This document shows positions 1 to 64,000 of a DNA stretch of 64,000 bases, in pieces. The translations under genes were made by a program, and so were the position numbers. Where the stretch lies: assembly GCA_001796285.1 (NCBI GenBank), contig MGMD01000002.1, forward strand, positions 5,929 to 69,928, in the 5' to 3' direction. The stretch is from Chlamydiae bacterium RIFCSPLOWO2_12_FULL_45_20 (GTDB lineage: Bacteria; Chlamydiota; Chlamydiia; Chlamydiales; SM23-39). Positions within the stretch are counted from its first letter, which is position 1. Each line of letters opens with the position of its first letter. The notes under the pieces were generated by a model. It saw only the letters and a program-made list of their open reading frames with translations, was not told the DNA's origin and did not search any database.

Positions 1-605
1 CCAGTTTTACTGCCCTTTCCCAAGCAGAGCGAATGTCGATTGGCTTTTTGGGATCATTTGTGGAGGGGAAAATTAATGCGTCTTGATTAGGAATGATGGT
101 CAATCGTTCTTTCATCAAATGAAGGGGAGTGCCCACCAAAGGGACTGAACGGACATCTCCATTTTTGGTTTCTTTTAAAGTAATGACATTTCGTCCAATG
201 TCCACATCTCCTTTCTTCAGTTTCATGATTTCGCTGTAGCGCATCCCTGTTGAGAGGGCTAAAAGAACAGCCAAATATAGGACTTTGCAGCCACTTTTTT
301 GACAGGCGTCAAGTAAACGCACTTTCTCATCTTCTGAAAGGAAACGAATTCTGGCATTAGAAAGGGTAGGCTTAGTGATTTTGCGTACTGGATTCTCTGT
401 GATCCAACCCCATTCCTTGACCATGATGGTGAAAACATGGGACAAACTGGAAATATAGCGGATGTCCTTTGATGCGAACCCTGACTCTATAGCTATCAGT
501 ACCGTCTTTGTTTGGTCTTTTATCAATACCATTCATGGCTTTAACCCCTTCATCTTGATTGTTAGGGTTAGCCGTCGCTGATGATGAATGATTTTTCGTA
601 CTCAT
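1..605 (-). pseudogene. Degraded tyrosine recombinase (phage-type integrase); 3' end cut by the window edge
   Basis: Minus-strand translation gives ...KDGTDSYRVRVRIKGHP in the frame of ORF 372..605. Near 455-470 the recognisable integrase sequence continues in another frame: ...YISSLSHVFTIMVKEWGWITENPVRKITKP..RFLSEDEKVRLLDAC..LAVLLALSTGMRYSEIMKLKKGDVD..TLKETKNGDVRSVPL, running off position 1. The long linker that normally separates these two motifs is absent. Confidence 0.65.
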
Positions 606-726
606 TTGCTACATTTTGTGGGTGAGTGGTCCAAGATTGGTCCACACTACTCAAAACGGCCCGTTGCTGTCAAGGTTGTTTTTACCTGACAGCATTCAAG
701 CGTATGTATGAGAACGATTTAGAAAA

Positions 727-799
727 TGGGGCAACCTGGACTTGAACCAGGGACCGACGGGTTATGAGTCCGCTGCTCTAACCACTGAGCTATTGCCCC
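727..799 (-). tRNA. tRNA with CAT anticodon (elongator tRNA-Met; lysidine-type tRNA-Ile2 not excluded)
   Basis: The reverse complement folds as a cloverleaf: GGGGCAA-TA-GCTC-AGTGGTTA-GAGC-A-GCGGA-CTCATAA-CCCGT-CGGTC-CCTGG-TTCAAGT-CCAGG-TTGCCCC-A. The G1-C72 pair argues against an initiator. No CCA is encoded. Confidence 0.85.
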
Positions 800-886
800 A
801 AATAGCGAAGAAAAAGTTTATCTCAACTTTACCCAAAATACAATCAGAAACAATTTTTTAATGCATAGCGAAGAATACACTCTGCC

Positions 887-2134
887 TTGTATGATAGTCA
901 AACTATGCTTTGTAAAGAAAAACAGATGGGACTGTCCTTAATTTGGACCAATTTGTTGACAGAGCCTCTATTCACTCTTTATACCTTCTTGCCTTTCATT
1001 CTTTATAAAGATCTAGGCGCTAGCGCCTTCCAAGTCACTCTCCTCATGATGCTTAAACCTTTTATCACTATCTTGTCATTTTATTGGAGTGCAGGACTCC
1101 ACGGCAGTACCCATAAGCTCAAATCCAATGTATTATGGGCCGGACTATTGATGAGAGCCCCCTTCTTACTATGCCCTTGGATCCATTCCGCCTGGTATCT
1201 GATCTTCGCTGCAACCAACTACATGTTTTTTTATAGAGCCGGAATCCCAGCCTGGCTCGAAATCCTCAAAAGAAATATGAGTTCTGGTAAGCGAGGCAGA
1301 TCCTTCTCCATTAGTTCTGCCTTAGGATATGCAGAAGGGGTTATTCTAGCTCTCGCCTGCGGCTCCTTCCTAGACAAAGATCCTTCCTGTTGGAAAATAC
1401 TTTTCTTTGGAACCTCCGCTATTGGACTCATTACATTACTCGTCCAAGCTAGAATTGTCCTCGACTCTAGTCCATGTTCATCAAAATCCCAATTGGCCGT
1501 GCGTGGTATAAAAGAAATCCTCATCAGACCCTGGCGAGACAGCTATCGATTAATGCGAGAAAGGCTCGACTTTTCTAGGTTCCAATGGGGCTTTATGGTC
1601 AGCGGTTTTGGCCTCATGCTCATTCAGCCAGCCATCCCTTTATTTGCCGTAGATGTCCTCGGCATCTCTTATCTAGAAATGGCTGCTGCCATCTGCATTG
1701 CCAAAGGACTCGGGTTCATCGTGTCTACCCCCATTTGGACCCAATGGATTAATCAGCTCAACACATTTAAAGTCGCCAGTCTCGTCTTCTTAGCCGTCGG
1801 ACTCTTCACAGTTCTCTTGAGTCTGTCCATTTGGAGCATCGCTTGGCTCTATATCGCTTATTTCTGGTATGGAGTAGGACAGGGAGGCAGCCACCTAGTA
1901 TGGAACCTTTCTGGCCCCATTTTCTCAGGAAAAGAGGAAAGTTCAAAGTACACAGGAGTCAATGTCGTCATGGCCGGCATGAGAGGCATGGTCGCCCCCC
2001 CATTAGGAGGTTGGCTTTCCGTCGCCCTGGGACCTATTTTTGTCCTCTTCTTAGGAGGCGCCCTTTGCTTATATAGCGGAGCTTCCCTCCTCCGAAGTAA
2101 GTTCGCAAAAGGTTCTTTGCCGATAAAAACTTAA
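887..2134 (+). CDS. MFS-type multi-pass membrane transporter
   Basis: The 415-aa ORF has about 12 hydrophobic segments in two halves joined by a charged central loop (RPWRDSYRLMRERLDFSRF). The start may be the internal MGLSLIW. Confidence 0.7.
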   Translation: MYDSQTMLCKEKQMGLSLIWTNLLTEPLFTLYTFLPFILYKDLGASAFQVTLLMMLKPFITILSFYWSAGLHGSTHKLKSNVLWAGLLMRAPFLLCPWIHSAWYLIFAATNYMFFYRAGIPAWLEILKRNMSSGKRGRSFSISSALGYAEGVILALACGSFLDKDPSCWKILFFGTSAIGLITLLVQARIVLDSSPCSSKSQLAVRGIKEILIRPWRDSYRLMRERLDFSRFQWGFMVSGFGLMLIQPAIPLFAVDVLGISYLEMAAAICIAKGLGFIVSTPIWTQWINQLNTFKVASLVFLAVGLFTVLLSLSIWSIAWLYIAYFWYGVGQGGSHLVWNLSGPIFSGKEESSKYTGVNVVMAGMRGMVAPPLGGWLSVALGPIFVLFLGGALCLYSGASLLRSKFAKGSLPIKT

Positions 2135-2169
2135 TCTGTATATAGAGGTCAAAAGGCCGCTATATCAGT

Positions 2170-3330
2170 ATGCGTATTGTTGTCTCTACTCTATTTTTAT
2201 TTAGCTATTTTCTATGGGGAGATGAAAGCGAGGTTGCGGTTCTTTCGCGAAGAGATACCCTTTCTGAAGAAATCCAAACTGCGTCAGACCCCTATTTCGA
2301 AGGCTACATTCAAGCACTCGTCGATATACACTACGCCGAATACTGCGTTGTTGTCATCGTCAAAGATCACAAAGTCTGGCTCGCTAACATGCCCAACAAC
2401 AAAATGATCGCCAATAGCATCGTCTCCTTCGTTTTGGACGTCCCAGGAGTCGAAGCAGTTCACGTCTTAAATGGCGTCCCACCAGAAGACAAAGAACTAA
2501 GAGAAAAATATGTCAATAGGCCCCGCATCAATGGCATCTGGTTCCCCCAAATGACAGAGCTCTATCTACCCATGATCGCTGACCCAAGAAATGTCACCTA
2601 TACCCTCGGGTGGAGAAGTGGAGATAGAGTCATCGGCGCCAAAACCATCGACATCTCTCTAGGAGATGACTTTCCCATCTACCGTTGGCTCGACGCTTTC
2701 TGGGGCGGTGATATCCAGATCGGCATAGAGGCCGGAATTTGGTCCGTTTTCAATATGGACCCAAACCCCAATATCGCCAAAGGTTGGGGAGAATTGGTCA
2801 ATACAGATTTTTACGCCGGTGTTCCCATTTCTATGGCCCTAGGCCCTTGGTCGTTTCGACTACGAGGCTACCATATCTCCTCTCACCTAGGAGACGAATA
2901 CATGATCGACCACCCAGAAGTCATCCGCCTCAACCCCAGCATTGAAGCCATCGATTTCTTCACCTCATACCAAGCCACAGAAGCCATCCGCGTATATGTA
3001 GGACCCGGTGTCGTTGTCCACAGTGACCGAACCTTCCCCTGGAAACCCTTTTATATCGAATATGGCACCGAAGCACGGTTTTTAGGCAGTAAGTTCCATA
3101 AGCAAAGACTCTACGGAACTTGTTTCCTCGCCCTCTTTTGGCGCAATGAACAGGAGCTTCACTTCAATTTCGATGGCACCTACCGCGCAGGATATGAATT
3201 CAGCAAACTCCAAGGTATCGGACGCAAATTCAGGCTCTACGTCGGTTACCATCACGGCTATTCACTAGAAGGCCAGTTTCAAAAGGAAAGAACGCACTAC
3301 TTTGAGTTCAACATGAATTACGGATTTTAG
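2170..3330 (+). CDS. Outer-membrane protein: signal peptide, BON-like domain, C-terminal beta-barrel (DUF1207-like by recollection)
   Basis: It has an N-terminal signal-like MRIVVSTLFLFSYFLWG and a BON-like EGYIQALVDIHYAEYCVVVIVKDHKVWLANMP..VPGVEAVHV. Alternating aromatic/glycine strands end in the OMP signature ...FEFNMNYGF (terminal Phe). Confidence 0.55.
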   Translation: MRIVVSTLFLFSYFLWGDESEVAVLSRRDTLSEEIQTASDPYFEGYIQALVDIHYAEYCVVVIVKDHKVWLANMPNNKMIANSIVSFVLDVPGVEAVHVLNGVPPEDKELREKYVNRPRINGIWFPQMTELYLPMIADPRNVTYTLGWRSGDRVIGAKTIDISLGDDFPIYRWLDAFWGGDIQIGIEAGIWSVFNMDPNPNIAKGWGELVNTDFYAGVPISMALGPWSFRLRGYHISSHLGDEYMIDHPEVIRLNPSIEAIDFFTSYQATEAIRVYVGPGVVVHSDRTFPWKPFYIEYGTEARFLGSKFHKQRLYGTCFLALFWRNEQELHFNFDGTYRAGYEFSKLQGIGRKFRLYVGYHHGYSLEGQFQKERTHYFEFNMNYGF

Positions 3331-3334
3331 AGAG

Positions 3335-3365
3335 TAGACCTCCTGCATAACTCAGGGTTCGTCGC
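3335..3365. repeat. Degenerate copy of the dispersed palindromic intergenic element (core TGCATAACTCAGG)
   Basis: TAGACCTCCTGCATAACTCAGGGTTCGTCGC lies between convergent stops (3330 and 3375). It aligns with the copies at 5565, 29174 (reverse complement), 54477 and 58423. Confidence 0.7.
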
Positions 3366-3374
3366 TTTTCGGGA

Positions 3375-5510
3375 TTATTTTGAACTCATCTCAAAATATA
3401 CATCGCAAAACCCCTCATCATACACTGGCCCCCCCTTCCCAATGAGCAGAGTGTTTTGAAAAAAATGGCGGAGCACCCACAGCCCTTGATCCGCCGTCTG
3501 AATACAATAGAAACAGTTGCTCACCCACTCAGATCCCCTAATTGTACCTGTTTCTCGATTCACCTGAAATCGAGAAGTCACTTTTTTTCTCCAATACTCA
3601 GTCTCCCCAAAAAGCAAAACCGGAGTCGGCGGGTTGGATCCCGTTTTTCGGCGAACTTCTTCTAACGTATATTCAAAATCCATTCCAATTCCCCCAGGCA
3701 GAAAGATAGGTACGTCCAGATAAAACTCCGCCTGTCTTTCAACCAACCGGTCCAACCGATAGGTCATTTTTGCATCGATATGAGCGTTCTCTTTCTGCTC
3801 ATTCACCACCTGTCTATCTTTAGCCCTAAAGTCAACAATATTGGCGCAGGAAAGGATTCCCACCTCTTTTGCCACACGGTTCCCTACCTCCATTGCGCCA
3901 GGACCCCCGCCAGTCAAAAGAGCAAGGGGGGTATTTGGCGAAAGAAGTGGGTGCTGCATATCCTCCCGCATCTTTAATACACCCTCAAGAAGCGCTTTAA
4001 GCTCTTTCTCAAAATCCCCCTCTTGTAAGTTAGAACCATAAACCCCAAAAAAAGTCGCCTTACGAAATTTTTCAATCAGAGGGATCGGTACAAAAAGCCC
4101 CGCGTCTTTCTCAGGCTTCAGAACGTATTGAAGGATCTTATGCGACAACGGATCACACCAATAAACCGGAATCCCAAATTTAGCAAGATCCACCAACATC
4201 GCCCGATCCTCATGAGAAAAAAATCCATCGCTGGAACGAGAAGGATGCAGAAAGTAAATCCGCTTCAAGCATCGTTGAATCTGATCGTTGAGAAGCATCC
4301 GCTTCATCAGCGGCGAAGGAAAATGACGAGTCAAAAGGATCCCTTGCGAAGTAATCAGCCCCTCCTCAATAGCTTTTAAAAATGGGTAGGAGGCTTGTGC
4401 CTCAATATATTTGTCCACAATTTGCGCTTGCCGCGTTGGATGGGAAAGACCCGGAAAATCATGCTTGATAGGGTCCCTCATAATCCAGTCGCTCGGCCGA
4501 AGGCCTTGCATTTGCGTCCCCTTCACCACAAAAACCGCCGCCAAATGATGGCTAGGTCCAGGAGCTGTTGCAAAGGCGTTAAATAGACTCTCCAGATCCT
4601 CTAAATTCGCAAGCAGTTGGTCTCGATCTGAGAAAAAAATATGCTCCCGATGTGGCTCTAACGTATAAAACTCCAAAGGAATATCATCGACAATCTGATC
4701 GCTAGTCCCATAAAGTTCGTACACGTCGCCAGAGGCAAATGTGTCCGGTTGTAAGTAGTTCGCACTGGTGTGATACATCCCTTGCGGAAGCAGGGCATCG
4801 ACCACATGTCCATAAACAGTTCGGATATGAAGAGGAGGTGTAGATACAAGAAGGATCTGATCGCGATGCACGATTCGGGGAGCTTTATCTTCCCAGTTTT
4901 GATGCAGATGGAGAAACTGCCGAGTGCCCCCTACATTCCCCCTTAAGGCTTTCTCAAGAGTCGGCAAAAAACCATAGACATTCATTTCATACGTCAAGAT
5001 GCCATCGAGAAGTGATATAAAAGCCACGGTCCTCCCGTCGATTTTTTCCAAAATCAACGCCCCACTTCCTTCAAGCCCCCCCAAAGAGAGTAGCGGCCTT
5101 CCCTTGCGGTCAGACCTTCCAAACATCCTCATCAAATAATCTGGATCTCGTACCTTGCGACGATCATCCGCCGCAAATAACTTTCCCACATAGGTGCCAA
5201 TCGTAAGCAGCTCCAACATAGCCCGCCCCAAATTACCAATGCCAAAAAATTCCACTTTTACATGCACCGTATGCTCCTTCTTCTCAAAGTAAAATTCCCT
5301 CCCAATCGCATTGACACCCAACTGGGCAAGGGTGCTTTTCAGATTAAAAGTAATCAGTTTCTCATCGATTTGGTATCCAACAAAGACAGGAGAAATCTTC
5401 TCAATGAAAATCGTCGCCATACGGCGACTTGGATCCAAGGTCCTAATATCTACAATTTTACCATCAGGCGTAACAAGATCGTAATGCTCTGGAGCAAGAT
5501 AACTTTCCAT
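3375..5510 (-). CDS. 711-aa protein with a C-terminal LOG/TIGR00730-type (PpnN-like) Rossmann domain and a large uncharacterised N-terminal region
   Basis: The C-terminus carries LLTGGGPGAMEVGN and PIFLPGGIGMDFEYTLEE, which match the LOG-family GGGxGxM and PGGxGTxxE motifs. I do not recognise the first ~500 aa. Confidence 0.6.
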   Translation of the reverse strand: MESYLAPEHYDLVTPDGKIVDIRTLDPSRRMATIFIEKISPVFVGYQIDEKLITFNLKSTLAQLGVNAIGREFYFEKKEHTVHVKVEFFGIGNLGRAMLELLTIGTYVGKLFAADDRRKVRDPDYLMRMFGRSDRKGRPLLSLGGLEGSGALILEKIDGRTVAFISLLDGILTYEMNVYGFLPTLEKALRGNVGGTRQFLHLHQNWEDKAPRIVHRDQILLVSTPPLHIRTVYGHVVDALLPQGMYHTSANYLQPDTFASGDVYELYGTSDQIVDDIPLEFYTLEPHREHIFFSDRDQLLANLEDLESLFNAFATAPGPSHHLAAVFVVKGTQMQGLRPSDWIMRDPIKHDFPGLSHPTRQAQIVDKYIEAQASYPFLKAIEEGLITSQGILLTRHFPSPLMKRMLLNDQIQRCLKRIYFLHPSRSSDGFFSHEDRAMLVDLAKFGIPVYWCDPLSHKILQYVLKPEKDAGLFVPIPLIEKFRKATFFGVYGSNLQEGDFEKELKALLEGVLKMREDMQHPLLSPNTPLALLTGGGPGAMEVGNRVAKEVGILSCANIVDFRAKDRQVVNEQKENAHIDAKMTYRLDRLVERQAEFYLDVPIFLPGGIGMDFEYTLEEVRRKTGSNPPTPVLLFGETEYWRKKVTSRFQVNRETGTIRGSEWVSNCFYCIQTADQGLWVLRHFFQNTLLIGKGGPVYDEGFCDVYFEMSSK

Positions 5511-5564
5511 AAGGAATGATTATAAAATATTTCTCTTTATCTGGATATACCTGGACTTTGACCA

Positions 5565-5604
5565 TTAGATCTCTTGCATAACTCAGGTTTTGCAAGAGGT
5601 CTAA
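5565..5604. repeat. Palindromic intergenic element (terminator-like hairpin) directly 3' of tamB
   Basis: TTAGATCTCTTGCATAAC-TCAG-GTTTTGCAAGAGGTCTAA has 18-nt arms with one mismatch and one G-T pair, and a TCAG loop. It begins 2 nt from the tamB stop. Confidence 0.8.
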
Positions 5605-5605
5605 T

Positions 5606-8548
5606 CTAGTAACTGCGGTTCCACTTCAAGGTGAATTTCCCTTGCTCCTGTCTCTGATCGCTCTGAATTTCGAAGACGAAATTGTGTTTGAGCTCAATTT
5701 CGACACTGATATTTGTGCTGCTGTCTTCTGTGCCCTGTGTGATGGAGACGAGCACCCCTTCAGAGACATATTTCCCCACTTCAAGAGAAACCGTTTCTCC
5801 ATCCACTCCAGGCTCAGCGATCACTCGAAGTCGATCGACTCCCAGAGACTTTCTTGTGCTCTCCATGATATCAGGCCCCGTGCCCGCTAGAGATGCTAGG
5901 GAAGTGGCAATTTGGAGAGCTTGAAAGCCTCCGATTTCTGAAAGATCCTGCCCGAACAAGAGGTATGACAGGATGGAACTTAATGGGAGAGACGGATTGG
6001 ATTGTAGCGTTACCTGTGGGTTGTCGAGAGGGCCAGACAATTTGGCTGTGATTAAAATCCCTTTGGTCTCGGTGGTTCCAGCCAGTTTTAGATGGGGCAT
6101 TTGGTACTCTTTTCCAGAAAAAGAGAGTGCACCTTCCGTCAGCTTAAAACTTCGGCTAGAAAAATTAAACTGTCCTTCGATGAGTGTCAGTTTTCCGTGT
6201 GTTGCAATCGAAGTAAAACTCCCCCCCAAATGAAAATCGCCTTTCCATTCCGATTCGAGGCCCCTCCCGCTGATGTTGACTCGAGGAGCCGAAATATTGA
6301 GATCCAAGAGGAGGGGATAGGGTTCATAGTCTTTGGGAGAAAGCACGATTTCTCGAATCGGGTGGCGATAGGTGACATTCAGGTCGGGAAGTGGTTTTGC
6401 AATGTGGCTCGGAATGGTAAGAGTCGTATCGCTTACTGTGACATCTCCTTTAACCATGGCTTTTAGAGCGTTGCCTTTGATTTGGACCTCCCCATTGGCA
6501 ATCGCCTGCACCAGATCCACTGTGACAAACTGAAAATTGACAAGCTTGCAATCTAATAGAAAAGGAAAGTGCTCCTGAAGCAAGAGATCAATATGCCCCG
6601 TCGCTTCAAAGGTGCCCTGGTTGGGGTCTTGCGCTGAAAGATTGTTTAAGTAGAATCCCTGTTTGTTGGCGACAAATTCGGCCTGAATCGAACCCAATTG
6701 CGTGCCGGTATAGTAATTTTCATAAGAGCCATTTTGGATCTGAATCAATCCTGCAATTTCTGGGCGTACTAAGGAGTTTTTAAATAAAATATCTGCCTTG
6801 AGGTCCCCCTCTAAACGGTGTGGTCCGATGTTCCAATAATCGAGAAAACGCTCGATTCTCCCTTGATAGGTCAGATGCCCATCAGCAGCTTTGGTGTAGA
6901 GGACTTCTTGATGAAAGGGCCAGATGGAAAAGTGGATAGGTAAAGACGCATCGAATGTACAAATGGGGCCGTTTCTGGAAGAGAACTTCCCTTTGAGGGT
7001 CAGTAGGTCTTCCGATAGGCCAGCTTCCACTTTTCCAAGAGAAACAAAGGGTTCCACTTGTTCAATATTCGCAGATAAAGTGCCCGATAAGCGGTTATTT
7101 TGCTCTTTTACGATAACCTCAATGTCTATGGCGCCCAAGATCGCATCATCCAAAGGATTCATGGACAAAATATCTAAGGGAAGGTTTTTCCCGCTGAGAT
7201 GAGCCTCTGTATTACTCCCTCGCCTCGTTATAGAAAAAAGAAGGGTGCCTTGATCTAGAGAGACCTCTGTTTTTGAAAGGATCAAAGCCTCTTGCGACCA
7301 CGCGATGTGAGTGGCGTGTTCTAGGACTAGAGGGAGGTTTAGAACTCTACCAGAAAAGAGCTGAAGGTCCACTGCAAAGGGGTGGCTAAAAGTCCCCAAA
7401 GAGGTCCACTCAAAGGGGTGGAACCAGGTTCCTTTCGCACTCATGCTAAAAGGCCATTCGGTTTCATTTTGCTCCGCTTTGAGCGTACAATGTTCAAGCG
7501 TTAAATCGCTGAAAGAACCCCGAGAAATCGTCATATTCAAAGAGTTTTGAGAACGTCTAAACGGATCGAGAATTTTCCAAAACCCGAAGACCCTCTCTAT
7601 TGTATACGAGTGATACGAGAAATCGGAAAAAAGAGGTTCGATCAGCACGGCTTGGACCCCATTTTCTTCCTCTAAGAAAGCTTTGACTTCTATCTTTCCA
7701 TAAAAGTCAGGAATGTGGAAGGCTTGGATGTTTTCCACTTGTGCATCGATATGCCCCGAAACGAGGAAATCGGAGAGCAGTGTTAAGTCAAAATCAACCT
7801 TTGAAAAGGGACCCGAAACTTTTCCTCGAAGGTTACGATCTTTTACAGTAAAAACGCCTTCTGCTTTGAGAGGCTCGTATGCGTGTAGCCCGACTTGGTA
7901 GTCTGCTACCTGACAGATGAACTCCCCCTGGAATTCTTCCTGTTCTTTTTTTATTTTGATATTCCCCATCAGACGTCCTGAAGCGTTAAAGGGGAGGGTT
8001 GTAAGAATAAGATCATCATTGAGCTGAATGCTCGAGGAAATGAGTTCGAAAGGTTCTTTAAAACTTGCCCTTCCCCTGATATTAAACGAGTCTTTGCTTC
8101 CGCTAAAATGTGCCTCTTTTTTTGCAATATGATAGCGCAAAAAGATGTTCCACCCCTCCAAAGCCCCCCTGGCATAAAATTGTTTTGTGCTCAATCTTAA
8201 ATTTCCCGAAAAATCAAAGGGCTTCTCATCGGATAAAGAGACCTTTTTGGCCACCACACCTTGAAAGGCAAGCTCTTTTTTTATAAGGCGCCAAAGGACA
8301 GGTTTTAAGGTGATGTCTTGGATGGAGAGCTTCAGATCTTGTCCCTCAATCGTTACCCCCTTCAATTCAATGCGACTCGGAAGGGCTCCCTCAATATGCT
8401 CAATATGCACCTGGTAACCCAAAGAAAAAAAGGCATCTGAGATAGCGTTTTTCAGAAAATTTTTTACAAAAGAGCTTTGAAAAATAGCATATATCCCAGC
8501 TAGGATAAACAAGAGGAAAAAAAGAAAAATTCCAAGTTTTTTCATCAT
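5606..8548 (-). CDS. tamB: TamB-like translocation and assembly module protein (DUF490 C-terminus)
   Basis: The 980-aa ORF has an N-terminal anchor MMKKLGIFLFFLLFILAGIYAI, a long beta-rich body and a DUF490-like end ...LEVGKYVSEGVLVSITQG...KFTLKWNRSY. Its start overlaps the stop of the upstream Omp85 gene. Confidence 0.8.
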   Translation of the reverse strand: MMKKLGIFLFFLLFILAGIYAIFQSSFVKNFLKNAISDAFFSLGYQVHIEHIEGALPSRIELKGVTIEGQDLKLSIQDITLKPVLWRLIKKELAFQGVVAKKVSLSDEKPFDFSGNLRLSTKQFYARGALEGWNIFLRYHIAKKEAHFSGSKDSFNIRGRASFKEPFELISSSIQLNDDLILTTLPFNASGRLMGNIKIKKEQEEFQGEFICQVADYQVGLHAYEPLKAEGVFTVKDRNLRGKVSGPFSKVDFDLTLLSDFLVSGHIDAQVENIQAFHIPDFYGKIEVKAFLEEENGVQAVLIEPLFSDFSYHSYTIERVFGFWKILDPFRRSQNSLNMTISRGSFSDLTLEHCTLKAEQNETEWPFSMSAKGTWFHPFEWTSLGTFSHPFAVDLQLFSGRVLNLPLVLEHATHIAWSQEALILSKTEVSLDQGTLLFSITRRGSNTEAHLSGKNLPLDILSMNPLDDAILGAIDIEVIVKEQNNRLSGTLSANIEQVEPFVSLGKVEAGLSEDLLTLKGKFSSRNGPICTFDASLPIHFSIWPFHQEVLYTKAADGHLTYQGRIERFLDYWNIGPHRLEGDLKADILFKNSLVRPEIAGLIQIQNGSYENYYTGTQLGSIQAEFVANKQGFYLNNLSAQDPNQGTFEATGHIDLLLQEHFPFLLDCKLVNFQFVTVDLVQAIANGEVQIKGNALKAMVKGDVTVSDTTLTIPSHIAKPLPDLNVTYRHPIREIVLSPKDYEPYPLLLDLNISAPRVNISGRGLESEWKGDFHLGGSFTSIATHGKLTLIEGQFNFSSRSFKLTEGALSFSGKEYQMPHLKLAGTTETKGILITAKLSGPLDNPQVTLQSNPSLPLSSILSYLLFGQDLSEIGGFQALQIATSLASLAGTGPDIMESTRKSLGVDRLRVIAEPGVDGETVSLEVGKYVSEGVLVSITQGTEDSSTNISVEIELKHNFVFEIQSDQRQEQGKFTLKWNRSY

Positions 8549-10302
8549 CAGTATGCCTGTCCTATCGATGCATAAAGTCTGTATCTATGGTCAACGCCTT
8601 TTCTTCTGTCTAGAGGAAAGCCTACATCAAAACGAATCGGACCAAAGAAAGTAAAATAACGTAATCCGATGCCGAGCGACTTAAACCACTTGGCATCTAC
8701 CGTCGGAAGTTCACGAAAAGTAACCGTGCCAAAGTCTGCAAAAGGGACAAGACCGAAATTGCCGATTCGAAAACGGGTTTCCACGCTTAAAAAAATCGCG
8801 GATCTCCCCCCAAAGGGCCTTTTTTTTGCGTCTAAAGGACTCACCGTTAAGTAACGGTAGCCGCGTAAATCATCTTCAGATCCCCCTAAAAATAAGACGG
8901 GAATCGGAATGTTTTTTTGCCGAGTGCCTGCCACTGAGCCTAGCTGCACCCTCCCAGCAAAAGTAAAGTACTTTTGAACAATAGGAATATAAAATGTCGT
9001 CGTGATCCGCTGTTTGATAAATTGCTGTGAGCTTTGATAGAGCGATTGAAAAAAATGCGGCTGATACACAAGGGTGTATCCCCTCGTTGGATTTAATGGG
9101 TCATCTGCTTGGTTGTATTTGAAAATCATAGGGAGGTCAAAGAAAAGATAGGAACGGTTATTAGCGCTATTGGTTACATTAAAGTGCTCTACTTGCATTC
9201 CCACGGAAAGGTAGCTTTTCGCATCGACTTTATAATCAAAAAAATTAGCCCCTCGGTATAAAATCGAATGATAGGCATAGATGTCTTGTCTTTCAATTTG
9301 CCCAAGAGCGCGGTATGTCTGATCTATCGCCAAGACATCAGGTTTTTTATACACCAGAGTACCGGCTAGATACCGCTTTGACGCCTCCATGTTGATTTGG
9401 ATGCTCTCGCCCATGCCCCGCAAATTTCGGTGAGACCAATTAAATACTCCTCCAGGGCCATCGACCGTTGCATAAAAGGGGCCAAAACTCACTTGCCGGT
9501 GTTTGGCTTCGCTTAAGTGCATTTTTATGGGTAGGCCCCCCTGTTCGTCAAGGGTCTCTTTGTGGGAAATCAAGACAGAGCTAAAAAGATCACTATCTAA
9601 CAGTCTTTTTTGCGTGTTTTTCACATCGATTGTTCTATACAGCTCCCCTTCTTGCCAGGCTACCCGGTCTAAAATAAATGCTGGCTTGACCTTTTTAAGA
9701 CCAAAAATGGACAGCGGCCCAAATTTCGAAAGAGGGCCTTCATCGATACAGCTTGCCGCTTCGACCTTTTTTTCTTGCATATCGACGATTACTTTTCTTT
9801 TTTCTACGTTTGCTAGTGGATAACCGCATTCAGCAAGAGAAGTTAAAAGATTGAGTTCTGCATTGACGATACTGACGGAAAGAGCTGGGCTTCCGATCGG
9901 AAGGCCCAGCGACGCGGGCGTTAATGGGCTGCAGCAGGGGAGTGCTAATGGAGTCTCACATTGCTCTTTGTGATAGACTTCATAGGAGGCGATGGTGTAT
10001 TGGGGACCAGGCCGGATGTACAGAGTGACTTGTGCGAAGTGTTCCTTCCAATCCACGGTATAAGAGATTTTCCCGTCGTAATATCCGTAGGCGCGTAGCA
10101 CTTTTAAAAGGGCTGGAAGATCTCCCTGGACTCGATACCGAATGCCATTGAGAGAAGCGGGGGGCCTATCTTGCAAAATGACTAAATCAGAGGCGTCCAG
10201 CATAGACTTAATCGCTTGTACATTGTCTAGCCCCACAAAATCGACGCGGTAATCGAGACCGTATAGGATAACAGGTAGGAAGAAAATCCACCGAAACTGC
10301 AT
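8548..10302 (-). CDS. tamA: Omp85-family outer-membrane beta-barrel (TamA-like)
   Basis: The 584-aa ORF has a signal peptide, POTRA-like N-terminal repeats, a C-terminal D15/surface-antigen barrel (..LRGYRY.., ..GIGLRYFTFFGPIRFDVGFPL..) and an aromatic terminus ..SIGQAY. It is translationally coupled to tamB. Confidence 0.75.
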   Translation of the reverse strand: MQFRWIFFLPVILYGLDYRVDFVGLDNVQAIKSMLDASDLVILQDRPPASLNGIRYRVQGDLPALLKVLRAYGYYDGKISYTVDWKEHFAQVTLYIRPGPQYTIASYEVYHKEQCETPLALPCCSPLTPASLGLPIGSPALSVSIVNAELNLLTSLAECGYPLANVEKRKVIVDMQEKKVEAASCIDEGPLSKFGPLSIFGLKKVKPAFILDRVAWQEGELYRTIDVKNTQKRLLDSDLFSSVLISHKETLDEQGGLPIKMHLSEAKHRQVSFGPFYATVDGPGGVFNWSHRNLRGMGESIQINMEASKRYLAGTLVYKKPDVLAIDQTYRALGQIERQDIYAYHSILYRGANFFDYKVDAKSYLSVGMQVEHFNVTNSANNRSYLFFDLPMIFKYNQADDPLNPTRGYTLVYQPHFFQSLYQSSQQFIKQRITTTFYIPIVQKYFTFAGRVQLGSVAGTRQKNIPIPVLFLGGSEDDLRGYRYLTVSPLDAKKRPFGGRSAIFLSVETRFRIGNFGLVPFADFGTVTFRELPTVDAKWFKSLGIGLRYFTFFGPIRFDVGFPLDRRKGVDHRYRLYASIGQAY

Positions 10303-10350
10303 ACTTTCGGATCATGCCGAAAGATAAAGAGTTCGTCAAAAAAAATCTTT

Positions 10351-11661
10351 TTGTTAAAATATCCATATCTCGAGAGAATTAGTGTGAAATCGCGACTCAT
10401 TTATCAAAGCTCTTGTCAAGTGATGCCGGGCGGGGTCAGTTCTCCTATCCGCTCTTTTTCCCATGTCAAAACTCCCCCTATCATTGCACATCACGGGAAA
10501 GGCGACATGCTGACAGATGTGGATGGGAAATCTTACATTGATTTTTGCATGAGCTGGGGAGCTCTTATTTTAGGGCATGCACACGAGCGCGTCGTGAAGG
10601 CCGCCTGTGAAGAAATTCAGCTCGGATCCTCTTTTGGATTATCTACAGAAGGCGAAGAGAAGCTCGCTACAAAAATTGTGGAGCTTCTTCCCAGTGTTGA
10701 AAAGATCAGGTTTGTCAGTTCTGGCACGGAAGCTACGATGACGGCCATTCGGCTGGCCCGCGGATTTACAGAGCGGCCTAAAATCGTAAAGTTTACAGGA
10801 CATTACCACGGCCACAGCGATTCTTTGTTAGTACAGGCAGGGTCGGGTGTTTTTAGTGTGAACTCCACAGCTACGTCGAAAGGGGTAAATCTTTCGACGG
10901 TTGGGGACACGATCTGTCTTGCCTTTAATGATTTTGATGCAGTTAGCGCTCTTTTTGAAGAAAGAGAGGACATCGCTGCTGTGATTGTGGAACCGATTGC
11001 GGCTAACATGGGAGTGATTGCGCCCGAAGCGGGTTTTTTGGAGTTTCTCAGGGAATGTACGAGAGCTAGAGGGACTCTTTTGATCTTTGACGAAGTAATT
11101 ACGGGCTTTCGGACGTCCCTTTCGGGGGCTCAGGGGAGGTTTGCTATAGATCCCGATTTGACGTGCCTCGGAAAAATCATTGGAGGGGGATTTTCTGTGG
11201 GCGCTCTGGGAGGCAAAGCGGAAATCATGGATCACCTTGCGCCTTTAGGAGACGTCTATCAAGCGGGCACTCTTTCGGGCAACCCAGTGACCATGCGGGC
11301 AGGCATAGAAACTCTTTTAACACTGGAAGGAGCTGGATTTTATGAAACCCTAGAGAAAAAAGCACAACGTTTCGCTAAGCCCGTGGAAAATGCTATTCAA
11401 ACATGTGGCTACAATGTAGTTTTCCAGAGGATAGGGTCCATGTTTACTCTTTTTTTTGGAATCCAAGAGGCATGTTCTCGGGAAGATTTAAAGAATTTAG
11501 ACCAGAAGATGTTTGCCCGGTTTTTTCACTTTTTGAGAGAACGTGGAGTCTATTTTTCTCCCTCTCCGTACGAAGCTTGCTTTCTTTCGTCAGCTCATTC
11601 GGATGAGCATCTGGATTTCACTGCTGAAGCAATCTTGCGATTTTTTGAGGAGTTTTTATGA
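10351..11661 (+). CDS. hemL: Glutamate-1-semialdehyde 2,1-aminomutase
   Basis: Motifs are PGGVSSPIRSF, class III aminotransferase features and the PLP lysine region LTCLGKIIGGG. A more likely start is the GTG at 10384. Confidence 0.93.
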   Translation: MLKYPYLERISVKSRLIYQSSCQVMPGGVSSPIRSFSHVKTPPIIAHHGKGDMLTDVDGKSYIDFCMSWGALILGHAHERVVKAACEEIQLGSSFGLSTEGEEKLATKIVELLPSVEKIRFVSSGTEATMTAIRLARGFTERPKIVKFTGHYHGHSDSLLVQAGSGVFSVNSTATSKGVNLSTVGDTICLAFNDFDAVSALFEEREDIAAVIVEPIAANMGVIAPEAGFLEFLRECTRARGTLLIFDEVITGFRTSLSGAQGRFAIDPDLTCLGKIIGGGFSVGALGGKAEIMDHLAPLGDVYQAGTLSGNPVTMRAGIETLLTLEGAGFYETLEKKAQRFAKPVENAIQTCGYNVVFQRIGSMFTLFFGIQEACSREDLKNLDQKMFARFFHFLRERGVYFSPSPYEACFLSSAHSDEHLDFTAEAILRFFEEFL

Positions 11662-11670
11662 CGACTGAGA

Positions 11671-12039
11671 TCACTCTGGACAGGTTGTATGCACTTCCAT
11701 CGGAGATTCGCCGAGGCATTGCACTTCTAAATGCGACTCTGCTACTAGGATTTTTTTATTGTCAACGCGAATTAAGTAAAGCATAGTTTTTGTGCTGATC
11801 ATTCTTTTTTCTAAAATTTGGATAGAGGAGTTTAAGGTTCCCCTTTGCAAACGGTTTTGCAAAAATTTTCTGATGAACCAATAAGTAAGGAGCAGTAAAA
11901 CGACTAAAGAGGCCAAGGTCAAAAACATTTTGGCAAAGGCAGCTCCCAATTCACCAGCGGGCATGGTTTGGGCCGCAAGATTCATGGTAGCATCTACAGC
12001 AGCTAATTCACCACTTTCATTTGGAAGGGACTGAGACAT
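11671..12039 (-). CDS. FliO-like single-pass membrane protein (orphan)
   Basis: A TM helix LTLASLVVLLLLTYWFIRKF is followed by ..IQILEKRMISTKTMLYLIRVDNKKILVAESHLEVQCL. This matches the FliO pattern of TM, then a short linker, then the I-x-V-x-E..L....L.LV.V.....LLG motif. The start is taken at MSQSLPNES. Confidence 0.45.
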   Translation of the reverse strand: MSQSLPNESGELAAVDATMNLAAQTMPAGELGAAFAKMFLTLASLVVLLLLTYWFIRKFLQNRLQRGTLNSSIQILEKRMISTKTMLYLIRVDNKKILVAESHLEVQCLGESPMEVHTTCPE

Positions 12040-12128
12040 ACCAACACTATGGAAAATCACACCATTTTCTAGCAAAAGAAAAAGCCCCCGCAAGAGAAAT
12101 CTTTTGCAGGGGGTCTTATCATTTGGTG

Positions 12129-12611
12129 TTAGTTTACTTTGTCTGGATCAGTAGCGGATTGAGTAGTGGGAGGAGTAGTTACTGGCTTCTCCACTGGCGG
12201 AGTAGTTGCCTGAGGTGCCTGAGCTACATCTGCCTTCTTCTCAGCTGGTGTATTTACTGGGACTACAGGCTCTACGGGCGATTGACACATTCCTTTTAAG
12301 TAGCCGAATACAGAGCCGACCACTGCCATAGGAAGCAAGATCACTGAAGCAAAAAACAGTGTCACAGCTTTTACAATTTTCATGACTGTTCCGTCCGCAT
12401 CTTTGCCTGTTGTTGCAATGCGGAATATTTTGCCTAAGCCGCTGTTTTCCGTAATGAAGTCAGTGTATCTGTTGTGCAGTGACGAGAAACCCCAACCAGT
12501 TGTTGCTGCTGCTGGTATTGCTGCTGGTGGTATTACTGCTACTGGTGCTACTGCTACTGGTGCTACTGCTACTGGTGCTACTGCTACTGGTGCTACTGCT
12601 GCTATTGACAT
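12129..12611 (-). CDS. Repeat-containing membrane protein: (APVAV)n N-terminus, one hydrophobic domain, Pro/Thr-rich tail
   Basis: A GAGAGG Shine-Dalgarno lies 7 nt upstream of the ATG. The N-terminus is MSIAAVAPVAVAPVAVAPVAVAPVAVIPPAAIPAA, the hydrophobic stretch is VTLFFASVILLPMAVVGSVFGYL and the tail is PVEKPVTTPPTTQ. Confidence 0.6.
   Translation of the reverse strand: MSIAAVAPVAVAPVAVAPVAVAPVAVIPPAAIPAAATTGWGFSSLHNRYTDFITENSGLGKIFRIATTGKDADGTVMKIVKAVTLFFASVILLPMAVVGSVFGYLKGMCQSPVEPVVPVNTPAEKKADVAQAPQATTPPVEKPVTTPPTTQSATDPDKVN
12535..12600. repeat. Perfect 15-bp tandem repeat (ACTGCTACTGGTGCT x4 plus a partial unit), in-frame within the CDS
   Basis: Read directly from the sequence. Units lie at 12535, 12550, 12565 and 12580. 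Confidence 0.95.
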
Positions 12612-12867
12612 ATTGTACCTCTCAAATTTGTCTCCGATTTTAAACGCTTTCGGAGATCAGGTTTATAAAAGCTTAACGAAAGTTTCACAAACTTATATCC
12701 TAGTCTGAAAATTTAAGCAAGCAAAAAATAATAAATTCTTTACTTGTCCTTAACTTACCTTATACAGGCAGGAAGCCTTCTGGACTGGAGAAAGGGGCAA
12801 GGTCATGGGTAGTATTGTCATGAAGAGAGCTTTCTCTATATACACAAATTTGTATATACTACACTGT

Positions 12868-13704
12868 ATGGAAAAAAAAGGTTGGATTGCACTCGATATT
12901 GATGGAACCATCACTTTAGATAAGTATTCTGTGCCCCAAGAAGTGACGCAGTATTTGAGAAAGAAAGTCCAAGAAGGCTGGAGCCTTTTAATGACAACGG
13001 GGCGCCCTTACACTTTTGCATCCATGGCGCTTTCTCAGTTTGATTTCCCCTACTTTTTCTCCCTTCAAAATGGCTCGCTTGTCATGACAATGCCAAGCAA
13101 AAAAGTGCTGTTGAAACGAGATATCCCCGATCACGCTATTGCGTTTGTTGAACAGGCCTATCATGGGATTCCAAGCGATTTTGTCATCTATGCGGGCTAC
13201 GAGTTAGGGGATTTTTGTTACTGGCGTCCCCGAAGATTTTCTCCGGAGGAACTGCACTATTTAGAGGATGTACAAAAAAGGCAGAAGGAAAGTTGGAAAG
13301 CGGTTGATGTTTTTGAACAGTTAGCGCCAGGACACTTTCCTTTGATCAAATGTTTTGGGAATGAACCTCGAATGAAGCAGGTCAAAAAAAAGCTAGAGGA
13401 GACGGGAAAATTTCAACTTGCAAAAATCAGAGACCCATTTGTAGAAGGGTGTGTTATTCTTCTTGTGACCGACGAAAAGGCCTCCAAGGGCAATGCGTTT
13501 ATAGAGGTGTTAAAGAAAATGGGTAGAGAGGGCGTCATTATTGCGGCAGGAGATGATGAAAATGACATCAGTCTCTTAAATGTGGCTGATGTAAAAATCG
13601 CAATGCACCACGCTCCCGAGAGCTTACAGAGGGTTGCGAGCTTCATCGCTCCCCCTACCAGGGATCTGGGGATTATTCAGGCTTTGGAAATAGTTACCCG
13701 CTAG
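12868..13704 (+). CDS. HAD-superfamily hydrolase, Cof-type (IIB)
   Basis: Motifs are [10 protein letters not shown] (motif I), MTTGRP and [12 protein letters not shown] (motif IV). The start is taken at MEKKGW; the ORF is open from 12805. Confidence 0.8.
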
Positions 13705-14602
13705 CTGCTTCTGTCTTTTTTAGAGCGAGGCTGTCGACGGCCATTCCCATGACATGCATGCCATTATCTACATAAAGGACTGTGCCTGTGATTGCTGAAG
13801 CTTTTGAAGAGAGAAGAAAGGCTGCTGCAGCTCCTACTTCTTCAGCTTCTAGGTCTTTTGTTAGCGGAGCATTGGCCTTTGCATAGGCAATCATCGCATC
13901 GATCATGCCTATGGCCCGCGCAGCACGGCTACGCAAAGGGCCTGCAGAAATGGCATTTACGCGAAGGTTCCATTTTCTTCCTGCCTCCCAGGCTAAGGTT
14001 CGAGTATCGCTTTCTAGGGCTGCTTTCGCAGAGCTCATTCCGCCACCGTAACTAGGGATCGCCCGTTCTGATGCGATGTACGTTAGGCAAAGCGCGGCCC
14101 CCCCTTCATTCATGATTGGCCCAAAATGGGCAAGTAGGCTGATGAACGAGTAGGCAGAGGAGCTTACTGCCGATAAATAACCCTTTCTAGAAGTGTCGAG
14201 AAGATCTTTTGTCACTTCAGGGCCGTTAGCTAAACTATGGACGAGGATATCGATGGACCCATAGTCGGCTGCCACAGCTTTGGCTACATCGGAGATTGTA
14301 AACCCATCCAGCCCTTGATAGCGCTTATTTTCTTTCACTTCTTGAGGGACGTCATCCATTTTGTCAAAGATTGCATCGATAGGGTAGATTTTGGAAATTT
14401 CGAACAGCTGGCCACTTTTTAGTTTGCGCGACTCATCAAATTTCCCGCTCGACCATGAGGTTTTGAAGATTTTGAGCACAGGAGCCCAGGTGCCTACGAA
14501 AATTTCCGCCCCCGCTTCAGCTAGCTCTTTTGCAATGGCCCAGCCAAAGCCTTGGTCGTCGCCAACTCCCGCTATGAACGCTTTTTTCCCTCTAAGATCC
14601 AT
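13694..14602 (-). CDS. fabI: Enoyl-[acyl-carrier-protein] reductase (NADH), plant/chlamydial type
   Basis: The N-terminus is [34 protein letters not shown], with a catalytic region ..[17 protein letters not shown].. and ..[10 protein letters not shown]. Confidence 0.9.
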
Positions 14603-14727
14603 CGATCTTCCTTTCGTTATTCTGGCGTATAGGATAGCAGAATCTTACGATCGAGAGAAGGGGAATCATTTTTTACTTGCTACTGAGTGCAAAAAAATTT
14701 ATATGTGTGTACACAGAGGTATTTCTT

Positions 14728-15498
14728 ATGCGCACCATTGCAATCGTCAATCAAAAAGGTGGATCGGGCAAGACGACTACAGCAGTCAATTTAGCTGCAG
14801 CTTTGGCCGAAGCCAAAAAAAAAGTGTTGTTAATAGATCTTGATCCTCAGGCATCCGCTTCTCTTTGGTATGGATTTAAAGATAAGGGGAAAGGGCTTTA
14901 TAACGTTCTGACTCAAGACGAGAAATTGGAAAACGTTATAGAAAAGACCAAGGTTGACGATCTCCATATTATCCCATCTTCCGTTTTACTCTCCGGGGTG
15001 GAGAAGGCTCTTGCCGGAGAGATGGCTGCGGAAAGTATTTTAAAAAACAAATTAGAGGTACTGGCCAGCAAGCCTTGGGACTTTGTATTGCTGGATTGCC
15101 CGCCTACATTAGGCGTTTTATCCTTGAATGCTTTAACGCTTGCAAAAGAGGTCCTCGTTCCTGTCGAAGCGCATGTTATGGCTTTGCATGGGCTTGTTCA
15201 GCTGCTTCGAACGATTAACCTTGTGAAAGAGAGATTAAATCCTTTTTTAGAAATCACAGGGATTCTCGCTTGCCGTGTGGACTATCGAACCAAACACTCC
15301 TCAGAGGTACTGGGTCAGTTGCGCGCCCGTTTCGAAGGGAAAGTGTGTACCTCTGTCATCCGAGAAAACATTCGGCTAGCTGAGGCTCCTCTCCATCTGA
15401 TGCCAATCACAACTTATGATCCCACTTGTAATGGGGCTAGTGACTATCGGAAACTGGCTCAAGAGCTCATGGGAGAAACGATGCCAAACACAGCCTGA
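14728..15498 (+). CDS. ParA/Soj-family P-loop ATPase (no parB adjacent)
   Basis: [28 protein letters not shown] is a deviant Walker A, followed by [12 protein letters not shown]. The start is taken at the ATG preceded by GAGG. Confidence 0.85.
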
Positions 15499-15661
15499 GA
15501 AACAGGGAGGTTACGCAAGTCTATTTTTTGCCCCCTTCACTCCCGGCTTCAGGATAGGAAGAGAGCGTCTTCTCCATCCTTCAGCAGTCAAGACTCGAGG
15601 CAAAGGAATCTCTTGTAAGGATTTTTTCGTTTTTCTGTCTGATTTTTCTTTTGATTCTTTT

Positions 15662-16075
15662 TTAAAAAATGTCATTGCTGTCACTAAAAACCGACAACGT
15701 CCTTAAAAGAGGGCCCAGGACAATAGTCCCTTCCGTAAAGTGAATTACGATTGCACTTTGCTGGTGAGTGAGACGCTTCCATTGCACGTGAAAATCACTC
15801 AATGCATCGTCGGCTGCCTTTGAGAAATGATCGGACACCTTGGAAAGGTCATATGCTACCAGGCACATAAATCCAGAAAAAATCAAAGTAAAAACGGATG
15901 GAATTACAGTAAAAAGTATCACACTAGCTGACGCCGCAACCATGGAGGCTATTTTAAGACAGGCGGCCAACTTCCTCGTCTCTGTTCTTTTTTTTATTTG
16001 CTCAGGGGTTGATAAAGTGTTTCGAACAACACTCGCCGCAAATGAGATTGCTTTGTTTAGATTGTTTAGAGCCAT
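15662..16075 (-). CDS. Small membrane protein with a bilobed hydrophobic domain (Inc-like candidate)
   Basis: The 137-aa ORF has an ~40-aa hydrophobic block LKIASMVAASASVILFTVIPSVFTLIFSGFMCLVAY flanked by polar sequence. I recognise no homologue. Confidence 0.45.
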   Translation of the reverse strand: MALNNLNKAISFAASVVRNTLSTPEQIKKRTETRKLAACLKIASMVAASASVILFTVIPSVFTLIFSGFMCLVAYDLSKVSDHFSKAADDALSDFHVQWKRLTHQQSAIVIHFTEGTIVLGPLLRTLSVFSDSNDIF

Positions 16076-16190
16076 CCAACACCTCAGGATTATGAAGGCT
16101 CCGAGGCTATCACGTGACTTTACAAAGAGTCAATTCAAAAAATATATTCCTGAAAAAAGAAATTGCTTTGAGGACATGGGTTAAGGCAGA

Positions 16191-16598
16191 ATGTTTGCTA
16201 TGAAAGTGCGATATCTAGGAGATTTTCAGACGGAGTGTACTCACGAGTCGGGAGCGAGAATTGTAACACACGCGCCGAAGGATGTCCAGGGCGGGGGAGG
16301 GGCTTTTTCACCTACAGATCTCATGGCTGTCAGTGTCGGTGCTTGTATGCTTACGCTCATAAGCATGATGGGAAAAAAACTAGGGATAGAGCTTAAAGGA
16401 ATGACGGCAGAGGTAGAAAAACACATGGTTCTTCAACCGAAGCGAAAAATTAGCAAAATGATCCTTCGCATCCGCAGTTCCTATTCCCCTTCGAAAGAGG
16501 AACAGGAAAAATTGGAAAAAGCGGCCTTAGATTGTCCCGTTCATTTAAGTCTGCATCCAGATATTCAGGTTGAGCTAGACTTTGTTTGGGGACTATGA
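16191..16598 (+). CDS. OsmC/Ohr-family peroxiredoxin-like protein
   Basis: The ~135-aa ORF carries GGGGAFSPTDLMAVSVGACMLT and ..ALDCPVHLSL (paired Cys regions typical of OsmC). Confidence 0.7.
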   Translation: MFAMKVRYLGDFQTECTHESGARIVTHAPKDVQGGGGAFSPTDLMAVSVGACMLTLISMMGKKLGIELKGMTAEVEKHMVLQPKRKISKMILRIRSSYSPSKEEQEKLEKAALDCPVHLSLHPDIQVELDFVWGL

Positions 16599-17566
16599 AA
16601 TACCAGAATTTTCTCTCTTTCCAAAAGCACTTGAAAGAGGCAGCTCCGGATCGTTTGTGTCCGATCTATCTCGTTGCGGTTGTTGATGATTTTGAAAGAG
16701 CTCAAGCGATGGATGAAATCCTCCAGTATTTCTCCTCTCCACCAGATCGCTACGGTGCCGGTCATTGTACCTTGCCCAATCTTATGCAAGCAATAGAGAC
16801 AAAAAGCCTATTTGGAGAGACGGTTATTGTTTTGGATGAAGTGGAGGCGCTCTCAAAAAAAGAGCAAGAACAGCTCATGGGTCCATTGAGACATCCAGCT
16901 GGCTACGTGGTGTTAGGGGCTCGGTCGAAAGTACCTGAGCTAGCCTCTTTTGTAGAGAGTCAAGGGGTCATTTTTGATCAACTCTCTGAAAAACCGTGGG
17001 ATAAAGAAAAAAGGCTTGTCTTGGCTCTTGTGGAAAAGGCCAGGAGGGTAGGCAAAGTGTTGGCCCCAGAGGTTGCTCACTTTTTACTGGAAAGACTCGG
17101 ACCAGAGCCGGCTCTTTTAATGAGTGAAATAGAGAAACTGCTTTGCTTTGTTGGAGAAAACACTGCAATCCGGAGGGAAGATATTTTAGAACTGTCCCCC
17201 GTGAGTCGCACCTCTACTTTTTGGCAGGTTGCAGAAAAAGTCATTTGGGAAAGAGGGGATTTTGCTTTTTTTGACTCCCTTTCTTTCCACGCTTTATTAC
17301 CCATTCTGCGTAACCAGCTTCAATTAGGACTCACCCTCTCTTCACTGATCGAAGACAACACTCCGGCGGATCAGTGGGGCGCCTATTTACCCCATTTATT
17401 TCCTAAGATTTTAGAGAAAAGAAGCTCCCAGGCAGCGCGCTTGGGATCGGGTTATTTCCAAAAAGGGCTTCACTCCCTTTTTGAAATGGAGCTTTCTTCG
17501 CGCACGAATTCGACCCAGTATCAGGCTCTTCTCGATCAATTTACAGCAAAGCTTTATGGGTGGTAA
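16595..17566 (+). CDS. holA: DNA polymerase III delta subunit
   Basis: The size (~323 aa) and the PIYLVAVVDDFE..., LFGETVIVLDEVEAL and C-terminal helical pattern fit HolA. An ATGA start/stop overlap links it to the upstream gene. Confidence 0.7.
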   Translation: MKYQNFLSFQKHLKEAAPDRLCPIYLVAVVDDFERAQAMDEILQYFSSPPDRYGAGHCTLPNLMQAIETKSLFGETVIVLDEVEALSKKEQEQLMGPLRHPAGYVVLGARSKVPELASFVESQGVIFDQLSEKPWDKEKRLVLALVEKARRVGKVLAPEVAHFLLERLGPEPALLMSEIEKLLCFVGENTAIRREDILELSPVSRTSTFWQVAEKVIWERGDFAFFDSLSFHALLPILRNQLQLGLTLSSLIEDNTPADQWGAYLPHLFPKILEKRSSQAARLGSGYFQKGLHSLFEMELSSRTNSTQYQALLDQFTAKLYGW

Positions 17567-18245
17567 ACTGTATTTACTTCCTAATCTTCTCGACGACTCT
17601 TTGTCCATCGAGCCATTTCTTCCAATTAGTGTGAACCAAGCTGTACGGGAGATTCATGGATTAATCGCTGAAAGTGAAAAGCAGGCGCGTCGTTATCTTC
17701 GTAAATTTTTAACGCGTGACGAAATGTCTCAAGTGCCTCTCAAAATCCTCAATGAACATACGCAAGATTTACAAGAGTGTATCGAGCCCCTAAAAAAAGG
17801 GGAAACGTGGGGTTTAATTTCTGATGCAGGTCTTCCTTGTATTGCGGATCCCGGGGCCAATCTCGTGTGGCTTGCACACCAAAATCAGATAGAACTGAAA
17901 ACGTTTGTTGGCCCATCTTCGATTATTATGGCGCTACAACTTTCAGGTTTCAGCGGTCAGGTCTTTTCTTTTCATGGTTATTTGCCGAGGGATGTAGATT
18001 CCCTTGTCTCTTTTCTTTTACATTTAGAAAAAAAGGAGGGCAGCCATATTTGGATTGAAGCCCCTTACCGCTCTCAAAAAATGCTTGACCTCATTAAAAA
18101 AACGCTGCACCCCTCGACAAGACTTTCTCTTGCAGTCAACCTAACAACAGATAGGCAAAGAGTTGTATCTCAGACGATTGAAAGATGGAAAAAAGATCCC
18201 TTTTCAATAGATAAAGAACCAGCGGTGTTTATTATAGTCGCTTAA
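17556..18245 (+). CDS. SAM-dependent methyltransferase of the tetrapyrrole-methylase (RsmI-like) superfamily
   Basis: Motifs are GKLYLLPNLL, LISDAGLPCIADPGANLV and FVGPSSIIMALQLSGF. The start overlaps the holA end. Confidence 0.75.
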   Translation: MGGKLYLLPNLLDDSLSIEPFLPISVNQAVREIHGLIAESEKQARRYLRKFLTRDEMSQVPLKILNEHTQDLQECIEPLKKGETWGLISDAGLPCIADPGANLVWLAHQNQIELKTFVGPSSIIMALQLSGFSGQVFSFHGYLPRDVDSLVSFLLHLEKKEGSHIWIEAPYRSQKMLDLIKKTLHPSTRLSLAVNLTTDRQRVVSQTIERWKKDPFSIDKEPAVFIIVA

Positions 18246-18352
18246 AATTTATCAAGAAAAATTTAAACGCCTATATCTCTTCTAGAGAAATTTAGGCTTG
18301 ACTGTCATTGCTCGAATCTTTCATACGAAGAATATTAGACTGGAGGTTCGAC

Positions 18353-45662: not shown

Positions 45663-47765
45663 TTATGCCTTTACTGGCTGGTTAAGGGTCGCTTTATGGC
45701 TGAGCCGAATTTGACCTCGATCATTGATGTCGATGACTTTGACATCAATCTCGTCGCCTTCTTTGAAGTTGGTATCATGGATATTTTGGATTCTCTTATC
45801 AGAGATTTCTGAAATATGGCACAACCCTTCTTTCCCTGGAAAAATCTCCACAAAAAACCCAAACTGGACAATCGAAGTGATCTTGCCGCAGTAGGTGCGG
45901 CCCATTTCAGCCTCTGCTGTAAGGCTATGGATGATCGCTTTGGCTTTTTCCATGGCCTCAGAACTATTGGAAGCAATGCTAATCAAGCCGTTATCATCGA
46001 TATTAATCTCAACGCCCGTTTCATCAATGATGGAGCGGATTTGCTTGCCGCCAGGTCCAATCACAATGCCAATTTTGCTCGGCTTGATTTGGATCGTTTC
46101 AATTCTTGGTGCATAGACGGACATTTTCGCATTCGACTCTGGGCAGACAGCCAGCATTTTTTGCAGGATATGTTCTCTTCCTGCTTTGGCTTGGAAAAGC
46201 GCTTCTTTCATAATATTTTTGTTAATTCCTTCCACCTTGATATCCATCTGAAAGGCGGTAATCCCATGCTGATCTCCAGTAATCTTAAAATCCATATCGC
46301 CTAAAGCGTCTTCAGCCCCCAAGATATCAGAGAGAATAGCAAACTCCTGTCCTTCCAAAATGAGCCCCATGGCGATTCCTGCGACGGGGCGCTCAATCGG
46401 GACTCCCGCGTCCATCATGGCCAAGCAGCCGCCACAGACAGAAGCCATAGAAGAAGAACCGTTCGATTCAGTGATATTGGATTCCAAGCGAATGACATAA
46501 GGAAATTGTTCTTGCGTCGGGAGAACTGCTGCCAGAGCTCTTTCGGCTAGTTTTCCATGACCTACTTCTCTTCGTCCAGGAGGGCCTGCTCGCCCTACTT
46601 CACCGACAGAAAAGGGCGGGAAGAAGTATTGTAAGTAAAAGCGCTGGGTTCCTTCTCCACTTAGATCTTCAAATCTCTGGGCTGTATTTTCACTTCCCAA
46701 GGTGCAAACGGCAATCGATTGGGTTTCTCCTCTTGTGAAAAGAGAGCTTCCATGGGTGCGAGGCAAAAGGCCTTGCTCGATATAAATGGGACGGATATCC
46801 TGAAGGCCTCTTCCGTCCATCCTTTTTTTCTCTATGAGGATCCTCTTGCGCATTAAGGCAGATTGGAGGTTTTTATAGGCCGCAAGCACATCTGCTTTTG
46901 TCGCTTCAGTAGCTGTCGACCCGAGAATATTGATCACTGTCTCTTTGATCTCGGCAAGAGTTTTTTCCCTCTCCTGCTTGGATGAAATCTGGAGCGCAGA
47001 CTCTAATAGGGAGCTGGCTGCAGAGTGTACTGCCGTCTCCACCTCTTTCGAAATCTTGCGGAGGATCCCCCTATTTTTGGGCTTCCCAATCTTTTGAGCC
47101 CATGCTGTCAGCTGGTGGCAAATCTCATGAATCGCCTTATGACCCATTTCAATGGCATCCAACACTTTTTCTTCTGATAAAAAATCACAGTACCCTTCAA
47201 TCATCAAGATCGCATCTTCAGTTCCGGCAAGAATAAGGTCGAGCTTCGATTGTTTCATCTCCTCTAGGGTTGGGTTAATGATCAACTCTTGGTCGATCAT
47301 TCCCACCCGGACGGCGCCAATCGGTTTGATGAGGGGAATGTCAGAAATAGCAAGAGCAGCAGAACAAGCGCAAATAGCCAAGACGTCAGGCTGGTGAATT
47401 CCATCGAAAGAAAAGACATAAGAGAGGAGCTGAACCTCATTAAAATATCCTTCTTCAAACATGGGTCTTAGGGGGCGGTCGATCAGGCGACACACGAGGA
47501 TTTCTCTTTCCTGAGGCCTTCCCTCTCTTTTGATAAAACCGCTTGCAGTTTTCCCAACAGACGAATATTTCTCCTGATAGTCAACCCTTAAGGGGAAGAA
47601 ATCGATGGCTGGATCGGCTGTTGGTGCTGCGCAAGCGCTTGCGAAGACGACTGTATCTTCACAGTGAACCATCACAGATCCATTGGCTTGGCGAGCGATC
47701 TGCCCGGTTTCAAATTTTAGGGTTTTATTTCCGACCTGAATTAAGATTGTTTCGCGCTTGAACAT
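45663..47765 (-). CDS. pnp: Polyribonucleotide nucleotidyltransferase (PNPase)
   Basis: The ORF is 700 aa with two RNase PH domains, KH and S1 (..GKITSIVQFGFFVEI..). Confidence 0.97.
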   Translation of the reverse strand: MFKRETILIQVGNKTLKFETGQIARQANGSVMVHCEDTVVFASACAAPTADPAIDFFPLRVDYQEKYSSVGKTASGFIKREGRPQEREILVCRLIDRPLRPMFEEGYFNEVQLLSYVFSFDGIHQPDVLAICACSAALAISDIPLIKPIGAVRVGMIDQELIINPTLEEMKQSKLDLILAGTEDAILMIEGYCDFLSEEKVLDAIEMGHKAIHEICHQLTAWAQKIGKPKNRGILRKISKEVETAVHSAASSLLESALQISSKQEREKTLAEIKETVINILGSTATEATKADVLAAYKNLQSALMRKRILIEKKRMDGRGLQDIRPIYIEQGLLPRTHGSSLFTRGETQSIAVCTLGSENTAQRFEDLSGEGTQRFYLQYFFPPFSVGEVGRAGPPGRREVGHGKLAERALAAVLPTQEQFPYVIRLESNITESNGSSSMASVCGGCLAMMDAGVPIERPVAGIAMGLILEGQEFAILSDILGAEDALGDMDFKITGDQHGITAFQMDIKVEGINKNIMKEALFQAKAGREHILQKMLAVCPESNAKMSVYAPRIETIQIKPSKIGIVIGPGGKQIRSIIDETGVEINIDDNGLISIASNSSEAMEKAKAIIHSLTAEAEMGRTYCGKITSIVQFGFFVEIFPGKEGLCHISEISDKRIQNIHDTNFKEGDEIDVKVIDINDRGQIRLSHKATLNQPVKA

Positions 47766-47814
47766 TTACCTTCTTCTCCATTGTAATGGCATGAAAAGGT
47801 AAAGGATGCGACTT

Positions 47815-47843
47815 TAAAAAACAAGGGGCGATCACTCGCCCCT
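47815..47843 (-). terminator. Intrinsic terminator/attenuator hairpin between rpsO and pnp
   Basis: The minus strand reads AGGGGCGAGTGATCGCCCCT followed by TGTTTTTT, 7 nt after the rpsO stop. Confidence 0.65.
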
Positions 47844-47849
47844 AACAAA

Positions 47850-48119
47850 TTATTTTCTTAGGTTTAGACGGACAATAAGGCTCTGATAGCGTTTTGTGTC
47901 CGTGGAATTGAGATAATCAAGAAGTTTTCGTCTTTGGCCGACAAGCTTTAAAAGAGCAAGCCGAGAGCTGTGGTCTTTTGGAGCTAGCTTCAAGTGTTCT
48001 GTTAATTCAGCAATTCTCTCAGTCAAAATAGCGATCTGGACGTCAGCAGAGCCTGTGTCCTTCTCGTGTAACTGAAATTTTTTCGTGATCTCTTCTTTCG
48101 TACCTTTATCTAAAGACAT
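47850..48119 (-). CDS. rpsO: 30S ribosomal protein S15
   Basis: The 89-aa ORF carries ..[47 protein letters not shown]. Confidence 0.95.
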
Positions 48120-48279
48120 GGAGCCAAGTTCTCCGCTTTTTCTTAAGTAATGTTTAGACGTTTGTTATCCCGCATTATAGCGGATTTTGATTAATCGGGC
48201 AATCCCCCTAAATTTTCGCTTTTGGTTCGCGACTGTTTTTGCTATGCTTTCAAAGCATTGTTAACCTTTCGGATGGTAT

Positions 48280-48912
48280 ATGGAGAATCAATTTCAAGTT
48301 TTAGAGACCTGGACTTTTGAGATTTTAGAGGCTATCAAAAAAGATATTAAACAGGAGCATATGGATGCTCATTTGGAGTTCTATCGCAAGTATTTTGGAA
48401 ACCGTCCGAAAAAAGGTCTTACGACGACTGAAATTTTTAGTGCTTATGCCAAAGAGCTATCTGAAGGCAATGAAGAATTTTCTGCATGGATTGTGAACCG
48501 CTGGGTTTTTAAAAATGGGGAGCTATATGAGCACTTTGTCAATCAGTTGTCATCCATCAATCCAGATTTTGCTTCCATTGAAACCTTGAATTTAGAGGAA
48601 AGTCAGAGGGTATTAGAGGGGGCTGAGGAGTCTTTTGGAGCGATCCCTGTGTTTCTTTTTTCTCTTCTTAATGGGGTCGTCTTCCCCAAGACTGTCCTGA
48701 TGGATCTGGAGAAAAAAGCGGAAATAGCGAGGCAAGCTAGAGACTCTCAGGTCGAGCAAACCCAGGAACAGCAAAGTTTTGAGAAGGTAATCGCATCTCA
48801 ACAGCGAGAGATTACGCGTCTTGAGGCCAAACTTTTAGGGGTGCAAAAGAAGTATACGCGGGACACGGAAGCTCTCAAAAAACACGTCAAAGCACTTCAG
48901 AAACAACAGTAG
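48280..48912 (+). CDS. Hypothetical protein with a C-terminal coiled coil
   Basis: The 210-aa ORF shows good coding character. I recognise no motif. Confidence 0.6.
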   Translation: MENQFQVLETWTFEILEAIKKDIKQEHMDAHLEFYRKYFGNRPKKGLTTTEIFSAYAKELSEGNEEFSAWIVNRWVFKNGELYEHFVNQLSSINPDFASIETLNLEESQRVLEGAEESFGAIPVFLFSLLNGVVFPKTVLMDLEKKAEIARQARDSQVEQTQEQQSFEKVIASQQREITRLEAKLLGVQKKYTRDTEALKKHVKALQKQQ

Positions 48913-48930
48913 AGACTTCTTTTTGGTATT

Positions 48931-49404
48931 ATGTTAGAACGCGATGAACTCTTTATGAAGGAGGCTTTGAAGGAGGCGAAAAGAGCTTTTGATGCAGGGG
49001 AAGTCCCTGTGGGAGCTGTTCTTGTGCACCAAAATCGGGTGATTGCAAGAGGCCACAATCAAGTAGAGCTTCTTCAGGATGCTACAGCTCATGCGGAGGT
49101 GCTCTGTCTTTCTGCAGGATCTCAGGCTCTTTCCAATTGGAGGCTTGTAGAAACGACTCTTTACTGTACGTTGGAGCCCTGTCCGATGTGTGCAGGTGCG
49201 CTCCTTTCTGCAAGGGTGACCCGCCTTGTTTGGGGAGCCCCAGATCTCCGTCTGGGTGCGAACGGAAGTTGGGTTGATTTATTGACCATGCGGCATCCTA
49301 TGCATGCAGTTTCGGTTACTTCCCGTGTACTGGAAGCAGAAGCTGCCGATTTGATGCGCACATTTTTTCAAAAACAGCGGCACAAAAGTAGACCTTTTGC
49401 ATGA
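48931..49404 (+). CDS. tadA: tRNA-specific adenosine deaminase
   Basis: It has the HAEVLCL and PCPMCAGAL zinc motifs. Confidence 0.9.
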   Translation: MLERDELFMKEALKEAKRAFDAGEVPVGAVLVHQNRVIARGHNQVELLQDATAHAEVLCLSAGSQALSNWRLVETTLYCTLEPCPMCAGALLSARVTRLVWGAPDLRLGANGSWVDLLTMRHPMHAVSVTSRVLEAEAADLMRTFFQKQRHKSRPFA

Positions 49405-49619
49405 TTCGTATGTTGGATGATTTAATCAGGGGGCAAGAACAAAAACTCTGGGAAACGGCCCGTAGGATCGTTCCCCATATCACGCCTGATGATCTTTTGC
49501 AGCCAAACGATTTTCCTAAGCTCGAGATGAACCCCTATTTTCGACATGAAGAAGGAATTTTGGATGGACTGAGGATGGCCAAAGCGGCGCTCCAAGCTGA
49601 GAAGATGTCTACTTTGTAA
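49401..49619 (+). CDS. Small hypothetical protein coupled to tadA
   Basis: The 72-aa ORF has an ATGA overlap with the tadA stop. Its 3' end overlaps the convergent GT gene by 11 nt. Confidence 0.45.
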   Translation: MIRMLDDLIRGQEQKLWETARRIVPHITPDDLLQPNDFPKLEMNPYFRHEEGILDGLRMAKAALQAEKMSTL

Positions 49620-50295
49620 ACACCCTCTGAGTCCGAATGATGAATTTTCCGTGGTAGCCGTGCCAGTGTAAGATAGCAGCATCGCTTCTTTCTTCAGAGC
49701 GGCGGCTCCAGTTATAAATGGGTGGAAGTTCGTCGATTCTGATGTTGCGCTCACCAATCATGTGGGAAAAGACTTCTTGATCGCCGCGAAATGTTTTATT
49801 TTTAAGATAGCACCATTCTGCCCAACATTGTAGAAGAGGGTGGTTGTTTCGAAAAGCGATGACACCGGAATTGTAGAGTGGGTATTGGGCGAGATAGGGG
49901 TTTTGTTCCAAGGCCATGGCGAAGTGACTTGCGTATTCAAAAAGAGGGGTAAGGGGGGCCTTTACCTCGCAGTCAACGTCGATCCAAAGGGTTTTTGCAA
50001 AAGGTGATTGGAGACATGCCAAAGGTTTTTTGAACCAAGCGTTACGGGCCTCTACGAATTGTAGGCCTGCCTCGCATTCCCATTGCTTTTTCATGTCTGG
50101 AGCGGGGTTTTCGGCAAAATCGACGACTCTTAGAGGAATGAGCTTGCCCCGTTCCCTGCACCATTTCTTTTTTTCATAAGACAGGCCGAGATCGATGAAG
50201 GCAACAGGGAAGGTGTTCCATTGTCGATAGCGTTCCCACCACCACGGAAGAGCCCACTCAAGGGTTTGATCAGACCCAACGATGATTCCATTCAT
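49609..50295 (-). CDS. GT-A fold glycosyltransferase (GT8-like), paralogue A
   Basis: Motifs are LEWALPWWWERY, the DxD-like LWIDVDCEV, YNSGVIAFR, GDQEVFSHMI and ILHWHG. It is a paralogue of 52973..53713. Confidence 0.6.
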   Translation of the reverse strand: MNGIIVGSDQTLEWALPWWWERYRQWNTFPVAFIDLGLSYEKKKWCRERGKLIPLRVVDFAENPAPDMKKQWECEAGLQFVEARNAWFKKPLACLQSPFAKTLWIDVDCEVKAPLTPLFEYASHFAMALEQNPYLAQYPLYNSGVIAFRNNHPLLQCWAEWCYLKNKTFRGDQEVFSHMIGERNIRIDELPPIYNWSRRSEERSDAAILHWHGYHGKFIIRTQRVFTK

Positions 50296-50298
50296 GGG

Positions 50299-52257
50299 TC
50301 AAGCCAGCCACTTATAGCGTAAAATCTTGCTTTGGATGGCCTCAAAAGCGCTTTTTGTAATGTTTGGGCAATCTCGTATGGATAGAATCATGAGGTTTTG
50401 ATTAGCAGATAAAAGGGGGATGAGTCCTGCATCGGTAATGTGCTGTAAGTTTGAAAAGTAAATCGCGTTCAAATTCCTTTGCGTTTTTGCCAACTTTTGT
50501 AAATCTTCATCGCTGAGTTTTGACGCACCTAGCTGTAGAACTCTTAATGAGGGGAGGTTTTGGATCCAGTCCAAGGTCATGTGAGGACAGTCAATGGCTT
50601 TGAGATGGACGAGATGGGGTAGGTTTTCCCAGCCCGCAGAGGAGATATCGTCCAGGCCATCTAAGTAGAGCTTTTCGATGTTTGGGCAGAGTTGGAGGAA
50701 AGAGGCGATTCCTTGATTGGTTATAAGGAGGCATCCGTCCAGAGAAAGGGAGGAGAGGTTTGGGTGTTTTTTGGCTATTTCCAGAAGCATAGCATCTGTC
50801 ATTTTTAAAGAGTTTGTAAAATCAAGATGCATCGAGCACTCTATTTTTTCAGGAGGTATTTCAGAATAATAGGTGTCTAATGAGGCAAAAAACTCTTCTG
50901 TTTTTTTGCGAAGGGAGGTTCCCTCTACAATGCGGTTTACTGTTTCATCAGGATCTTTTTCTAAATGATAGAGGCACTCTTTTTCATCGCTTACGATGTA
51001 TTTCCAGGGGCCTTCTCGGCACCCTTTGGCTGGGGTATCGAAGGGATGGCTAAAAAAAATAGGGGCGTTGGAGGGGTAAAGAAGACTTTTCCCTAAACTT
51101 TGGTGGGGGGTATGGATGTGTAAAAGGTCAAGCAGAGTGGGAAGTAGATCCACTTGAGAGGAAAGGGTGTCGATGGTTCTTGGCCGATCTATCCTTCCTT
51201 CAGCAAGGATCAGCAGTGGAACGTGTATATTGTCTTGGTAAAGATCTCGATTCACTTCAAAATGAGGCCCACGATCTTCGAGTTGCTGCCCGTGATCCCC
51301 GTAAATGAAGAGGATGCTTTTTTTCAGAAGGTCACCATCGGCAAGGGCATCAATGAGGATTTGAAGCGCCTTATCGGTGTAGGCGAAGGTATTGAGAAAT
51401 CCATGTTTTTTTTCTGGGTGAATCCATGGATGGTGATTGGTAATCGTGTAGAGATTGAGGAAAGTGGGGACTTTTTGGGTTTTCAGCCACAAAGCGGCTG
51501 TTGTCATGAGATGTTCGTCATAAATGCCCCAGCTTGTCCCTGGCTTTGCGATGTTTCTTTTTCCTAAAATGGTCTGAAAGCCGTGCTTTTCAAAGAACTC
51601 TGCTTCGTGGTCAAAGGCTGTGGAACCTCCTTGGATAACCGTTGGATAGTAGCCATGTTTTGCCAGTAGGCGGGGCAGCCCAACCAGAGGGAGGTCGGCG
51701 TAATGACCTAAATGCCAGGGCTCATGGGCTGGAGGAACCCCGCATAGAGTGGAGAGGATGGAGCGGTTGGTTAAATTGCCGGTAGCGTGGAAGTTTGTAA
51801 ACAGAAGGCCCCTTTTGGCGAGTCGATCAAAATGGGGGCTTAACGCTTGTTTTGCTCCCAAACAGCCGACATTTTTGGCTCGGAAGGATTCTAAACTAAT
51901 GAAGAGGATGTGCGGTTTATCTTCTGTATGGATGTCAAAAAGCTTCTGGCCTTGGGGGACGGAAATTTGGAATGGAAAGGAGGAAGCTAGGTTTTTTTTT
52001 CTTTTTCTTCGAAAGAGGAGCCAGAGCGGATGGGGCCATTTTGTCACGAGTATGCATGGGATAGAGAACCAGGGAAACATCCAGAGGAGAGGGGCTAGAA
52101 GAAGCAAGAGAGACAATATTTTTTTGCCAGAGCTAAAAAAACTCCATGGGTTTTTTAACAGTTGAAAATGGGACCGTTGGAGTCGAATGCGATACTTGAG
52201 GAATAGAATGGAATCACTCACGCAGTAAAGCGCAATGAAAACAAGGATTCGCTTCAT
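50299..52257 (-). CDS. Membrane-anchored alkaline-phosphatase-superfamily transferase (LtaS/OpgB/EptA fold) fused to C-terminal eukaryote-type cysteine-containing LRRs
   Basis: It has N-terminal TM helices, then PHILFISLESFRAKNVG...FHATGNLTNRSILSTLCG...IYGDHG (PF00884-like). The last ~175 aa are ~25-residue repeats of the form L..L.L.GC..IT..G (..PNLSSLSLDGCLLITNQGIASFLQLCPNIEKLYLDG.., ..LSIRDCPNITKSAF..). Confidence 0.7.
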   Translation of the reverse strand: MKRILVFIALYCVSDSILFLKYRIRLQRSHFQLLKNPWSFFSSGKKILSLLLLLAPLLWMFPWFSIPCILVTKWPHPLWLLFRRKRKKNLASSFPFQISVPQGQKLFDIHTEDKPHILFISLESFRAKNVGCLGAKQALSPHFDRLAKRGLLFTNFHATGNLTNRSILSTLCGVPPAHEPWHLGHYADLPLVGLPRLLAKHGYYPTVIQGGSTAFDHEAEFFEKHGFQTILGKRNIAKPGTSWGIYDEHLMTTAALWLKTQKVPTFLNLYTITNHHPWIHPEKKHGFLNTFAYTDKALQILIDALADGDLLKKSILFIYGDHGQQLEDRGPHFEVNRDLYQDNIHVPLLILAEGRIDRPRTIDTLSSQVDLLPTLLDLLHIHTPHQSLGKSLLYPSNAPIFFSHPFDTPAKGCREGPWKYIVSDEKECLYHLEKDPDETVNRIVEGTSLRKKTEEFFASLDTYYSEIPPEKIECSMHLDFTNSLKMTDAMLLEIAKKHPNLSSLSLDGCLLITNQGIASFLQLCPNIEKLYLDGLDDISSAGWENLPHLVHLKAIDCPHMTLDWIQNLPSLRVLQLGASKLSDEDLQKLAKTQRNLNAIYFSNLQHITDAGLIPLLSANQNLMILSIRDCPNITKSAFEAIQSKILRYKWLA

Positions 52258-52961
52258 CGGTTTTTATTGGGTTGGTAGAGCCAGTAGTATTTAAAGGGAT
52301 CAGCTTTTAATGTTTCAAAAGCTCGGATATTGCCTGATTGGACGAGTTTCCAATTATGAAAGAGGCGGTCGTAGGCGATAGGGGAACGGTACGTAGCCCA
52401 ATATAGCGGAATGGATGCAGGCACTGGCTTTTTGACATTCCCTGTTGGGTCAAGGGTATGCGTCGTTGCAGCACAGGATTCTCGAAAAAAAAGATGCCCA
52501 TCGGGTTGGAGCCACAGATGAAGTTTTTGGATGAGGGATTGGACCTCGCTATCTTCAAGATACATGAAAACCCAACTGATGAAGATAAGATCAAAAGACT
52601 TTTCCTCAAAAGCCGCATCCATCACATCTGAGAGGAGCCATTCAATATTGGTACATTCTTTGGCTCTTTTTTTGCTCTCTTCAATAAATTGTGGACACAC
52701 GTCCAAAGATACAACCTTTTTGGCACAGCACGCGAATTCCTGAGTAAAGCGACCGATTCCGGCACCGAGATCTAAGATGACTTTGTGTTTTAAAGGGGGC
52801 AGTAAGCTTACAATTTCAGGTCGTTCTAAGGCGTCGAGCTCTTGCGCTTCAGCGTTTAAAAACATTGAATAAAGTTGGGCCGGCTTGGTTTTCCAGTAAT
52901 TTTTTGCTTGCTCTCGTCCCATGGTAAACCTATATTTTAAAAAATGTACAGAGTCCAGCAT
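52254..52961 (-). CDS. Class I SAM methyltransferase resembling the plant/nematode phosphoethanolamine N-methyltransferase domain
   Basis: Motifs are KNYW..., ERPEIVSLLPPLKHKVILDLGAGIGRFTQEFA, FDLIFISWVFMYLEDSEV, WLQPDGHLFFRESC and ...YYWLYQ. An alternative start is ATG 52922. A 4-nt overlap links it to the downstream gene. Confidence 0.7.
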   Translation of the reverse strand: MLDSVHFLKYRFTMGREQAKNYWKTKPAQLYSMFLNAEAQELDALERPEIVSLLPPLKHKVILDLGAGIGRFTQEFACCAKKVVSLDVCPQFIEESKKRAKECTNIEWLLSDVMDAAFEEKSFDLIFISWVFMYLEDSEVQSLIQKLHLWLQPDGHLFFRESCAATTHTLDPTGNVKKPVPASIPLYWATYRSPIAYDRLFHNWKLVQSGNIRAFETLKADPFKYYWLYQPNKNR

Positions 52962-52972
52962 AAGATAGCAAA

Positions 52973-53713
52973 ATGACAGGAAAGGATCGAGGAGTATTTG
53001 TCGCTACAGATGAGGTGCTTGAATGGCTTCTTCCTTGGTGGTGGGGGAACTATTCTGAAACGAATAAGCTGCCTGTGTGTTTTGGGGATTTTGGCATGTC
53101 GGATCGCGCGAGAAGATGGTGCCAGGCCAGAGGTCTTTATGTACTTATATCGTTAGAGCACCTTCGAATGGCAGACAAAGAGCGAATAGGCTCCGCTCGA
53201 TTGCAAGAGTGGGAAAAGAACTTAAGTCCTTTTTGGGGTTCTAGGGGGGCTTGGTTTAAAAAGCCTTTTGGGATGCTCGCGAGTCCTTTTGAGGAGACTC
53301 TTTGGATGGATCTTGACTGTGAAGTCATGGGCGCGATTGAGCCGGTGTTTGAGCACTTAAAATCCTCTTTTTGCTTGATGAAACTGAGAGAAGAGGGGAA
53401 GAAGGTGCTTTATAATAGTGGAGTGGTCGTATTTCGAAAGGGCTCTCCAGTGCTTCCAGTCTATGCGGACTATGCGATGCGTTACAACCATAAATTTTTG
53501 GGTGATCAAGACGCTTTATCAGAGCTTATTTATAAAAAGAAGTTTCAGGTAGACTCTTTGCCGGATATTTATAACTGGCAGATGTGTCGAGGATTGAACA
53601 TCGCTGCGAAAATTCTCCATTGGACGGCAGGTTGGGGAAAGGAATATATTCGGAGGTATGGAGGGCTTCGGCACCGCCTAGCCTGCTCCCTGCATCCAGG
53701 AATGCGCGTATGA
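52973..53713 (+). CDS. GT-A fold glycosyltransferase (GT8-like), paralogue B
   Basis: Motifs are LEWLLPWWWGNY, LWMDLDCEV, YNSGVVVFR, GDQDALSELI and ILHWTAGWGK. Confidence 0.6.
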   Translation: MTGKDRGVFVATDEVLEWLLPWWWGNYSETNKLPVCFGDFGMSDRARRWCQARGLYVLISLEHLRMADKERIGSARLQEWEKNLSPFWGSRGAWFKKPFGMLASPFEETLWMDLDCEVMGAIEPVFEHLKSSFCLMKLREEGKKVLYNSGVVVFRKGSPVLPVYADYAMRYNHKFLGDQDALSELIYKKKFQVDSLPDIYNWQMCRGLNIAAKILHWTAGWGKEYIRRYGGLRHRLACSLHPGMRV

Positions 53714-53753
53714 GGCACTAGGATTAGGGCGCAGTAATCCAAAATCGACAAGG

Positions 53754-54473
53754 ATGGAAGTAAATATGCATGCCACGAATATACCATATCAGGACCAAGG
53801 GATTGAGCTTGAAGGATTCGTTGCCATTCCAAGTGAAGAAAAACGTCCTGTTGTAATTCTTTGCCATGCATGGAATGGAAGAGACGCCTTTATATGCGAA
53901 AAGGCAAAAGCAATAGCTGAATGGGGATATGTTGGCTTTGCCCTCGACATGTATGGTATATTAGGTAAGTCAAAGGAGGAAAATGCCGCTTTAAAAAAGC
54001 CATTTATGGAAAACCGTCAACGGTTGCTAAATCGTGTTATTCAAGGCTTTGAGATAGTTTGTAACCTGCCTTATGTAGATTCAAAACGTGTCGCAATTTT
54101 GGGGTTTGGCTTCGGAGGCGTATGTGCTCTCGATCTTGCTCGCAGCGGGGCTGACCTGCAGGGAGCCATTAGTGTATATGGTCATTTTGATCCCCCTCCC
54201 CATTCGTGTATGCAAGCTATTAAAGCGAAAATTTTGATACTTCACGGATACAACGATCCTGTCTCCCCACAAAGTGAGCTTAGAGGCTTTGAGTTGGAAA
54301 TGAACAAAGCAAAGGTCGACTGGCAAGCTCATATTTATGGAGATGCTATGCATGCATTCGCAACGCCAGGTGCAAATGATCCAGCATCAGGCATTCTTTA
54401 TCATCCTACTGTTGCATCACGCGCCTGGACTGCTACGCATAACTTTCTCGATGAAATCTTTAGTGGTAAGTAG
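53754..54473 (+). CDS. Dienelactone hydrolase-family alpha/beta hydrolase
   Basis: It has VVILCHAWNGRD, a nucleophile-elbow-like ILGFGFGG and a C-terminal ..GDAMHAF. The likely start is MHATNI at 53766. Confidence 0.8.
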   Translation: MEVNMHATNIPYQDQGIELEGFVAIPSEEKRPVVILCHAWNGRDAFICEKAKAIAEWGYVGFALDMYGILGKSKEENAALKKPFMENRQRLLNRVIQGFEIVCNLPYVDSKRVAILGFGFGGVCALDLARSGADLQGAISVYGHFDPPPHSCMQAIKAKILILHGYNDPVSPQSELRGFELEMNKAKVDWQAHIYGDAMHAFATPGANDPASGILYHPTVASRAWTATHNFLDEIFSGK

Positions 54474-54476
54474 TGC

Positions 54477-64000: not shown

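Follow-up and report, generated by a model that had tools for sequence, protein, structure and literature searches.

The locus considered here raises the question whether four neighbouring genes of Chlamydiae bacterium RIFCSPLOWO2_12_FULL_45_20, an uncultured chlamydia from the environment, act together in the decoration of the cell envelope, as an earlier note on this DNA had proposed, or only share a neighbourhood. The genes lie in a stretch of 64,000 nucleotides (the window), which is identical to contig MGMA01000004.1 of assembly GCA_001796235.1. ORF calling confirmed all four ORFs with the coordinates and spacing given earlier. Three of them are arranged on the minus strand in the order MT, Sulf-LRR and GTa. 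MT (52254..52922) encodes a PEAMT MT1-like methyltransferase of 222 aa, counted from M14 as the likely start; the longest ORF (52254..52961) would yield 235 aa, and the database gene calls use the 222-aa form. Sulf-LRR (50299..52257, 652 aa) encodes an LtaS-like phosphotransferase with leucine-rich repeats and GTa (49609..50295, 228 aa), the last gene of the unit, a GT8-like retaining GT-A glycosyltransferase. Sulf-LRR is translationally coupled to the upstream gene of the cytoplasmic methyltransferase by a 4-nt overlap between its start codon and the MT stop, and the cytoplasmic GT8-type transferase follows after 3 nt, counted from the Sulf-LRR stop codon to the GTa start codon. The fourth gene, GTb (52973..53713, plus strand, 246 aa), is a GTa paralogue transcribed in the opposite direction. 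It starts 11 nt from the longest-ORF start of MT or 50 nt from the gene-caller start (M14, 52922), both of which agree with the claimed distance of at most 50 nt. The divergent, A+T-rich spacer of 50 nt (52923..52972) presumably carries the promoters of both transcription units; a consensus scan detected no sigma-70-like site within it, so that this role is deduced from its position only. Within the three-gene unit the signal scan revealed no promoter- or terminator-like signal above background.

The cluster had been described as lying between housekeeping genes, and the genes encoding a tadA-type deaminase (PF00383) and a dienelactone hydrolase (PF01738) were indeed found at its flanks. This description is true but understates the context, as the cluster is located within a variable island rich in glycosyltransferases. 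The slot of the island is conserved in chlamydiae, with rhomboid/prfA on one side and tadA/rpsO/pnp on the other, and its content is highly variable, with further glycosyltransferases of the GT2/7C type, and is centred on the Sulf-LRR gene, for which 79 reference loci were available. LptF/LptG are encoded in the window, which indicates that the organism exports LPS/LOS.

The methyltransferase had been compared with the plant and nematode enzyme that converts phosphoethanolamine toward phosphocholine. Among PDB sequences, MT matched the MT1 domains of plant PEAMT (5wp5/5wp4) with 139 bits (E 1e-39) and nematode PMT-1 (4krg) with 115 bits (E 2e-32). This resemblance is specific, since the next PDB family beyond PEAMT/PMT-1 reached 54 bits (E 1e-13). 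Identity to eukaryotic MT1 domains is about 41-44%; for plant PEAMT MT1 and PMT-1 it is about 40-41% over 150 aa. Pfam assigned generic class I methyltransferase domains to the 235-aa form, UbiE and RrnaAD included; the scores for UbiE (~32-42 bits) and rRNA methyltransferases (~28-38 bits) are far below the 139 bits of PEAMT MT1, and the best bacterial NCBIfam match was NodS with 63 bits. MT groups with PEAMT MT1/PMT-1 and not in a UbiE/UbiG or rRNA methyltransferase clade. A neighbour-joining tree, whose deep nodes have less than 50% support, places it with MT1, apart from MT2 and tandem partner methyltransferases. The motifs FW, ERPE, GxGxG, FRESC and YR..Y are conserved in the MT family.

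In HcPMT1 the phosphobase pocket is constrained by Trp14, Met26, Met27 and Trp123 (PMC10269165). The corresponding MT residues are W10, M20, F21 and W117, of which three are identical and Phe21 is conservative; W117 occurs in only ~14 of 23 MT family members and is not kept across the whole chlamydial family. As judged by its sequence, MT is a single-domain homologue of MT1-type phosphoethanolamine N-methyltransferases with putative activity. The second domain of an MT1 + MT2 enzyme is missing from its 222 aa. Since the pocket is constrained, a single methylation is suggested, and the MT1-type pocket predicts phospho-monomethylethanolamine and not phosphocholine as the product. The PEAMT-type motifs noted earlier hold, and the predicted reaction stops one methylation along the way to phosphocholine. 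Neither a signal peptide nor a membrane segment was found in the MT sequence.

Sulf-LRR combines three parts. According to an AF2 model (pLDDT 88), N-terminal membrane helices at about residues 2-22 and 37-60 and short helices at 62-70 and 77-88 precede a catalytic domain of the LtaS/OpgB class of the alkaline-phosphatase superfamily (about residues 113-470) and a C-terminal FBXL-like leucine-rich repeat domain (about residues 477-651). PF00884 was matched with an E-value of 2.3e-45 over the whole profile (1-301), and the LRR matches in Pfam were weak. The best PDB sequence match was 3lxq (3e-24), and Foldseek retrieved 3lxq, 4uop (LtaP), 4uoo/4uor and 2w5q (LtaS) with TMt 0.67-0.75, compared with 0.55-0.64 for true sulfatases. 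Among 34 Sulf family members E123, D321 and H322 never vary, and at least 90% keep T163; we take these residues to be equivalent to E255/T300/D475/H476 of LtaS. The nucleophile position reads L-T-N-R-S-I in Sulf-LRR and T-S-R-A or T-Y-R-A in distant homologues. A true formylglycine sulfatase was rejected as a candidate, because a Thr occupies this position in place of the motif C/S-x-P-x-R and the fold is nearest to LtaS/LtaP. The PF00884 domain therefore does not fall among true sulfatases, an outcome that would have spoken against the earlier proposal.

Sulf-LRR also matched no named equivalog: LtaS, OpgB, OpgE/EptB and YejM gave 12-49 bits, where the curated cut-offs are 493-970 bits. By sequence it is a separate subfamily that occurs almost only in Chlamydiota. 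Its scores are nearer to LtaS/OpgB, which are glycerophosphate donors, than to the phosphoethanolamine donors EptA/EptB, and the matches to EptB and MCR models were marginal (E 0.04-0.08). The C-terminal subdomain is similar, too, to choline sulfatase and PehA-type ester hydrolases. The repeats are most like the eukaryotic F-box/LRR proteins FBXL2 and FBXL17, residues 487-640 matching residues 119-281 of FBXL2 (6o60) with an E-value of 2e-14; this likeness is confined to the LRR part, as Pfam found no F-box family. Long Sulf homologues have about four hydrophobic segments. LtaS-class domains normally act outside the cytoplasm. Because KR-rich stretches lie on both sides of the hydrophobic segments, namely the loop at residues 21-46 and RRKRKK after the last segment, the catalytic domain of Sulf-LRR is not clearly placed in the periplasm. 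Taken together, the protein has the metal and nucleophile set and the fold of LtaS, N-terminal helices and an LRR domain of the protein-binding type.

The assignment of GTa and GTb to GT-A/GT8 enzymes is sub-threshold in Pfam, where neither protein matched PF01501 at the gathering threshold and 5 of 30 GT family members matched weakly (best E 6e-4), but was confirmed by profile and fold searches. A profile of the GT family matched glycogenin in the PDB (E 0.004) with the DxD, NSGV and GDQ motifs aligned. The AF2 model of GTa (pLDDT 94.9) retrieved glycogenin, LARGE1, LgtC and UGGT in Foldseek with a probability of 1.0 and TMq 0.70-0.76, the eukaryotic glycogenin being nearest, at an identity of only 13-17%. 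D106 and D108 (DxD), N142 and G144 (N142-G144, NSGV) and D172 (GDQ) of GTa are invariant. GTb is a paralogue of GTa, as proposed (40% identity, E 5e-55); it retains the DxD, NSGV, GDQ and H motifs and is 98-100% conserved in three other assemblies of the same species. The GT8-like family is large in Chlamydiae, with at least 628 members, and is without annotation in the databases searched. Most of its members are encoded away from Sulf loci, which counts against a dedicated module.

Comparison of the island across chlamydiae showed which of these genes recur side by side. MT adjoins Sulf in 14 of the 79 Sulf loci, in either gene order or divergently and often with overlapping codons; conversely, Sulf is the neighbour in 10 of about 26 chlamydial MT loci. 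MT precedes Sulf with a 13-nt overlap in L005 and with an 8-nt overlap on a JGI contig, Sulf precedes MT with a 4-nt overlap in L006, and the two genes are divergent in L018, L030-L032, L036, L037 and L081. A GT8-like gene directly follows Sulf in the window and in L009, L010, L012, L017, L029 and L082, with Sulf identities down to ~31-36%. The expected co-conservation was thus found for the MT/LtaS-like and the LtaS-like/GT8-like pairs, and the complete set of four is confined to close relatives. Since 65 of the 79 Sulf loci lack MT and about 16 more distant chlamydial MT genes are found by themselves amid housekeeping genes, the coupling of MT and Sulf is lineage-restricted and could partly reflect inherited synteny.

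Outside the Chlamydiae, where the MT family is also widespread in free-living bacteria, the MT1-like gene of Dehalococcoidia and other phyla is located in apparent CDP-choline/PC pathway clusters, together with genes for a second PEAMT-like methyltransferase, an NTP transferase, a CDP-alcohol phosphatidyltransferase and a CobD-like decarboxylase homologue. These clusters indirectly support phosphoethanolamine as the substrate of the family. LtaS-like domains of other phyla are fused to TPR repeats, which suggests recognition of a partner or acceptor as a recurring theme. Apart from the cluster and five neighbours already annotated, the window has 42 ORFs, of which 30 were scanned in addition. 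Neither in the cluster nor among these ORFs were a LicA kinase, a LicC cytidylyltransferase or LicD found, in line with the claim that the cluster differs from a lic1-type route. Nor did the scan of these 30 ORFs reveal a CDP-alcohol phosphatidyltransferase or a phospholipid N-methyltransferase; together with the missing cytidylyltransferase and LicD this counts against the module. Downstream Kennedy-type genes were found neither there nor beside any chlamydial MT copy.

On the basis of these sequences, the cluster probably serves to attach a phospho-alcohol group to the cell envelope. A more detailed reading, to which we assign nearly but not quite an even chance, sees it as a module for envelope modification in chlamydiae whose central part is a membrane-anchored phospho-headgroup transferase of the LtaS/OpgB/EptA kind. 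The GT8 enzymes would build or extend a glycan on the cytoplasmic face, the simplest candidate being the LOS core; LgtC and other LOS enzymes of GT8 act in this way, LgtC-type enzymes extending the core in Neisseria. Sulf-LRR would take a phospho-alcohol headgroup from a membrane phospholipid via a covalent Thr163 intermediate and place it on an envelope acceptor, which could also be a protein, as with PptA and pilin, while the LRR would select the acceptor or a partner protein. MT would N-methylate phosphoethanolamine, probably once, so that in MT-carrying lineages the transferred group would be phosphoethanolamine in a methylated form and not plain phosphoethanolamine or glycerophosphate. 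Such a scheme needs a linking step that brings the methylated phosphobase from the cytoplasm to the lipid donor or the acceptor at a presumably periplasmic transferase; MT carries no export signal, whereas LtaS-class domains are normally extracytoplasmic, and this counts against the module, as does the closer sequence relation of Sulf-LRR to LtaS/OpgB. Of the pathway interpretation in the earlier note, all four family assignments and the pairwise co-conservation stand, and the joint pathway, a phospho-headgroup on a glycan as its product and the identity of the headgroup go beyond the evidence.

Alternatively, the genes could be neighbours with separate functions in a shared envelope and lipid island. 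MT would then serve phospholipid synthesis, converting phosphoethanolamine, which may be taken from the host, to phospho-N-methylethanolamine and further to N-methyl-PE or PC; Sulf-LRR would transfer glycerophosphate or phosphoethanolamine to LOS or periplasmic glucans, and the GT8 enzymes would be ordinary LOS or glycan transferases. The linkage of the non-chlamydial MT1-like gene to genes for a CDP-alcohol phosphatidyltransferase and an NTP-transferase and not to sulfatase-fold genes, the many solitary chlamydial MT copies, the majority of Sulf loci without MT and the variable content of the island all fit this explanation. However, the adjacency of MT and Sulf survives changes of order and orientation, with codon overlaps in both orders, so that inherited synteny alone hardly explains it, and no downstream Kennedy-type genes were found beside the chlamydial copies or among the window ORFs scanned. 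We regard this explanation as doubtful but worth serious consideration. Much more improbable is a role in salvage, in which the LtaS-fold domain would be a phosphodiesterase or phospholipase-C-like hydrolase that frees a phospho-alcohol, phosphoethanolamine or another, from glycerophosphodiesters or lipids of the host or the bacterium, MT would methylate the phosphoethanolamine and the LRR would tether the enzyme to a partner. The covalent Thr-phosphoryl intermediate of the LtaS class can be resolved by water, the C-terminal subdomain has its likeness to ester hydrolases, and salvage would supply the source of MT substrate that is missing from the module. Yet the product would be freed outside the cytoplasm while the cluster encodes no transporter, the fold of Sulf-LRR is closest to transferases, and the recurrent GT8-like neighbour is left unexplained.

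An exported host effector has an equally small chance. In this case the hairpin-like segments of Sulf-LRR would sit in the inclusion or host membrane with the catalytic and LRR domains facing the host cytosol, and MT and the glycosyltransferases would act on host molecules. The FBXL-like repeats, the identity of MT to eukaryotic MT1 domains, the glycogenin-like fold, and the positive charges on both sides of the hydrophobic segments together with the even number of segments detected in long homologues, which fit termini on the same side of a membrane, are consistent with it. Against it, the N-terminus is a hydrophobic helix, and a multi-helix anchor with an LtaS fold is the standard architecture of bacterial inner-membrane enzymes; the F-box is lacking, the MT family extends to free-living bacteria, and the genomic context consists of LOS- and glycan-type transferases. 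Finally, the Pfam names, "Sulfatase" for PF00884 and UbiE and RrnaAD for MT, might suggest a true sulfatase beside a UbiE- or rRNA-type methyltransferase without any headgroup chemistry; the Thr nucleophile, the fold and the bit scores given above effectively refute this.

The envelope-modification module preferred here would be a variant of known phospho-form transferase systems, and we found no paper that describes an MT/Sulf-LRR/GT8 module in Chlamydiae, which agrees with the earlier statement that no described equivalent was known there. Closest in sequence and fold are LtaS/LtaP, Vibrio VP1736 and E. coli OpgB (MdoB), which share PF00884, the Thr nucleophile, the E/D/H metal site and the predicted N-terminal anchor with Sulf-LRR. 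OpgB and OpgE draw their headgroups from membrane phospholipids (PMC3818809). In contrast to this class, Sulf-LRR remains far below the NCBIfam equivalog cut-offs, has 2-3 predicted N-terminal helices in this lineage instead of 5 and is encoded beside a phosphoethanolamine-type methyltransferase. We know of no characterised member of the class with a C-terminal FBXL-like LRR.

PptA of Neisseria and EptA/EptB/EptC/OpgE belong to the same superfamily and follow the same logic of membrane-anchored decoration, the role of Sulf-LRR being putative; they decorate envelope proteins or glycans with phosphoethanolamine or phosphocholine. PptA places either group on pilin from an unidentified donor, and its methylation once transferred is mentioned as no more than a possibility (PMC10434233). 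Sulf-LRR represents a different subfamily with marginal similarity to EptB and MCR. To our knowledge, no PptA-type system with a linked PEAMT-type methyltransferase or an LRR fusion has been reported.

Plant PEAMT MT1 and nematode PMT-1 catalyse the first methylation, from phosphoethanolamine to phospho-monomethylethanolamine (PMC10269165, PMC8353235), and MT shares their SAM motifs, FW, M-x-L, ERPE, FRESC and YR..Y and three of four pocket residues. It differs as a bacterial single-domain protein of 222 aa from these di-domain enzymes of ~450-490 aa, in which either MT1 or MT2 may be vestigial, by Phe instead of Met at position 21 and by its lack of linkage to Kennedy-pathway genes in Chlamydiae. 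GTa shares the GT-A fold, DxD, NSG(V) and GDQ with glycogenin, LgtC and the xylosyltransferase domain of LARGE1, although it is shorter (228 aa), only 13-17% identical and below the PF01501 threshold.

With this cluster, bacteria could have a route to decorations of methylated phosphoethanolamine or phosphocholine that has not been described so far. In the strongest form of this idea, which we consider unlikely, MT and Sulf-LRR would place N-methylated forms of phosphoethanolamine, up to phosphocholine, on glycans or proteins of the envelope by a new route that does not depend on Lic-1, Pcs or PmtA; in it a PEAMT-type enzyme would supply or modify the headgroup and an LRR-guided enzyme of the alkaline-phosphatase superfamily would install it. 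If true, this would fill a long-standing gap in the genetics of PptA-type phosphocholine modification. The end result, a phosphocholine-type decoration on surface glycans, might then be the same as in the Lic-1 system (LicA/B/C/D); whereas the latter proceeds by choline uptake, CDP-choline and LicD, the chlamydial cluster would use phosphobase methylation and a transferase of the alkaline-phosphatase superfamily.

The cluster comprises four ORFs, three of them on the minus strand: the methyltransferase gene (MT; longest ORF 52961..52254, 235 aa), the gene of an LtaS-like protein carrying an LRR (Sulf-LRR; 52257..50299, 652 aa) and the gene of a small GT8-like protein (GTa; 50295..49609, 228 aa). 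The fourth, GTb (52973..53713, 246 aa), is located on the plus strand. According to the ORF list, MT and Sulf-LRR overlap by 4 nt and Sulf-LRR and GTa are separated by 3 nt, so that the coordinates and spacings described in an earlier note on this DNA match exactly. In public gene calls MT starts at the second ATG, at 52922, which results in a protein of 222 aa; with this start the divergent spacer between MT and GTb is A+T-rich and 50 nt long, as compared with the distance of at most 50 nt proposed for the divergent paralogue. A tadA-type deaminase gene and a dienelactone hydrolase gene flank the cluster, also as proposed. A consensus scan of the three-gene unit detected neither promoter-like nor terminator-like sites that exceed background. 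An identical copy of the window is present on contig MGMA01000004.1 (assembly GCA_001796235.1), and the cluster occurs in three other assemblies with 99.6-99.8% identity. A 500-aa “fusion” of GTb and dienelactone hydrolase at homologue locus L002:4355-5857 (GCA_036784645.1) was dismissed as an artefact, as ten N cover the GTb stop codon.

Some further features of the region were recorded. The GC skew of the plus strand is strongly positive (0.17-0.28) over 49500..53500 of the window compared to the flanks, which agrees with most of the cluster being encoded on the minus strand. A 72-aa ORF on the plus strand (49401..49619), for which no Pfam family was found, shares 4 nt with the end of tadA and 11 nt with the 3' end of GTa; in the homologue loci L005, L010, L011 and L012, gene calls also place an ORF (70-129 aa) at this position. 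Between rpsO and tadA, a 210-aa protein without Pfam family is encoded on the plus strand (48280..48912), and a syntenic counterpart of 209-216 aa is found in every chlamydial locus examined.

The central enzyme is the 652-aa protein, which PF00884 matches over the full length of the profile (2e-45). Among solved structures, the Vibrio alkaline-phosphatase-superfamily protein 3lxq is closest to it (3e-24), with LtaP and LtaS coming next; over its last 160 residues the protein resembles the LRR of human FBXL2 (2e-14) and FBXL17. At the sulfatase Cys/Ser-x-Pro-x-Arg site the protein reads Thr-Asn-Arg-Ser-Ile, with the Thr being kept in distant homologues. E123, D321 and H322 do not vary among 34 family members, and T163 hardly does; we take these four residues to correspond to the Mn site of LtaS (E255/T300/D475/H476). 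The predicted structure (pLDDT 88) is nearest to 3lxq, LtaP and LtaS, with target TM scores of 0.72-0.75 versus 0.55-0.64 for true sulfatases. A true sulfatase was therefore rejected, since the formylglycine motif is missing, the nucleophile is a Thr and the fold is nearer to LtaS; the LtaS-fold transferase with an LRR, as suggested previously, was retained. NCBIfam scores are far under the cut-offs for LtaS, OpgB, EptB and YejM, so that the protein represents a subfamily separate from all of them. The family contains about 90 close members; the next matches, LtaS/MdoB-like proteins from other phyla, are markedly more distant. Outside Chlamydiae some LtaS/MdoB-like domains are fused to TPR repeats and not to LRR (proteins P0237, P0252 and P0255), which parallels the LRR fusion described here. 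Concerning the membrane anchor, the model contains two long helices (2-22 and 37-60) and two short ones (62-70 and 77-88), and in longer homologues about four hydrophobic segments are seen in the hydropathy profile. Stretches rich in Lys/Arg occur between the helices as well as past the last one, so that the positive-inside rule is compatible with either orientation.

MT matches generic class I methyltransferase families in Pfam. In a sequence search against solved structures, the MT1 domains of Arabidopsis PEAMT ranked first (1e-39), followed by nematode PMT-1 (2e-32 and 1e-28); the next match appeared at 1e-13, and Plasmodium PMT at about 1e-10. The best bacterial NCBIfam model is NodS with only 63 bits. 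On this ranking a UbiE/UbiG or rRNA methyltransferase was rejected, and the earlier reading of MT as PEAMT-like is upheld. The protein shares about 41% identity with Arabidopsis MT1 and 25% with Arabidopsis MT2, and in a neighbour-joining tree, the deep branching of which is without resolution, it groups with MT1-type sequences, those of plants and nematodes among them. According to a published summary of the HcPMT1 structure, the residues Trp14, Met26, Met27 and Trp123 narrow the phosphobase site and allow only the first methylation (PMC10269165). After correction of a 6-residue numbering offset they align with W10, M20, F21 and W117 of MT. Conserved in the MT family are FW, M20, ERPE, the GxGxG loop, FRESC, YR and a downstream Tyr; W117 is kept in only about 14 of 23 members.

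The two small proteins are paralogues, as proposed before, and share 40% identity (E 5e-55). Neither matched a Pfam family at threshold, and the GT8 threshold of Pfam is missed by the whole family, which comprises at least 628 members. Nearly all of these come from metagenome bins of Chlamydiae; every member is annotated as hypothetical, and none has a Pfam domain. An alignment of 30 members revealed as invariant D106-x-D108, N142/G144 (Y-N-S-G-V), D172 (G-D-Q) and H210. The family profile finds glycogenin (E ~0.004) with these motifs in register, and the best structural matches of the AlphaFold model of GTa (pLDDT 94.9) are the GT8 enzymes glycogenin, LARGE1 and LgtC as well as the GT8-like domain of UGGT (TM 0.70-0.76). 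Because of these structural matches and aligned motifs, a GT8-like retaining GT-A transferase is supported at the level of predicted fold and motif, in accordance with the GT8-like assignment proposed before. Neither a signal peptide nor a membrane segment was detected in GTa or GTb; both are thus expected to act in the cytoplasm.

Comparison of homologue neighbourhoods identified the cluster site as an island of variable content within a slot that is conserved in chlamydiae and bordered by rhomboid-rpmE-prfA-prmC-ffh on one side and tadA-rpsO-pnp on the other; the species of the window keeps the tadA side only. The constant element of the island is the LtaS-like-LRR gene, for which a profile scan of one genome per species returned 79 loci. 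Almost all belong to Chlamydiota, including bins of Parachlamydiales, Simkaniaceae and Rhabdochlamydiaceae. The MT sequence as a single query matched nothing in a genome collection that does not include the window's own genome; alignment-based scans gave matches. In 14 of the 79 loci MT directly adjoins the LtaS-like gene, counts of adjacency being based on pattern-based scans of loci of 12-16 kb and on related genomes that are all metagenome bins. The arrangement varies: MT is located upstream with overlapping codons in the window, L005 and a JGI contig; in L006 it is downstream and overlaps by 4 nt; in L009 and L011 one glycosyltransferase gene lies in between; and in seven loci the two genes are divergent. 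Seen from the other gene, about 10 of about 26 chlamydial MT loci have the LtaS-like gene next door, mainly those whose copies are >=41% identical to MT of the window. More distant chlamydial copies sit amid unrelated housekeeping genes (NDH-2, ComEC, thioredoxin reductase, CCA-adding enzyme), and the neighbours of these solo copies gave no pathway clue. In the window, L009, L010, L012, L017, L029 and L082 the LtaS-like gene is followed by a GT8-like gene, the distance ranging from a few to about 250 nt; in L029 and L082 LtaS-like identity is down to about one third. As the adjacency recurs in varied arrangements, the pairwise linkage of MT with the LtaS-like gene and of the latter with the GT8-like gene is well supported. 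Co-conservation of the four genes, which the earlier note set as a condition, holds for these pairs across loci, but the full set is confined to close relatives.

GT2/7C-type transferases are likewise found in islands, as are a second sulfatase-fold gene and a second methyltransferase. Between rhomboid and tadA, the loci L009-L012, L015 and L016 can carry Glyco_transf_7C/GT2-like genes, a tandem second sulfatase-fold gene, a second MT1-like gene and several unannotated genes of 230-620 aa; nearby, a GT90 gene lies beside a beta-helix autotransporter-like gene.

Relatives of MT with 33-40% identity were detected by the profile scan in Dehalococcoidia, other Chloroflexota, Binatia, Cyanobacteria, Desulfobacterales and Parabeggiatoa. 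In a word-based search eukaryotes had been the only outgroups, which first suggested a transfer from eukaryotes to Chlamydiae; given the relatives in many bacterial phyla and a tree backbone without resolution, this reading was rejected. Outside Chlamydiae, MT1-like genes are neighboured by a second methyltransferase, for which plant PEAMT is once more the best match among solved structures, by an NTP transferase, by a PssA/Pcs-like CDP-alcohol phosphatidyltransferase and by a homologue of the threonine-phosphate decarboxylase CobD, as in the Dehalococcoidia locus L112:4166-8574 (CAJWXP010000034.1) and similarly in L115, L103, L124, L114, L133 and L108. Such a route would lead from phosphoserine via phosphoethanolamine and methylated phosphobases to a CDP-activated headgroup and finally a phospholipid; it looks like a possibly complete bacterial phosphobase-methylation route to PC. 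The literature search returned no description of such a route in Dehalococcoidia, Binatia or Cyanobacteria. These clusters support soluble phosphoethanolamine as the probable substrate of the MT family, and the comparison shows that Chlamydiae coupled an MT-type enzyme to a different partner than other phyla did. An EamA-family transporter gene beside an MT1-like gene occurs in one chlamydial and one cyanobacterial locus (L105:6663-7610 and L110:4193-5191), which may be coincidence or a link to substrate or SAM transport.

Domain identities, catalytic residues, operon layout and the recurrent gene pairings are what the analysis shows directly. From sequence, predicted structure and gene context, on which all functional claims rest, we propose a chlamydial envelope-modification module. 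GT8 enzymes would extend a glycan on the cytoplasmic face, and the LtaS-like enzyme would move a phospho-alcohol from a membrane lipid via Thr163 to an envelope acceptor. The LRR could choose the protein partner or acceptor, and in lineages carrying MT the headgroup would be N-methylated by it. LptF/LptG genes (37524..39766) indicate that LOS/LPS is made and, together with an Omp85/BamA-like gene (8548..10302) and two tandem Legionella_OMP-family genes (58465..60820), a standard apparatus for LPS/LOS export and outer-membrane assembly. The weak point of the model is the link from a cytoplasmic phosphobase to a lipid donor or an extracytoplasmic acceptor; among 30 further ORFs of the window scanned, neither a cytidylyltransferase, LicD, a choline kinase nor PssA/Psd was found.

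Alternatively, the genes may merely share an island and have independent functions. The solo MT copies and the many LtaS-like loci that lack MT are to be set against the recurrent pairing here, and we regard this reading as rather unlikely, albeit the most serious of the alternatives. It is improbable that the LtaS-like enzyme is a hydrolase for headgroup salvage, and we give just as little credit to the cluster proteins being host-directed effectors.

Phosphoethanolamine, glycerophosphate and phosphocholine on bacterial envelopes control charge, resistance to antimicrobial peptides and host mimicry, and the surface chemistry of environmental Chlamydiae is largely uncharted ground. The proposed envelope-modification module opens a first functional approach to three families which these bacteria widely carry and which are uncharacterised in the sources searched, and the LRR fusion hints at a means of acceptor choice. 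As a side result, the survey pointed to a possibly complete route to PC by phosphobase methylation in Dehalococcoidia, Binatia and Cyanobacteria.

Among known systems the closest are OpgB/OpgE and LtaS, which transfer headgroups from phospholipids (PMC3818809), and likewise the PptA/EptA-type phospho-form transferases. A survey of 2023 lists four bacterial phosphocholine routes, states that the donor pathway of PptA for protein-linked phosphocholine is unidentified and mentions only as a possibility that phosphoethanolamine is methylated once transferred (PMC10434233). The conserved pairing of MT with an LtaS-class gene is a concrete, testable candidate for such a donor route. No account of the module in Chlamydiae was found in the literature searched, the coverage of which excludes subscription journals, and what the cluster encodes is an LRR-fused LtaS-class transferase that is genetically coupled to a PEAMT-type methyltransferase and GT8-like transferases.

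Follow-up and report, generated by a model that had tools for sequence, protein, structure and literature searches.

Membrane-anchored transferases of the LtaS/EptA class are drug targets and resistance determinants, and to our knowledge all of the characterised relatives (LtaS, OpgB, EptA, PbgA, BcsG and PptA) carry their catalytic domain outside the cytoplasm. In LtaS of the S. aureus type, Glu255, Thr300, Asp475 and His476 are the metal ligands and the threonine nucleophile, and the glycerol-phosphate (GroP) is contacted by His347, Arg356 and His416 (PMC9131456). PptA, a member of the same superfamily, places both phosphoethanolamine and phosphocholine on pilin, and a PMT-type methylation that follows the transfer has been proposed (PMC10434233). 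For bacteria without the Lic pathway, the origin of protein-bound phosphocholine is an open question, as is the source of ChoP for PptA; the MT1 enzymes of phosphoethanolamine N-methyltransferases (PEAMTs) take soluble phosphoethanolamine as their substrate (PMC10434233).

Here, we describe a gene in the window (the whole stretch of 64,000 nucleotides that was analysed) whose product is a genuine fusion. Its enzyme part is best explained as an inner-membrane-anchored phospho-head-group transferase that belongs, within the alkaline-phosphatase superfamily, to the LtaS/OpgB branch; a C-terminal solenoid of seven leucine-rich repeats (LRRs) follows it. It belongs to a conserved family of environmental Chlamydiota that is so far uncharacterised; literature searches for sulfatase domains combined with LRRs or LtaS in Chlamydiae, and for PEAMTs in bacteria or Chlamydia, found nothing relevant. 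The features of the gene are as follows.

50299..52257, minus strand: whole transferase open reading frame (ORF); 652 codons and a stop, encoding the membrane anchor, the LtaS-type catalytic domain and seven LRRs
52198..52248, minus strand: hydrophobic segment 1 (residues 4-20), equivalent of TM3 in 5-TM family members; helix 2-22 in the model
52120..52197, minus strand: conserved basic loop (residues 21-46) with 7 K/R; family motif IRLxPSxF...SFxSSxK
52045..52119, minus strand: hydrophobic segment 2 (residues 47-71), TM4 equivalent with a conserved central Pro (P62); in the model, helix 37-60, a break and helix 62-70
51916..52044, minus strand: basic linker (residues 72-114), RRKRKK immediately past the last hydrophobic segment
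50863..51915, minus strand: alkaline-phosphatase-fold catalytic domain (residues 115-465); metal ligands E123, D321 and H322; H275, equivalent of His416; sulfatase-like C-terminal subdomain
51769..51771, minus strand: codon for Thr163, predicted to be the nucleophile of catalysis (Thr in 35/36 family members, Ser in one)
50302..50838, minus strand: seven FBXL-type cysteine-containing LRRs and a C-terminal cap (residues 474-652); F-box absent

An intact transferase-LRR fusion in environmental Chlamydiota

The ORF is one uninterrupted frame of 652 aa, and an earlier sequence-only reading of this DNA was right to place the catalytic domain and the repeats together within it. No frameshift or assembly join, for which that reading had proposed a check, separates the domains: positions 49500-53000 lie on single contigs in four independent metagenome assemblies, with 0 differences and 0 gaps, and the identical transferase-LRR layout recurs in dozens of orthologues. 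Since all four independent assemblies are identical, the fusion does not derive from an assembly join. The AF2 model of the protein has a pLDDT of 88.6 and a pTM of 0.81, the latter suggesting that the catalytic and LRR domains may be held in a fixed mutual arrangement.

The family is limited to environmental Chlamydiota; the genome scan placed it at 32 loci, and at the protein level it makes up about 90 clusters. The architecture, first described as unusual, is indeed uncharacterised but is no one-off, being common within this group. Family members are single copy per locus with stable orthology, the LRRs are kept across the whole family, and LRR identity tracks that of the catalytic domain. 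Fusions of LtaS-like proteins with TPRs occur elsewhere.

The catalytic domain matches the Pfam Sulfatase model PF00884 over residues 115-381 (E=2.3e-45) and contains both of the LtaS-type regions first noticed in the letters, LESF (within ISLESF, residues 120-125) and TGNLTNRS (within ATGNLTNRS, residues 158-166). The family profile matched LtaP (2.6e-37) and LtaS (1e-35), with the conserved Thr aligned to the catalytic Thr of LtaS. In a Foldseek search of the AF2 model the best matches were VP1736 (3lxq), LtaP and LtaS, with TM-scores of 0.71-0.75 against 0.50-0.62 for sulfatases. E123, D321, H322 and H275 are invariant in the family, T163 is a threonine in all but the one member noted above, and the E/T/D/H residues align with the LESF, G..T and GDH motifs of Listeria LtaS. 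The protein lies outside LtaS sensu stricto, scoring 49 bits against the NCBIfam LtaS model with its 970-bit cut-off, and outside EptA/MCR, the EptB (E=0.037) and MCR-12 (E=0.075) models being hundreds of bits short of their cut-offs. The 'LtaS/EptA fold' originally assigned stands in its first half, on the fold scores and the aligned Thr; its second half needs correcting, the protein being nearer to LtaS/OpgB than to EptA.

Two of the head-group contacts of LtaS are replaced. Mapped by HMMER alignment to Listeria LtaS and by motif identity with S. aureus LtaS, His347 has become Gln and Arg356 has become Glu, Gln or Gly, never a basic residue; His416 is kept as H275, and a conserved Asp (32/36) occupies the position of Trp354. 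The substituted GroP contacts together with this Asp argue for a head group that would be other than glycerol-phosphate, possibly one bearing an amine.

The repeats start at residues 474, 500, 526, 548, 570, 595 and 621, are 22-26 residues long and end in a capping strand, and the AF2 model of the region has eight beta strands at regular spacing; the seven or so repeats of about 25 residues read earlier at 50299-50835 correspond to those found at 50302-50838. Their assignment to the F-box/LRR class through the consensus L..L.L..C..IT holds for the class, with human FBXL2 and FBXL17 matched in the PDB both by the single sequence in phmmer (E=2e-14 and E=3e-9) and by the family profile (4e-43 and 8e-34; also SKP2, TIR1, COI1 and FBXL5), but the consensus Cys is present in repeats 2, 4 and 7 only. 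An exhaustive LRR search returned 8,697 representatives at E<=1e-3, and the closest LRR relatives outside the family include eukaryotic F-box-type proteins. None of the single-repeat Pfam LRR models reaches its threshold here (LRR_14 comes closest, E=1e-3); we do not count this against the LRRs because the PDB, family-profile and exhaustive searches, all far beyond chance, are decisive. An LRR-only word-index search gave no matches, a limit of that method. No F-box family was found at E<=0.1 in the Pfam scan, and the region N-terminal to the LRRs is the enzyme. The amoeba-associated bacterial setting envisaged for such repeats is confirmed by the chlamydial identity of the organism. The solenoid would be best explained as a module for acceptor recognition or partner docking; as first proposed, it may tether the enzyme to a host or envelope partner.

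Gene neighbourhood of the transferase

The most informative context of the gene, absent from the sequence-only reading, is a PEAMT-like methyltransferase together with flanking GT8-like genes.

52254..52961, minus strand: single-domain SAM methyltransferase, like MT1 of PEAMTs; upstream, its stop overlapping the transferase start (ATGA)
49609..50295, minus strand: GT8/glycogenin-like putative glycosyltransferase; downstream after a 3-nt gap; Chlamydiae-restricted family without a Pfam model
52973..53713, plus strand: divergent paralogue of the GT8-like gene

The methyltransferase, of 235 aa, matches the MT1 of A. thaliana PMT2/PMT1 (E=1e-39) as well as PMT1 of H. contortus (E=2e-32). The AtPMT2 match (E=1.4e-39) extends over residues 16-165 and aligns NYW with the (N/S)YW region of the catalytic Tyr, and the protein is by sequence an MT1-type PEAMT domain that lacks the di-domain layout. 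The ATGA overlap couples the methyltransferase and transferase genes translationally. The two adjoin in 13 loci, distant homologues included, in co-directional as well as divergent arrangements, and the transferases so paired all bear LRRs. Counted up to a distance of 2.5 kb, the methyltransferase accompanies 11/32 transferases that have the C-terminal extension, as against 1/29 of those lacking it; it is adjacent in only about one third of the LRR-bearing loci.

The GT8 assignment is that of a marginal profile match (E=1e-3), on which it has to rest because the AF2 model of the GT-like neighbour, built from a two-sequence alignment, is unusable (pLDDT 39). Both GT8-like and GT2-like genes occur in transferase neighbourhoods. 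The region around the transferase gene is of housekeeping character, and the other enzymes of its operon are of the metabolic type. Several more neighbours recur (a rhomboid, an alanine racemase, TauE and, as a flank, tadA-rpsO), but we judge them to reflect general synteny and have set them aside as functional partners. A defence-system reading was likewise rejected, PADLOC having given only a generic methyltransferase-domain match (mad2) and none for the transferase or GT-like proteins. Genes for the use of phosphocholine (cytidylyltransferase, LicD, Pcs) were not seen in the window or among the recurrent neighbours, and a scan for promoters and terminators gave nothing above chance.

Orientation, function and competing explanations

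The N-terminal membrane anchor anticipated from the sequence takes the form of two hydrophobic segments, residues 4-20 and 47-71, the second being either a single span or else a re-entrant hairpin. The five-helix N-terminal TM domain of the LtaS/OpgB class is absent from the window protein, longer family members having four to five segments. We counted charges under the positive-inside rule with a crude hydropathy script. Family members with five TM segments have 10-16 K/R on the catalytic-domain side and 0-3 on the other (13-16 and 1-2 in the clean 5-TM members, with 5-7 K/R directly past the last TM). This reversed bias is missing from planctomycete, gammaproteobacterial and conventional LTA-synthase relatives, which are neutral or conventional, and a Na/Ca exchanger from the same organism appears to obey the positive-inside rule; the N-terminus of S. 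aureus LtaS has 8 K/R against 11, by a hand count that serves as an approximate control only. The short anchor of the window protein, with K/R of 2/7/7, is ambiguous under the rule. The Lys/Arg distribution of the family, opposite to that of LtaS, predicts that the catalytic and LRR domains would be cytoplasmic, and the 'extracytoplasmic' enzyme of the sequence-only reading was an assumption that this prediction contradicts. For the short-anchor form in the window, a cytoplasmic placement would require that the second hydrophobic stretch enter and leave the membrane on one side, as a re-entrant hairpin. As all characterised relatives known to us are extracytoplasmic, a cytoplasmic catalytic domain would be unprecedented.

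Tentatively, we propose that the protein is a cytoplasm-facing 'phospho-form' transferase for phosphoethanolamine or N-methyl-phosphoethanolamine, with the LRRs selecting an acceptor that is probably a protein. A membrane phospholipid would first be attacked at its phosphodiester by the metal-activated Thr163, so that diacylglycerol leaves and a phospho-alcohol-Thr intermediate forms. The head group would then move to an acceptor on the LRR surface, most likely a protein; rather than glycerol-phosphate, this head group would probably be phosphoethanolamine or one of its N-methylated forms, as far as phosphocholine. The co-translated PEAMT-MT1-like methyltransferase would N-methylate the donor or else the transferred group, and the catalytic and LRR domains would lie in the bacterial cytoplasm, where the methyltransferase and the GT8-like enzymes would also act. 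Several further points count against this reading: with GT genes on either side of the operon, a glycan could be the acceptor; the methyltransferase adjoins the transferase in only about one third of the LRR-bearing loci; PEAMTs use soluble phosphoethanolamine and not lipids or proteins; and an Asp in place of Trp354 is also found in VP1736, a protein of no known function.

A conventional orientation strikes us as rather unlikely, although the longer family members follow the LtaS plan of 5-TM, linker and AP domain and every characterised relative known to us faces outwards. In such an orientation both the catalytic domain and the LRRs would be periplasmic, and a phospho-alcohol would pass from an outer-leaflet phospholipid onto a glycan of the envelope, be it the LOS core, an OPG-like glucan or some other polymer, which the neighbouring GT8-like and GT2-like genes, suggestive of glycan assembly, would suit. 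The LRRs would dock to a periplasmic or outer-membrane protein, and the methyltransferase would act on the lipid donor, at the cytoplasmic side, before it is flipped. The charge pattern of the short form is ambiguous, and PbgA reportedly has basic residues at the periplasmic interface that are able to bind anionic lipids. However, the reversed K/R bias is very strong and clade-specific, and the translocation of so many charges would be unusual. In addition, FBXL-type LRRs with a free conserved Cys are otherwise found in cytosolic proteins, and the partner enzymes at the locus are cytoplasmic.

We find it improbable that the enzyme is a phospholipase-C-like hydrolase which, with water as the acceptor, splits phosphatidylethanolamine into diacylglycerol and phosphoethanolamine, the latter being methylated by the PEAMT-like enzyme towards phosphocholine and the LRRs having a regulatory or scaffolding role. 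Such an activity would accord with the use of soluble phosphoethanolamine by PEAMT MT1 enzymes (PMC10434233). It would also fit the translational coupling of the two genes, would supply free phosphoethanolamine, for which bacteria otherwise have no source, and with a cytoplasmic orientation would bring product and methyltransferase into one compartment. It does not explain, however, why a conserved binding domain of seven repeats is joined rigidly to the enzyme, and neither the cytidylyltransferase nor LicD or Pcs was seen in the window or the recurrent neighbours; moreover, in the division of labour between nematode PMT-1 and PMT-2, MT1 alone carries out only the first methylation.

A host-directed effector appears more improbable still. 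The short form, exported by type III secretion into the inclusion or host membrane, would have its domains in the host cytosol and would remodel host lipids or modify an LRR-bound host protein. Chlamydial families that join F-box, BTB or RING domains to LRRs are type III effectors, and Chlamydiae hold hundreds of LRR proteins (PMC4209131); the nearest LRR relatives outside the family include eukaryotic F-box-type proteins, as would suit such a role, and the two hydrophobic segments are loosely like Inc proteins. Yet the anchor is homologous to TM3-TM4 of the 5-TM domain, common to non-chlamydial LtaS-like proteins, and a basic loop of 26 residues lies between its segments, unlike in a bilobed hairpin. 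Nor is there an F-box or a birth-and-death expansion: the gene is single copy and stably orthologous, its LRRs track the enzyme, and both its housekeeping surroundings and its metabolic-type operon partners speak against such a role.

Finally, a true sulfatase, an inactive pseudoenzyme or an artefact joining two genes is barely credible and largely refuted: the Pfam name 'Sulfatase', the naming of some homologues as 'arylsulfatase A-like' and a C-terminal subdomain like that of choline sulfatases are outweighed by a conserved Thr nucleophile in an LtaS-type G-x-x-T (within G-N-L-T-N-R-S), the absence of the formylglycine motif C/S-x-P-x-R and a structure closer to LtaS/LtaP, loss of activity would be hard to reconcile with the conservation of every catalytic residue, and an artefact is ruled out by the four identical assemblies and the dozens of orthologues with the same fusion.

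A bolder and decidedly doubtful proposal is that the protein is the first cytoplasm-facing member of the LtaS/EptA class and forms, with a eukaryote-derived PMT-type methyltransferase, a self-contained system that puts phosphoethanolamine, N-methyl-phosphoethanolamine or phosphocholine on a specific protein chosen by the FBXL-like LRRs. If this is true, the locus would be a genetically linked case of 'transfer plus methylation', a route put forward for the phosphocholine modification of bacterial proteins but not known to have been found. The pairing with a PEAMT-like methyltransferase bears on the question of where that phosphocholine comes from and offers a compact operon for it. The known roles of the enzyme class would be extended by a chlamydial branch that combines reversed topology signals with changed head-group contacts and a protein-binding solenoid of its own; the branch would also exemplify eukaryote-like modules (FBXL-type LRR and PEAMT MT1) within core chlamydial envelope/lipid metabolism, beyond secreted effectors alone.

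Comparison with known systems

LtaS and LtaP of Firmicutes (2w5q, 4uoo, 4uop) have the same alkaline-phosphatase/sulfatase fold (TM-scores of 0.67-0.75), and the family keeps their Mn ligands, their nucleophilic Thr and a counterpart of His416 at aligned positions; the predicted chemistry, transfer of a phospholipid head group through a phospho-Thr intermediate, would also be the same. Their 5-TM N-terminal domain recurs in the longer family members, and the window protein keeps only two of the five TM segments. In contrast to LtaS and LtaP, the chlamydial protein belongs to a Gram-negative-type host without LTA, has lost the GroP contacts His347 and Arg356, carries C-terminal LRRs and comes from a family with a reversed K/R bias. 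The nearest solved structure, both by sequence (E=3e-24 single, 5e-48 profile) and by fold, is VP1736 of Vibrio parahaemolyticus (3lxq), which shares with the family an F-D motif at the Trp354 position of LtaS. VP1736, whose function is uncharacterised, lacks LRRs and has a Ser at the aligned nucleophile where the chlamydial family has Thr.

Neisseria PptA and EptA/EptB/EptC/MCR belong to the same superfamily and likewise use a phospholipid head group as donor, and PptA is our proposed functional model. Similarity to them in sequence is remote, and those enzymes are periplasmic, without a repeat domain, and have no dedicated methyltransferase that is known. The partner of the chlamydial transferase aligns over about 150 residues to the MT1 of plant and nematode PEAMTs (AtPMT1/2, 5wp4/5wp5; HcPMT1, 4krg), with E-values from 1e-39 to 1e-28, and the alignment takes in the SAM motifs as well as the N-terminal (N/S)YW Tyr. 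Unlike those enzymes this putative phosphoethanolamine methyltransferase is bacterial, has a single domain (235 aa) and lacks the MT2 half.

The cysteine-containing LRR subtype is shared with FBXL2, FBXL17, SKP2 and TIR1, a match that sequence by itself makes significant, and in those proteins it is the substrate-binding domain; here the F-box is absent, and with it any link to SCF ubiquitin ligases, and the LRR is fused to a bacterial enzyme. Within the phylum, the F-box/BTB/RING-LRR effectors of Chlamydiae (NEX1, PEX1; Domman et al., 2014, PMC4209131) have the same general eukaryote-like LRR class. Whereas those families are large, rapidly expanding and secreted, the transferase family is a single-copy, stably orthologous and membrane-anchored enzyme fusion.

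Architecture of the transferase and its family

The transferase and its immediate neighbours are arranged as follows, with residue numbers referring to the transferase protein.

52973-53713 (+), second GT8-like paralogue, flanking the operon
52254-52961 (-), methyltransferase gene upstream of the transferase (235-aa single-domain SAM methyltransferase)
50299-52257 (-), transferase ORF, uninterrupted, 652 codons
residues 4-20 and 47-71, two hydrophobic segments
residues 115-381, Sulfatase domain (PF00884; Pfam, E=2.3e-45)
residues 120-125, ISLESF motif
residues 158-166, ATGNLTNRS motif
49609-50295 (-), GT8-like gene downstream, starting 3 nt after the transferase

The sequence-only reading described this ORF as an LtaS/EptA-fold transferase fused to eukaryote-type leucine-rich repeats (LRRs); its coordinates were accurate and both motifs that it quoted were found. 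As 49500-53000 (3.5 kb) was recovered on single contigs, with 0 differences and 0 gaps, in four independently assembled metagenome runs (groundwater and soil), the transferase/LRR junction is not an assembly artefact and contains no frameshift or join. The last ~180 residues comprise seven repeats of 22-26 residues and a capping strand; AlphaFold2, which models the protein with confidence (pLDDT 88.6, pTM 0.81), shows the repeats as evenly spaced beta strands. With the transferase as query against PDB sequences, phmmer matched human FBXL2 (E=2e-14) and FBXL17 (3e-9); the family profile matched FBXL2 (4e-43) and FBXL17 (8e-34), then SKP2, TIR1, COI1, RAD7, and FBXL5. When the LRR region was used by itself as query, an exhaustive search yielded 8,697 representatives of clusters at E<=1e-3, the best non-family matches being LRR_6/FBXL-type proteins, some of them eukaryotic. 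Judged by these searches, we consider the LRR identity unambiguous, despite the Pfam single-repeat LRR models being sub-threshold on the transferase. A Pfam scan found no F-box in it, and the window encodes no further LRR proteins of this type. An F-box-protein-type LRR solenoid is rigidly attached to an LtaS-type enzyme.

The architecture is indeed unusual, as first noted, but it is not a singular fusion. It recurs as a conserved chlamydial family in ~90 clusters retrieved with the full-length transferase (precomputed LRR Pfam match in 51 of the best 89), those with names being called 'sulfatase-like hydrolase/transferase' and coming from MAGs of Rhabdochlamydiaceae, Chlamydiia or Chlamydiales. 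A literature search found no paper describing it. Among one-genome-per-species contigs, all loci matching into the LRR region were from Chlamydiota (best identities 63% and 59%), and the catalytic domain only was matched in Simkaniaceae, Planctomycetes, and Gammaproteobacteria. Three forms exist:

window clade, ~650 aa, 115-residue anchor with two hydrophobic segments
larger group, 750-880 aa, ~200 N-terminal residues with 4-5 transmembrane (TM) segments, LRRs
chlamydial paralogues, ~655 aa, 5-TM, LRR-less

By alignment, TM3 and TM4 have their counterparts in the short form, from which TM1, TM2, and TM5 have been lost. LRR identity declines in parallel with catalytic-domain identity through the family, from 41-63% vs 63-70% in the near clade to ~18-30% vs 37-45% in the deepest members; from these comparisons the fusion looks old, stable, and under purifying selection.

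Some chlamydial MAGs carry tandem copies of the LRR-bearing gene (L002 7833-12778, L022 6592-9944). Simkaniaceae-type tandems (L025 7278-12969, L032 2498-8265, L037 7764-13643, L057 7764-13703) combine an LRR-less 5-TM paralogue, a multi-TM transporter that by eye resembles a sodium:neurotransmitter symporter, and a longer C-extended paralogue, with no methyltransferase close by. Three non-chlamydial LtaS-like/PF00884 proteins (P0094, P0109, P0112) carry fused tetratricopeptide repeats and so parallel the joining of a head-group transferase to a repeat module; therefore, repeat-guided enzymes of this class are not confined to Chlamydiae.

Active site and sidedness

By sequence and fold, the closest solved structures are VP1736 (3lxq), the nearest and a protein of unknown function, LtaP, and LtaS, with target-normalised TM-scores of 0.71-0.75 vs 0.50-0.62 for true sulfatases. 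A profile alignment with Listeria LtaS pairs LESF with LESF, GDHG with GDHY, NHHPW with NHFPY, and the family's conserved Thr (T163; Thr in 35/36) with the catalytic Thr; E123, D321, H322, and H275 are invariant across the family. S. aureus LtaS binds its Mn ion through Glu255, Thr300, Asp475, and His476, and glycerol-phosphate there touches His347, Arg356, and His416 (PMC9131456), so the family keeps the metal/nucleophile set as well as the equivalent of His416. When S. aureus numbers are placed on the Listeria alignment by motif identity, a mapping that we infer, the His347 position is Gln in 27/36 family sequences, the Arg356 position is Glu, Gln or Gly and basic in none, and a conserved Asp (32/36) takes the place of Trp354. 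The LtaS glycerol-phosphate contacts other than the His416 equivalent are lost, and the direction of this change would suit a head group that is cationic (an amine). The transferase scores far under every NCBIfam equivalog cut-off (LtaS, 49 vs 970 bits; OpgB, E=1e-7; EptB and MCR, marginal). Taken together, the conserved catalytic set, these scores, and the replaced contacts point to an active-looking LtaS/OpgB-branch enzyme with a head-group pocket unlike that of LtaS.

Topology was assessed by a simple method, the counting of Lys and Arg (K/R) in loops flanking hydropathy-defined TM segments.

K/R counts by membrane side
Set; catalytic side; other side
Cleanly resolved 5-TM family members, with or without LRRs; 10-16; 0-3
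Whole family, summed; 635; 290
Planctomycete and gammaproteobacterial relatives; 4-10; 5-10
Conventional 'LTA synthase family' matches, summed; 125; 141
S. aureus LtaS N-terminus (hand count, an approximate control); 8; 11

Of the charges on the catalytic side, 4-7 sit right after the last TM in the family's proteins. Three control sets run through the same script had no comparable bias, and a Na/Ca exchanger from the window gave the expected alternating pattern. Under the positive-inside rule, the reversed bias leads us to predict, at slightly better than even odds, that the chlamydial clade's catalytic domain, with the LRRs where present, is cytoplasmic. To our knowledge, every characterised relative has its catalytic domain on the opposite side. 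The label 'extracytoplasmic' in the sequence-only reading is questionable. The short form found in the window gives an ambiguous K/R count (2/7/7). Its conserved basic loop and catalytic domain would share one side, like those of the long forms, only if the second hydrophobic stretch, of 25 residues, were a re-entrant hairpin; every short-form sequence has a conserved Pro in this stretch, where the AlphaFold2 helix breaks.

The operon and its surroundings

The methyltransferase gene overlaps the transferase start by ATGA and the GT8-like gene follows after 3 nt; therefore, the three form a tight operon. This key context was missed in the original interpretation, which was right only in part. 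The best PDB relatives of the methyltransferase are the MT1 domains of the Arabidopsis phosphoethanolamine N-methyltransferases (PEAMT or PMT) PMT2 and PMT1 (E=1.4e-39 and 1.4e-38), followed by Haemonchus PMT1 (2e-32) and another PMT1, 6wlf (1e-28); no bacterial phospholipid N-methyltransferase was among its 25 PDB matches at E<=1e-5. Its likeness to plant and nematode MT1 domains (E=1e-39) is about that of those domains among themselves, which suggests that eukaryotes and Chlamydiae have exchanged the gene, in one direction or the other. Homologues adjoin an LRR-bearing transferase in 13 loci, the window included: on the same strand, directly upstream or with one gene between, in six; adjacent but divergent in five; and one gene downstream in two. 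A methyltransferase lies within 2.5 kb in 11/32 loci with a C-terminal extension vs 1/29 without.

The flanking paralogues (~230-246 aa) are members of a family that comprises 628 database clusters. Almost every one of these comes from Chlamydiae, and each is called 'hypothetical' and lacks a Pfam model. A 34-sequence profile reached glycogenin-1 (E=1e-3) and its relative, the Skp1 alpha-galactosyltransferase (E=0.03), across a DxD...NSGV...GDQ core, a marginal indication of putative GT8-type retaining glycosyltransferases. Rhomboid, alanine racemase-like, TauE, EEP-family phosphoesterase, and GT2 genes recur less consistently. In Rhabdochlamydiaceae-type loci, a membrane-anchored protein of the Exo_endo_phos (EEP) family, which includes sphingomyelinases and phosphoinositide phosphatases, adjoins the methyltransferase gene (L013 113-1321, L014 5981-7165, L053 3793-4989).

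PADLOC gave no defence-system signal at the operon, which lies in a housekeeping region (PNPase, FtsH, TilS, aminoacyl-tRNA synthetase, thymidine kinase, TamB, Omp85, 2-oxoglutarate dehydrogenase). Several of the window's other genes have features of their own:

40698-43421 (+), FtsH homologue, 907 aa, its two TM segments separated by ~340 residues (31-373), against a periplasmic loop of only ~70 residues in E. coli FtsH
43852-45657 (-), class II aminoacyl-tRNA synthetase (tRNA-synt_2, Asp/Lys/Asn type, anticodon OB fold) ending in a YbaK-type tRNA_edit domain; three compared loci (L012, L016, L024) have this 601-aa gene in synteny
58465-59556 (-) and 59531-60820 (-), tandem genes matching PF05150, the family of the major outer-membrane protein of Legionella; next comes a 373-aa ORF that has no Pfam match

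Proposed mechanism and comparison with known systems

The intact LtaS-type active site, the attached LRR solenoid, the conserved operon with a PEAMT-MT1-like methyltransferase, the lost glycerol-phosphate contacts, and the reversed charge bias are observations; beyond them we infer three steps, at somewhat less than even odds. Thr163 would take over the phosphoethanolamine-type head group of a membrane phospholipid; the head group would be passed to an LRR-bound acceptor, most likely a protein; and the methyltransferase would N-methylate it, before or after transfer. Of the alternatives, a conventional role in modifying glycan or LOS in the periplasm, where the LRRs would be an envelope dock, has perhaps one chance in three or a little less. 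A phospholipase-C-like enzyme supplying phosphoethanolamine to the methyltransferase is unlikely, and a secreted or inclusion-membrane effector marginally more so; chlamydial F-box/BTB-LRR effector families show a birth-and-death pattern (PMC4209131), unlike the transferase-LRR family. A true sulfatase, against which stand the lower TM-scores to sulfatases and the absence of a C/S-x-P-x-R motif, or an artefact, is very improbable.

We believe the family to be a repeat-guided, possibly inverted LtaS-type head-group transferase, of interest as a compact system in which to test how N-methylated phospho-forms arise on the macromolecules of bacteria. The closest functional precedent is PptA of Neisseria, a phosphoethanolamine transferase of the alkaline-phosphatase superfamily. 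PptA puts both phosphoethanolamine and phosphocholine on pilin, the source of the phosphocholine is still unknown, and a PMT-type enzyme methylating already transferred phosphoethanolamine has been suggested (PMC10434233).
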